From Eledone cirrhosa (Eukaryota): 64,000 nt of DNA. The notes beneath the pieces are model-generated. The model worked only from the letters and a program-made list of their open reading frames with translations, did no database searches and was not told the origin of the DNA. Shown here in pieces: positions 1 to 64,000 of this stretch. Location: NCBI GenBank assembly GCA_964016885.1, contig OZ024753.1, positions 29,946,001-30,010,000 on the forward strand, given 5' to 3'. Position 1 is the first letter of the stretch, and the number at the start of each line of letters is the position of its first letter. The position numbers were made by a program, and so were the translations under genes.

Positions 1-894
1 GAACATCGGATAGAATACTTTATGGTATTCATTCTGGCTCTCTGTTCTCTTGAGTTCAAATCCCGCCAAGGTCAACTTTGCTCTTCATTCTTTCAAGGTC
101 CATAAAAAAAAGTACCAGTCTAGTACTGGGGTCGATTCTTCTTCTCTCTCTGGAAGAAATCTGGAGAGGGATGGGCTCCACCAGGCTTAAAATACCCAAG
201 AAATGCTGTATGTCAATATGGCGCCCCTACGACTATCAGGAGTTACAGGACCGTACATATATATATATCTGTTGTACTAAAATATCTTTAACCAATATTA
301 AATGCATCAACATAAACCATTAGCTACACAGATGTGAAAACTGAAGGCTGTGATCTACGCTACGTTTCTTATATTTCACTTGACTTTAATATTAGAAGAT
401 TGTTCAATGAATTTGTTTATTCGAATCAAAGGCTCTTTGTTCTAGAATTATCAAACAAGTTGGCTAACAAACATATCACAATAAAGGAGCTTCTCCTTAG
501 TTTACATGCTAGAAATAACTATTGAATCTCTCTTAAAATATATTCTGGCATCTTAATAAAGGAAGGACATAACAGATAATGTAGTCGTAAATATAGCATG
601 CATATATAGTATACGAAAATAATGTGATGTTCATGGTTGGAATGTCTTCCAATATAGATCTATTTGATCAGGGTTGTTAAAGAACCAGTGTGTTTGTGCA
701 CACACACACACACTAATATAGGAAGTTATAGTTAGTTCACTATTTTCATTGCTAAGATAAGTTGAACTCAATGCCTCTTTTACCCTTCATCCTTGATATC
801 TCTCTCCCTCTCTCTGTGTATGTATATATATATATATAGTAGTGAAAGAGTGAAGAATAACATGGTCGGCTGTACAAAAAGGGTTTTATTTCTA

Positions 895-1001
895 GTATTA
901 ACAATTGTTTCATTGATCAGGTGAGTCTGAAGGCCGCTGATCACTCGAAATTGCGTCACTCGACCTTAAATACACTGTGCTTCTCTGATCAAATCATCAG
1001 A

Positions 1002-1005
<4 letters not shown>
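895..1005 (-). ncRNA. Type I hammerhead ribozyme fold with extended stem II
   Basis: Minus strand: GTATT-CTGATGA-T-TTGATCAG...~65 nt...CTGATCAA-T-GAAA-C-AATT-G-T-T-AATAC. Stem I GTATT/AATAC, 8-bp stem II behind a U.U first pair, palindromic stem III ACAATTGT, then AATAAA. Flanked by TA/CA tracts. Confidence 0.7.
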
Positions 1006-1070
<65 letters not shown>

Positions 1071-1460
1071 CATACACGCACGCACACACACAAAATGAAT
1101 TTAAAAATATATGGGTGAAGACGTCAGAAAAATGAACGAAACCCAGCCAGTTCCAACTCATCAGTCGATCGCTAGAGATACGTTGTTTCAGTGTGTGTGT
1201 CTGTGTACATTCTTTATTAAGGCCATGTATGCGTCTCATTACCCTGGAGTTTCTCCTGTGTACTCACTGGGGGATCAATACACAGGAGAAACTTCAGAAT
1301 ACACACACATATGTTATCTTCAGACCAGAATCCCAGAACAAAAGCTTTGCAAATAAGTGTACTCTACTAATGGCATCAAAGAGCCGAATGGTATTGTTAA
1401 ATTTGGCAACAGATACATATACCTACGTGCATACACATACATATATACACACAATATAAA

Positions 1461-1546
<86 letters not shown>

Positions 1547-1932
1547 TACACATGAACATAAAATCATGAATATGAGTGTGTGTGTGTACATGTACACACA
1601 TACATAAATATTCAAAGGAATGCATTCTGAACTGTAATATATATACATGCTTCTGTCTCTGAAGAATTTTGCTTCCTGGAAGAAATAGGTTAGCTACTTG
1701 ATCTTTTCTTAATAAATCTCTTTTAGTTAGGTAGTGACATGTTTTATTTGGCGTTTACTTGAGAGGAATATTCTGGCTCTTTTAGTAATTTTTAATGAAT
1801 CAATTGATGACTCTGACAGTTTGACAGTTAGTGAAGACATTGACAAAGCAGGGGGTCATATATTGTTTATTTTGTCCCCTACCCGACCCTTATCTCGCCC
1901 CCTCCCCCCATATATTATATATATATATATAT

Positions 1933-2140
1933 ATCATCATCATCATCATTTTATGTCCACTTTTCCCTGCTTGCGAGTGTGGGACGGGTCTTATTCAGCA
2001 CAGCATCTCTCCACTTGTCACCGTCCTTCATCATCTCCACCGTGAGCTTCAGTGATCTGAGGTCTGTCCTCACCACCTCCGCCCATGTTTTTCGTGGTCT
2101 ACCTCTACCACGTCTTCCTTCAACTGGCATTTCCTGGCAC
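1933..2140 (-). mobile_element. RTE-clade LINE 3' fragment
   Basis: CQEMPVEGRRGRGRPRKTWAEVVRTDL...DKWRDAV followed by an (ATG)n tail. Confidence 0.85.
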
Positions 2141-2443
2141 TTCTTCACCCATATATATATATTTATATATACACACACACACACACTCACATTGATATAT
2201 ATATATCTATATATATATGTGTACATAAGTTCATATATATGTATGTATGTATATATATTTATATTTTGTCACCACCACCATTGTTTGGATATCTACTTTT
2301 ACGTGATGGCATTGGTTTGGTGGGACTTTTGTGAGCAGTGTTTTACAACCAAAAGCCCTTCCTGACACCAACCTTTTAAGTCGCTTCTTGTGACACAAGG
2401 ATACATTGTACCCATTCTAAACTGGGTACACGTGGGATATATA

Positions 2444-2608
2444 CAGGGAAATTCTGTTATAACGAAATTCAAGAGGTATTAAAAAAAAATTTGTTGTAAT
2501 AAAAAATTCTTTATAATGAGATTGACCTAAAATCGAGCGTTTGCTTGTTATTACCTCAGGGATTGAAAAAAAAATACTGAAAAATTTATTATAATGGAAT
2601 TTTACCTG
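2444..2608. mobile_element. Tc1/mariner-pogo (Tigger-type) MITE
   Basis: TA-CAGGGAAATTCTGTTATAA...TTATAATGGAATTTTACCTG-TA; second truncated copy ~39470..39618. Confidence 0.65.
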
Positions 2609-3599
2609 TATGTATATATATATGTATGTACACACACATACTATATATATATACAGTTATATTTAGGATGGTCATATTGCCAGTATTACCAATAAGAAGA
2701 ATACACATATATATATGTATTCATATAGGAATTTATATATATATATATGAGTGTGTATGTATGTACACACGCACACACATACATACACATACACACACAC
2801 TATTATTATGTTCACTTACATTTCCTTGCTAGCAGGGAAAGTGGATGTTAAATGTTGATATTGATGACAATGATGATGATGATGTTCTTATAATGTGTCA
2901 TCTTAAACGATAACTGATATGAAATATTGTCTGTTAATACACAAAAGAAGAAAAAATGAGATATTACTTGAAGTGATATAGTTGCTACCATATGTTTAGG
3001 TATAAACTCTTTTACTTTCTTTGCAAATGTCTTTTCCAAGTTCTTTAAGCTTCTCCTCCAAGAATTCATGTTTTACTTTTTCCTATGTAATTAATATTTC
3101 ATTCTTTTGTGGGTAGAGTTGCGAGGCCTTGTGGTAAGGGTGTTGGACCTATGATCATAATGTTACTTGTTTGATTCCTGGGCTGGGTTGCGTGTTGTGT
3201 TCTTGAGCAAAACATTTCATTTCGCGTTTTTCCAGTATACTCAGCTGAAAATGAGTACCAGCAATAGCCAGGGGTTTAACCGTGCGATGGACTGGCGTCT
3301 TGTCCAGTGGGAAGTTTGTACTCTCAGTCGCTTCAAGCCATGAAACCGGGATAAGCATCGGCTTAACGAGCCTTCTGGCTTAAAACAGAATTTAGATGAG
3401 ACTTACTTTGTAGGCTCCAAATTGGCAGAAGCATTAGAGTACCAGATGAAATACCTCACAGTATTTTATTATGTTCTCGTGCATTCTGAGTTCAAATCCT
3501 GCCATGTCCTATTTGTGTGGTAGACTTAATTGGTCACCTGGTTTAACACCTAGACTTGAAGTACCTTTAATAGAGTCTATTCAGACCAATTTACTCATT

Positions 3600-3800
3600 A
3601 TATATAACGAAGGAATTATGGTAAGGAACCAGATGGACCATAACGCACCAGAGTACTCAATACTTAGGGTCGTAGAGTGGGTAATAGGAAAAAGTATGAC
3701 CCCGATGGCAGAGCTCAAGCCGTATCGACGGCTATTTCAGTCCAGAAATAGCCGTCGAAACGGCTTGAGCTCTGCCGTCGGGGTCATACTTTTTCCTTAT
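3600..3800. mobile_element. Hairpin repeat family (foldback around a hammerhead stem II)
   Basis: 53-bp arms 3686..3738 and 3745..3797 with a 6-nt loop. Right arm reads GAAA-CGGC-TTGAGCTCT-GCCG-TC-GGGG. Related copies at 5720..5765, 7792..7960, 10316..10390, 59720..59850. Confidence 0.65.
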
Positions 3801-4414
3801 TTTTTGTGAATTTTATAATTCTCTCATTCTTTCAGTATACCTGCCATCCTCCCTCTCTCACAACAACCTTGGTAACCTCTGGAAAAGATCATGGACACTG
3901 CCCTTCTCTGTCTAAATGATAGAAAAATTCATAATTACTATTAAAAAAATGTTCCTTTACGGCTACTTTTTAACACAACGTGCTACATTTTATGTCATTT
4001 ATTTGACATATTCTTATAACTGACTTGTTTATTATGGTCATGTGTTGGTGAATGATAGCAGTAATAACACACATCACCTGCTATTTTATCTTCTTATCAT
4101 TGTCTGGTTGAGCTTACTCAGACATTCATGAGCCTAACACACCATCCATCACAATCAAGCATAAGTGTTACCTTTTAATAAACCCCATTTCAGCTAAATT
4201 CATTGAACAGAGGAAATAGACATTTCTTTTCCTTCTTAACATCACCAGTTCCTTTTATTAATGGTTTCTGTCTAAACCTCCAAAGTCTATATTAGTTAAA
4301 ACACCTCGCTAGACAAATGGGAAAGTGCCAATATATCGTCCGCTATTAGAATAGTGTGTATTTGGCTAAAATATCTTCTTACTATCAAATTAGATGAGAA
4401 AATTTTAATATTTA

Positions 4415-4643
4415 TTAACCCTTTAGCATTTAAACCAACCATGTCTGACCAGAATTCTTTCACCTCTTTCTGTTCAAACCGGCTGTAACCGGCTGCTCAT
4501 ACTGATGTGAAGGTATTGTTCTCAAAATAAATAATATCAAAATCTCATAGATTCGATATTATACGAGGTAATTATGTGAAGTAAAGCCTTCACCATGAAA
4601 ATACAATAGTAAATATAGAGTAATGTAAATGCTAAAGGGTTAA
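4415..4643 (+). mobile_element. piggyBac-type MITE, family A (~225 bp)
   Basis: TTAA-CCCTTTAGCATTTA...TAAATGCTAAAGGG-TTAA terminal inverted repeats; 13 copies in the window. Confidence 0.85.
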
Positions 4644-4885
4644 AGGAAAAAAAGATGTGAAATTTGGATTAAGTTTTAAAATGTGTCCCCACTCAGTGCA
4701 AAATTCTTGATATTTGCAGTTATCAATTTCAACATATTTCAGGTAATTCAGCTATATACAATATATATTTATTTATTATTATTATTATGATGATGATGAT
4801 GATGATATATCCAAAATTTGGTCTTGTGTCTAGTTAACAGAATTTTTTATTCACTCGAATGTTTCCTGGAAAAATTGGATTAGCT

Positions 4886-5033
4886 CAGTAGCTTAGCTAG
4901 GGGAGGAGTGATTTGCTCAGAGCAGCATTTTGGGGAGGTGTCACTTTTAGTCTGTTCCTTTGTGTTTTTCATGGAGTGGAGGCAGCAAACTCAAGAATTG
5001 CCCCAGGTGGCACAAACTAAAGCTATTCCACTG
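4886..5033. mobile_element. hAT-type MITE
   Basis: TIRs cagtagcttagct / agctattccactg; degenerate 8-bp TSD gattagct / cattagtt. Confidence 0.55.
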
Positions 5034-5232
5034 CATTAGTTTCTCTATATATTCTTAGTATTGCTGTAATGCTGTAGCCATTTTCTAATACTTTTTTTCT
5101 TTTTATTGATTGTATATTTACTGCATACTCTTTATATATGATATATATATATAAAATATTTCAACTGATATTGAAATTATTTTCAAATCTCTAACAGTTT
5201 ATCTCTTCTATTTTTACTTAATATTACTTAAT

Positions 5233-5282
<50 letters not shown>

Positions 5283-5298
5283 CATATGAGAGAGAGAG

Positions 5299-5347
5299 AG
5301 TTTCAGAAGATCCCATAAAAGGGTGAAAGCGATTCTTTGCTTAAACT
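5299..5347 (+). ncRNA. Hammerhead-like three-stem fold with variant core CAGAAGA
   Basis: AGTTT-CAGAAGA-TCCC-ATAAAA-GGGT-GAAA-GCGA-TTCT-TTGC-T-T-AAACT. All three stems can form; U4 is replaced by A. Confidence 0.5.
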
Positions 5348-5764
5348 TTAATCTGTACATAAAATAAATATTTGCTATATGGGTCTTATATATATATGGA
5401 GTTGAGACCGATAGATATTATTAGCAATTGAGCAATTGGAAAGACCAACGGAAACATTGTTCGCTCGGTCCGATTTGACGAAAGTCGATCGTTCCTAAAA
5501 AAATATATATATATATATATGTATTTATTTATTTATACATATATATATATAATATTAATAATAATATTATGGACGAGGTGTCAAATTTTCATTACCTTCA
5601 TTGAGGTGTGATGCTCGTTTTGCGATTGATCAGCTCAAGGTTCGATCTGTGTCGATCTGGCCAGACTCTGAAATCAAAAGCTCATTAGATTTCAGTTAGC
5701 ATAATAAACTATATATATAGCGTTCGGAACTAGCTGTTGAAACGGCCGGAGCTCAGCTGTCGGG

Positions 5765-5804
<40 letters not shown>

Positions 5805-6679
5805 TCTAAATTCTATGTTTATTGGATGCAGATGACATGAAGACCATAACATATCTCCAAAAATCAATTTGTAATTATGAATATTTTCCCAAGTTTCATT
5901 ATTCTCTGTGTTATATAGCTCCTTTGTAAATCATGTGGATTTAAGTATAATACTCATGAATTTTGTCTTTTAAAATTGATTATGAAATGGTTAAATAAGA
6001 GATAAGCTGCTTATCTTGGGAAATAGTAATGGAGAATGGGAGGCGGGGAGAATTCACTTTTTCTCTGCAGTCTTCATTGGGGAAAACACTTTGCCATGTG
6101 GAAAGAAGAAATCTTTCCAGCTAGCCTATCCATCAAACTGGACAGAACAAAGAGATAAGAGACAGGATGGGAATACAAGATATTGTTCCTTCTCAGAAGC
6201 AGGGGAAGGCAATGTCCTTCAATCTAGAACGGATTTATAAGCACATCCTATTTGTTTTTTTTGTTTTTTTTTTGGGGGGGGGGTTCTAGTAATTATTTTA
6301 GCTTATTTTGTGTGTGTGAGTGCGTGTGATTGTATGTATGTGTTTGTGTGTGTGTATGTATGTTGTATGTGTGTAATGTTGGATGCTCTGTACATTTAAG
6401 CCTTGTTCTAGTTTTATTGAATTAAATATAACACTACTTTTTCCATGGTAAATAGTCAAACATTATGACAATGTGAGTGTCTATGTGTAAGAAAATCATT
6501 ATTTCACTAAAGTATATATTTGTAAATTTAACATGGATTATCACTCAATAATATCTGTTAGCTTAACATTAACACTTCTTTATAAGATTCATCATCACCA
6601 CCACCACCACCATCATCATCACCGTTTAGCATATGTTTTTCAAGCTTGCATGGGTTAGACGAAGATTGCTTATAATAAT

Positions 6680-6864
6680 TGTTTCTACTTTTGGCACAAG
6701 GCCAGCAAATACCCCAGTGCATTACTGGTGCTTTATTTTATCGACCCTGTAAGGATGAAAGGTAAAGCTAACCTCAGCTAGATTTGAACTCAGAACGTGA
6801 AGGGACATAACTCTGAACTGCAAAGCATATTTTCTGATGCTTTACCTATACTGCCCTAGATTAT
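6680..6864 (-). mobile_element. SINE family 1
   Basis: 18-bp TSD aagattgcttataataat at 6662..6679 and 6865..6882. Confidence 0.8.
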
Positions 6865-7791
6865 AAGATTGCTTATAATAATATATATAATCTCTTCTGC
6901 TTCTTAAAAACACTTGCTTAAAATGATGAAATAACATGTATAGATTTTTGTATATATATGGTGCTAGATTAAAAGAATAGAAGTTTGCAGGTTTTTATAG
7001 CTTCATTGATCATTCATTGCATGTGTGCACATGCAATCACTCATATATTCTGCTAATTTTCAAATTTCACATGAAAAATTATAGATTTATAGCTAACCGT
7101 ATTTCTTATGAATTTAAAACTACCCAACTTTGATTATATACTGCAGAAACAGTGAGATATATCTGCCAAGATTTTAGAAAACCTGAATCTTTAGATATTT
7201 TAACATATTCTCCTCTTACTACAGTATTGATTTATTGTGATTAAACTCGGAACCAATTTTAATAGGGCGACAATTAATCACAGGAATCCCTGTATATTAT
7301 ATTACTACTGTTCTGCTGTCCTTGTGAAGAATGGAAAACCGAGGCCAATTTTAGTGATATGTCAACTAAATGAAGGTAATTGAGTTACATAGAACTAAGG
7401 GTTCTTCTAAAATTCTAACAATTTAATGTCTTTAATTGTATGTGCAGAAAATTCCAAACTCTTTCTATTAAGTCTCAGTCAATACTAAACGTTTTCAAAC
7501 TGTCATTTATTTCATTTATACTATATTGAGGTTTCTTCCTGAAAAAGACTACATATCTATATATGTATCTAACTCTCTCTCTCCATATATATATATATAT
7601 ATCATTGTCATCATCATCATTTCTGTTCAGCATCAATTCTTCCATGCTTGCATGGGTTCGACAGGTCATCCATGCTGGGAGGAATGGTTGGCCATGTCGC
7701 ACTTTTCTCTGGCAAGAACTGTAAATTTGGTCAGGTATTTTACAGCTGGATGCCCTTCCTAACACAGACCCCATTTATATATATATATATA

Positions 7792-7957
7792 TAGGAAAAT
7801 GTTTAACCCCAACGGCAGAGCAAGCCGTTTCAACGGCTAGTCCAGAAATAGCAGTCAAAACGGGGTTAAACATTTTCCTATTATCCACTCTACTACCCTA
7901 AGTATTGAGTACTCTGGTGCGTTATGATCCATCTAGTTCCTTACCACACTTCTTTCG

Positions 7958-7960
<3 letters not shown>
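7792..7960. mobile_element. Second copy of the hairpin family, between TA tracts
   Basis: Inverted arms ataggaaaatgtttaacccc / ggggttaaacattttcctat. Tail 7880..7960 is a near reverse complement of 3600..3690. Confidence 0.65.
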
Positions 7961-8009
<49 letters not shown>

Positions 8010-8053
8010 AAGTTAAATAAAAGTCAAATGATTAAAATTTAGCTTCGTTTATT

Positions 8054-8108
8054 ACTGCTATATATTTTTCAGTGACAGCCATCTTTGGCTGTGACCTCTT
8101 CAGGCAGT
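8054..8108 (-). ncRNA. Type I hammerhead ribozyme, left-arm inverted copy
   Basis: Reverse complement of 8431..8485 with one substitution in stem III (GAAAAATATATA). Confidence 0.75.
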
Positions 8109-8430
8109 TTGAATTAGTATGGTATAGACAAGTACATATGTTGTTTAGGTGTATAATATTGTCAATACTCTGATATGCCCAGTTCCTTGTTGGGTTGTTA
8201 ATTCATTGAGGAACTGGAGTCATGTACATATGTTGTTTAGGTGTATAATATTGTCAATACTCTGATATGCCCAGTTCCTTGTTGGGTTGTTAATTCATTG
8301 AGGAACTGGAGTCATATGACTCCAGTTCCTCAATGAATTAACAACCCAACAAGGAACTGGGCATATCAGAATATTGACAATATTATACACCTAAACAACA
8401 TATGTACTTGTCTATACCATACTAATTCAA

Positions 8431-8485
8431 ACTGCCTGAAGAGGTCACAGCCAAAGATGGCTGTCACTGAAATATATATAGCAGT
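8431..8485 (+). ncRNA. Type I hammerhead ribozyme (intact core), right arm of foldback
   Basis: ACTGC-CTGAAGA-GGTCACAGCCA-AAGA-TGGCTGTCACT-GAAA-TATATA-T-A-GCAGT, immediately followed by AATAAA. Stem I 5 bp, stem II 10/11 bp, palindromic stem III ATATATAT. Confidence 0.8.
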
Positions 8486-8631
8486 AATAAACAAAGCTAA
8501 ATTTTAATCATTTGACTTTTATTTAACTTTATTTTACACTACTCCGGAGTAACCAAACCAACCTGCACACTTCGTCGAGTGCTCCAGCCTGCATACTGAG
8601 GTGTTGGTATACAACCAACATAAATTCAAAA

Positions 8632-8674
<43 letters not shown>

Positions 8675-8701
8675 TGTATGTATATATATATATATCATGT
8701 A

Positions 8702-8759
<58 letters not shown>

Positions 8760-8799
8760 CATGAATATTATATATTTATGTGAACATATATATATATTG

Positions 8800-9245
8800 G
8801 GATTTGTGCTGTGGAGTTTAAGGCTTGCTGTCCATGGGAACTTCTGTATGCTGATGATCTGGTTCTTATAGCGGAATCTGTGGAAGAGCTTGAGAAGAAA
8901 TTTTGATTGTGGAAACTGAATTTAGAATCAAAAGGGTTCAGATTAAATGTAGCAAAAAACTAAAGTTTTATTAAGTAGGGGATAAGATAGGATTTTGAAT
9001 CGTTCAAGGAAGTGACAATGCTCCATATGTAGAAACTGAGTAGGTAGGAACTCCATATGATGTATGTAATGTAAAATATAGGTACACAAGACTTGTAGTG
9101 GGAAAGCAGGCAGGCGATCGGCAAAGGTAGACTTTAAATGTGGCAGATGCACAGGGATAGTTGGTAGTAAGATTCCCAGTGAAATAGACTTTTGCCAATC
9201 CCACGAAGGTACTATAGAAGTAGTTGATAGCATGGAAAATTGCAA
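8800..9245 (+). pseudogene. Decayed RTE-clade reverse transcriptase fragment
   Basis: EFKACCPWELLYADDLVLIAESVEELEKKF*LWKLNLESKGFRLNVAK (YADD motif), then a Cys-rich CSIC...VHKTC segment with stops and frameshifts. Confidence 0.85.
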
Positions 9246-10447
9246 CGATGGTGACGATGTATGTATGTGTATGTATATATATGTAAATATATCTATAGGA
9301 CTGGTGCCCAAAATGTTAAGACTCTCTCTCTCTCTCTGCTATTTCAAGCGTTAAACTAATATATTTCTTCCATGTACTGTGCTTTTTGTTATTTTTGTTC
9401 ACCTTTTACATACATATATATGTATGCACATATGTATATATATATATGTGTGTGTGTGTGTATTTATATGTATATGTGTATATATTTGTGTGTGTGTGTA
9501 TATATTATATATGTATGTATGTGTGTGTTCCAAAGCAGTTCATCAGGGATGTGAATGAGTAAATATGTACGATTTAATCATTTAAATAGTCAAAGAACAG
9601 ATAGATGAAGGGAAGAAGAAAGCATTGATTAAGAAGAACGAATTAAGCAGAAAGGTAGATGAAATTTTTTCAGTAGTAGGATGAGTGTCATAGATAAATC
9701 TATGGTGAGGGAGGAAAGCTTTAATTAGGGGGAGGCTCTAAGAAAGAAAATGTAAAACAAAGGGGAGGAGCTTGGATAAGGGGATAGGTGGGAGGAGATA
9801 AATCAATGCGTAATAGCTGTTACATATATTTGTTTATATATTCGGCAAGTATAGTACAGTTGAAATGCTAAAAATAATTTGAAATTAAAATTAACCAATT
9901 TGATTTGTAGATAAGTGTGAGAATAAGCCGAAGGTAATTCATTATATTTAAACATGTGAGGAAAAGTGCAGTTGGACGTTAATGTAGTTATTTACATATT
10001 TAATGGTTGTTTATGTTAAGAAATATACAGTACTTATATTAACTATGACAAGAGAAGGTAATATATAGTTTTAAGGGGAGTAGGAGGGTGGCGAAGGAAA
10101 AGTGTGGTAGACAGCCTCATGTTGGTTGTTGGTAAGGAATTGGAACAGAAAACAGCATCAATGTTTTTATGGGATGGGGAAAGATAGAGAGAGAGAGGGT
10201 GTGTGAAGATGTTGTTAGTGAGTAATAGAGAATGAGGTAATGTGAGAGAGTGATGACTAGCAATAAAGTTAGGTGATTATGAGAGAAAGAGACACAGTTA
10301 TATATATATATATATTATTCTACGACCCCGAGTAGTATTGAGTACTCTGGTGAGTAATGGTATGACCAGTTTCAAACTGAATCCATCCAGATTTATATAT
10401 ATATATACTTTATAAACAACAATCAAAGAGTGTTTAGAACATTTAAT

Positions 10448-10498
10448 CAATTACAATTGTTTCATCCTACCTAGCACAAGGCCGGAATCATCTGAGTA
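10448..10498 (-). ncRNA. Degenerate hammerhead-like motif
   Basis: Minus strand CAGATGA-TTCCGGCCT-TGTGCT-AGGTAGGAT-GAAA-C-AATT-GTA. Same GAAACAATTGT stem III as 895..1005; stem I decayed. Confidence 0.4.
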
Positions 10499-11053
10499 TA
10501 TAATAAAGGTTGAAACACAAATATAATATCAGAAGTTTGTCACAAGAATATTATGAGGATACATAATATGGGAAGTAAGCATAAGTATCAACATTTATAT
10601 AAGAAAAGATAGTAAAGGCAGAAGAAGCATATATATATAAATGAACAAATGTGAATAAGCTTACATTAGCTTAATAACATTGCCCCACTGTGCAAATCGA
10701 CTCTGTGATCAAACCATAAAACTCTTTCTCTCTCTCTGCAATAGGAATCAAAGACCAGCTCAAGTAGTCATTGCTGGCTCACCAGGAATGTTTTCTGTGT
10801 TCACCCTACAGAGACACCAAGCAGTGTACAGGTTAAAAAAAAACAAAAACAAATATGGTCATCATTCTCAATTGTATATGATTTAGTTGTATGTACCATG
10901 CTTTCTCGAGTAGATGAAACAACTACAATGTGACATTTAGGAGCGAGGACTGCACCAGTTCTGCACTGGTTCTTAATAAACATTCATTCAGCCATATAAA
11001 TCTAATTAACATATCTACACACATAGCAAAGAATAAAGGAGCAAAATGTGTAT

Positions 11054-11281
11054 TTAACCCTTTAATGTTCAAACTGGCCAAAACCGGACAGAATTCTCTA
11101 CCTCTTTCTGTTGAAACTGGCTGTAATTGGTCGCTTAAACTGATGTTAAGGTATTGTTCTCAAAATAAATACTTTCAAAATCTCATAGATTCCATATTAT
11201 GTGAGATAATTATGCGAGGTAAAGCCTTTACCATGAAAATACAATAGTATAAATAGAGTAATGTGAATGATAAAGGGTTAA
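11054..11281 (+). mobile_element. MITE family A
   Basis: Same TIRs and body as 4415..4643. Confidence 0.85.
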
Positions 11282-11633
11282 GTAAAATATGTAGATTTGT
11301 GTTTGTACATACATATACTGATTCATCATATTCACACACACACATTTGTAATTTAGCTTCTTCTGTTTCCTTCTTACCATTTACATTGTTCTGTGAATCC
11401 CCAAAATTTTTAATTAACTCTTTTGATACCAAACTGCATGTATCTGCTCTTGGCGCTATGATACAGAACTGTTTTAAAGTGTTTATATTTAACTAAAAGC
11501 TTTCTATCAATAATTTATGTAAGAAACCTTATGTTTCAAATGCCAGCTTAATAATGAGAAAGTTAGTCATATTACAGAATCCCTCCTAATTCATGATTAT
11601 TTTGAAAATCATAGTGTATTTCATTAGAAATAT

Positions 11634-11952
11634 TGAGCAATGTGCAGGACCCCACATCTACACCAGCTGGCTTTGAGCTTTCCAGAAGGCAATGGGTGTC
11701 TCTTAATCTGATCCACACAACATATGCCTGGACAGTCCATTACTTCCATAGATGGAAAATGAAAGACAGCCCATCATGTGACTGCGGGGACCCTGACCAG
11801 ACAGTACTGCATGTTGTTCTGGATTGCCCCCTCAGATGTTTTCCCAACGGCCTGGAATCAATCCATAATGCTGCAAATGACACCTTGGTCTTGCTCGCCA
11901 GTATCAACCTGCCTCTCTGGCTACTGTGCCTATGTCATATGACAAGAAGAAG
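11634..11952 (+). mobile_element. 5'-truncated non-LTR retrotransposon, Vingi/Ingi-like 3' end
   Basis: ORF PAGFELSRRQWVSLN...WKMKDSPSCDCGDPDQTVLHVVLDCP (CCHC zinc knuckle), (AAG)n tail, 11-bp TSD attagaaatat at 11623..11633 and 11953..11963. Nested in a family B MITE. Confidence 0.75.
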
Positions 11953-13530
11953 ATTAGAAATATAGTAATGAATGGGTTAATGTAAAGCAGTAGGGAATAA
12001 TTGAACTATCAGCTATACCTTTTGTACATGAAACTGTTATATCCGTACATTATAAACTGCTAACTTTTAGCTCACTCCTTGCTACATGAGCATTTGTGAT
12101 ATGGTTAATGGATAATGTACTGAGTTGAAAAGTATTTTAGAAATAATGTGTATAATATGAAGTTAATTAATTTGAAGAATTCACAATTTACAGCATTTTA
12201 TGAATAATTTATTTCAAAATTTATTAATTATTTAATTAACAAATTATTAAGTAAGTAAAAGGTGAAATAATTATATAGTATACATAATATAAATTCTGAA
12301 ATATTTCAAATAATCACCTTACCAGATATTTAGTTATATAAGGAAATTTTAAAAATATTTCAATATTTATTAATATTTGAAAATTCTATTTCATTAATTA
12401 TTTCTCTGCTCCTTAAGCGTTCAGCTGAAAAATTGAATACTCGGTTATGAGGAAAACCAAAAATAGTTTCCAAAGACTGACGCCATCTAAACTTTTGCTT
12501 GAAGTAACTGCAGTCCACTCACTACAGCGAAAAGCCACTTTAATATTTTGATTCACTTCACACTGTACTTTATGTATTTTTACTATAAGCAGGACTTGCT
12601 AAGTATTATTGATCCTTGGGAGTTGAATTATACATAATCCATTTCAGGTGTCTCTTTTGCACTTAACTGAACATGCACACAAACACAAACATGTACAGAG
12701 AGAGAAGAGGTGGTAGGAGAGACAGGAAGAAAGATAGAGAGAGAGAAGAGAAGAGAGACAGAAATAGTGTGTGTGTATATATGAAAGAGATAGTGAGCAT
12801 GAGCGAAAGAGTTGTAGAAATGTTGGAATATTTGAATTGTTCAAAGGTTAAAAAAAAAAAAAAGGCAATGGCTCAATGCTTAATTGTTGTTGTTGTTATT
12901 ATTGCTGCTGCTGCTACAGCCACTACTACTACTGCTGCTGCTAATACAACATTCAGTTGTTTTCACCTTTGTGCTAGGTGTTCATGAATGTGGGTGTGGC
13001 TCCCTGAACTAGGCATTGTTTTCACATTTTATTCTTTTCCTTGATTTATTCTTTCTGAGGTTTTATTTTTCTTCCCTAGATATTAGTAATTTCTTTCTTA
13101 GATTTCTTTAAAAAAATATTTAGATAGCAAACCTTTTTCAATTTTATTTTATTCTTCCTTTTCTTTTCTTCTTTGTTTTCTTTTTTTCTTATTGCATTTT
13201 CCTTTCCTTCTTCTAGTTTATATTTTCTTTCATTTCTTTTCCCTTTTCTTTCTTTTCTTTTTAATAAAAATAGCTTTATTTATTTATTTACTTTGCTCTA
13301 ACCAATGAGTCTACTTTTTCTTCATCTTTCATCTTCTTTGCTGCTCCTTCCATGATTGCTTCATTAATTTAAAAATAAATATTGATCTAAGTTGGCAAAG
13401 TGATTTTTTTTTTTTTTCCCCATGTGTGTATGTGTATCTTTTTTATAGCTCGTGTAATTATATATATTACAGAATTTTTCACGTTGAATTTTTGGAGGTT
13501 GAAGTTGGCTTTTTACCTCTGGACATATTG

Positions 13531-13591
<61 letters not shown>

Positions 13592-14316
13592 GCACACACA
13601 CACACACACACGTGTGTGTGTGTAATACATTATATATAATATGAACATATGTGAATGAGTATGTATGATCTTGGTTAGCCTGTGTTAATATAGAAATAAT
13701 GAGAGAAAGAAAAAGAGAGAGAGAGAGAGAGTGGAGATGTTAATAGCATATTGGTAAATTAACATCTGTTCTCCGCAGCATGTAAGTGGGATGGAAAGAA
13801 GCTTCAACCAAAACTGATCTCAGAGAAAGTGTAGAGGTAGCTGTTTCTTGGAGTTCGTAATAATTCTAGATTTAATAATAAAGATAAACTCTTTGATATG
13901 TATGTGCATACACACACACACATGCGCGCGCATGCACACGCACACACACACAAAGACAATGGGAAAAACAACAGAAAGATGGACAGTCCCATTTCCTCAG
14001 TTAACCTTTGGAAATCACTATGGTTTTAGTGCATTAAAGTTGATACCGTCATTTCAGTGCACATTGGGACATAACAAAACAGGTATATATATATATATAT
14101 ATATATGCTCCCATCCCACCACAAGATTAGAAAGTGGTAAGCTGCACTGGTATATTTGCTCCCATCCCACCACAAGGTTAGGAGTTAGGTGGTAATAACC
14201 TGCACTGGTGTGTGTTACTGTTAAAATCAGGTAGGCAACCACCAAGGGTGCAGACCTCAGAGAGCTATATTACTGAAATTTAATGGTTCACAGTTTTGTA
14301 CAAATTTGTTTAACCG

Positions 14317-14357
<41 letters not shown>

Positions 14358-16493
14358 TTAATATTTCAGGAGGGGCCTTTGTGTCAGATGTAATGAAAGA
14401 TTTTAAAAATTATTTTTATGAAACATTTTTATTTTTTTGTGTACATCTTTCTCTCAACAACTAATATGCATCTCTTTTGTTAGAATTCCCTAACTGTTTC
14501 TTGTCAAGGCAAGCTATAACTAGTCAAATTCTAGAAGATATAAACATCAAGTTTTGATCAAATGAAAGTAAAAAGCTTGATAGATTGCTAAAGGTTTGGC
14601 TTTACTTAACCAAGTGGGAATTAAATTTGGTATTGAGGATGTGGTACTTTAATTGTTCCAAAATGTCAAGATGAATCAGTGGTCATTGGGGGTACACTTG
14701 TTCTTAGTGACAGCATTAATGAAAAGACTTGGAAGAAACACTGTGAAGATCTTCTGAGCAAAAAATGATGAGTGAGGCAGGGGAAATGTTTTATAATTAT
14801 TTTGTTGTGGGAAGAGTAGATGTATCCATGACCTGGACAAAATGTCCCAGACTCTTGAGATCAAGGAATGATTGGGAAAAAAGTGTTCAATAAAGGTTTG
14901 GAGAAATGAGACAAAGTGATATGCAGCTTTCCAGGTTTCTATAACCAGAGTCAGTCTAGCATATGGTGTGTTTTTTAATTTATGTGTTGGTGAGGCATGT
15001 GTGTGAAGTCTAAGGAGGAGTGAAAGGGGAGTGTCATTTACATAGGAGTGTTAGAAGAGACAGCTAGCAGGTCATTAGCATACAGGAAGGAAGGAAGGAG
15101 TGTGTGAGAGACATAACAAAACCCTGAGGCATACTAAACTTGATAAAATGCGAAACGGAGAGAGAGCCCCACTGATACAGGAAAATTTCTACATGAGATG
15201 AAAGACAGATGGAGCTCATAGGCAGATTATTTAGCTAAAAGGTTCTCATGTCTGATGCATTGCCTTTCCTAGAGTTAGACCACTGCTGCTTGGTATAAGG
15301 AAAGCAAATCTCTATCAGATCTTGCTTTACATAGAACATACTGGTGGCTACTGAAAAGAGAAAGAATCTAGTTGTGTTAATTAAAGCGATTGTTCACAAC
15401 TGTTTCCATCACCTCTGAATGGTGGAAATGAGGGTGATACATTTGTAGTTTGCGGGATGTTAGACATTATTGTGTAGAGTATATCTATAAGTTGGGTAAA
15501 TTCCATGGAGAAGAATAGAAGAATAAAGAGACCAATGACAGTAGGAGCTAGCTTGAGAATGCACTGTGTGAAGGTAATGGAAAGAGCAACTGTTAAAGGT
15601 AGTTGCTGATTTGGATTGGAGCAACTGAAAATGTTCTCAATTACTGCGTACATGTCGGTCATGAACGATATAGACTAAAATCTGAGCATGCTGGGCTTCC
15701 TATAACATAATGTGATGCTATATTCTATCTTCCTATGACACTATACAGAATATCTGAGATTATCCCTTTCATTACTGTATTTCTAATTAATTAATCAAGA
15801 ATTTTGAAAGATTTACTAAAGTTATTAATTATTTCATTTCTAAGGTAGCAACTTAATATTGTAGTTCTTTATAAAATTATGTTGGAAGATTTTAATTTAA
15901 AATGAGTGGTTTTGTTTCATAGAACAAAAGCTGGTTTTAGCTGGGTTGGTATCAAACGGGTTAAATCTGTAGTAATTGTATTTATTATATGACTAATGGG
16001 GTGGTGGAGTGACAGTATCAGTAGAGCATCAGACAACATGCTTTGAGATATATAGTTACATCCCTTTACATTCTGAGTTCAAATCCTGCCCAGGATTTGA
16101 ACTCAGAAAGTCAATAAATATAGAGTAATTTAAAGGCTAAAGGGTTTCTATTTTAGGCAGAAAGCCAACAGTTTGGAGGGAAGCAGAAAGTCGATTATAT
16201 CAATCCCAGAACTTGGCTGGTACTTTATTTTATTGACCTCGGAAAGATGAAAGGCAAAGTTGACGGTGGCTGGACTGGACTTGAATTCAGAATGTAAAGA
16301 ACAGGACGAATTACCATAGAACATTTTCATCCAACAATTCTGCCAGTCTACCACTCTCAACAACATTGCTAATTAATAAATCATTAATTAACATCAGTTT
16401 TAGGAGATAGACAAAATGGATAACTGGATCAATAGATACATACATACATATATAAATACATGCATAGATATACACATAGGTGTATATTGGTTT

Positions 16494-16650
16494 CCCTACT
16501 CACTGCTGTTGGGGCGGAGTTGGCTGCCCGCAGGTGCGAGCCCTGCGACATGGAATGGCTGTTTCAGCGTGTCTCCCTCGCCATACTCCAGGGTAATGCA
16601 TTTTCCATCCTGTCAGCTGGGACCCAGAGGTGGAGAGCCAGTTAGTTAGT
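16494..16650 (+). mobile_element. 3' fragment of an RLE-encoding (CRE-like) non-LTR retrotransposon
   Basis: WLFQRVSLAILQGNAFSIL resembles the C-terminal LFQRLSVAIQRGNA motif of restriction-like endonuclease retrotransposons. Confidence 0.65.
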
Positions 16651-17529
16651 GGTGGAGGATACTCATTTCGATGTCACTTTTACAACTAGTGTATTTTACA
16701 TTTATACACTGTAAATGTGGTTGGCGTTAGGAAGGGCATCCAGTCGTAGAAACCAAGCCAAAGTCAGTCCTGTGTGAGCGAAACACTGTCCTCTGACCTG
16801 ATCTCTCACAAAGGGATAACTTGTCATACCCATGCTAGTGTGGAAAATGGATGGTAAACGATGATGAGGATGATGCAACTTGTTTTTTTTTTTTACGTAT
16901 TCATCTTTTTTCCTTTAATTATCTGATATATCAAGGGCAGAGAAGCCTTGTTTGTTTTTCTTCTTTTACTTTGATTCCAGCTGTTGTCACATTTCTCTGA
17001 TGACCACTCTGCTTTCTATCTTTAATTGTTAGGTAAACCCTACACTTTTGATTATTTCTGTCCAAAATATGAAGAAAGAGAGAGAGAGAATATGTGTGTT
17101 TGTGTGTGTGTGTTTTGTGTGAGTGAGAAAGGGGGAAAGGAGAATAATTTAGGCTTCAGGCTACATAGAGAAGGTGGAACTAGGAGCAGGAGTAGACTAC
17201 TGATTAGCAAGCAGCAAAAGAAGGAAAGTACTTTTCCCATCCTTCAAATATCTGCTGCTAGGGTGACTGAAGAGGTTCTTCTCTTCTGTTGCTAGCTGGC
17301 CAGATGCAAGCAAATATTCCAGTGCCATGTAATGAGCTAGCTATAACTAGCTTGGCTATAACTAGCTTGCTAGCTGAGATCAGCTTCTGTCTTTCCAATG
17401 TGTCGACACAAATCTTTCCAAAACCTCTCACTGGCACTCAGAACTGGATATAATTTATGTTAAATAATTTGTACCATTTCTAGTTAGAATAAAATTTTGA
17501 TTGTTTGATTTATATTTAGAATTCTGTTC

Positions 17530-17583
<54 letters not shown>

Positions 17584-18219
17584 ATATATATATATATATA
17601 TATATATAAACAATTAAGATTAGATTTTTTTTAATTGTAAGTTATCTTTTACAGTGTCTAATGTTTAATATATGATAATTAGTAAGTTTTAAATTTCTTT
17701 TAATGATATTTAATTTCATATTTCTGTTTTACCTAAGGGTTATTCATTTATTTGATTTGTATGTATTATGCCTGTGTAATGTCTGTAATAGACACATACA
17801 CATGTAGGTGTAGATGCAACTACTCAGGAATATATACATTAATTAAATTGTAAAAATAGTTGTTTATATAATTATCTATAAATAACATTGATATACATTT
17901 ACAAATAAAAAATAAATAAAATGTTGCCAAAATCGAAGCCTGCTGAAGATAACCAATACTTTGAAACATAGCAGGAAGCCATGAACAGAGATGGCAAGGT
18001 CAAATCTCAGAATTCTGTATGACAAAAGATGAAATTTAATAGTGTTATGCTGCATTATCTAACCCACACCAGAATATTTTTGTAAAAATTGCATCAAAAT
18101 AATAGTAGTGATCATGTTATTGTCTGTTGTTTAGCCCCAGTTTTGTCTTCATTGAGCAGACCTATAATTGATGTTCCAATCATGACCATCCCATCTTATT
18201 TTTTGGCACAATGAAGCCA

Positions 18220-18429
18220 AGACCAGCCGTATCTGGCCAACATTCTCTCATCTCTTTCTATTCAAACCGGCTGTTACCTGCTGCTCATACTAATGTTATG
18301 GCATTGTTCTCAAAATAAATAATATCAAAATCTCATAGATTTAATATTATGTGAAATAATTGTGAGATAAAGCCTTTACCGTGGAAATATAATAGCATAT
18401 ATAGAGTAATGTAAATGGTAAAGTGTTAA
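18220..18429 (+). mobile_element. MITE family A, left end lost
   Basis: Body and degenerate right TIR. Confidence 0.75.
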
Positions 18430-19588
18430 TCAATGTGTGTTTCTTGTCTAGCTATAAGGGTTTTAGCAGGTGAAGTGACTACATGGAGGCCCCCACCATT
18501 ATCTCATGATCATGTTGATGAGTTTTGCTTTTGAATTAAGTGTACTCATGTTTTTTCCTTTTACTATGGCTATTGCAGTCCAGCTCGGACATACCGACCT
18601 TCGGCACCACCCTGGACTTGTACCTTATTTAACAGCCTTGAAAGAATGAAAATCAAATTGCACTAGGATTTGAAATCAGAGTGCAGAGAACTGAAACAAA
18701 TACCAGTATGTTCTAATGACTCTGCCAATTTGCTATATGTTTGTAGGCTATTGATCATTACTTCAGTTCACTATTAGGATCAATAAAATTGGTTTTACAT
18801 CTTTATCTTCATGTTGGCCTGACAAAGCTTAGAAGGATCTATTTTGTTAGAGTGAACACCTTCAAAACTGTTCATAGTATTAGTAGTAGTCTTAATCTGG
18901 CCAAACCTGTTTTATCTCTATCAAACCTCTGTCAGGAGATTAATCTTTTTTTTTTCTTCTTTTTCTCTCAGCTTAAGAATGTTTAGTTGAGATAGATCTA
19001 TAAACATAATACAATGTGGATATTACATTATACCATACAGTGCATCATATTATTAGACTGGTTTGTTTAAAGATAGGGTGTGCAGAGATAGTGGGCTCTA
19101 TGGTTGAGCTATAAGCTTTGATTATCAACGTGTTCATTGTTTCATGGGGGACAAAGCAAGCCATATGCCTCAAAGCAAATAATGGGTGCAAAATCACTCT
19201 TGTTCAATCAATATCAGCCCTGTTAATAGTGCCGTGGTTGTAGAAATGAAAGCATTATACTACTATCAACAGTCAGTTATAACCACAAAAAAATTGGATG
19301 ATTGTATTCATCATCACTACCACCATCACCATAACCATTATCATCATAACCACCATAACCACCACCATCATAAACATCATCATAACCACCATTATCATCA
19401 TCATCACTCACTACCATCATCATCATCATCATGCTATAGAATCTGATTATTAAAAGTGGTCACAATACTAACTTTTCTTTATTAGATACTGATTCATGGC
19501 ATGATGTATGTCTATAGAATATATATATATATATTATATATATATATATATATTATATATATATATATATATATAAAAATATATGTAA

Positions 19589-19619
<31 letters not shown>

Positions 19620-19920
19620 AAGGTGCATGGCTTAGTGGTTAGTGTTGGGCTTACGATCGGGAATTTGTGAGTTCAATTCTCTGACCGGGCGGTGCATTGT
19701 ATCCTTGAGCAAGACACTTTATTTCACGTTGCTCCAGTTTATTCAGCTGTAGAAATGAGTTGCGACGTCAATGGTACTGAGTTGCTGGACAACCTCACTG
19801 GCATGAAGAGGAGGGACCAGTATGCATGGGTGATTGCCCGGACTTGAGTCTCGGAAGGGGACTTTCTAGGTACAAATCCCGTGGTCATTCATGACCGAAG
19901 GGGTCTTTACTCTTTATCCT
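19620..19920 (+). mobile_element. tRNA-derived SINE family 2 (ccttgagcaagacacttta core)
   Basis: A box tggcttagtgg, B box gagttcaattc. Other copies near 3121..3370, 22250..22460, 30205..30300, 39055..39192(-), 53515..53620. Confidence 0.8.
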
Positions 19921-21184
19921 TTATTTATATATATATTTGTACCTAGAAAGTCCTTCCGAGACACAAGTCCATATATATGCATATATGGTGAGTGGAGAAC
20001 TGAGTAGGAATCTGGAGAAGAAAGGACAGAGTCCATGACCCTTTCAAAAACTCTGAAACTGGTGAGAAGAAAAGGAAGTCATGTGTATTCTATTCTTCTG
20101 TAGCTTAGGTTTGTCAAGCAGATGATAGATCAAAGATAAAGAAGTGAGTTAAGAAACCCTGTAGTGATTTATTTCATTAAAGTGATGTAGCAAACCTTTC
20201 TTTCTCTCTGTGAAGTACTCAACTGATCAACTGAAAGTTTCACAAAATAAGTATAACTATTTCCCAAAACTTATGAGGTATCTCTCTATTGAGTTCAAGT
20301 CAGTTTGGTTTGAAGTTTGCTATTGCTTATCTTTGCATTTTTGTCAAATAAATACCAGTAATTCAATAAAATTTCGTTTTATGTGGAGTTTAAAAAAAAA
20401 ACGTCATCCCCTGCAGGCATTTGAGAGATGAAACACCATGCCAAATACATGAAGAGGTCACAACACAGCATGTCTTAGAATAGAGCTTTTAACTCATGAT
20501 TTTGAAAGTAGATTTGTTTAATTTTTACTGAAATAACATTGATGGTTATTCTGAAAACTTCATTATCTCAAACCCACCCCTTCCTCATGTCAAAAAATAG
20601 GAAAGCAAAAAAAAAAAATTTCTTTTGAAAATGTTCGTACATGATACTCTTAATTATCATGTCACTATATTTTATCAAAGTAAAATATTTATTTTTTTCA
20701 TTTCTATTTATATATTTCGCTGGACTAATACTATTTATTTATTAGATATAAATTTAATCTTTGAATATATCAATATTTAAGAATTAGATTTAAGACTGAT
20801 TTATTTCGAAGTAAACTACAAATCTTTATATCTTCTTGGAATAACGCATACATCCATACACACACACACTTAAAAATGTATGCATGTGTGTGTATGTAAG
20901 TATGTATTTGTATACATATGTATATAAGGACATTTATGTAGAAATTGGATGTATATGTATGTGTGTAGATATAACTAAAATATTGTTCAACAAATTCATA
21001 GATAGAAGTTAGGGATATTAAAGTTGAAGAAATATCACTTGAAATAGTTGATAGTTGTACCTACTTTTGTCGACTTTTACCAACACAATCAGGTTCAAGG
21101 AAAATAAATAACACTGGATTACTTTGAGCTGGCAAAACTTCAGGAAAACAAGGTCCATTTTTAAAAGCAATATGTCCTGAAACT

Positions 21185-21596
21185 TTAACCCTTTTAGTAT
21201 TTAAACCGGCCATATCCAGCCAGAATTCTCTCACCTCTTTCTGTTCAAACCGGCTGTAACTGGCCACCCATACTGATCTTAAGGTATTGTTTTCAAAATA
21301 AGTATAACAATTTCATAGATTCGATATTATGTGAGATAAAGCCTTTACCATAAAATATAATTGTTTCTACTTTAGGCACAAGGCCAGCAATTACCCAGTG
21401 CTTTACTGGTACTTTATTTTATCGACCCTGTAAGGATGAAAGGCAAAGTCAACCTCGGCGGGATTTGAACTCAGATCGTAAAGGGACGTAACTATGCTGT
21501 AAAGCATGGCGTCCGACCCTCTACCGATACTGCCAATCCACCTTTACCATAAAATATAATAGTATATATATAGTAATGTAAATGCTAAAGGGTTAA
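21185..21596 (+). mobile_element. MITE family A interrupted by a SINE
   Basis: Both TIRs present; SINE at 21362..21540 flanked by a 20-bp duplication. Confidence 0.85.
21362..21540 (-). mobile_element. tRNA-derived SINE family 1 (core gcctttcatccttacggggtcgataaaataaagtaccag)
   Basis: A box tggcagtatcgg, B box gagttcaaatcc, 20-bp TSD. Other copies near 1..135, 6680..6864, 16145..16355, 22765..22976, 34850..35065, 42690..42835, 46495..46940. Confidence 0.85.
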
Positions 21597-21598
21597 AA

Positions 21599-21761
21599 CA
21601 GTTGTGAGCAAACTGGGGCCTTTGAGCTGCATGTGACTCATTTGGCTTTCTGAATGGTGCGCCTAATTTCAAAATTGCCTTGAAGTTTTTAGTAGTGTGA
21701 CCTGCCTTATGATGAGCCATATGCTATGCGGCCCACTGCTTGACAAAGGTTGCACATGCCT
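21599..21761. mobile_element. Decayed hAT-type MITE
   Basis: cagttgtgagcaaact...aggttgcacatgcct; related 3' end at ~56545..56597. Confidence 0.45.
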
Positions 21762-22480
21762 ACTTTAAAATATAAGTCCTTCTGTCTCTGTGTTTGTCTA
21801 GCTCTAACTTTAACGTTGCTGACTTCTAAGTTATGTTGAATGGTGTTCTCTTCCTCCAGGAAAGGACTTTGTGTTTACAACCATCTTGATTCCTAGTGAG
21901 AATAAAATCTATTTGGTTTGTGTGCTCATCTTACTTATTATTTGTCATCAAATGGTTGGCCAGTTTTCTTGTTAGTATTATAGATAGATAGATCATTGGT
22001 TTCACAAAACTCCAGGAGCTTTAATCCTTCCTCATTTTTCTTCCCAAACCCAGAGCCTCCTTGGACACCATGGAAGCTCTTCAGTGTTTTCCAACAAATC
22101 ACCAGCCATAATTATGAAGTTACTGTTATTTATTAATGAATCAGTATGCATGTGAGCCACATACAAGTGGTCCTTCAGTTCCTGTGTCAGTCAAGGTTTG
22201 CTGTGCATAAGCAGAGATAACTATTACTGTTGTTTTATCTACTACTGCGTGGCTTTGTGGTTAGGTTATTTAGCTGAAGATCATGAGGTTCTGAGTTCGA
22301 TTCCCGCTGTGTCCTTGAGCAAGACACTTTATTTCACTCTGCTGTCAAAAATGAGTTGTACCAGTTATTTGAAGGCCAGCCTTGTCACATTCTGTGTCAT
22401 GTTGAATCTCCCTGATAACTACGTTCAGGGTATGCATGTTTGTGGAATGCTCAACCACATCCATGTTAAAATGAATGATA

Positions 22481-22525
<45 letters not shown>

Positions 22526-23609
22526 AATATAAATTAGCGAGAATCGTATTACGGCTATTGGAAATTAGCGAAAAACAACTTCCGAGATGTGTGGCAAGCA
22601 CACAATAGATTCTAACGAACCAGAGCTACAACATGCGTTAAAAGGCCAAACACACTGAGACGATGGTTAAACCATTATCCGCACAGCCATAGAAACGACC
22701 AAGTAACTTGGGTCAAACAAATAAAAAAAAATATGATTGAAAAATATATATATATATATAATAATGATTTCTAGAATAGGGACAAGGTCAGTAATTTGGG
22801 GGAGGGGAAAGTCGATTAAATCAACCCCAGTACATTACTGGTGCTTTATTTTATCGACCCTGTAAGGATGAAAGGCAAAGTTAACTTCGGAGGGATTTGA
22901 ACTTAGATCGTAAAGGGCAGTAACTCTATGTTGCAAAGCATGGCGTCTGACCCTCTACTGATACTGCCAATTCACCGATGGACAACATGTCAAATTTTCA
23001 TTATGCTTATTGAAGTGGTGCAGCACGTTTTGGGATTGATCAGCTCAAAGTTCGATCAGTATCGATCGGACCCGACTCTAAAATCAAAAGCTCAGCAGAC
23101 TTCTGTTAACGCAATGACAGAATATGTGTATATATAATATATATATATACACACATGAGAGAGAGAGAGAGAGAGAGAGAGATGTATACATGGGACCAGC
23201 TTTTTTGTTTTTGAGGTATGGGTATTAGAAACATGACTAATGCATTTTCAATAATTTTCTCTCAAATTTTTCCAGCTAAGGTTTTATTTTTTCCCCTTGT
23301 ATTATTCAGACTGCACCAGTATTGGACAATAAAAAAAAAAATAAATCCATAAATTAGAAATACTTCACAGAAAATTATTCAAAATGTGTTACAGCCGTGT
23401 TTTAAAACTGCGTAGGATGTGTGTGTGTGTGTGTATTTGTCTGTGTCTGTATGTGTTCCTGTGTGTTTGTGTCTGTTTCTATGTCTGTCTGTGTGTTCTT
23501 TACACTACAGTGCCTGTGAAGGCTGAGTATTCACTCTCAGTAAAATTATGTTCCCAAAGCTATATATAGTTTTCCTAAGTATTATAAGTTAGAATTGTAC
23601 AAATGTTTT

Positions 23610-24543
<934 letters not shown>

Positions 24544-24919
24544 GCTTTATACAGACAGTTAGAAATAAAATACAATATTTGAAAATATTTGAGTGGTGTA
24601 GAAATTTTGAAAAAGTAAAAACAACCAACATATAAAACAGGCATGTGTGGTGGATATATAATTTTTGGCATATAAGAACAAAGGAAAGAGTCTATGTACT
24701 CTCTACATGCACTGGAACATATTTGTTTTGGTTATTACTTTGTCTTGTTAAAGAATAATTAATTTTTGTTTTCAACTTTTCTCTGAATATTTTTTTTATA
24801 ATTAAATAGATAGGCTTAAATGATTACTCTCTGGTTTTAGTTAATATCAAAGGAATCTCTGAGAACCATTCTACTACTTTTCTTCTTTTTCTTTTTAAAT
24901 GAGCTTTGTTTCAGAAATC

Positions 24920-25352
24920 TGGATTGTTGTTGTTGTAGTGGCTGTGGTGGTGGTAGTAGTGGTTGTGATGGTGGTGGTAGCTGTAGTAGTCATGGTGGTA
25001 ATGGTAGTAGTAGTAGTGGTGGTGGTGGTGGTGGTGTTGGTAGTAGTTGTAGTAGTCATGGTGGTAGTAGTAGTAGTAGTGGTGGTGATGGTTGCATGGT
25101 GGTGGTAGTAGTGGTGATGGTTGCATGGTAGTTGTGATGGTAGTAGTTGTAGTAATCGTGGTGGTGGTGGTGGTGGTGGTGGTGGTGGTAGTGGTGGTGA
25201 TGATTGCACGGTGGTTGTAGTAGTGGTGATGATGGTTGCATGGTGGTTGTGATGGTAGTAGTTGTAGTCATGGTGGTGGTGGTGATGGTTGCATGGTGGT
25301 TGTAGTAGTGGTGGTGGTGCTGGTAGTAGTTGTAGTAGTCATGGTGGTGGTT
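24920..25352. repeat. (GTG/GTA/GAT)n triplet repeat
   Basis: Direct reading. Confidence 0.95.
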
Positions 25353-25496
25353 TATTAAATTTTTCTTTATTAAGAAAAAAAGAAATATTTATTTTAAGCA
25401 CTTTTATCTGTAACTTTAAAAAAAAAGTCATATTCCATTTAAGAATCAAGAATAGAATTTAAAAAATATCAACAGACGACACATTTTAGGATGATA

Positions 25497-26166
25497 ATAA
25501 TTGTTTCTATTTTTGGCACAAGGCCAGCAATTAATCCAGTGCATTACTGGTACTTTATTTTATTGACCCTGTAAGGATGAAAGGCAAAGTTAACCTCGGT
25601 GGGATTTGAACTCAGACCGTAAAGGGACGTAACTATGCTGAAAAGCATGGTGTCCGACCCTCTACCAATCCACCACCCATAATAATAATAACAATGGTTT
25701 TTTTTTATATAGGCACAAGGCCAGCAATTTTGGGGGAGGGGAAAGTCGATTAAATCGACCCTTGTGCGTTATTGGTACTTTATTTTATCGACTCCGTAAA
25801 GATCTAAGGCAAAGTTAACCTCGGTGGATTTTAACTCAGAACGTAAAGAGCCATAACTCTATGCTGCAAAGCATGGTGTCTGACGCTCTACCGATACTGA
25901 ATGATTTCATTTACTGGCCACAAAGGTCGACATATAGGGGACAATACAAAGACTGGGACAGGGGGGGGGGTTACAGATAATAATTGTTTCTACTTTTGGC
26001 ACAAGGCCAGCAAATACCCAGTACATTACTGGTACCTTATTTTATCTACCCCATAAGGATGAAAGGTAAAGTTAACCTCAGTGGGAATTGAACTCAGGCC
26101 GTAAAGGGCCATAACTCTATGCTATAAAGCATGGTGTCCAACGCTCTACCGATTCTGCCAATCCAC
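25497..26166 (-). mobile_element. Cluster of three co-oriented SINE family 1 copies
   Basis: Units ~25497..25678, 25690..25900, 25980..26166. Confidence 0.85.
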
Positions 26167-26705
26167 AAGGATGAGAAGAAGAAAGCTAAGCAAAATATAG
26201 GAAGTAATAGATTTGGTAAACATTTGTTTTATCTATGTGTGTGTGTGTGTGTGTTGTGTGTGTGTGTGTGTGTGTCTGGTGATGAGGAAGCTTTGTAGAA
26301 GAAGCATTGTTTCTTTGAGAACAATAGATTCCATTCACATAGTTTTGTGAAATGGTCTGAGTTAGTGTGGAATGTTTGACAAACACCAAGCCACTGTGCT
26401 TCCTTCTTCCTCCTTCTACTCCTACACTTGGACATAAGTAACCCTTTGCTACTACTGGTTTCACATATTCTGAACTATCAACAAACTCTTCTCTTCATCC
26501 ACCACACTTCCTCGCTTTTCTTTTCCTCTCCTAGTTTTTTTTTTTGTTTTTGCTTTATTTTTTCTTTTTTTTCTTTCTTTTTCTTTCTTTCCTTCTTTCT
26601 TCATCTTTTTTAATGAAGTATGCTGCTGCTGCTGCTGATGTTGTTTCCTTTTCCTCTCTGCCTAAAGTGGTGTAGGCATGCTCACACACACATATATATA
26701 AACAC

Positions 26706-26747
<42 letters not shown>

Positions 26748-26752
26748 AACAC

Positions 26753-26789
<37 letters not shown>

Positions 26790-26798
<9 letters not shown>

Positions 26799-26995
26799 TC
26801 ACATGCACACACATATATATATATATATACACACATCACATAGACGCATACACACACACATATATATATATATACACACATCACATAGACGCATACACAC
26901 ACACATATATATATATATACACACATCACATAGACGCATACACACACACATATATATATATATACACACATCACATAGACGCATACACACACACC
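26790..26995. repeat. 45-bp minisatellite built from CA/TA microsatellites, ~4.5 units
   Basis: tcacatagacgc recurs at 26836, 26881, 26926, 26971. Confidence 0.9.
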
Positions 26996-27064
26996 ACATA
27001 TATAAATATATAATATATATATGAACTAGCAGAGTATTATTACACACATAGGAACAGAGGCATT

Positions 27065-27095
<31 letters not shown>

Positions 27096-27299
27096 TATAC
27101 ACACATGCACGTGTGCACTCAAGCTCATGCGTGCACATACATGCATACGTGAACAACATTCGTGTCTATGCACCCACACACATTACACATACAAACCCAC
27201 ATATACACACTGAAATACTCTGATATATACTGTAACATGTATCACTCTCACATGACACACTCACAGATACATGTACACACCCATACTTTATATTCTAAT

Positions 27300-27331
<32 letters not shown>

Positions 27332-27433
27332 CCCCTCTTGAGTGTGAGGGAGAGAGAGAGAGGAGAAGCTAGCAATCAATATTACCATCTGAGTGCTGAG
27401 AATTTGTGCATCTGAACTATTTATCAGAACATT

Positions 27434-27502
<69 letters not shown>

Positions 27503-27707
27503 CACTCCTTCACACTATTTTTCTCTCCCTCTTACTATTTTACTCTTTCTCTCCCTTTTTCTCATACACACCCCTCTTACTATTTCATTCTTTCTCTCAC
27601 ATTCCCTCTCACTGCTTTACTCTCTCTCTCATGTATGTATGTATGTATGTTTGTTTGTTTCTTTATTTGTCTGAAAAGCTGGACCACTGTCCAACTGTGC
27701 TGTACAG

Positions 27708-28085
27708 TTGGCTGGCTGACTGGTTGGTTGACTGGCTGTGTGGTTGGTTGACTGGCTGTGTGGTTGGTTGACTGGTTGGTTGGTTGACTGGCTGTGTGGA
27801 AGGCTTGTTGGCTGGCTGACTGGTTGGCTGGTTAACTGGATGGTTCGTTGGTTGACTGGCTGGCTGACTGGTTGGTTGGTTGGTTGACTGGATGGTTGGT
27901 TGGTTGACTGGCTGGTTGGTTGGTTGGTTGGTTGGTTGGTTGGTTGGTTGGTTGGTTGGTTGGTTGGTTGGTTGGTTGGTTGGTTGGTTGGTTGGTTGGT
28001 TGGTTGGTTGACTGGCTGGTTGGTTGGTTGACTTGCTGGCAGGCTGGCTGGTTGGTTGGATGGTAGATAGGTAGGAAGGTAGGAA
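27708..28085. repeat. (TGGT)n/(TGGC/TGAC) tetranucleotide repeat
   Basis: Direct reading. Confidence 0.95.
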
Positions 28086-28989
28086 GGAGACTTTGTTGAT
28101 GTGACAGTCAGCTTGGACACACTGCTGCCACTACCACAACCACCACAATCACTTTTACTATCTCTCCAATGCCATTACCTTCACAGTAAGGTAATAACAA
28201 CAACAACAACAAAGATAACCACTGCTATAAGAGCAAGTCTATAGATTTTCATACTGTCTTATTGATTTCTTTACGTTGGGGAAAGTGTGTGTGTGAGAGA
28301 GAGGGGGGGGGGGGTCTGTTTATTGAGTTCTTTTTAAAATATCCCCTTAATAAATTTTTCATTTTTTTTTTTTTTCCTCCTTGGAATATTTTTTAAGAAG
28401 AAAATTAAATTGATGATTATGATGGTAATGATTATGATAATCATTATGAAATGATGATGATGATGCCGGTAATAAGAAACTAATAATAAAGATAATAATG
28501 CTGGCGAAGATTATGATGATGGTAATTTTGATGATGATGATGGTATAAGGACAATGATAATGATCATGATAATGAAATAATGATGGTAAAAATAATTCAT
28601 GTTACTGCTGCTAATAATGAAATAATGATGAATATGCTAACAAAGACAGTAATGAAGATGATAAATGATGATGATGATGATGATGATAATAATAATAATG
28701 ATAATGATAAAATAATGATAATAATAATAATAATATTAGTTATTATTATGAAAGTAACAGCATGAAAGTGGTTTAATAGTTAGCTCCTGTTAATGAGGAT
28801 AGTGATGGTGATGATGATGATGCTAATAATAATAATGATAATAATTTAATAGAAAAATAGTCTAATTATTGTATAGCCTGATAGCAGTAGGAAGAAAATT
28901 AGTTTCTTTTTTATTATTTCATCAACAAAGAGTAAAGAACTATTTCTTTAAAATATGGCTGTGTATAAACCCCTCCTACACATATGTGA

Positions 28990-29034
<45 letters not shown>

Positions 29035-29940
29035 TGGGACCCAGGAGGCTGAGCTCCTGCTGTTTCCACAGCTAGATCTGAACTGAATCGTTGGTGTTCT
29101 GTCGGCATTTGGGGGGGGGGGGGGGGTTCCAAATAAGGGCAATCAGAAAGTCTTTAAAGAAGGTCTCTGGGTTTTTTCGGTGAGTGGTCAATGTTCAGGA
29201 GGGGAGTTGTACATTTATTCATATGTACATCTTCTTGTAGTCATATATATATATATATATATTTGAAATGTAGTTGCTCCATCTCTGCCCATTTTTTCCA
29301 TCTCTAAGGGTACCTTACCCAATTTTCTCAACTACAATTTATGGTGTATAGTATTTAACTCGTATTTTAGTCATTTCTGTTGGAACTACTACATTTCAAA
29401 TTTTCACAATGCTTCTTAAGTCCCCCCCCCCCTATCTCTTTTTCTCTCTCTCTCTGCCTATCTATATATATATATATATATATATACACATACACACATA
29501 CACATATATATACACACACACACATACATACAGGCACATTCACATGTGCTTGCCATCCACAAGAAATACCTTTGTTTTTCACCTCAACATTTATTATTAA
29601 TTACTCTGTAGATTATTTTCATATGCTATTAGTGATATTGTTTAGTAGAGATAACACTTTATGAGAAATAATAAAAATCATGGGTTTTCTGATATTTATG
29701 ATTTTAAAAAATATTATCTGTTCATTCTTAGGAAGAGAAACGTATATCTCATTGAAATAAATTCTTTGGATTTTATCGGTTGTTCAAGATATTCATCGAA
29801 AGTTATTCAACAAAAAATAATAACTGCTTTAATTCAATGCAGATATTTTTTTTATTTTTACTTGATGCCCTCTCTCTCATCAGCTGCTTCATATGAAAAT
29901 CATTAATTTCTCTTTTTATTTTATAAACTGTATAGTTTAT

Positions 29941-30156
29941 TTAACCCTTTAGCATTTAAACTGGCCATATCCAGCTAGAATTCTTTCACCTCTTTCTGTT
30001 CAAGCCTGCTGTAACTGGCCACTCATACTGACGTTAAGGTATTGTTCTCAAAATAAAGAACATAAAAATTTTGTAGATTCGAAATTATGCGAGATGAAGC
30101 TTTTACCATAAAAATACAATAGTATATATAGAGTAATGTAAATGCTAGAGGTTTAA
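29941..30156 (+). mobile_element. MITE family A
   Basis: TIRs and body. Confidence 0.85.
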
Positions 30157-30301
30157 AATGGAAACCTATCAATAGTTTTCTGTATTAGAAAAAGGAAAAA
30201 AGGAAAGGTGTGTGGCCCAGAAGCTAGGGTTTGGATACATGATCATAAGGTTATAAGTTCAATTCCTAGACAAGATGCTATAATGTCTTCTTGAGCACTT
30301 A

Positions 30302-30894
30302 TCTAAAACAGAGATTGTCTGACTCCCTATAACTCGAGAACCACCTAACCGATTGTTTCCAAACTTTACACATGTAATACTTATGGTCCTGTGAGTGTTT
30401 CGGGCAAACAAAATTTCAAATTTTCAATGCCCTAGGGACAGCATTAGGCAATTTAGCGATCTCTCTCTATAATTCTTAGTCTTTCTTTTTAGATAGATAC
30501 ATAGATATAACGTTACGCCCTTATAATATCTGTCTGGCTGTCTGCATTATAACGCTATATATGTGTGTGTGTATATATGTATATATAGTGTGTAACATTT
30601 TTCGAAATATTTACTTCTGCGTTCACAGATGGATTTTTTTTAGTTTCAGAAGATCCCGTTAAGGGTGAAAGCAGTGATTCTTTGCTTAAACTTTAATCTG
30701 TTATTTTAATTTCTCTCTTTCTATATATATATATATATATATATAAATATATATTCGTGTACAGATATTTTTGCAAACACAATAACAAAATATAAACAAA
30801 TGTATTTATTTTACGAGGCTCGATAAGGATAAATATATATCAAATATATAAGAACCCTAGAGCAAATGCCGAGCAACGCCGGGCATTCTGCTAG
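30302..30894 (+). mobile_element. Non-autonomous Helitron
   Basis: A|TC start at 30302; imperfect subterminal hairpin tgccgagcaacgccgggca; CTAG|T end at 30891..30895; no TSD. Confidence 0.7.
30642..30692 (+). ncRNA. Second copy of the CAGAAGA hammerhead-like fold, inside the Helitron
   Basis: AGTTT-CAGAAGA-TCCC-GTTAA-GGGT-GAAA-GCAG-TGATTCT-TTGC-T-T-AAACT. Differences from 5299..5347 are in loops or keep pairing. Confidence 0.5.
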
Positions 30895-32408
30895 TACATT
30901 CTATTTTTGGCATGATTTCTACTACAGCTTGATGCCATTTTTACCACCACCAACAAACACTTTACAAAGAGTACTTGATACTTTTTACTGTGTCGCTAAG
31001 ACTATTAAAGCCTTAGTAGTACCACAGTCAAACAGTAATCACAATTTTGAAATATTCAAGTCTTTTACTATCTTAATTAAGTCTTCATTGTAAATGAACT
31101 TCATTTAGATTGAAATTTATAATGAATTTCGCTCCATTTGAGATGAAGTACACTTCAAGGAATGCTCTTTGTTTGAGATGAAAATGTCTCCTCCTCCACC
31201 AAAAGGTGCCACCCCAAAACCTCAATCTCTTTATTTTACAGTATGCCAACTTGCATTTCTTTTGTTTCAATTTTCAATCCAGTTGATGTTAACACAGACA
31301 TATCATTAGCTATCTCATTCTAGTGACTTCTCTTAATTACTTACTTTATTGATTACACTTGTTTATTCCTAACATCAGAAGGATTTGGACTTCAATGAAA
31401 GGCAGCTGCAAATAATGTGTTGATAAAATATTTTATCGTGATTCTCTTCTATTTTATATATTTGGTTTATTTGCTTTGAAAGTTATATGGCAATTGAGAG
31501 TTTGAAAACTTTGAGATTCCAAAGTGAAGCTTTGCAACCATAGTTATAGCTAATATTGATCCAAATTTTAGAACTGTTGTTCTCTAGAAATAGTTAAACC
31601 AGCAGCAAATATTGCTAATATTTCGAAGGGTAGAGGTGTATAAGGAACTGACATTTACTGGGTAAAATGTCATTAAATGACATCTAACAACTTCTCAGAC
31701 TTATAATCAATATGATCTCTGTTATTTATTCTGAAATTTAATTTTCATTATATTAGGCCAGTAAGTGAACAATGAAAATGTTCTGACTTTGAAGATAGAA
31801 TTCAAAATTCTTTCTTGTATATTTTGTTATTCGGCTTTTATAGATTTATTCATTGTTTAAAAAAAAAATTTTTTTTAAATTAGTCAATTCTTTTCTACAA
31901 GATTATGATTAATATTTTTTTTATCAACTTAGGTTAGTTTGTCACATTTGATAATTTCTGCTTGGTTATTTCTCAGAAACGTTGACAGATTATTTCTATA
32001 ATCTAAATTCTGTGTATTGGTTATTATACTGTTCGCTTAGGCAAAGCATTTCACACTTCTTGTCCTTCTCAAGGTCACTGAGAATGAATACCATCACATT
32101 TCAAGTTTTAGTGGTTGTGCTGTAAAATAACTGTTCCAATAAATTCTAGAAATATTTATATTTTTCACTATTTAAATATTTAAATTTTTCAATATTCTAT
32201 AATAAAATTTAGATAGGTGAGAATGCGTGTATGGGAATAAATGTATATCTGTGTATGCATATAATTCTTAAAGCTCGCATAAGAGATGACACATGGTTGC
32301 AGGGGTTAGATGGGTTGTCGTGTTATGAGGCTTATATTTACCAAAACCTGATGTTCTAATTTTCTATCTTGATGTCTTTCTTTCATTTTAAAGATTGTAA
32401 GTTGTAAT

Positions 32409-32637
32409 TTAACCCTTTAGTATTTACATTACTCTATATATACTATTGTATTTTCATGGTAAAGGCTTTACCTCACTTAATCATCTCACATAATATTGAA
32501 TCTACGAGATTTTGTTGTTATTTATTTTGAGAACAATGCCTTAACGTCAGTATGAGCGGCCAATTATAGCCAGTTTGGACAGAAAAAGGTGACAGAATTC
32601 TGGATGGATATAGCTGGCTTAAATGCTAAAGGGTTAA
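32409..32637 (-). mobile_element. MITE family A
   Basis: Reverse-orientation copy with both TTAA ends. Confidence 0.85.
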
Positions 32638-32899
32638 AGTTTGTAAGGTGCAATTTGAAGGAGATTTGGATACTATTTCTAGTGAGTCAAACCACTGCAT
32701 GGTGATTTTCTCATTGGCTCATAATGAAACTTGCTTTTAATGGTGTATTTGTATAGCATGTATATTCCAAGCCTGAAGACTAACAATCGCTTAAACTTGG
32801 TGTAATTGGCTGCTCATACTTATGTTAAGGTATTGTTCTCAAAATAAATAATATCAAAATCTTATACATTTGATATTATGTGCGATAATTTTCTATGAA

Positions 32900-32954
<55 letters not shown>

Positions 32955-33088
32955 TAGAAGGGATATTTAATTTATTGGAAATTCAACAAATATAAATGTT
33001 TATAACTGATTCAGAGCACTCGACAGATTTCTGGAGTAAATATTCAATGATATTAAATAAATGGAAACTATATTTATAAAACCATATT

Positions 33089-33150
33089 TATTCTATTATA
33101 TATATTTCAAGAGTACCAAAAACTTTGGTACGCTTTCATCAGATAAAATA
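33089..33150 (-). ncRNA. Type I hammerhead ribozyme, third copy
   Basis: Same fold as 33364..33425 with one further stem II substitution. Confidence 0.78.
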
Positions 33151-33363
33151 CAAAGTGTGTTTTATAAATTTTGACATAGCCAAGGAAACATACCTTATCA
33201 GTTGAATTTTCCTTGGATATCCAAGGAAAATTCAACTGATAAGGTATGTTTCCTTGGCTATGTCAAAATTTATAAAACACACTTTGTATTTAGAATTTAC
33301 ATTATATATATATATATATACACAATATTAAATAAATGGAAACTATATTTTTAAAACCATATT

Positions 33364-33425
33364 TATTCTATTATATATATTTCAAGGGTACCAAAAACTT
33401 TGGTACGCTTTCATCAGATAAAATA
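33364..33425 (-). ncRNA. Type I hammerhead ribozyme, inverted copy
   Basis: Minus strand TATTTTAT-CTGATGA-AAGCGTACCAAA-GTT-TTTGGTACCCTT-GAAA-TATATATA-ATAGAATA; 8-bp stem I. Confidence 0.8.
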
Positions 33426-33551
33426 CAAAGTGTGTTTTATAAATTTTGACATAGCCAAGGAAACATACCTTATCAGTTGAATTTTCCAAGGAAAATTCAA
33501 CTGATAAGGTATGTTTCCTTGGCTATGTCAAAATTTATAAAACACTTTGTA

Positions 33552-33609
33552 TTTTATCTGATGAAAGTGTACCAAAGTTTTTGGTACCCTTGAAATATAT
33601 ATAATAGAA
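33552..33609 (+). ncRNA. Type I hammerhead ribozyme (intact core)
   Basis: TTTTAT-CTGATGA-AAGTGTACCAAA-GTT-TTTGGTACCCTT-GAAA-TATATA-T-A-ATAGAA. Stem I 6 bp, stem II 11/12 bp, palindromic stem III. Confidence 0.8.
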
Positions 33610-35241
33610 GAAATATGGTTTTATATATATAATGTAAATTCTAAAGGGTTGAATACCAGTAGTATCCTCTGGTCACAAAGATTTTTTTTCGTTTTATAAC
33701 TATCTTGTGTGTATATAGTGGGGTGCACAGATCTTTACTGTTGTTTTTTTTTACTGATTATTTTTATTTTGTTTTTGGTTTTCTTTAAATTGATGATGAT
33801 GATGACGACTATTATTTCTAATGAAGTTCTTTGATAAGACCTATTTTCAATGTTCACCGAAAGTTTCTGTTGACTTCAATCTGAAAAGAGATTATGTTGA
33901 CTAAGTCTAACTTCTTTTACTCCTTTCCTTTACCAGGAAAATATTTCATCTGTTAGAGAATATGTTTATCACCAGTGTCATGCATGCCAGGCTAGAATCT
34001 AGTTATCAGTAGTACATTCAAGCATTACTATAGTTATCAGCTAACTTGATAACTGATCTACTCAACAGAATATAACACAGCCACCATTTTAGACTCACCA
34101 AATTCCTTTTCAAACCTACTAGTTTACTAAGTGAGATAATATTTAATTTTTAATAAGATCATTGCTACTTTTGGTGTGTTCATTGTTCATAAATATCTCT
34201 TATAGAAGAAAGAGTGAATATATTATGGGGAATATTTAGATATTCATGTTATATGTAAATCATAGTATTTAAATTGCAAGTGAGCTTGTGGGGGTGGGAA
34301 GGAGAACATGATGGAATGAATGATATCAGATTCTGTTTCAGGTGATACAGATATGTGAATTATACACTGAGAATTAGGTGAAGTTGTGTATTGAATGGAA
34401 ATTAGGTCACTACTATTTATGATTGTTTTACAAATGTTGTGAAGTTGCTTTGTATTTTAGTCAAAGTTACAAAAATACAACAAAAGATTGGCCAAGTTGG
34501 TAAGAAATTTGTTGATGAAAACTGAGTGATAAATTATCTATTGTGAGAATGCTGTGGATGGTAGCCAGGATAGTTTTAGGATAAAATTGCAAATGGATAG
34601 GGCAGGCGGAGGTGGTGGTGGTGGTGGTGCTGCTGAATGAAGTGAAAATATCAGCTGGTGGTAAATAGTAGCCAAAATATAGAGGTATGCCAAAAAAACA
34701 CATATGGAATGAAATAAAGATGAGTTTCTAATTTAGGCACATGGCCAGCAATTTGGGCGTGATGAAAGTCAATTAAATTGTCCCCAATATTCGACTGGTA
34801 TTTTATTTTATCAACCCTAGAAGGATGATATTAGTGGATATATATACTCATGGTTTCTAATTTAGACACAAGGCCAGCAGTTTGGGAGAGATGAAAGTCC
34901 ATTATTCGATCCCCAACATTTGACTGGTATTTTATTTTATCGACCCTGGAAGGAAACAAAGCAAAGTTGATCTCAGTGAGATTCAAACTCAAAATATAAA
35001 GTGCTGGGACAAATACCACAGATTATTTTGTCTGGTATTCCAACAAATCTGCTAATTCACTGCTTTTTGTGGATATAATAAATTCTTATTTTCAATTTCT
35101 GGTTATAATTATTTCTTTTTACTTATCTTGCTAGTGCACTGGAAAGGCATGAATATCACACAGTCTCATTTCTCCTCTTTAAATTTGAGGCAATGTGGTA
35201 CGTAAGAAAACAATTTTGGTGGCATTTCAGTTCAGACGCAT

Positions 35242-35476
35242 TTAATCCTTTCGCATTTTAACTGGCCACATCCAGCCAGAATTCTCTCACCTCTTTCTGT
35301 TTAAACCAGCTGTAACCGGCCGTAACTGGCCACTCGTATTGATGTTAAGGTAGTGTTCTCAAAATAATATAAAAATCTTATAGATTCGATATTATGGGAG
35401 ATAATTATGTGAGGTAAAGCCTTTACTGCAAAAAATATAATAGTATAATAGAGTAATGTAAATGATAAAGGGTTAA
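35242..35476 (+). mobile_element. MITE family A
   Basis: TIRs and body. Confidence 0.85.
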
Positions 35477-36379
35477 GCTGTAAATTTGTTAAATTCTCTA
35501 GTCTTACACTAGGTTACATTGCCAGCTGTTATTCCCCATTATTATTATGATATCATCAAGTAAACATTATATTATTTGGATAACCTCCATAAAAGTAGTT
35601 TTCTTTAACTAAATATCACAAATAAATATATTACTTTCCTTTAAAATATTATGTGAAGGGAATGATTTCTGATAAATCTACTTTTCTAATGAATCATCAC
35701 AGCTCTTATACTTAGTTTTGAAATTATCTTTTCTAATTTTCTTGTATAGACATGGTGAAAGAAATACAAGTATTTCTTATCCATTGGTGTCATTAGTAAA
35801 TATTTACCAACTAACCTAGTTTTTCTCCACTGCTGGTTGTGCGTCTGCTGCCACTGGCTGTTTATTTATATTTTTATCTGGGCCATCCTCCTTACATCCT
35901 CCTTAGGCAACTAACTCTTGAATATAAAAATTTAAGGAGGGAGCAGCAAAGGGACACACACAACTTCATTATAAATTTTTCAAGTATTATGAATGGAAAT
36001 AATAATAATAAAAAATAGTAGAACAGTTATAGAAGAACATAACAAAGTTTGATGTGGTGAAAGTGGGAAATGTTGCTGATGATTAGCCACAGGTCAATCC
36101 TGATTGAGGCATTCCAGTCGTGACCATCCTGTCTTATTCTATATCTAGGACTACCCTGGCCAATATACCCTGTTTTTTAAACAGCAGGGTGTTATTTGAG
36201 GGAGATTTGGCTACTATTTCTAGCAAGTCGAATGACCAGCTATATCTAGGATTACAGTGTTCAATGTACCCTGTTTTTTTAAACAGCAGGGTGTTATTTG
36301 AGGGAGATTTGGATGCTATTTCTAGCAAGCCAAATGGCCATTTAGAGGCTCTCTTGATGGCTCATGTACTTGTTTGGAG

Positions 36380-36830
36380 TCATCATCATCATCGATTAAC
36401 ATCTATCTTCCATGCTAGCATGGGTTAGACAGGTCCCATTTAGAAGCAAGTTGGGTCAGGTGTCCGTGTTTCTGGGTGGTTTTCTATGGCTGGGTGCTTT
36501 TTGTCCTTCACACATCCATTTTACAGTGTGGGCTGGGTGCTTTTTGCCATGTCCTTTACAGTGTGGACGGGGGGGGGGGGATACTACATATATGCTTCAG
36601 CTTGTGCTCGTGGGAAGTCAGATCTTCTGTATTACTGCATATCACCAGAGATCCCTGTCATGTGTCATTGCCTTTGAGAGGTGCAATTGGGCAAGGTCAG
36701 CTTTTAAAACCTCATCCCAAGTCTTCCTGGGTCTCCCCACTCCAAGGTTTCCAACGACTTTGAGCGCTCTGCACTTTTTTATGCAGCTGTCATCCTTCAT
36801 ACGCGACATATGTCCATACCAACGCAATCT
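36380..36830 (-). mobile_element. RTE-clade LINE 3' fragment with UTR and (ATG)n tail
   Basis: RWYGHMSRM...GVGRPRKTWDEVLKADL...DRDLW. Confidence 0.85.
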
Positions 36831-37302
36831 CTAACAAATACGTAGAGAAATTCCAGAAGAAAGTCAGTTTGACATACATGCACATTGGATTTTTCCACAA
36901 AAATAACAGACACATAGTGTTTGTTTATTGTCATATAAAAATATGATGACATGAAAAATGTAATAAAGGGCTTCATGTAAAATGTTTTACAGTACACAGT
37001 GAATGTTCAATACATTTTTATTTATTTATCTGACATTTGCTGAAGTCATAAACATAGATGCCATGTACTTTCACGGTAAATCATATTTAGATTAATAAAA
37101 ATGGATTCATCTTTTAAGGGGTTTTGATTGTGCTTGTTCTTCTTGTCATTGCTATTCATCATAAAAGTAGACTTTAAGCATAAATGGTTAACCCTTTCAT
37201 CACTAGATTTCTCATGAAAAACACTGCCTATGATTTTCAAATCATTTTGAAAATAATGAAGGATTTGGAAAGATTTAGTAATATAACTAACTTACATTAT
37301 AG

Positions 37303-37810
37303 GGGGCGGTAGATTGGCAGTATCAGTAGAGGGTCGGACGCCATGCTTTGACGCATAGTTACGGCCCTTGCCATTCTGAGTTCAAATCCCGCCGAGGTTA
37401 ACTTTGCCTTTCATCTTTACGGGGTCGATAAAATAAAGTACCAGTAATGCACTGGGGTAATTGCTGGCCTTGTGCCAAAAGTAGAAACAATTATAAAGGT
37501 TGGTGGATTGTCAGTATCGGAAGAGTGCCGGGTACCATGCTTCGTGGCATAAAGTTACGACCCTTTACATTCTGAGTTCAAATCTCGCCGAGGTTAGCTT
37601 TGTTTTTCATTCCTACGATGCCGATAAAATAAAGTACCAGTCACACACTGGGGTCGATTTAATCGACTTTCCCCTCCCCCACGATTGCTGGACTTGTGCC
37701 TATATAAGAAACCATTATTTTGCCTTTCATTCTTACGGGGTCGATAAAATAAAGTACCAGTAATGCACTGGGTAATTGCTGGCCTTGTGCCAAAAGTAGA
37801 AACAATTATT
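37303..37810 (+). mobile_element. Head-to-tail cluster of SINE family 1 (two full, one 5'-truncated)
   Basis: Units ~37303..37495, 37499..37718, 37719..37810. Confidence 0.85.
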
Positions 37811-38734
37811 TTATTACATATTCAAAATGTCTGTTTATAAACTACTGCTGATTATTAAAGTAAAAGGTAATGCAGCAACCTGATGCAGAAACTTAAAAAT
37901 GAAATTGCTGCTGCTGCTAAAAAGAAATTAGACCAAAATGCATGAAATAAATTTAAAAAACCCACCCCACCCACCCCAAGAAATAAACATAAAGGTTGCA
38001 GTATGTTGTACATCGTCATAACACTGTTGGTTTAATTTAGCTTTGCAAGAAGATGAGAATTACTGTTGCTATCAGATCCAAATGTCCCTAAAACCAACAA
38101 TAATTCTGATTTTATGACTTGGCAGAGTTCCTAGGTGAGTAACAAGCTTCCCACATCTATAATTAGTGCATATCGATTGATGAAAAAAAAGCAACAGCAA
38201 GCTAAATTATAAAGTTTTTAATACAAATTTGACATTTCTTTTTCTATCAAATCTCTATCTTGCCTATTGAATCTTTAACACAATATTGATAAACTTTAAT
38301 ATTTTTAAATATAAATACTGTAGTATTTGATCTGTGTTTATTATTTATTTAATTTATTATTGAAACTTTGGTCAGCGATAGGTGTACTGGTGTACTTAAA
38401 ATCTAGAGTTAGATGATTAACTACAATCTTTAAGTCATCGTGTAATAGCAAACCTCTCTCTCTCTCTCTCCATCTCCCCCTCTCTCTCTCCATCTCTCCC
38501 TCTCTCTCCCCCTATCTCTCTGTGTTAGGAAGGGCATCAAGCCGTAGAAATCTAGCCAGAAACGGACCTATATGAGCAAGACACAGTCACCTGACCCGAT
38601 GTGCCTCTAATAGGACAATCTGTTTAACTCTCCATGCTAGCATGGAAAATAGATGTTAAACGATGATGATGATGATGATATATATATATATATCATTCTT
38701 TCTGCTTCTCCATTGTGATCCTGTTTCTACTTGT

Positions 38735-38770
38735 ACTCCTGAAGAAGGCCTTAAGCCCGACACGTCAAAC
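38735..38770 (+). ncRNA. Degenerate minimal hammerhead
   Basis: CTGAAGA-AGGC-CTTAA-GCCC-GACA-CGTC; GAAA mutated to GACA and stem I decayed. Confidence 0.45.
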
Positions 38771-39193
38771 TTTCTTTTCTCTTTCCAATATAAAGCGTGA
38801 GGCTAAGATTTTTTGTACCTCTGTTTCTGTTTGTTGTCTCCTTGAACTATATATCATTCATTTCATTTCATTTCACTTTACGTCCGCTTTTTCCCTGCTT
38901 TCAAGGGTGGGACGGGAACTGATTCTGGCTTGATTTCTACAGCTGGATGCCCTTCCTAACACCAACCTCATTTACTGTGAGTGCTGGGTGCTTTTTTTTG
39001 CGTGGCACTTCCACGACCACTTTACAGTGGAATGATAGGGACCCCAGTCCCTATCACCTCATTTCTACAGCTGAGTAAACTGGAGCAATGTGAAATAAAG
39101 TGTCTTGCTCAAGGAAACAACACATCACCCAGTCTGAGAATTGAACTCACAACCTTTCGATTGCAAGGCCAATGCTCTAACCACTAAGGCATG

Positions 39194-39238
<45 letters not shown>

Positions 39239-40554
39239 GCGGGGAGAGTGAGAATTGAAGTAACTGGGACTGTGGAATGTGTGTATAAATTTACTTATTT
39301 CCCAGTAAATTGAAAAAAGGAATATGTATTGATATGTTTAACATGTATATGTACAAAAAAATGTATAAATTTATATACACATGACATATACACATTCTCA
39401 GTTACTGCTATTCAGTATATATAGATATAACTTTATCACACACACACACACATGCATGCATATATATATATATAATGAAATTCACAGGGTATTAAAACAA
39501 AAATTTGTTGTAACAAAAAATTCTTTATAATGAGATCGACCTAACATATCAACCTTGTGGGTGGGGATTGAAAAAAATTTTGTTATAATGGTATTCGTTA
39601 TAACAAAATTTTACCTCTGTGTGTGTGTGTATGTATATATATAGAGAGATAGATAGATAGATAGATAGATTGATGATATATATAGGAAAGTAGTGGAGTA
39701 TAATTCAGTTTGGATTTTAGTCAATAATGTGCTTCAGTGCTGAACATTTACCATAAGACATGATAGAAAGGAAGTCTCTTCTTTTGATGTCCATATAAGT
39801 GACATTGTATGAGTGACATTTGAAAGTCAATGCTTGAGTTCAATTCAGATTGTGTGTTCATATAAGAGAGTCAGACAGAAGAGAGATGGATAGAGAGAGA
39901 GAGAGACACTTAGTAAATGTTCTGTTCAAGAACTCTGGAGACAAAAGTGGATATTAAAGAATGTAGAGGAGGCAGCCAGTGACTTGAGCAGCAGACCTTA
40001 GTAAATATAGTTACCAAAGATAAGAAGAAGTGAGTGTCTTGTAATTTGTTTAAGGAATAATTGATTAAAGGGACTAACTACTCCCTCCATCCGTGGACAG
40101 GACAGTCTTGTCATGTTTTAAGAAGGAGAGCTGTAGCAAAATTATACAACTAGCATTCTTACCAGAACAACAACCATAGTTGTTGTCTATCTGAAAGCAT
40201 GTTTCTCAGAGATAGATGAAATATTAACAGAATGAGTCAACCACAGCTGGAGGCAGCTCCAGAGAGACACCTCGCTTTCTATTTCAGCCATGAAGGTGCT
40301 ATTACTCCCGTTCACTAATCAATTTTGTCTTCTATCTATAATTATAAGACCAACTGCACTGTTATCTTTGACTTTGAAGAGGATGAAAGAGTAAGGTTTT
40401 GCTCTCCCAGGATTTGAACTATTAACGCTTTTGTTATCATATTCTTAATGAAAGATGCCATAATTTTCAAATCACCATTTTTGAAAAAAGGAAGAATTTG
40501 GAGGGGTTTAGTAAAATATCTGTTTTGTTATTTAGCTTGTGTTTGGGTCAAAAC

Positions 40555-40677
40555 TTAACACTTTAGCATTTGAACCTGCTGTATCTGGCCAGAATTCTCT
40601 CACCTCTTTCTGCACAAACCGGCTGTAACTGGCCACTCATACTGATGTTAAGATATTGTTTTCAAAATGAATAACAT
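40555..40677 (+). mobile_element. MITE family A, left half
   Basis: Left TIR plus ~120 bp of body. Confidence 0.7.
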
Positions 40678-41031
40678 CATCAAACACTCTCACACATGCA
40701 ATTGCACATACACAGATATATGTATAGCAGGCTTTTGAATAGTTTCCATCTACCAAATTTCACTCACATGATCAACGTGAAACTATAGTAGAAAATGGCC
40801 GAAGTACTGTGCAGAGGGCTTGAACCTGAAACCATGTGGTTGCAAAGTGAACTTCTTAACCACTCAGCCATACATTTCTTTTTGTTTTTTTTTCTCATTG
40901 AAGTTGGCTACAAAGTAATTTCTGATGCATTCACTTCTGTAATTTCCTTGCCTACCTTCTCTCACTCTCTACTCCCACTATCTCTTTTATCTTCAACCAC
41001 AGTTTTCATTCTTATTTTCTCCTCCCCCCCC

Positions 41032-41192
<161 letters not shown>

Positions 41193-41568
41193 TGGATGCA
41201 TGCACACACATACACACACACCATGCATGATCTCAAGGCTACATTTTTCAAGTTTATTGAGTTTAATTTAGGTTTTTGCCAGTATTGTTGTAATCACTAT
41301 TTACAGTTAGTAAAAATTTCCTTTGGTCATTTGATAATCTAGTGTTGATTATATCACTATATGTTCATTGTGTCAGTCTTGATATTGTTGTCACTATGGG
41401 AAATTATGGTAGTGGTGATGGTTGTCTTGGTGGTGATGGTTGTCTTGGTGGTGGTGGTGGTGGTGGCCTTGTTTTGATGTCTTCATATAACTTATCATGA
41501 AGAAAATCACACTATCTCTGCTAGTAATTATAATTATATTAGATAAAAATGCATTCTGGTGGTGTGTA

Positions 41569-41613
<45 letters not shown>

Positions 41614-44600
41614 AAAGATATGCACATATATACGTGTAAAACTATGCATATATTTATATATATCAAGGAAATTGGACATGAAATCATGATGTGTGTGTGA
41701 AGTGAATTTATTCCTTTGTAATGTGAGGGGGGGGGGGTGCAAATCGAAAATAATTTTCAGTTGTGTGAGAATAGTTAGTAATACTAACATCTGTAACATA
41801 CACACATGCACAAATACTTACTCATATACAAATACACACATACACACACAGACTCTTATGCATACACAAATACACACTCGCTAACACACACTCATGCATA
41901 TACAAATGCACACGTACAGAGAAATTTACACACATACACAAATTCACACTCACACTCACAAACACAAATACACAAAAATACACACACACTTACGCAGAAA
42001 TACACACACTTACGCAGAAATACGTACACTCACGCAGAAATACGTACACTCAAAGGAAAATAGAAATGAAATAATTCAGATGAGAATTGAACTTGAATTT
42101 TTGGCAGCTTGTCATTAATTAAATTCCTAAACTTTAAGTTAGACTGTTAATCAACAACACGGGTTACTAATTAGTGTAGGTGGTGGGTTGAGACACTTGA
42201 CACTTCACCTGAAATATGTCTTCTTCCTATTCCAGTAAAACCCTTGGCTGTTTTGTAGTGTTCAACTAGAGACGAAACAATATGTAGTTGGTTGGAAAGT
42301 AATTCACATTGTTAGGAATATATTTGCATGTATAGAGCCATAATTTCTGATGGAGTCATAGGGGCATCGCACTGACATACAGCATATCTTGGGCGTGTTA
42401 AACTTGGTGCAGCCCATTCCTTCAGAGGTCTGAACACAGCCAATTTCTTCCAGAGGAGACAGATCTGCCAACCTCTAAAAACCCAAGCAAGGAGTACCAT
42501 GAACAAAAAGTGCTTCAAAACGGAGAGAAATGAGGCAAAATGGGGAGATTTTACATAAGGAAAGCTATGCCCATTTTCACAAGAGGAGACATCTGTCACC
42601 CACCCGAAAGTGAGTGGGAGATCTCCCTGTCTTAGATGGGGAGAGTTGACAGGCCTAAGGAGAGCAAGTGAGAAAGGAATATAGAGGAAGAATCGACCCC
42701 CATTACTGAACTAGAACTTTTTTTATTGTTTCAAAAGAGTAAAAAGCAAAGTTGACCTCAGCAGGATTTGAACTTAGAGAGCTGGAATGAAGACCATAAA
42801 GCATTCTAGCCGACATTCTAATGGCCCTGCCAAACTGTGCAACCTAATCCAAGAATCTAGTTTTTGGTTATAAAACAGTGCTAGGAAGAAGAATTTAGCC
42901 TAGATAGGTATGAAACAATACATAAATGACTGTCTGATAAATAGATACTGCTGACCTATTTCCAACTATTATCTCAGCCTTGTATCATACATACCCTTCT
43001 TAGTTTTTAACTGCGGTGACAGAGAAAAAGATAATAATTACACTTATCAATTGTTCTGAAGCTAAAAATACATATATACCCAAATTAATCCTCTCCAACC
43101 AGTGGAATGAATTAACAATAGAATTCATTAGAACATAGAACCAAATGCCTTGTAGTATTTATTCCAGCTCGGAGTGCAAATCATGTTAAAATCAACTTTA
43201 CCTTTCAGGGTTGATAAAATAATAAAATACCAGACCAAGATGGTGGATTAATGGAATTGTTAGAGTATTAGATTAGATATTTTACAGTGTTTATCCTGGT
43301 TCTTTGCATTCTAAATTCAAATGTTGCAGAGGCCTACATAGGTAGTAGTCATAATTACCCAGTTTAACACTACCACCTTAGCTCTTGGATCTAACCCATG
43401 GTTGCTTTTACCAGAGCCCACTCTGTTGCATGCATTCAGGCCTGTCTAAGGATACCTTCTCTCTTCCTTCAAACTCTAAAACAGTAAGGAAAAATAACTA
43501 CCTGAAACCATATGATAAAACTATGGTTAAATATAAGAAAAACCTAGTTGAGAATTGAACTTGAATCCTCCTAATTCTTACTGAATATTTTGCTATAAAT
43601 CTTATAGGATGATCGTGTGTATATATAGGGTATGTGTGCATGTATGTATATATATAGGATGTGTGTGTTCTCTATATTTGGTTTCTTTTGAATTATGTAA
43701 ATCTTAATGAATGAAAAAAAAACTGCTGATTTATACTTTTTCTTTACCCTGAATACTGGGGATTTGCTCAAACCTTTTCAATTTTTCTTTCTTGGCAACC
43801 ATAAAATTATTCTATGTGCTGCTGTAGTTTTTATTATTGTTTTTGTTGCTGTTGTAGTTGTTGCTACTGCTGTCCATTCTTCACTAAATGGTAGTGCATG
43901 AAATGTCACATTTGGTTTCTTGCTGCCATAACTGTTAGTGTTCAACTGTGATGTGTGAGATATTCCTCTGTCAACCCAGTACCATGAGATTGCCCATGAC
44001 ATCAGCTGGCTTCTTCCTGAGATCCTATTCCCTGCTGCTTCTCTTTTGTTGCCGAAAGACAGTTCTCTTTGTTCATTTTCTCATTCTTAGCTTCCTTGTA
44101 CTGTCCTTTCACTTTTTTTATGGACTTCACTTCAGGTGTGCGTGTAAATAGCAATCTCATTTAGAAGAGAGATAGAGAACCTTAATTCATTCATTGTGGG
44201 ATTGATAAAAAAAAGTATATTTTAAAAACTTGTAAAAAGGCATTTGTTTCTACTTCATCATTTATTTTTTTTCTCTTCCATCCTGATTTACCCCAGAGCT
44301 ATAGCTATTCGCTCATCCTCTAACATCTTTTTTTTCCATCATGCATAACTTTTTTTCAAATAAATTCTTCTCTCTCTCTTTCTTTCTCTCGCGCACACAC
44401 ACACACACAACTGAAATCATCCTCGCTGTCCTACATCAGAATCAATTTCTATGTTGGTGAGTCAGAAATTATACATTTTAAGATGTTCCATTTTGGAATC
44501 ATAATTTTAACATATTCTTTAAATTTGAAGCAATTTTTACAACTTAGAATTTTTATTATTTTCATTCTTTTCAATTTCAATATTTCAATAAATTTTTTTC

Positions 44601-45709
44601 CCCTACATTACAAAATGGCTATATGTTATAACAGATTCTCAGACTAATGCATACTAGGTACTACTTCAAATCTTTAACCTTTAGACTATATTTAATTATT
44701 TTTACCAATACTTGTTACTTCCACAAAAGCTAAGCTTATCAAAGTAATGAAATAAGCACCTGACATGTTAGCATTGGAATGCAGTTGAATATTTTTCACC
44801 TATAATGGATTAGGAATAAAATTAGTATGCATTGTGGAATCAATATTCACTGATATGTTCTATTAGTATCATACCAATTATCAGCATCCTTACTTGGCTT
44901 CAGAGTTGCTTTCTAACCAATTCATGGATTTTAGTATTTTTCTAATATGGTTCTACATTGAATTTCAATTGAGTGTCTTCTCTAAAGGTGATACAATGGA
45001 TGATGTCTTCAATCAAAGAATAATATAGCAACAGCTTTCATGACTAGGAAAGGAAAAATTCTTAACACTTCAATAGAAAGGCTAACGAAAGTAATATACG
45101 TGTTTATCATTATCATCGTCATCATCATCACAACTGTTGTTTTACGTTTTTCTTAAGATGTCGACAAGTTTTTTGTTTTTTTCATTCTTCTCTATAGATT
45201 ATAGCCCTTAAAGATATTTACTAAATTAGAGAAAAATTTGTATTTAGAATAGACAACACATTTATGTGAATTTTTAAAACATTTTCAATGTATATTTTTC
45301 ATGCAATTTCTATGTCATGAAATACATCATCATTATCATCGTTTTTAAGTTGACTTTAACATGCAGGTATTGGTTAGTAGGGACTTTTTGAGGCAATGTT
45401 TTACAGCCAGATGCCCTTCCTAGCATGCAAGGATTCAGTGTACCTCTTCTAAATTAGATACAATTTATCAAAATCAGTTTTTTTTTTTTTTTTTTTTTTT
45501 TTTGTGGCACCATTATGACCACCTTACAAGGTGGACTAGGTACTCTTTATATATATTTCATTTTACTACATTGTTATTCTTTTACTGGTTTCAGTTATTA
45601 GACTACTTCCATTCTAAAGCACCACCTTAATTTAGTTGATAATATCAATTTCAGTATTTATTTTATTGATCTCACTTTTTAGAGATAAACATAGACACAC
45701 ACACAAACA

Positions 45710-45875
45710 TGATGTGCTTCTGCAGTTGCTCTGTCTTCCAAATTCCACTCACAAAACGTTGGTTAACCCAAGACTGTAGTAGAAGACACTTGCTCAAGAT
45801 GCCACACAGTGGAACTGAACATGAAACCATGTGGTTGTGAAGCAAATCTTTTAACCACAGCCCTATCTGTGCCTG
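45710..45875 (-). mobile_element. tRNA-derived SINE family 3
   Basis: Minus-strand head ggctgtggttaa...gttcagttcc. Related copy 40730..40872; heads at 61649..61701 and 61794..61846. Confidence 0.65.
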
Positions 45876-45986
45876 TTGTTTTTAAAAATATTATATAGTA
45901 GCTGACTAAACACACACATGCTTTTTCTTCCCCCATTTCTTCCCCTTCCCACTCTCTATCTATTTCAGCTTATATTTCTTATTCTA

Positions 45987-46022
45987 TCTTCTGACGAAGG
46001 CCTAGTGTCCAAAACGTTAAGA
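45987..46022 (+). ncRNA. Degenerate minimal hammerhead (G12A) of a Penelope-like repeat
   Basis: TCTT-CTGACGA-AGGCCTAGTGTCC-AAAA-CG-T-T-AAGA; stem I TCTT/AAGA, stem III ACGT. The downstream tail (tcaagtgttaaactaatatatttc) recurs at ~9345..9370. Confidence 0.55.
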
Positions 46023-46071
46023 CTCTTTTCCTACTATATCAAGTGTTAAACTAATATATTTCCTCATTGTA

Positions 46072-46122
<51 letters not shown>

Positions 46123-46664
46123 AATATAAAATATTCTGTTATTAAACCATTACATCATGTTTACTTATGTATTATAGAGATGGCACTCTATTCATATAAC
46201 TTTCTTTTATAGATTTAATATCCAATTTTATTGAAATTGGACAAGTTAAATGTTTGCTTTGAAACCTAATTGTGCTTTTATATCTAATGTTCACAATCTT
46301 AGGTACATGTTCTATATTATGTCAGCAAGATAGAATCTGTTTCTAGCTTTGCCTTATTTATTTATTGTTTATTTCTTCATATGATGTTGAGTAACCTATG
46401 TTAGCTTCGACTGAGTCCGGTGTTTTGCAGGAATATCTAATCAAATACCTGGGACAAAACATGTTTGACATATTAGGCTCAGTAGAACTAGTGTTTGGCT
46501 AGTTTGTATCGGTAGAGCATAGGATACTGTGTTTCGCAGCATAGAGATATGGCCCTCTACTTCATGTTCTGATTTCAATTCTTGCCAAGGTTAGCTTTGT
46601 TTTTCATTCTTACAAAGGCAAGGAGGTCAATAAAATAAAGTACCAGCAATGCACTTGGTTCGAT

Positions 46665-46883
46665 TTAAACCTTTAGTATTTATATTGCTTTATATTTACT
46701 ATTGTATTTTCACGGTAAAGGCTTTATCTCACTTAATTATCTCACATAATAAGGAATCTATGAGATTTTGATATTGTTTATTTTGAGAGCAATACCTTAA
46801 CATCAGTATGAGTGGCCGGTTTGAGCAGAAAGAGGTGAGATAATTCTGGTCAGATACAGCTGGTTTAAATACTAACAGGTTAA
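46665..46883 (-). mobile_element. MITE family A inserted into a SINE
   Basis: Splits the SINE motif tcgatTTAAtcgac with TTAA duplicated. Confidence 0.85.
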
Positions 46884-49439
46884 TCGACATTGCTCTTCCT
46901 GAAAATTGTTAGCCTTGTTCCTTAATCAGAAACCATTATTGAGCTGGCTGTTTAGCAATGAATAAGCTTGTAAGAATTAAACTAGCTAAATGCATGAATC
47001 TGACACCCAGAATAGTAGAAGTTTCCTTGAAGAAATATTTAGTTGAGGAATTTGCAATTCAATCAATTTCCAACCTTATCTTTAATGTTTTGGAGTGGTT
47101 TTTTTTTATTAATTTATTTATTGTTATGGTTGTAAATGTTTCTGTCAACATTGTTGTTGTGAAGCTGTTGTCATCACTATCACAGCAGGTCTATGGCATG
47201 GCAGTAACTTATCAAACACTTGGGAGTTACATATAGGTTCTAGACAACGTTGCATATGCAGATAAGGTGTCTAGTATGTTTGTTGCATTGTATTGAATTT
47301 TTGGTAGTTAATATTCTGGCTGTGGATAACATTTTTAAGATATGAGATATTTTAAAAGACAGTTGGCTGTATGTTGAGTGAGATTTTGGCTTTTACATTA
47401 AAGAGCTTCATTGCTAATGACATCTTTAGAATATTTTCAGATAAATATAGATATTAACTTGAATCAAATACATAATACAACTAATTTTTCTGATCCTTTT
47501 TATCTGTTCCCAATGTCAGGATCCTTGTTTGCCAATAATTTCTGAAACTGTTTCTGAAATTTTTGGTATTGATTTTAACCCCTTTGTTGTCATGTTTCTG
47601 GTGAAATACACTACTTGTGACTTTCAATTAAATTTTAAAATTATTAAAAATTTTGAGAAATTTAATGAAATAACCTATTTAATTTTGAGGTGATGTTTCC
47701 ACCATAACAAAATCTTTGTACATGGAATTATAATGAACAGTTTAAATTGAAATAGAAACAACTTTGTATCAAAGAACCAGGAGCGGTTTTGGGTGATTTA
47801 GTATCAAAAGCGTTAAGAGTCTTCATCAGAAATGAATAAATCAGTCATGTATAAGAATAATAGGTGTTTTTATTTCGATAATGTAATAATTTTGTAAAAG
47901 TAAGTTTTAAATGACAGTAGGGATTTCTTTCACCAGTTGTTTTTCAAAGAGAGGGGCAGTGCCTATTGACTTTTCAGGTCCTCTCAGATTGATGAGGTCA
48001 ATGAGGTTGATGTTCAACTTGAACTTTTGTAGGATGATGCCTGTAGGAAAAATGTGGCACTTCTTCATGTGAAGGACTGGTTGAATTGTTTAGTGGAGGC
48101 TATAAAGTACAGACTATAAAGATGATGAAAAGAGAGAAGGTGGAGGAATCAAAAAGCTTCTCATTATCTTTCTGCAAAAGGGGGGGGGCAGTGGTTTGGA
48201 AGAGTGGATGAGTTGTTAGAGTGTCAGACAAATACTTAGCAGTAGTTGTTCCAGGTCTTTACATTTGAGATCAAATCCTGATTTAGCAGAAAATATCTGA
48301 AAACAGGTTTCTTGATTCACATGTTTATAGTAGTGGACTAGTGGACAGATTGTTGGAAAAATTTGCAGTATTACAGTAAAGACTTACTAGTGTGGTTTCA
48401 TGCGGTACAGGATGTTAAGAGTTAATCCACTACTTGTAACATAATCTGGCAACGATGCCACCAGGCCCTTGTGTGGCTTTTGTAGGAGTCTGTTGCAAGC
48501 ATCTGGGCCAATTCTCCAGTTTAAGGACACAATCACCCCCCCCCCCCTCTCTGGATCATGAGCACTGTTCTCCTGTCCCCTGACTAAACAGTAAAGTAAA
48601 TAATAATAATAAATACATAAAATAGGACTTGTAATTGACAATATCCACGGGCTTTAAAGGTTGACATCATTAATCATACAGTAATGGGGTTATTTGACCT
48701 TGAACTTAAAACAGAACTAGTTGAAGACTTGTAATTGAAGTTGCTTATCTTTAATTACTTAAAAACATATACCATAGTTGTTTGGTTGCTAAATGATAAA
48801 TGGTGGATTTTTTAAAAAGATAGAAATGATAAATTATTATGCAAATAATTTATATAGTTAATATATCTTTATATCCAGTTATATATTTTAAAGAATTCTC
48901 TAAAGTACAATTATCTCCTCTCATGACAGCTTTTGTTTCAAACCTAGAAAAAAAAGAGGGCCCCCCCCCCCCCTCTCTCTCTCTCTCTCTCATTAGTAGT
49001 AGTAAAAACCATTCATTGCATTGATTATTTATTTTTAAGAAATCTTTAATACTCTCTGCTCATCTAGTTTTTTTTTTTCTGGTTACTCTTTCTTTTCTGT
49101 CAGACCCTGGAGAGTCATTGAATGTTCTAGTAAAGATCAACACAATATATACATATATAGTCTCACCCATGCAATAAATGTAAAACACTGATGATGATAA
49201 TTAAATACATACATTATATAACTCATTCATATTGTAGGCCGACTTTGCTTGCCCACAGCCAAAGCTTCGATTTTACTAAGCTTCCACTAGTATATATATA
49301 CATATATAGTTTAACCCATGTAATAGACATAAAACTGTAATGAATCTTTTTGGTTTTTCTTTCCATGTGTTTATAAAAATTTTGACAATTTCATGATTTA
49401 AGTTATTTTAGCTTAAATAAATATGTCAACTGCAAATAT

Positions 49440-49480
<41 letters not shown>

Positions 49481-49768
49481 CATCATCATCATCGTTGATT
49501 AACATCTATCTTCCACTCTAGCATGGGTTAGACGGATTTGTCCCATTTAGAAGCAAGTTGGTCGGGTGGCTGTGTCTCGCTCATATATATATAATATATA
49601 TATATCGTAATCCTCCTGGTTGTGGTGGAGCTGATAACATTATTAGAACTCAATGTGTCCTTGTAAGGATGGTTGCAGCAAGATTAGGCAGTGTGACCAG
49701 TAGTTTTTGTGGTAGATGATCACCACCTACGGTATCCTAGAAGAAAATCTGTCCAGGTTACAGAGTCA

Positions 49769-50230
49769 TTTACATATATGTGTTTATACATAGAACAATA
49801 AAAATATAGAAGTCATTGTTTTATGATCGTTTCAGAGGGTTAATTGAAAATCCCTGTTCAATTAGCTATCTTCTTCTAATCTCAAAATCCCTGTTCAATT
49901 GGCTATCTTCTTCTAATCTCAAAATCCCTGTTCAATTGGCTATCTTCTTCTAATCTCAAAATCCCTGTTCAATTGGCTATCTTCTTCTAATCTCGAAATC
50001 CCTGTTCAATTGGCTGTCTTCTTCTAATCTCGAAATCCCTGTTCAATCGGCTGTCTTCGTCAGAAGAAGACGGCCGATTGAACAAATATTTTGAGACTAG
50101 AAATAGGTAGTAACTTAACCACTACCATACTAGTTTATACATCAATATCCACCAATCAATCGACCCTCTGAAACGATTGTTAAACAATGACTTCTGATTT
50201 TATTGTTCTATGCACCAACACATATGTAAA
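49769..50230. repeat. Foldback element with internal 37-bp tandem array
   Basis: Outer inverted arms 49769..49846 and 50156..50230. Five full units of aaaatccctgttcaattggctatcttcttctaatctc from 49847 plus a partial sixth. Inner hairpin centred near 50062. Confidence 0.8.
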
Positions 50231-50331
50231 TATATATATATATATGAATTACAGATAAGCCTGAATATATCTTCTATTAAATTTTCAGTCTTTTTTAAAG
50301 AACTAATTCTTATTTTAATTTTATTTTACAG

Positions 50332-50525
50332 AGTGAAAGCCCTAGTAGAAAACGTCGTAAAACGTCAAACACTGTTGATATAGAACTTAGAAATTCTCCT
50401 AGTCCCCCTCCATCTCGACCTTGGGAAGTGAATAATGAAACAGTACGATTGGTGCGACGGTGGAGTACCTCACATCAAAGAAGAAACTCTGCAGAAAACT
50501 GTATAACTCCTAAACCTAGACTAAG
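50332..50525 (+). CDS. RNF38: Internal coding exon (194 nt, phase 0 to phase 2) of an RNF38/RNF44-family RING E3 ubiquitin ligase
   Basis: Acceptor ttattttacag ends at 50331; donor AG|gtaagt at 50526. Open frame SESPSRKRRKTSNTVDIELRNSPSPPPSRPWEVNNETVRLVRRWSTSHQRRNSAENCITPKPRL. It matches, from memory, human RNF38 SEDSPSPKRQRL...SPAPSPPMRPWEM...SGERCNTP. No ATG, so absent from the ORF track. Confidence 0.85.
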
Positions 50526-50659
50526 GTAAGTTACTTACTGGTATTCTGTGTGTGTGTATGAAGTATTATTTGTGTGTGGGTGAGTGTGTGTGTGCATGAA
50601 AATTTCTTCAGACTTTTTTTTTTATGGTTGTAAAAAATATATTTTAGAAAATTGATTAA

Positions 50660-50920
50660 TCATATCTGGATTATTAGTTATTGATCAGTGGACTAGATGG
50701 TTACCAGATTGGTTATTGATCAGTGGACAAAATAATATCTGTTACTGTGTTATTAATTATTTATTGATCAGTGGACCAGATGATATCTGTTATTGGATTA
50801 TTAGTTATAGATCAGTGGACCAGATAATTTCTGTTACTGGATTATTGATTATTGACCAGATGATATCTGTTATTGGATTATTGGTTATTGATCAATGGAC
50901 CAAATAATATCTGTTAATGG
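50660..50920. repeat. Degenerate ~40-45-bp minisatellite
   Basis: Recurring attgatcagtggaccagatgatatctgttattggattattag. Confidence 0.8.
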
Positions 50921-50984
50921 AAAATTTGTTATCTTCTCCCCTACCACTACAGTTCTAAAATTTTCTGATACATAAGGTAATGCC

Positions 50985-51120
50985 TGCAAGGGTGCTTGGT
51001 TGTTCCAGCACCTTAGCCTGAACATCACCCATGGCAATGCTGTGAATGTGTTGGCTTACTTAGAGGTAAACTCTAACACCTCTTGTGGTGACCTGTGATT
51101 TGGGAGTCAGCCTATTCTCC
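50985..51120 (+). mobile_element. Second CRE-like 3' fragment
   Basis: GAWLFQHLSLNITHGNAVNVLAYLE from 50991. Confidence 0.55.
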
Positions 51121-51749
51121 TACTTTTTTCCCCTCCTCATTTAAAAAAATATATAAATTGTGTTTATTTGTATACATTCTATTAAATATAAAACTCCTTC
51201 AGATTTAGATTCAGCGAATAGTAGCCAGTCAGGAGACATGGAGAATTTCAGGTCCTTTCTCAACTCTAAAGTTTCCAACTGGATATTAGCGGTACATTCC
51301 AATCTTTACAGTCTTAATGGTCTATGGTATCTTTTCCCATGACCTTTACTAACTGGTAATGTTTGAAACATTATCTGGGAGTTGATTGGAAGATGCCAAT
51401 CAAATACACAATTTTTGAATTTCATTCTGTTTTTCAGAGTAAAAGAGGGAATCATAATTATTAATTTTGGAAATATCAATAGTTGACAAGAATCTTGATT
51501 TGGTGAAGGGTAGTCAATCCCACCCCCCACCCTCTTTTTTTTTTGTTTATTATTGTCCTGTTGATTCATTGAAATGGGTATTTATGATAACTGCAGTATT
51601 TGGTTGAAGGTCATACATCATCATCATCATCATCATCATCGTCATCATCATCATCATCGTCATATAACATGTGTACTGGGTAGATTTATCATGTAGATCA
51701 CCAAAGTGTTTGACCTCAGGAGAAATAGCTGGGTTTCTATCATCTAGAC

Positions 51750-52928
51750 TAGGGATTCCCAACCTTTTTTGTGTCATCACCTACTTTCACATAGAAAAAC
51801 TTTCCACCGCCCACCTGTATAGTAAATATTTCAAAGACTATCAGTTATGTTTGGTAAAAGTTTGTTACCGGTTTGTTATTCCCGTTAGTCTCCTGCTTTC
51901 TTTTTAATACCAGTTCCTTGCGCTATATTCTTTGAATATTTTTTTGCGGTCTTTCTCGGTTGTCCATCGTAAACGATGATGACATCTTGATCGCCGCAGG
52001 GATTTGGGAGTGCACGCTAAAGAAGAAACCTGTGCAGTAAAGGGTTATAGTGGGAGGGCCAGTGCACAGTGATGGTCCCACTCACTTGGCCGCAGAAGCC
52101 AGGATCCGGTGGTACGGAGGACAGTCACGACCAGGGACTTCCTTGGCTGCAGTGGATGGCCACGACGTCTGTAGTGCCTTGCCGTGCCCTAGCACTCCAC
52201 ACCGCTTGCTGTCGCCGCCTTTGTGACCGTTGGGACGATGTTGTCCTCCTCCACTCACTCCACCTGATCCAGTCTTCGCATGCAGGGGCAGGCATCCCTT
52301 ATCTAACTCACCAGGGGGTTTCAGACCCATCCGGCTACCCTCAACCTGGTTCGGCCCGCCAGCAAAGGCAGTTTACTAGGGTGTGGCCGCTGTCGCATGC
52401 TACAGCTTCTTGGGGCCACATGTGAGAGCTGAGTGTCAGATGGGACCCAATGCAGGATGAGCTGTCCTGAAAAGGGCATGGCTAGCCCACCCTACAGAGG
52501 TACATGCCCCTCCCTAACACCCCAGGCATATACATACACATATATATGTACATGTGTATATACATATTTACACATTTTTGGATGGCCGTTGACTCTTATC
52601 AATTCTTCCGCCCTTTGTCAGGTTTTGTTTTTTTATCCTGCAGGGTGTCCAAAATCACCCTCCTCACCAAGTAAACTTGGTGGGGTTGCCAGTTTAGTCG
52701 CCGACATCCTAACCATGCGACAGGTTGTACTGGTTTACATGTTACCAGTAGCACTCAAGAGTGACCTGACTAGTTTTGCTGGTAACATATGTTGAAATAC
52801 CTTTTTAATATTCAAAATCCTATATCATCCACCAAAATTCCCAATCACCTACCATTTTCTGTTCAGTTGCTCATCGCCCATTGAAATTGCTCACCAATGG
52901 GTGATATCACCCAGTTTAGGAAATCCTG
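51750..52928. mobile_element. hAT (Charlie-type) non-autonomous element containing nested insertions
   Basis: 8-bp TSD ATCTAGAC at 51742..51749 and 52929..52936 (NTCTAGAN target). Imperfect TIRs tagggattccc / aggaaatcctg. Confidence 0.7.
51950..52525 (-). mobile_element. GC-rich RTE-associated non-autonomous element (AviRTE-like UTR)
   Basis: Abrupt GC- and CpG-rich island in AT-rich DNA, nested in a hAT element. Terminal motifs resemble RTE UTRs from memory; no intact ORF. Confidence 0.5.
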
Positions 52929-53838
52929 ATCTAGACGAATGATTTCAATAATAAACTGATTGTGTTTCTTAAAATCACTATTAATGTGTGTGTTTAGTTG
53001 GCGGCAATGCTGAGCCGTCTTATCTGTATGTTTTTAATTGGTATACAGCTTATCCTTATTAATTAATTTCTGACAGGTAGTTGAAATAAAATCACATGAC
53101 CAAACTAGTATCTACTTAACTGGTCTCTAATTGAATGCACCCAACTTTATTTGATTACACTGACATCAAGGTTGGTGCTAACCCTAAGCTTATTATCTAA
53201 ATCAGGAGACTGTTTTTATGGTGGTACAACTTTCTTCAAACTGACCACTAAAAATAAGATATACTGTTGATTGCCAACTAGCACTGGTTATTCAAATACT
53301 TTCAAGCTTTCTCACTCCTCTGCCTGCTTTACAACTTGCCTAATAGGCTTTGCAACATATTGTTTCACCATTACAAAATAAATTATGATGGCTCTGTTAG
53401 ATAGAGCTGGTGTGTATCCACCTGTGTGTCTATGATGTCTGTATGTGTGTATATGGTGCAGAATATGTGTGTGTAAAAAATACTTTTTCGTAATATGTAT
53501 AGTTATATTAATATAGGCAAGTGGTTTAGTGGTTAGAGAATTGGATTCACAATCGTAAGTTCAATTCCCTGGCCAGGTGATGCATTATGTCCTTCAGCAA
53601 GATGCTTATTTCACATTACTCCTTCTTCTGACTGGGAGATTCGGAAAGACCATGGAAACACTGTCTCCTTGGTTTCATCTGACAAATTCCACTCGATAAG
53701 CGAGTGATGTCTGGGATTTTGTCGTTCATCTCTGGATGGATAGTAATACCTTATTTTCTAGCCAGCTTGATACTTTATTGAGTGTAGAAACCCAAAACAT
53801 CTCTGAGTTGTGAATAGCTTCTGTGAGTAATTGTTGAT

Positions 53839-54062
53839 TTAACCCTTTCGATACCAAACCATATGAAACCACCCTTGGTTCTATGATGCAAAACTGTTTA
53901 TTTTAAAGTATTGGTATTTATCTAAAACCCTTCCGTCATAATTTTATGTAAACACTCACTAGCATGATAATGAGAAAGTTTTATTACTAAATCCCGAATT
54001 GTGGATTATTTTCAAAAGCACAGGTAGTGTTCTTCATTAGAAATATAGTAATGAAAGGAATT
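53839..54062 (+). mobile_element. Older TTAA-type MITE, family B
   Basis: ttaaccctttcgataccaaacc...attagaaatatagtaatgaaagg. Diverged copies at 11414..11980, 15765..15963(-), 37188..37270(-), 40421..40555(-), 47575..47815(-), 56820..56945(-), 58653..59080, 60920..61090, 62925..63358. Confidence 0.65.
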
Positions 54063-54242
54063 TTTTAAAAAATGATTTATTGAAATACAATATATAGAAA
54101 TATTTATAATAGTCACGTGTACCTTTCATTAAATCCTCCAAAAACAAAAAGAGTTAAAAAAAAACAAAAAAACAAGTAGCAATTAATAAATTGGTTTTTG
54201 GTTCTCATTTTTTTTTACATTATTGGGGAAACAGAGGATGTT

Positions 54243-54464
54243 TTAACCCTTTACATTACTCTATATTTACTTTTATATTTTCATGGTAAACATTTTACCT
54301 CACATAATTATCTCACATAATATCGAATCTATGAGATTTTGATATTATTTATTTTGAGAATAATAGCTTAATATCAGTATGAGTGGCCAGTTATAGCTAG
54401 TTTGAACAGAAAAGGGTGAGAGAATCCTGGCCAGATATAACCAGTTTAAATGTTAAAGGGTTAA
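54243..54464 (-). mobile_element. MITE family A
   Basis: Reverse copy with TTAA ends. Confidence 0.85.
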
Positions 54465-55284
54465 TTACAATATATAGAAATATATATAATATCCACTTGC
54501 ACCTTTCATTACATCCTCCAAAAACATGAGATTAAAAAAAAAACCAAATAATAATTAATAAATTGGTTTTGGGGTCTCATTTTTTTACATTATTGGGGCA
54601 ACAGAGCAAGGTTTTAAAATAACATGCTCTTCCCCAAGAGAATAGGTGGTACTTTGTGGCAGAAAATATTTTCAAAATTTATAATTTCCTTAAAAAATAA
54701 AACATTTTTGGGTTGTTGATTTTTTTTTTTGTTAGAATCTTAAAACATTGTAAAGATCATTAGCTAAACTACTTAGGTGTTATATTTTATTTTCCAATAT
54801 CTTAATATTTAAAACACACAGCTTTCATCAATCTAGAGTCAGTGTTGGTGGTATCCATGGTAATGCCTTGTGTAATCATTGATTTTGGTGTGAACAGAAA
54901 GATAGAGAAAAAGAATAATGAAGATAGTAAACGTTAGCTGTAATGTACCAAAGACAAGATAAATAAGCTTCATACATAATTCAAGAGTATTTTTATAGTT
55001 TCTTACTATTTAACTTGTGATAAATGTGTTTTACAAGGAGAGCTATTGGTGGCCTGAGGGTTATAGTTTTGCCATCTTTGATATCTGTTTATCTATCGAT
55101 AAACACATAAGTAATCTGTTCAAATCTTAATCAGAAAATTAATACCAGTAATACCATGGGGTTGAGCAGATGGCAAAACTTCCTCACACAGTTGCAAATG
55201 ACTGAATCATTTCACCTTGCAAAAAACTCTTGTAATACATATCTTCTGGTTGATGTGAAGGACTCTGTTTTCAAATGCATGCAT

Positions 55285-55397
55285 CATCATCATCATCATC
55301 ATCTTACGTTCGCTTTTCCCTGCTTACAAGGGTTGGACGAGTCCTATTCAGCACAACATCTCTCCACTTGTCACGGTCCTTTGTCATCTCGTCGGTG
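55285..55397 (-). mobile_element. Short RTE 3' end insertion between ~134-bp direct repeats
   Basis: Homologous to 1933..2045; direct repeats at 55151..55284 and 55398..55530. Confidence 0.8.
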
Positions 55398-55879
55398 ATA
55401 CCATGGGGTTGAGCAGATGGCAAGACTGCTCACACACATGCAAATGACGGTGAAACACTCCATCTTGTAAACGACTCTTGTAATACATCTTCTGATTGAT
55501 GTGAAGGACTCTGTTTTCGAATGCATGCATAGCCAGAGGTTGTATTTATTTTGCCAATGGTGTTAGCAGAATTCATAAGCAAGTGTGAGTAGGCAATTAG
55601 GAGCAATGAAACTTCAGTTTCATTGCTCCACCAGGATTCAGAAAATGAACACCAGCAATATCCTGGATTTCAGCAGATGAATTTCATTTCTTCTTTCAAA
55701 GGATGTAATGTAGCTTAGGAAAACAAAACTATTGCTAGCTCTTAAATAGTATTCACTTCAGATTCCCTAATAGAAATGTTTCTACAATAACTGGAAAAAG
55801 CCAATGACTGTTGTAGAATAAAAACTGAGTTCTCATTTTGTTTTCCTCATCTGGTTTTATCTGAAGGAGCTACAAAGTT

Positions 55880-56125
55880 CATTATCATCATCATCACCAT
55901 CATTTAATGTTCATTTCCCATGCTAGCATAGGTTAGACGAGCTGTCCTGCTGTGAGACAGAACTGATTTGGGGTTGGTTTCTACGGCTGTGTGTCCTTCC
56001 TAACGCCAACCACATTTACACTGTGTACTGGGTGCTTTTTGTCACAACACCTACACGACCACTTTACAGTGTGTACTGGGTATTTTTTGTCGTGACACCT
56101 ACACGACCACTTTACAGTGTGGACT
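55880..56125 (-). mobile_element. RTE-tail repeat ((ATG)n tail, ccttcctaacgccaacc motif)
   Basis: Recurs at ~7600..7775, 16700..16875, 38520..38680, 38860..39030, 45320..45430, 49480..49580. Confidence 0.65.
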
Positions 56126-56593
56126 ATGTATGATATTTAAACAGTCTCATCTGAGTTTAACATTGATGATCTGGTTAAATGCTGTATTTTGTAGTGTCAT
56201 TTGCTGTAATTTATATGACCTTTCTTGGTTTAGGAAACTGACTGGAGTATTTTATTATAAATAATTTGGTAATGATTTGGAAAATAGTTTCTATTTCTAT
56301 TTTGGAGTTGTAATTGTCTGGAAAGTGGCTTGGTCTATGACCATGTGTTGAAACTAAACCAATTACTGTGTGGAAGAATCATTTTAGCCATTAAAAAAAC
56401 ACATAAATTCTGTTGACTTTACTTTATATATAACATTTCTTGGTGTCTGTGATCTGGTCACTGACACAGTTCCACTGCAAATATAAACAATTATGGAATG
56501 GGAGAGTCATTTTAGCCATTTAAAAATGAGTTGTTTGATCGCTTGCCTTATGAGCCACATCCTATAGAGACCACTGCTCGAAAAAGGTTGCCC

Positions 56594-56807
56594 AACCCTT
56601 TAGCATTTAAACCGGCTTTATCCGGCCAGAATTTTCTCACCTCTTTCTGTTCAAACCAGATGTAACCAGCCACTCATACTGATGTTAAGCTATTGTTCTC
56701 AAAATAAATAATATTAAAATCTCATAGATTCGATATTATGTGAAGTAATGCCTTTACTGTGAAAATACAATAGTATATATAGAGTATTGTAAATGCTAAA
56801 GGGTTAA
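56594..56807 (+). mobile_element. MITE family A
   Basis: TIRs and body. Confidence 0.85.
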
Positions 56808-57965
56808 ATTACTAATTATTTCATTACTAACCTTATGGTTTTTATTTAAAATTTGGAAGAATTTAAATAGGAATCCTTTAAAATTGGTAGTTCTGTTTCA
56901 TAGAACTAGCGTCAGTATTGGTCAGTTTGGTATCAAAAAGAGATTTTACTTTCTATAATTTAATTATTATAAAAGCATTAATCGTTTCATTCATAATTTA
57001 TGCTAGCTTTGACCCATAAAACAAATTTTATATATTTTAAACTACATTTAGGCAAAAGAGAGGGGCAAACAGAAACAAGGAATAATTTAAGTGAAATATT
57101 TGCAGCCCCAATACTGCCACATCCTAGGTCTAGAGCCCATCACCTTCCCCATTCCTCATTCCCATTCTTCTGTGACCCTAGAGCCCTTGCCTTTTCATTT
57201 GTGTGTCTATCTTTAATTTTTATAGATAGCTTTAGTATATTGAAAAGTCTTCTAGTTTTCACACTAGTCTATGTTTTAGATAACCAATGTATACAAGGAT
57301 TATCTTTCAAGAAAATTTAGCTATCAGGAAATACATTTCAGGTGTTATTCTGTGAATAGACTAGCAACTAACATATTTGTCAAGCAAATGTATTATGGAA
57401 ACAGCTGTTTTAACAATAGAGAGGAATCTATAGATTTAACATACATTTGATCAAGACTGTTCATTTAATTTTGTGTACGGTTGGAACTGTTACTTCAAGA
57501 AGGATAAAATTTGACCTAAAGCTTCATTTTAAAATTCCAGGACTGCAAGTGATCAAGCAGCTCATTTCATCAAATCATAGAAGTTAATCTAGTATTTCAC
57601 AACTTTTTCAGGCAATGTTATTAAAAATCAGAATGGATAAGAAGGCAAGATAATGCATTGCAGGAGGAGAGCATAACATCCAGCATAAATATGTTTGGAT
57701 AAATAGTCAGCCTATTTTTAAATTGGCAGTTATATGGGAAATTTTTGAAACACCTTACTCTGAAATTTAAGATTTTAATAACTCTACTGTGCTATGCTAT
57801 AGCTTCAGAAATATTTTCAAACGTTTCAAACTGATTAGGAAATTCAATATTATCAACGCTTTACAGAAGACACTACTAAAAGCAGTCAGTTAATGTGTGT
57901 GTGTGTATGTATATATATCATCATCATCATCATTTTACGTCCACTTTTCCCTGCTTGCAAGGGTG

Positions 57966-58007
<42 letters not shown>

Positions 58008-58079
58008 AAAAATAAAATTAGAATTTAATGTATACTTAAGAAAATACTATATATTTTCAACAGATTGGCAGAGAGGTAT

Positions 58080-58122
58080 ACAGTCCTGATGAGGGGTAAT
58101 GACCCAGAAACATGTTGATTGT
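58080..58122 (+). ncRNA. Minimal type I hammerhead ribozyme
   Basis: ACAGTC-CTGATGA-G-GGGT-AATG-ACCC-A-GAAA-C-AT-G-T-T-GATTGT. Stem I 6 bp (one G.U), stem II 4 bp behind a G.A first pair, palindromic stem III ACATGT. Lies in a ~250-bp island between TA tracts. Confidence 0.7.
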
Positions 58123-58723
58123 TCCTCAATGCCAGTGTTGAACAGCAGATGATGATCAGTCATTGGCACAGCACAGCTTTAATCAGGCCATTTGTTTACA
58201 AACAAATCGAATATTATTATTGATGTTCGATATAAACCCATATTTACATGTGTGTGTATATAAATATATATTGCGTGTGTGTGTATGTATGCATACTTAC
58301 ATATATATATGTATATATTTAATGCAAAGAATTACTACTGCTGCCTAGCTTGCTTACAAACCAGTTTCTATGTCCTATTGACCAACTGTCCTTTATTTGC
58401 AATGATCTACAGTCTAATCAATGCAACCATTTCACCAACATTTATATTAATACTAGGTTTTCAGAATAGTGATACATTACAACACCAGAGTAACAGGTGT
58501 AGTTGTCAGGAGAATCTAAGCCAGACATTTTCATCTACTGTGCTACAACACGTAAGTGTATGGTATAGTCTACAAGTGTGCCACATATGGTGGGCCATAT
58601 GTTTTTTGAGGCAAGTTGGAACATTCCAGGATATTGAGGAAACTTTGTATTTTTAACCCTCTTGATGTCAACCTAGTTAAAGCTGGCATCGGTTCTATGA
58701 AACAAAATGGCCTATTTTAAAGG

Positions 58724-58927
58724 GAGCATTTAAACCAGCCATAACCAGCCAGAATTCTCTCATCTCTTTCTGTTGAAACTGGCTGACCGGCCACTCATAC
58801 TGATGTTAAGGTATTGTTCTCAAAATAAATAGTATCAAAATCTCATAGATTTGATATTATGTGAGGTTAAGCCTTTACCATGAAAATACAATAGTAAATA
58901 TAGAGTAATGTAAATGCTAAAGGGTTA
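58724..58927 (+). mobile_element. MITE family A nested in a family B copy (58653..59080)
   Basis: Body and right TIR; flanks match family B. Confidence 0.75.
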
Positions 58928-59719
58928 GATTAAAATATTCCCACATATGTTTATATATGTTAAGTTACTATTATACCTTAGTTATGAAATAATTAATAAT
59001 TTTAGTAAATCCTTCAAAATGCTTCATTAATCATTTGAAATAGAATGTATTTTATTAGAAATACTGTCATAAAAGGATTAATGGAACCTGCCAATGTGAC
59101 AAAGAACAATTCATACACACATATCTCTGTTTTGAAACAATTTTAATGCTTGTGTCTTTTATATAATGAAACTTTTGAAAAGCTAATGGTGTGCCATAAC
59201 ATTTTTAGGATTTAATTTGGTGTGCCGTGGATTGAAAATGGTTGACAATCACAGCTCTATAGTATCTAGATTGACATTTGTATAACAAGATATTTTAGTT
59301 CTCCAAGTAAAGAATACAAAGGCAGTATTTACTGTAAAACAAAATATTTTAGTTCTAGTAAAGAATACAAAGGCAGTATTTACTGTTTAACAAAGTTCCT
59401 GATATAAGGTGCTCAGAAGGTCCTGTTACTCTATATTTTTCGAGGCAACTTGTAATTACAGGAGCTAGCAATACAATACACTGAAACACTATTTAGTCTA
59501 GAGTAGGATGACGTTCATTTTGCGCTGTAAATTATATAATACTAAACACAATAGGTTGGATAGATAAAAGACAATTTTTTTTTTTTTTTTTTTATTGTTT
59601 AGCAACATAAAAAAGTAATTAGTTATCTGTTAAAATATATCTTATCAAGTTTTGAAAGTTCTATTCTTTTCAAAATGAAAAGTAGTCTATTTCTGTTGCT
59701 GAGTTATATATATATATTG

Positions 59720-59850
59720 TAGAGACTCGGGGTCCAACGGCTGAACTCTTGCCATTTTGACAGCAAATTCCAGTTTCGAATATGCTGTTGAAATGGCAAG
59801 CATTCAGTCATCGCCTTCTGACTCTCTACTATCCCAAGTATCAAGAACTC
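59720..59850. mobile_element. Diverged copy of the hairpin family
   Basis: Imperfect inverted arms (gtagagactc...ttgccattttgacagc / gctgttgaaatggcaa...gactctctac) next to a TA tract. Confidence 0.5.
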
Positions 59851-60311
59851 TTACTAATTTAAAACTGCTATGATCGCGATATTAATATATATGTATAAGA
59901 ATAAGATTAAGAAAGATGTTGTGATTACATAAAGCGTCTATTCATTATAATTATTTTTATGGCTACCCTTATGGAATCCAAGATACAGTATTTACATTTG
60001 TTGTTGGTATGGGAGTGATTTCTTCAGATGAATATTCGTTTATGTGATATGCTGCAGGCAAAAACATGTTCTTCTTATTGCATGCCCGGCAACTATAGTA
60101 GAAGCCATTGCAATTATTCTGACCTTGCTGCCTGCAAAACTGCTTGATGATAATGTGCAAAGGAACAAGCCTCAGAGCAAACTCAGGACAATATGTTCGG
60201 TGTATGTTTGTGTGTGAAAATTAACAAGGAAAGACAACATGGCGAATATTACTGTACAATGATAATATGTACTAGATTAACGCTTAAGATATGTGTGTAT
60301 ATGTGTATATA

Positions 60312-60736
60312 TGCTGCAGTAGAGTCTGTGCTGCTGTACTTCTGAAACTTGGACACTGACCAAGAAACTCATTCAGATGGTGGTTGGGTGCTACACGAGA
60401 ATGCTGAGGATGGCTCTGAACATTAATCAGTATACACTGAGGATGAAAAACTCAGAGCTGTATGGGAGCCTCCCAAAAGTCAGCTCAAAAGTGACACAGA
60501 GGAGACTGAGGTTAGCTGGACATGCTCACCGGCATCCAGAGTTGACATTGCACTCAGTGCTCCTGTGGGAGGCCGTACATGGACACACTGGAAGAGGAAG
60601 ACCAAGGTTAACGTATGTTGATGCCCTAAGGACAGACACTGGTCTGTTGGAGACGCAGGACATGGCAACGATAATGAGGGACAGAGACCGCTGGAGAGAA
60701 CTCGTCCATGGATCTCGGGAATTTTACCTGCCCTAG
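60312..60736 (+). mobile_element. RTE/RTEX-like LINE 3' fragment (different family)
   Basis: VESVLLY-SETWTLT...YTRMLRMALNI...RRLRLAGHAHRH...GRGRPRLTYVDAL...DRDRWRE. Confidence 0.85.
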
Positions 60737-61648
60737 AAAAGAATGTGTGTGTGTGTTCACAGATGTAGATACATTTACATTATATAGTAGAAATAATGAG
60801 ACATTTGAAACTGCATCAGTTATTTTAAATATTCATATATTTGTTCTATTTCATATTTGCTTTAGAAGTTTGGGCTTTTTTGGTATTACTAATGGTTCAC
60901 TGTTTGCTATTAGCTTCAGAGATACCAACCCACCTGAGACTGCCCGTGGTTTTATCATACAAGGCCTTCCCTTTTTAATGTTCATATTTAAATTCAAACT
61001 TATCAACATAATTTTATGTAAGAGCCTTTGTTATCATTTGTGTTCTAAACCTCAATTTAATGATGAAAGTGCCAGTTATTTTATTTAACTCTTTTGATAC
61101 AAACTCCCAATTAAATATATATATATATATGTTCTACATTTTTTCAGGTCTTTTCTGTTTTGGGTCCATTGCAGAACTAATTATTAATAAATATTTCTGA
61201 ACCATTAGATGATATAGAAAAACCTTTGACTAAAAAAAATGTTCATATAATGTCACTCACATACACATACACCAAAGCTGTTTTTAGTTTTGTCCTCAGG
61301 ACCCTACATAATGGGTGGTTTCATATTTGTGTCAATAGATTCCGCTCATTATATTCTAAGCAGAACCATAACTATTCCCCACCCTACACGCCCTTTGTCT
61401 CTGTTTCTCCTTTTCTAATTTATATATATTTGTTTAGTGGTTTCAGTCATTAAACTACAGCCATGCTACATCACTTCTTTTTAAGGGTTTACTCAGTTGT
61501 AACACTCCCAGTACTTATTTGATCAGTCTCTACTTGTTGAACCATTAAGTTATAGGATTTAAAGAGATACAATACAATCAGCAACACAGAAACATAAACA
61601 CAGATGTGGACAGACAGACAGACAGACAGAGGCGCACACACACACATG

Positions 61649-61697
61649 TGGTTGTGATGTGAATTTCTTAACCACACAGCCATGTCTGCACCTATAC

Positions 61698-61794
<97 letters not shown>

Positions 61795-61846
61795 TATGTA
61801 TAGGTGCAGACATGGCTGTGTGGTTAAGGAGTTCCCATCACAACCA
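61649..61846. repeat. 53-bp inverted repeat around a ~92-nt (CA)n spacer
   Basis: Arms 61649..61701 and 61794..61846. Confidence 0.9.
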
Positions 61847-63055
61847 AGTATATGAAGGTGCATGGCTTATTTTGCAGTCATGCCTGTTTCAATTATAACT
61901 GATATTTCTATGTACTTGAACTAGTTTTGTTGATAATACAATTATGTTTACTGATAATAAAATATTGGTTTTAAAAGTATGTAAAGCATCATAAATAGTG
62001 ATATAGAAATGTAATATTATGTAATATGCTCTGTGGTTTATAAAGAGAAGTTTGGAGACAAACATAGGTAGGTAATAGTGATCTGTAGGAAAGATCTTCA
62101 TAGAAACGATTCTTCGCAAACATAAGTGTAACATGGAAATGATGTTTCATGCCATCCATATGTATCGAAAGATTAGCAAAGAACCATTCAGGGCAGCATC
62201 AGCTTGACAAAAAAAATTATCTATAAAGATGAGCAAGTATCTGGAAGTAGCAAATATTGAAATGCTATGGAAAATGATGTGAATGTATTACAGGGGGAAA
62301 AAAAATTGAGTGAAGTAGATTAAAAAGAAAGAAAATTAATGTGAAAAAATGTTGCAACAGTTGAGCAGACATAAGGAATATTAAAAGTGAAGATAACGGT
62401 TAGAGAAGTAAACATCTTTGTATATAAGAGATTAGATAGACTATCAAATAGCCAGTGAATAAGAAGACTTTTCTGAAGCCACAAAACCATTGAAATATTG
62501 TTCTTAACTTCCAACTAACATTTGTAAGATGCTGAAAGCAATAATTAGTAATCTACAAACCTTAAAATCTTTCTCTTCTCTTAGCAACCATCAGTATGGT
62601 TCTTAAAAGCTTGATCCACTGGTGATCTACTTTTCTGTGTGATATAGTAATTCAATTTTATTTTATTTTATGGCGTCTAGCTTTAGGAAACTACAGTGAA
62701 ATGAAAGTTATTTGATATTAGCCACCATTCCTTTCACAAAGTGTAGCATATATACCTCTTAACCAGATTCCGTTGCTGTGGACTATGCCCAGAACTAATT
62801 TTTTGTCATATTTCTCAGCTTATTTACAACTATATAGAATATTTTTTTAGGCTGCCATTCAGAAAGCCAAACAGGTCACTGACTGATCTATAGTTACAGG
62901 CTAAGGCAGTAAAATCAAATTTCAACTTTATACCAAACTGCCTAAAACCACTGAGTGATTCTATGAGACAAAACCGTTTGTTTTTAAGTATTTATATCTA
63001 AATTTAAATCTTCCACCATAACTTTATGTAAGGAATTTTTGTTCTAAAAATCAGC

Positions 63056-63264
63056 TTAACCCTCTAACATTTAAACCAGCCATATCTAGCCAGAATTCTT
63101 TCACCTCTTTCTGCTTAAACTGGCCATAACTCGCCACTCATACTGATGTTAAAGTATTATTCTCAAAATAAATAATATCAAAATCATAGATTTGATATTA
63201 TGTGAGATAAAGCCTTTACTGCGAAAATACAATAGTATATATAGAGTAAATGCTAAAGGGTTAA
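63056..63264 (+). mobile_element. MITE family A nested in a family B copy (~62925..63358)
   Basis: Inserted at cagcTTAA; the empty site gccagcttaataatgag is seen at ~11543..11559. Confidence 0.85.
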
Positions 63265-64000
63265 AAATGAAAACACTGGTTATTTTACTAATTCCTTCAA
63301 AATTATTTGAAAATCATAGACAGTCTTTCATTAAAAATGTGGTAAGAAAAAGGGTTAATGCTACACAGAATTGTGTGTTTATTGTTCTAAATTCATTATC
63401 ATCAACTTCGTTTTTATCTTTCTCTGGTTTATAAATGAATATCAGTGAATTATACTGGAGTCAGTTCTAACAATTTTACTCCTTTCTACAAAACTGGCCT
63501 TGTGCCTAGTTGAAAGAAATCTTTAACTGCTAGCAGATATATAAAACTTCTCATCATAATCATTATCACAACTGTAATTATATTTCTTCAGCTATTTACG
63601 TATTTTAGAATACTTAAATTCCACATGGCCTCAAACTGAGGCAAACTTTAATACATTATTATATATCTTTATAGATATTTCTAACTGGGTAGTTTGATTT
63701 CTTTATTGACTTTTCTTTTTAAACACTATTTTATGCTTACAAATCAATATTTTTTATTGATCTGTTGACTTCATCATATTAGCCATCATTCAGCAGTGAC
63801 TGCCTTCTCCATCAAGACAGGACTTTTTTTTAGCAACTTTAAGCTATAATTTGCATTTAAAATTTTTGAAATACTTTCTTAACTTTTTGAATAAAAGATT
63901 TTCATGCATGACTGAAAGCCAACACTTTTTCTCTTTACTCGTATTTTAGAAATCTCTTATTTACCAATTTTGATAGGTTTTCGTCTGTTTTTAAGCCATT

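What the first reader, a model, noticed from the sequence alone, without database searches (positions are those of the whole stretch)
3686..3797. Hairpin family that appears to be a hammerhead folded back on its own stem II
The hairpin apex GACGGCTATTTC-AGTCCA-GAAATAGCCGTC is followed directly by GAAA, a 5-bp stem (ACGGC/GCCGT) and a GUC triplet, i.e. the 3' half of a hammerhead. The CUGANGA half is replaced by an inverted copy. The same inversion point recurs at 7792..7880 and 59720..59830, and a half copy sits at 5720..5765. Inference: stem II acts as a recurrent self-priming or template-switch site, giving catalytically dead, pre-miRNA-sized hairpins.
Basis: inference. Interest (0 to 1): 0.7.

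Follow-up and report, generated by a model that had tools for sequence, protein, structure and literature searches.

The report
Penelope stubs joined at RNA start
This hairpin is one of tens of thousands of tiny head-to-head insertions of a Penelope-type jumping gene; it holds only the back half of a hammerhead ribozyme motif, likely because two separate DNA copies each ran off the element's RNA at a predicted start inside that motif and were then joined, not because one copy folded back on the ribozyme stem.

Summary
The unit is about 190 bp: (TA)n, an 80-nt tail, the palindrome, (TA)n. Arm and tail probes give 52,348 and 44,575 exact genome matches. Long copies lead into a 719-aa RT/GIY-YIG frame with Hydra-clade Penelope motifs. 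The parent core is YUGANAA (U3-A8), not CUGANGA. True stem II is CGGCUA(UUU)/(AAA)UAGCCG around a loop of about 33 nt. Both arms stop 35-48 nt upstream of the cut site (53 of 99 and 47 of 69), none in the 5' strand of stem II. Arms ending at -41 carry an extra cap-like base (84:16 against 35:65 at a control end). One arm always has the tail (26 of 26), and some pairs mix two families. Best reading: twin run-off cDNAs from a capped start inside loop II, joined end to end (0.7); no RNA data. The scan noted this reading before on other DNA of this genome.

The parts
3607..3685 (-). PLE 'tail', about 80 nt, present on one arm only; ends in (TA)n; in full elements it runs on into the ORF
   Evidence: loose ends followed by (TA)n at both tail ends
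3686..3738 (-). Tail-bearing arm: hammerhead 3' half from -35 to +17 relative to the cut site; GAAA changed to GATA (3724), GUC changed to AUC (3706)
3739..3797 (+). Tail-less arm, starting at A(-41) of AGTCCAG (predicted RNA 5' end); holds stem II 3' strand, GAAA 3757-3760, stem III, GUC 3777-3779 and stem I 3' strand 3780-3784
   Evidence: extra-base test
3736..3747 (.). Head-to-head junction TTC|AGTCCA|GAA (blunt join at 3738/3739, or TTC/GAA microhomology); not the parent's stem II loop
7792..7958 (+). Second stub: short arm on - (7792-7839, ends at -31), tail arm on + from A(-41) at 7839 with an 18-nt internal deletion, tail 7880-7958
5722..5766 (+). Solo arm of another subfamily, starting at -40, cut off by (GT)n
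59718..59856 (+). Old, diverged stub of a related subfamily: - arm ends at -35, + arm starts at about -42/-41 (59771/59772), tail remnant 59830-59856
   Evidence: not detected by blastn against L131 at E 1e-3, so the link rests on the alignment

Best explanation
The hairpin is a stub insertion of a Hydra-clade Penelope-like retroelement in a (TA)n repeat, likely made by two separately primed cDNAs that both ran off a capped RNA 5' end inside hammerhead loop II and were joined head to head. Shown: the parent element and its ORF; the two fixed outer ends (with and without tail); the (TA)n target; the pile-up of inner ends at -35 to -48; the extra C on arms ending at -41; the parent hammerhead with a U3-A8 core. 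Inferred: the endonuclease cuts both strands of (TA)n; each DNA end primes RT at one of two internal start sites near the RNA 5' end (by analogy with Frangieh et al. 2024); both cDNAs reach the cap after about 60 and 140 nt; trimming and microhomology joining give the spread of apexes; longer copies need a template jump or read-through RNA. It follows that the mRNA would start between the two halves of its own hammerhead, so only the 3' terminal copy could fold and cut in cis.
For: Parent: L131 holds an inverted truncated copy with tail, a partial tandem copy, tail plus a 719-aa ORF and a tail-less end in (TA)n, the layout in Craig et al. 2021 fig. 2 legend. Wall: tail arms start at -48..-35 in 53 of 99, at -69..-49 in 2, at -84..-70 in 0, beyond -84 in 8, at -34..-3 in 20, at -2..0 in 10, unplaced 6; inverted arms 47, 1, 0, 0, 21 of 69. 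Arms of different length stop at the same template position. Extra base: after arms ending at -41, C:T = 84:16 in the first 100 of 583; after arms ending at -38, 35:65 in the first 100 of 192; Fisher p 1.3e-12 (tallies by eye). Two listed insertions carry it on both arms (C1:79590549 and C1:158523357). Untemplated 5' G in L1/SVA insertions is attributed to the cap (PMC3287187, passages). An AT-rich TATT box starts 29-31 nt upstream of A(-41) in 25 of 25 parents. Exactly one tail in 26 of 26 palindromes. Three insertions join an arm of this family to an arm of a second PLE family (L031, L047, L053). In that second family 15 of 15 truncated arms start within 13 nt of one site about 120 nt upstream of its hammerhead, 3 with an extra G, so there the wall is independent of any ribozyme stem.
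Against: No RNA evidence for a start or a cap. Only a minority of arms end exactly at -41; ends spread over about 14 nt and a second edge lies near -44/-45. The -38 control is imperfect (T there can come from mutation or from the other arm), and RTs can add C at any template end. The TATT box is also the 5' strand of stem II, so its conservation is not independent; the TATA/initiator consensus is recalled, not tested. The two arms share the subfamily spacer in 19 of 25 palindromes against 0.27 expected for random RNAs, which fits one RNA or one active source but also fits fold-back. The three hybrids came from a biased search. The samples are from the start of contig C1 only. In D. virilis Penelope the promoter is internal and TATA-less.
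Confidence: 0.7

Rival explanations
1. Same twin-cDNA joining, but the stop is not a capped start: RT stalls just after unwinding the 3' strand of stem II, or the RNA is cut or processed in loop II (TTTAG and CCAG there also look like 3' splice sites).
For: The wall lies 1-14 nt past the 3' strand of stem II, next to an inner hairpin in loop II; ends are spread, not single.
Against: Extra C is specific to -41; the second family's wall is about 120 nt from its hammerhead; arms keep the AG itself, which splicing would remove; few arms stop inside stem III or stem I.
Confidence: 0.15
2. One reading: one cDNA folds back on stem II or a small palindrome and copies itself (Arkhipova et al. 2013 read junction palindromes as self-priming on an antisense template).
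For: Arms usually share the subfamily spacer (19 of 25); many joints show 1-4 nt overlaps, and some sit on TCGA or GAGCTC palindromes; the TTC/GAA mini-hairpin exists in some parents.
Against: 0 of 99 and 0 of 69 arms stop in the 5' strand of stem II; the tail-less arm is the longer one in at least 25 of 64 pairs; extra base on both arms; two-family hybrids; one pair with clearly different subfamily spacers (L233) and one with a single-base difference between two common spacers (L208).
Confidence: 0.08
3. A self-propagating non-autonomous palindrome (MITE-like or short retroposon) copied from a few hairpin masters.
For: Very high copy number; fixed outer ends; 93-97% identity among the 40 scored matches.
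Against: The apex differs from copy to copy while arms track the subfamilies of the long parent; the inverted repeat does not bound the unit, as the tail lies outside it; every arm letter is colinear with the PLE end.
Confidence: 0.05

Closest known systems
Hydra clade of C-terminal EN+ Penelope-like elements, e.g. Hydra-1_Obim (Craig et al. 2021, PMC8557442; passages, sections 10-11 and supplement rows read)
   Same: Single RT plus C-terminal GIY-YIG frame, RW[K/R], DKT, CxCx5C linker, (TA)n target, inverted 5'-truncated copy and tail, hammerhead at the end; N-terminal part resembles Hydra-1_Obim by eye.
   Different: Core is U3-A8 or C3-A8 with a loop II of about 33 nt, whereas the six Hydra hammerheads seen in File S2 have CUGANGA cores and loops of at most 9 nt; tail about 80 nt, not 30-40; most copies are 190-bp stubs.
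Minimal and variant PLE hammerheads, including the U3-A8 variant of Schistosoma Cercyon (Cervera and de la Pena 2014, PMC4209133; parts 1-2 of 4 read)
   Same: Type I, short stem I, G10.1-C11.1, irregular stem II, palindromic loop III (GAGCTC), U3-A8 core; pairs of motifs on opposite strands 100-700 bp apart already noted.
   Different: Full 5-bp stem III, very long loop II, and a predicted transcription start inside loop II; half-ribozyme stubs outnumber whole cores about 9 to 1 by exact probes.
Poseidon of Anolis in vitro (Frangieh et al. 2024, PMC11167929; parts 1-2 of 4 read)
   Same: Two internal RT start sites that define the tail; both DNA strands cut and extended; AT-rich target; ribozyme not needed for insertion.
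   Different: That work does not describe run-off at a cap or joining of two cDNAs in the parts read; different clade.
Twin priming of L1 and strong-stop DNA of LTR elements (recalled, not looked up)
   Same: Two primers on one RNA with end joining; a short first cDNA that reaches the capped 5' end.
   Different: Here both primers start at fixed internal sites and both arms stop at one place, giving a palindrome; no tRNA primer or poly(A).

Membership tests
EN+ Penelope-like element | Single ORF with RT and GIY-YIG endonuclease | tested here: met
   719-aa frame in L131 with YRDD and VIY..AYIG motifs; atlas neighbours at 0.96-0.99 carry PF26215, some PF01541 or PF00078. Pfam scan itself gave 0 hits, PDB 0.
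EN+ Penelope-like element | Partial tandem pLTR, adjacent inverted 5'-truncated copy, tail at one end | tested here: met
   L131; one tail in 26 of 26 palindromes
Hydra clade | RWK motif, DKT, CxCx5C linker, CxxC and CxH around conserved E and N | tested here: met
   RWR, SDKTG, CNCPDRSIC, CNLCSEE, NKKDELVTACKH by inspection against the text
Hydra clade | (TA)n insertion preference | tested here: met
Hydra clade | Placement in the RT tree | not tested
   no tree built; reference proteins were seen only as cut supplement text
Hydra clade | Canonical hammerhead in the pLTR | tested here: inconclusive
   hammerhead present but with U3-A8 (76 of 100) or C3-A8 (24 of 100) core
Type I hammerhead (parent element) | Three stems around YUGAN(G/A)A, GAAA and NUH | tested here: met
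   N7 free, other core letters fixed in 100 of 100 listed; the three-way fold is the free MFE in 9 of 25 parents, with 3 more keeping all stems; the rest prefer another fold. Rfam gave no hammerhead match among the 150 of 151 rows shown for the window.
Type I hammerhead (parent element) | Self-cleavage | not testable with these tools
   genomic footprint at the cut site inconclusive
Type I hammerhead (the hairpin itself) | Core 5' half in cis | tested here: not met
   absent in all four window copies
MITE | Terminal inverted repeats bounding the unit, derived from a DNA transposon | tested here: not met
   tail lies outside the repeat; parent encodes RT
Non-LTR retrozyme | Tandem units each with a complete hammerhead | tested here: not met
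   dispersed head-to-head half motifs; definition from bioRxiv 10.64898/2026.07.22.740005, part 1 of 5
miRNA or hairpin-siRNA locus | Precisely processed small RNA | not testable with these tools
   no RNA holder listed; no Rfam row at 3686-3797 among those shown

The most novel reading that the evidence does not exclude
Penelope-like elements begin every insertion by making two short 'strong-stop' cDNAs from both sides of the DNA cut; full copies need a jump from the capped 5' end, and failure leaves these hairpins. This family puts its transcription start inside hammerhead loop II, so the 5' copy is disarmed while the 3' copy can trim the RNA end and leave a 41-nt terminal repeat for the jump. 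The stubs would then be a genomic map of PLE start sites and would explain inverted pLTRs.
Probability: 0.4. Interest if true: 0.72.

Novelty: new variant of a known kind. Interest (0 to 1): 0.5.

Why it matters
Craig et al. 2021 name the formation of tandem/inverted PLE structures as unexplained, and Arkhipova et al. 2013 proposed self-priming. Tens of thousands of stubs with a fixed inner end, a cap-like extra base and two-family hybrids point to twin run-off instead, which can be tested directly in the existing in vitro PLE assay. It would also give the PLE hammerhead a role and explain why it is split here. If transcribed, the hairpins would be an abundant source of double-stranded RNA against the element (untested). 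The element class, inverted copy, tail and U3-A8 core are all published.

Tried and rejected
CTGANGA upstream of the apex: 36 genome matches, 30 read, none a parent core. Full reader-type stem with non-inverted upstream sequence: 8 matches, all within palindromic or truncated stubs. Tail-end search for read-through into the ORF: 441 matches, 30 read, mostly ordinary stubs, two or so continuing in parent-like sequence; the parent was found instead from spaced head-to-head pairs. Neptune assignment (my early note) dropped for Hydra. Pfam and PDB searches of the ORF found nothing. Ribozyme-cut footprint: 10 of 99 tail arms placed at -2..0 (2 of them placed at -40 and -37); about 20 of the first 100 of 854 short junctions start at -1..+2 (by eye), most explainable by G microhomology; inconclusive. 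RNA: no RNA holder listed; contigs of four runs laid cannot show starts, and the best holder may be the assembly's own sample. over-extended some arms to -45; one search is the stricter recount but under-extends mutated copies. One search listed each palindrome twice (52 rows = 26). No ORF remnant of this element in the window (tblastn). Literature searches for a run-off or strong-stop model in PLEs found none; the library lacks most subscription papers and Repbase reports, so the model may be in print.

Full report
Observation. The hairpin at 3686-3797 is real: 53-nt arms, loop AGTCCA, MFE -102.9 kcal/mol. GAAA, a 5-bp stem III, GTC and GGGGT follow on the + strand. The window lies in a 3.0-Gb animal genome; a cephalopod is likely, by inference only. 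A DNA search gave 1,967 candidates, 40 scored at 93-97% identity or self; the 30 loci read share both ends and sit in (TA)n, with an 80-nt unique stretch on one side of the palindrome. Exact probes match 52,348 arms and 44,575 tails, with 0 control matches.

Parent. Copies without an inversion extend upstream as ACCCC-YTGANAAG-NTCGGCTATT, about 33 nt, AAWTAGCCGTC-GAAA. Spaced head-to-head pairs were fetched. L131 holds an inverted truncated copy with tail, a partial tandem copy, tail plus an open 719-aa frame, and a tail-less end in (TA)n. The protein has RT and C-terminal GIY-YIG motifs plus RWR, DKT, CxCx5C, CxxC and CxH, the Hydra-clade marks in Craig et al. 2021 section 11. Pfam and PDB found nothing; atlas neighbours are PLE-like. 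No tree was built.

Ribozyme. The 5' core probe matches 5,782 places; in the first 100 listed, position 3 is U in 76 and C in 24, position 7 varies freely and position 8 is always A (by eye). U3-A8 is published for Schistosoma PLEs. The three-way fold is the free MFE in 9 of 25 parents. CTGANGA precedes only 36 arms, and none of the 30 read is a core.

Where the arms stop. I took the first 100 tail matches on contig C1 (99 distinct after merging). Relative to the cut site, tail arms start at -48..-35 in 53, -69..-49 in 2, -84..-70 in 0, beyond -84 in 8, -34..-3 in 20, -2..0 in 10, and 6 were unplaced. An inverted arm lay within 230 nt in 69; these stop at -48..-35 in 47, -34..-3 in 21 and -55 in 1 (one search is a looser version). 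In at least 25 of 64 pairs the tail-less arm is the longer one. In the window, the + arm starts at -41 (3739) and the tail arm ends at -35; 7792, 5720 and 59720 each have an arm starting at -40 to -42. The exact apex is 16 of 100 junctions listed.

Why they stop there. Parents have T or C at -42 in 25 of 25. Arms ending at -41 are followed in the cDNA sense by C rather than T, 84:16 of 100 listed out of 583, against 35:65 of 100 out of 192 for arms ending at -38; p 1.3e-12. The patterns require a following G, which excludes a parent polymorphism. Two listed insertions show the base on both arms. Such a base is attributed to cap copying in L1 and SVA. A TATT box lies 29-31 nt upstream of an initiator-like YAGT (consensus recalled; the box doubles as stem II). 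PLE starts within the pLTR are published for D. virilis Penelope and Chlamys-3. A second PLE family, present at window 8003-8620, has 2,524 probe matches; of 28 contexts from 30 loci, 13 run on into the parent and all 15 truncated ones start within 13 nt of one site, about 120 nt upstream of its hammerhead (the probe only sees arms that reach it).

One cDNA or two. All 26 intact palindromes checked have exactly one tail (loci from several searches, strict match). L031, L047 and L053 join arms of the two families. Against this, arms share the subfamily spacer in 19 of 25 cases, far above the 0.27 of random pairing, so both cDNAs usually come from one RNA or one active source. Frangieh et al. 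2024 showed two internal RT start sites that define the tail, cutting and extension of both strands, and no need for the ribozyme. Together these favour twin priming, run-off at a capped end and end joining (0.7) over a structural stall (0.15), snap-back (0.08) or a MITE-like master (0.05).

Limits. No RNA holder was listed; contigs show the two (TA)n-flanked outer ends but cannot show starts. A footprint of ribozyme cutting is inconclusive. Samples come from one contig end or from the first listed rows, and several tallies are by eye. Of the supplements, only rows of the Craig et al. file were seen; those of the other papers were not opened and may bear on the novelty claim.

Novelty. Inverted truncated copies, tails, (TA)n targeting, the Hydra clade and the U3-A8 core are known. 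I found no run-off or strong-stop model for PLEs in eight searches, in a library that lacks much of the older PLE literature. My reading was written down; later look-ups showed that other agents of this scan reached the same reading on other DNA of this genome. That is not independent support. Verdict: a new variant of a known kind, interest 0.5.

Noticed in passing
window 8003-8620: Palindromic stub of a second PLE family with a canonical CUGAAGA hammerhead (core at 8436 on +, 8103 on -), long stem II and an (AU)n stem III; arms meet about 120 nt upstream of the core, with a 92-nt duplicated piece between them. Parents have CCAAT upstream of the wall.
   Followed up: partly
window 33060-33620: Two adjacent palindromic stubs of a third family with a CUGAUGA hammerhead (33558 +, 33417 -, 33142 -); centres near 33218 and 33488, about 70 nt upstream of the core. 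These give the sub-threshold Rfam miRNA rows.
   Followed up: no
L031, L047, L053 (junction near position 1501): Head-to-head hybrids of family 1 and family 2 arms; tail states differ (both, one, none).
   Followed up: partly
L173, L187, L088 and one search list: About a quarter of full cores are C3-A8, a mismatch, yet whole subfamilies carry it; cutting may be dispensable.
   Followed up: partly
L131:6230-6240: The last copy lacks roughly 430 nt of the 3' UTR present at about 2610-3110; the ends do not look like GT-AG by eye.
   Followed up: no
L002, L009, L013, about 30-120 nt upstream of position 1501: Other short PLE-type hammerheads lie right beside the (TA)n of these stubs; (TA)n tracts collect several PLE families.
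   Followed up: no
L134:3896-6911, L136:2937-3980, L139:2894-4249: Frames of other PLE families (one Neptune-like by eye, two Hydra-like) near the sampled stubs.
   Followed up: no
window 58086-58110: Short CTGATGA...GAAAC motif resembling a minimal hammerhead.
   Followed up: no

What the first reader, a model, noticed from the sequence alone, without database searches (positions are those of the whole stretch)
32952..33650. Double foldback with three hammerheads nested in a MITE, including an inverted copy of flanking host DNA
There are two palindrome centres and three ribozyme copies. The two minus-strand copies are in direct tandem 275 nt apart, the geometry needed for dimeric cleavage and release of a unit-length RNA as in retrozymes. 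33290..33310 is the reverse complement of the MITE tail at ~33625..33643, so flanking DNA was copied into the element, implying template jumps at or after integration.
Basis: partly seen in the sequence, partly recalled or inferred. Interest (0 to 1): 0.75.

Follow-up and report, generated by a model that had tools for sequence, protein, structure and literature searches.

The report
Penelope insertion with flipped flank DNA
This is one of about 1,500 copies of the ribozyme-bearing end of a Penelope-type jumping gene; it sits here as two folded-back pairs with 24 letters of neighbouring host DNA flipped between them, most likely a scar left while the insertion was being repaired and not a factory for small circular RNA.

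Summary
The structure is real: two palindrome centres, three type I hammerheads (two on the minus strand, cut sites 275 nt apart), and an exact 24-nt inverted copy of the right flank, inside the TA tract of a MITE. It is not a retrozyme. The hammerhead segment is the pseudo-LTR of a Hydra-clade Penelope-like element (1,526 exact core matches; RT plus GIY-YIG-type ORF upstream in long copies). The 275-nt unit's junction occurs once in the genome, and its ribozymes are predicted to misfold. Family copies insert as head-to-head arms, one ending at pLTR site q174 and one at tail site q267 (69 of 73 pairs). The window obeys this rule, but its q174 arm is flipped together with the flank that primed it (1 of 170 loci). 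Likely cause: both cut ends primed reverse transcription and folded back, and the right hairpin was then opened in the flank. Earlier scan notes found the two-arm rule on other DNA of this genome. I found in no note or paper searched that arms starting at the initiator A carry an extra G (55 of 100, control 15 of 94), the likely print of a copied RNA cap.

The parts
32789..32904 (+). Left part of the host MITE (copy B, lacking its own left end), ~230-bp TTAA-flanked family
   Evidence: BLAST to other window copies; alignment with the insertion removed
32905..32952 (.). (TA)24 target tract, left end; longer than the short TA tract of other MITE copies
32952..33219 (-). S1: pLTR plus tail arm (q267->q0), begun at the tail start site next to (TA)n
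   Evidence: the same end recurs in the family
33089..33150 (-). Hammerhead in S1, type I, palindromic stem III, predicted cut after 33097
33218..33291 (+). S2: fold-back arm q0->q73; centre 1 is the shared TA at 33218-33219
   Evidence: (I4, 100% over 73 nt)
33289..33322 (-). S3: inverted copy of the right flank (24 nt exact) with (TA)9 and CA; TTT microhomology to S2
   Evidence: junction unique in the genome
33323..33487 (-). S4: pLTR arm q174->q7, begun at the pLTR start site next to the flipped (TA)9
33364..33425 (-). Hammerhead in S4, predicted cut after 33372 (275 nt from the S1 site)
33485..33625 (+). S5: fold-back arm q2->q144; centre 2 with TCC microhomology; joins the TA tract by TATA microhomology
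   Evidence: same centre at 7 loci including this one
33550..33611 (+). Hammerhead in S5 (7 of 8 stem I pairs), predicted cut after 33603
33622..33653 (+). Right tail of the host MITE, the source of S3

Best explanation
The locus is a short insertion of a Hydra-clade Penelope-like retroelement into the TA tract of a MITE, in which both ends of the cut DNA likely primed reverse transcription and the right end was then likely folded into a hairpin and reopened 24 nt inside the flank, flipping that flank and its arm into the insert. Shown: family identity, fixed arm ends at q174 and q267, arm starts piled near an initiator (TCACT) with an excess G, the flank origin of S3, and 2-4 nt microhomology at all four junctions. 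Inferred steps: (1) the element's RNA starts, capped, at the initiator A 3 nt before q1; (2) its enzyme cuts (TA)n and starts copying internally at two sites, the left end at q267 (S1) and the right end at q174 (S4), each running almost to the RNA's 5' end; (3) the cDNA ends anneal head to head through 2-3 nt and are extended as DNA copies (S2, S5); (4) S5 skips to the TA tract and closes the right end as a hairpin; (5) a nick in the AT-rich flank and fill-in open it, and TTT/AAA end joining seals it to S2. The hammerheads are passengers here; the locus would not make unit-length RNA.
For: Parent: in long copies the RT (YRDD), CxCx5C linker and GIY-YIG-type EN lie upstream of this pLTR on the same strand, with Hydra motifs RWR and DKT (definitions). 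1,526 exact 23-nt core matches. Head-to-head pairs with both outer ends assignable: 58 of 61 and 11 of 12 are one q174 arm plus one q267 arm; the other 30 of 103 pairs had one truncated end. The window has exactly one of each, and its q174 arm is attached to the flipped (TA)9 plus flank. Arms share subfamily alleles (site 21: 42 of 42 pairs agree) and rare alleles (12 of 52 pairs), so both come from one source. Centre 2 recurs at 7 loci; centre-1-type junctions recur at L024 and L025 and, with short spacers, at 19 loci. Other multiple fold-backs without flank occur (L126, L062, L009). S4 and S5 share no derived change, which favours a flip at integration. Precedent: the Anolis PLE protein cuts and extends both strands from two internal sites (PMC11167929); L1 ends give inverted duplications of flank DNA by small hairpins (bioRxiv 10.1101/2024.12.14.628481); R2 cDNA ends snap back onto cDNA or nearby target DNA (PMC11371274).
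Against: Sequence alone cannot separate hairpin opening from polymerase template jumps; both give this product. Neither centre can be a simple snap-back of one cDNA onto itself: centre 1 has no loop, and centre 2 needs q5-q6, which S4 lacks. A second antisense strand must be assumed. The timing test rests on 7 mutations, and the ratio against a flip at a quarter of the age is only 2:1. Flank capture was seen in only 1 of 170 loci, so there is no second case to compare; this is a lower bound, since copied (TA)n would be invisible. No read or contig bridges the junctions. Loci were picked by score or by motif, not at random, and segmental duplicates were only partly removed.
Confidence: 0.55

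Rival explanations
1. Same element and timing, but one polymerase (the RT or a repair polymerase) made the product by four template jumps: from the q174 arm to the flank at TTT, back through the arm, round at TCC, and on to the TA tract. No hairpin was opened.
For: All four junctions have microhomology. Repeated short jumps near the arm junction are common in the family (L009, L074, L079, L160).
Against: It needs a sense-strand template carrying the right end's (TA)9+CA, and loss of the original arm. No other of 170 loci shows a jump into recognisable flank.
Confidence: 0.2
2. A normal two-arm insertion came first; later a replication fork stalled at its 174-bp palindrome and template switching (FoSTeS/MMBIR type; recalled) made a local inverted triplication.
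For: Long palindromes are unstable (recalled). The layout fits a trimmed inverted triplication of arm plus flank. L126 shows an inverted triplication of an inner segment.
Against: S2, S4 and S5 share no derived change, and their private changes (5 in 383 nt) are not fewer than S1's (2 in 267); ratio 7.5:1 against half age. Centre 2 is the same junction found as the only centre of ordinary insertions (L051, L052, L054).
Confidence: 0.17
3. Assembly artefact from fold-back reads.
For: Palindromes are hard to assemble (PMC8557442). No contig bridges the junctions.
Against: The arms differ by private substitutions and indels, which a duplicated read would not give consistently. S4 begins at the family's own start site, and centre 2 recurs at other loci.
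Confidence: 0.04
4. A retrozyme-like locus whose two minus-strand hammerheads cut as a dimer and release a 275-nt RNA, or a local RNA-templated re-insertion of the element's own read-through transcript.
For: Cut sites are 275 nt apart with palindromic stem III, the dimer geometry (PMC4209133). Scan notes report true retrozymes elsewhere in this genome (unchecked).
Against: The unit is unique and only 168 of 275 nt repeat. Stem I pairing probability is 0.00 in three constructs. Neither minus arm reaches the initiator A. The segment is the pLTR of a coding element.
Confidence: 0.04

Closest known systems
Hydra clade of C-terminal EN+ Penelope-like elements (Craig et al. 2021, PMC8557442; passages and section 11 read; supplements not read)
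   Same: RT then GIY-YIG-type EN; CxCx5C linker; RW[K/R] and DKT motifs; CxxC and CxH near the EN end; hammerhead in the pLTR; (TA)n target; inverted 5'-truncated copy with a one-sided tail.
   Different: The tail is about 93 nt (q175-267), not 30-40. The unit is about 3.6 kb by my estimate from L210 and L211, against 'generally <3 kb'. The passages read describe no double fold-back with flipped flank. Supplementary File S1, not seen, may already list this family.
Adineta vaga Pen2a_Av and relatives (PMC3846280; passages read)
   Same: Inverted pLTR with a tail on one side, palindromes at the inverted junction, an Inr-like TCACT in the pLTR.
   Different: That paper proposes self-priming on an antisense template. 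Here the arm starts pile at the sense-strand initiator with an extra G, which points to a capped sense RNA copied from both DNA ends.
Poseidon_Ac in vitro (PMC11167929; parts 1-2 of 4 read)
   Same: Both DNA strands are cut and extended; copying starts at two internal RNA sites that bound the tail; AT-rich target.
   Different: Different clade. There the ORF begins at the hammerhead; here the ORF begins downstream of the tail. Joining of the two cDNAs was not studied there.
L1-induced inverted duplications of flank DNA (bioRxiv 10.1101/2024.12.14.628481; passages) and R2 snap-back junctions (PMC11371274; passages)
   Same: A retrotransposon-made DNA end folds back through ~2 nt of homology and leaves an inverted copy of target DNA at the insertion.
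   Different: Those are non-LTR elements with one primed end, and the L1 inversion example given is 917 bp. Here both ends carry cDNA, and the flip is 24 nt plus a whole arm.
Metazoan non-LTR retrozymes (PMC7229834, abstract only; bioRxiv 10.64898/2026.07.22.740005, part 1 of 5)
   Same: Type I hammerheads in the same orientation, 170-400 nt apart.
   Different: No head-to-tail family unit, a single locus, a coding parent, and predicted misfolding.

Membership tests
Hydra-clade Penelope-like element | Single ORF with RT and C-terminal GIY-YIG EN linked to this pLTR | tested here: met
   RT and EN matches upstream of pLTR+tail on the same strand in L211, L212, L213; all copies seen are broken; Pfam gave no hit on three fragments
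Hydra-clade Penelope-like element | CxCX5C linker, no CCHH, CxxC and CxH around the conserved E and N | tested here: met
   CNC-5-C linker, CKLC and CRH in translations of L033, L037, L048, read against the definition
Hydra-clade Penelope-like element | N-terminal RWK-type motif and DKT in place of DKG | tested here: met
   RWR in L210; codons for SDKT read from L210 near 1640
Hydra-clade Penelope-like element | Hammerhead in the pLTR and insertion into (TA)n | tested here: met
Hydra-clade Penelope-like element | Phylogenetic placement of RT/EN in the clade | not tested
   No named reference proteins held; 9 unnamed homologs only
EN+ PLE insertion architecture | Inverted 5'-truncated pLTR with a tail on one side only | tested here: met
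   69 of 73 assignable pairs are q174 arm plus q267 arm; the window has one of each
Non-LTR retrozyme | Head-to-tail repeats of a full unit, each with a hammerhead | tested here: not met
   168 of 275 nt repeated; the rest is an antisense arm and host DNA
Non-LTR retrozyme | The unit is a dispersed, non-coding family | tested here: not met
   Unit junction 1 match genome-wide; the segment is the end of a coding element
Non-LTR retrozyme | Expressed as linear and circular unit RNA | not testable with these tools
   No RNA holder listed
Type I hammerhead (dimer-dependent kind) | CUGANGA and GAAA boxes, stems I and II, short palindromic stem III, NUH site | tested here: met
   three families with the same stem III show compensatory stem I and II changes, and 2 of 1000 shuffles reach the observed pairing; no Rfam hammerhead hit
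Type I hammerhead (dimer-dependent kind) | Self-cleavage | not testable with these tools
   Folding predicts inactive conformers at this locus

The most novel reading that the evidence does not exclude
The locus is a fossil of the missing middle step of Penelope-type retrotransposition. The enzyme copies one capped RNA from both ends of a break, right through the cap. The cap-derived base helps join the two cDNAs head to head, and the ends pass through hairpin-closed intermediates that the element's own endonuclease opens. The usual inverted pLTR with a one-sided tail would be the normal outcome and this flipped-flank insert the off-centre one. That would replace the antisense self-priming model for PLE palindromes.
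Probability: 0.25. Interest if true: 0.65.

Novelty: new variant of a known kind. Interest (0 to 1): 0.36.

Why it matters
How Penelope-like elements make their inverted ends and one-sided tails is stated as open in PMC8557442 and PMC11167929. This family gives concrete, testable coordinates: a likely RNA start (initiator A with an extra G), two copying starts (q174, q267) and a one-of-each rule. The window adds a rare product in which the primer-side flank travelled with its arm, which ties the q174 arm to one DNA end. As a single locus it has no likely function, and the retrozyme idea does not hold.

Tried and rejected
Rfam at gathering score and at E<=10: no hammerhead; only miRNA-like hairpin matches below threshold, explained by the palindromes. 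Pfam on three ORF fragments: nothing. First read as Neptune clade; changed to Hydra after note e1-9560118. First took the pLTR end as q182; the true end is q174, since the (TA)n target aligns by chance to q175-182. Tested whether the arms come from different RNAs: site q107 differs in the window but is discordant in 6 pairs and shared in 1, so it is uninformative. The S4 and S5 variants recur in 34 and 16 exact matches; the fetched copies are mostly older and 76-94% identical, and I did not align their haplotypes. Sequencing runs: no RNA holder listed. Contigs and RAD reads bridge no junction; two contigs cover the right flank up to 33622 and have 6 unshown letters beyond it, which is inconclusive between filtering, an empty allele and another allele. 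L055 looked like a twin of this locus, but its first arm is of an older subfamily, so it is two insertions. Twin start-site hairpins: weak at q174 (z -1.6), not supported at q267 (z -0.5). Hammerhead core conservation within the family is biased by motif-based picking and was not used. Literature searches for cap-derived G or twin priming in PLEs (titles and listings only) and a note search showed nothing on it; most subscription papers are not in the library.

Full report
Observation. With q as the reverse complement of window 32952-33218, the locus reads: MITE left part, (TA)24, S1 (minus, q267 to q0), S2 (plus, q0 to q73), S3 (inverted right flank, (TA)9, CA), S4 (minus, q174 to q7), S5 (plus, q2 to q144), MITE tail. 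Centre 1 is a perfect 73-bp palindrome and centre 2 has a 2-nt spacer. S3 matches 33622-33645 at 24 of 24 bases and carries the T found only in this MITE copy among 10 aligned, so it was copied from the local flank. The three hammerheads have the conserved boxes, an 8-bp stem I, a long stem II and the palindromic stem III ATATATAT; the minus-strand cut sites are 275 nt apart. Rfam lists no hammerhead family for them. Three families in the fetched loci and the window share this stem III and show compensatory changes in stems I and II; 2 of 1000 shuffles reach the observed stem I pairing over 21 distinct types.

Identity. The window lies in a 3.0-Gb genome, where the 23-nt ribozyme core has 1,526 exact matches. 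Walking upstream from long copies gave a broken ORF with an RT (YRDD), a CxCx5C linker and a GIY-YIG-type endonuclease with CxxC and CxH motifs. In L211, L212 and L213 this ORF precedes the pLTR and tail on the same strand, with an inverted truncated copy in front. L210 shows the tail reading through into the ORF start, with RWR and DKT motifs. These are the features given for the Hydra clade in PMC8557442 section 11. I did not build a tree. The lead to Hydra came from note e1-9560118.

Family rule. Outer ends fall at two places, q174 and q267, mostly followed by (TA)n. Of 103 head-to-head pairs, 73 had both outer ends assignable, and 69 of these were one q174 arm plus one q267 arm (58 of 61, 11 of 12). 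The two arms of a pair share subfamily alleles (site 21, 42 of 42; site 19, 42 of 43) and, in 12 of 52 pairs, rare alleles. They therefore come from one source RNA or element, although later gene conversion between arms is not excluded. This matches the Anolis protein, which cuts and extends both strands from two internal sites (PMC11167929). Earlier notes on other DNA of this genome report the same rule.

RNA start. Of 239 arm starts, 129 lie between q-5 and q10, with the peak at the A of TCACT (part of the loci were picked by motifs at this place), an initiator-like motif also noted in PMC3846280. Genome-wide, 396 exact matches keep the native C before that A and 278 do not. Among the first 100 listed of the latter, 55 have G, 27 A and 18 T (counted by hand), against about 20% G expected (p about 2e-14). 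One base further in, 15 of 94 have G (counted). Point changes at C sites are mostly to T (56 T, 16 A, 15 G). In 19 such loci fetched, the G follows varied sequence, including bare (TA)n; in others it also fits the opposite arm as microhomology. An extra G at the 5' end of reverse transcripts is the known print of a copied cap (recalled from L1 work; not read here). I infer a capped sense RNA starting at that A. Searches showed no report of this for PLEs. The window's own arms stop 2 and 9 nt short of this site, so they carry no G.

The window. It has exactly one q267 arm (S1, on the left TA tract) and one q174 arm (S4). S4 is still attached to a TA tract and 24 nt of the right flank, all flipped. 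S3 plus S4 is thus the right end's primed strand, moved to the other strand. Centre 2 is a junction found at 7 loci, and at L051, L052 and L054 it is the only centre. Centre-1-type joins occur at L024 and L025. Multiple fold-backs without flank occur at L126, L062 and L009. An internal inverted copy of recognisable flank was found in 1 of 139 loci (the window itself) and 0 of 31 more. This is a lower bound, because many flanks are pure (TA)n, and the loci were not a random sample. S2, S4 and S5 share no derived change; a Poisson comparison on 7 changes favours a flip at integration by 7.5:1 over half the age and 2:1 over a quarter.

Mechanism. Most likely both ends primed, the cDNA ends joined head to head through TA and TCC and were extended, S5 skipped to the TA tract and closed the right end, a nick 24 nt into the flank opened it, and TTT microhomology sealed it to S2. 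Inverted duplications of flank DNA from small hairpins are described for L1 ends (bioRxiv 10.1101/2024.12.14.628481), and snap-back onto cDNA or target DNA for R2 (PMC11371274). Against: neither centre is a simple self snap-back, serial template jumps give the same product, and a later replication switch is only weakly disfavoured. No contig or read bridges the junctions; private differences between the arms argue against an assembly artefact.

Retrozyme reading. The geometry exists, and such ribozymes are thought to work as dimers with low activity (PMC4209133). But only 168 of 275 nt repeat and the unit's junction is unique in the genome. Stem I pairing probability is 0.00 in all three minus-strand constructs folded; forcing both monomer-type active folds costs about 20 kcal/mol, and a read-through RNA buries the S4 ribozyme in a long hairpin. 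I did not model the intertwined dimer itself. Retrozymes are defined as tandem, non-coding, expressed units; the first two tests fail.

Verdict. The feature is real and of a known kind, in a rare form. The locus itself is a repair scar. Its value lies in tying one arm to one DNA end and, with the family-wide extra G, in giving coordinates for a direct test of how Penelope-like elements make inverted ends. Supplements of PMC8557442 were not read and may already list this family.

Noticed in passing
window 8067-8103 (-) and 8436-8472 (+): Another head-to-head pair of hammerheads with the same ATATATAT stem III but different stems I and II; likely a second Penelope-type family.
   Followed up: partly
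window 58086-58110 (+): A short CTGATGA..GAAA core with a 4-bp stem II, possibly a minimal hammerhead of a third family.
   Followed up: no
window 32408-32637: A complete copy of the same TTAA-flanked MITE lies in the opposite orientation 150 nt upstream of the host copy; about a dozen full or partial copies lie in the window.
   Followed up: partly
L064 1520-1610: The first 11 nt of the tail arm occur twice more, each separated by (TA)n, as if copying was started, aborted and re-primed after TA addition, in a telomerase-like way.
   Followed up: no
L200 and L223, inside the pLTR: A 100-120 nt repeat is inserted at the hammerhead's AT-rich stem III region, with a short duplication, at two independent loci.
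   Followed up: no
L052 1347-1516: One arm differs from its partner by dozens of T>C and G>A changes (element sense) while the partner is near consensus, suggesting editing of one arm.
   Followed up: no
L160 about 1660-1760: Three tandem copies of a ~33-nt piece of the arm start lie between the two arms, a sign of repeated jumps at the junction.
   Followed up: no
flanks of many loci (e.g. L006, L010, L148, L149): Other palindromic inserts sit directly beside family copies in the same TA tracts; in L006 one carries a hammerhead core, so Penelope-type families appear to pile up in shared targets.
   Followed up: no
L209 (G000:C1:253239000-253247500): Two ORF-bearing copies in opposite orientation with pLTRs between and outside them, a large-scale version of the head-to-head layout.
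   Followed up: no
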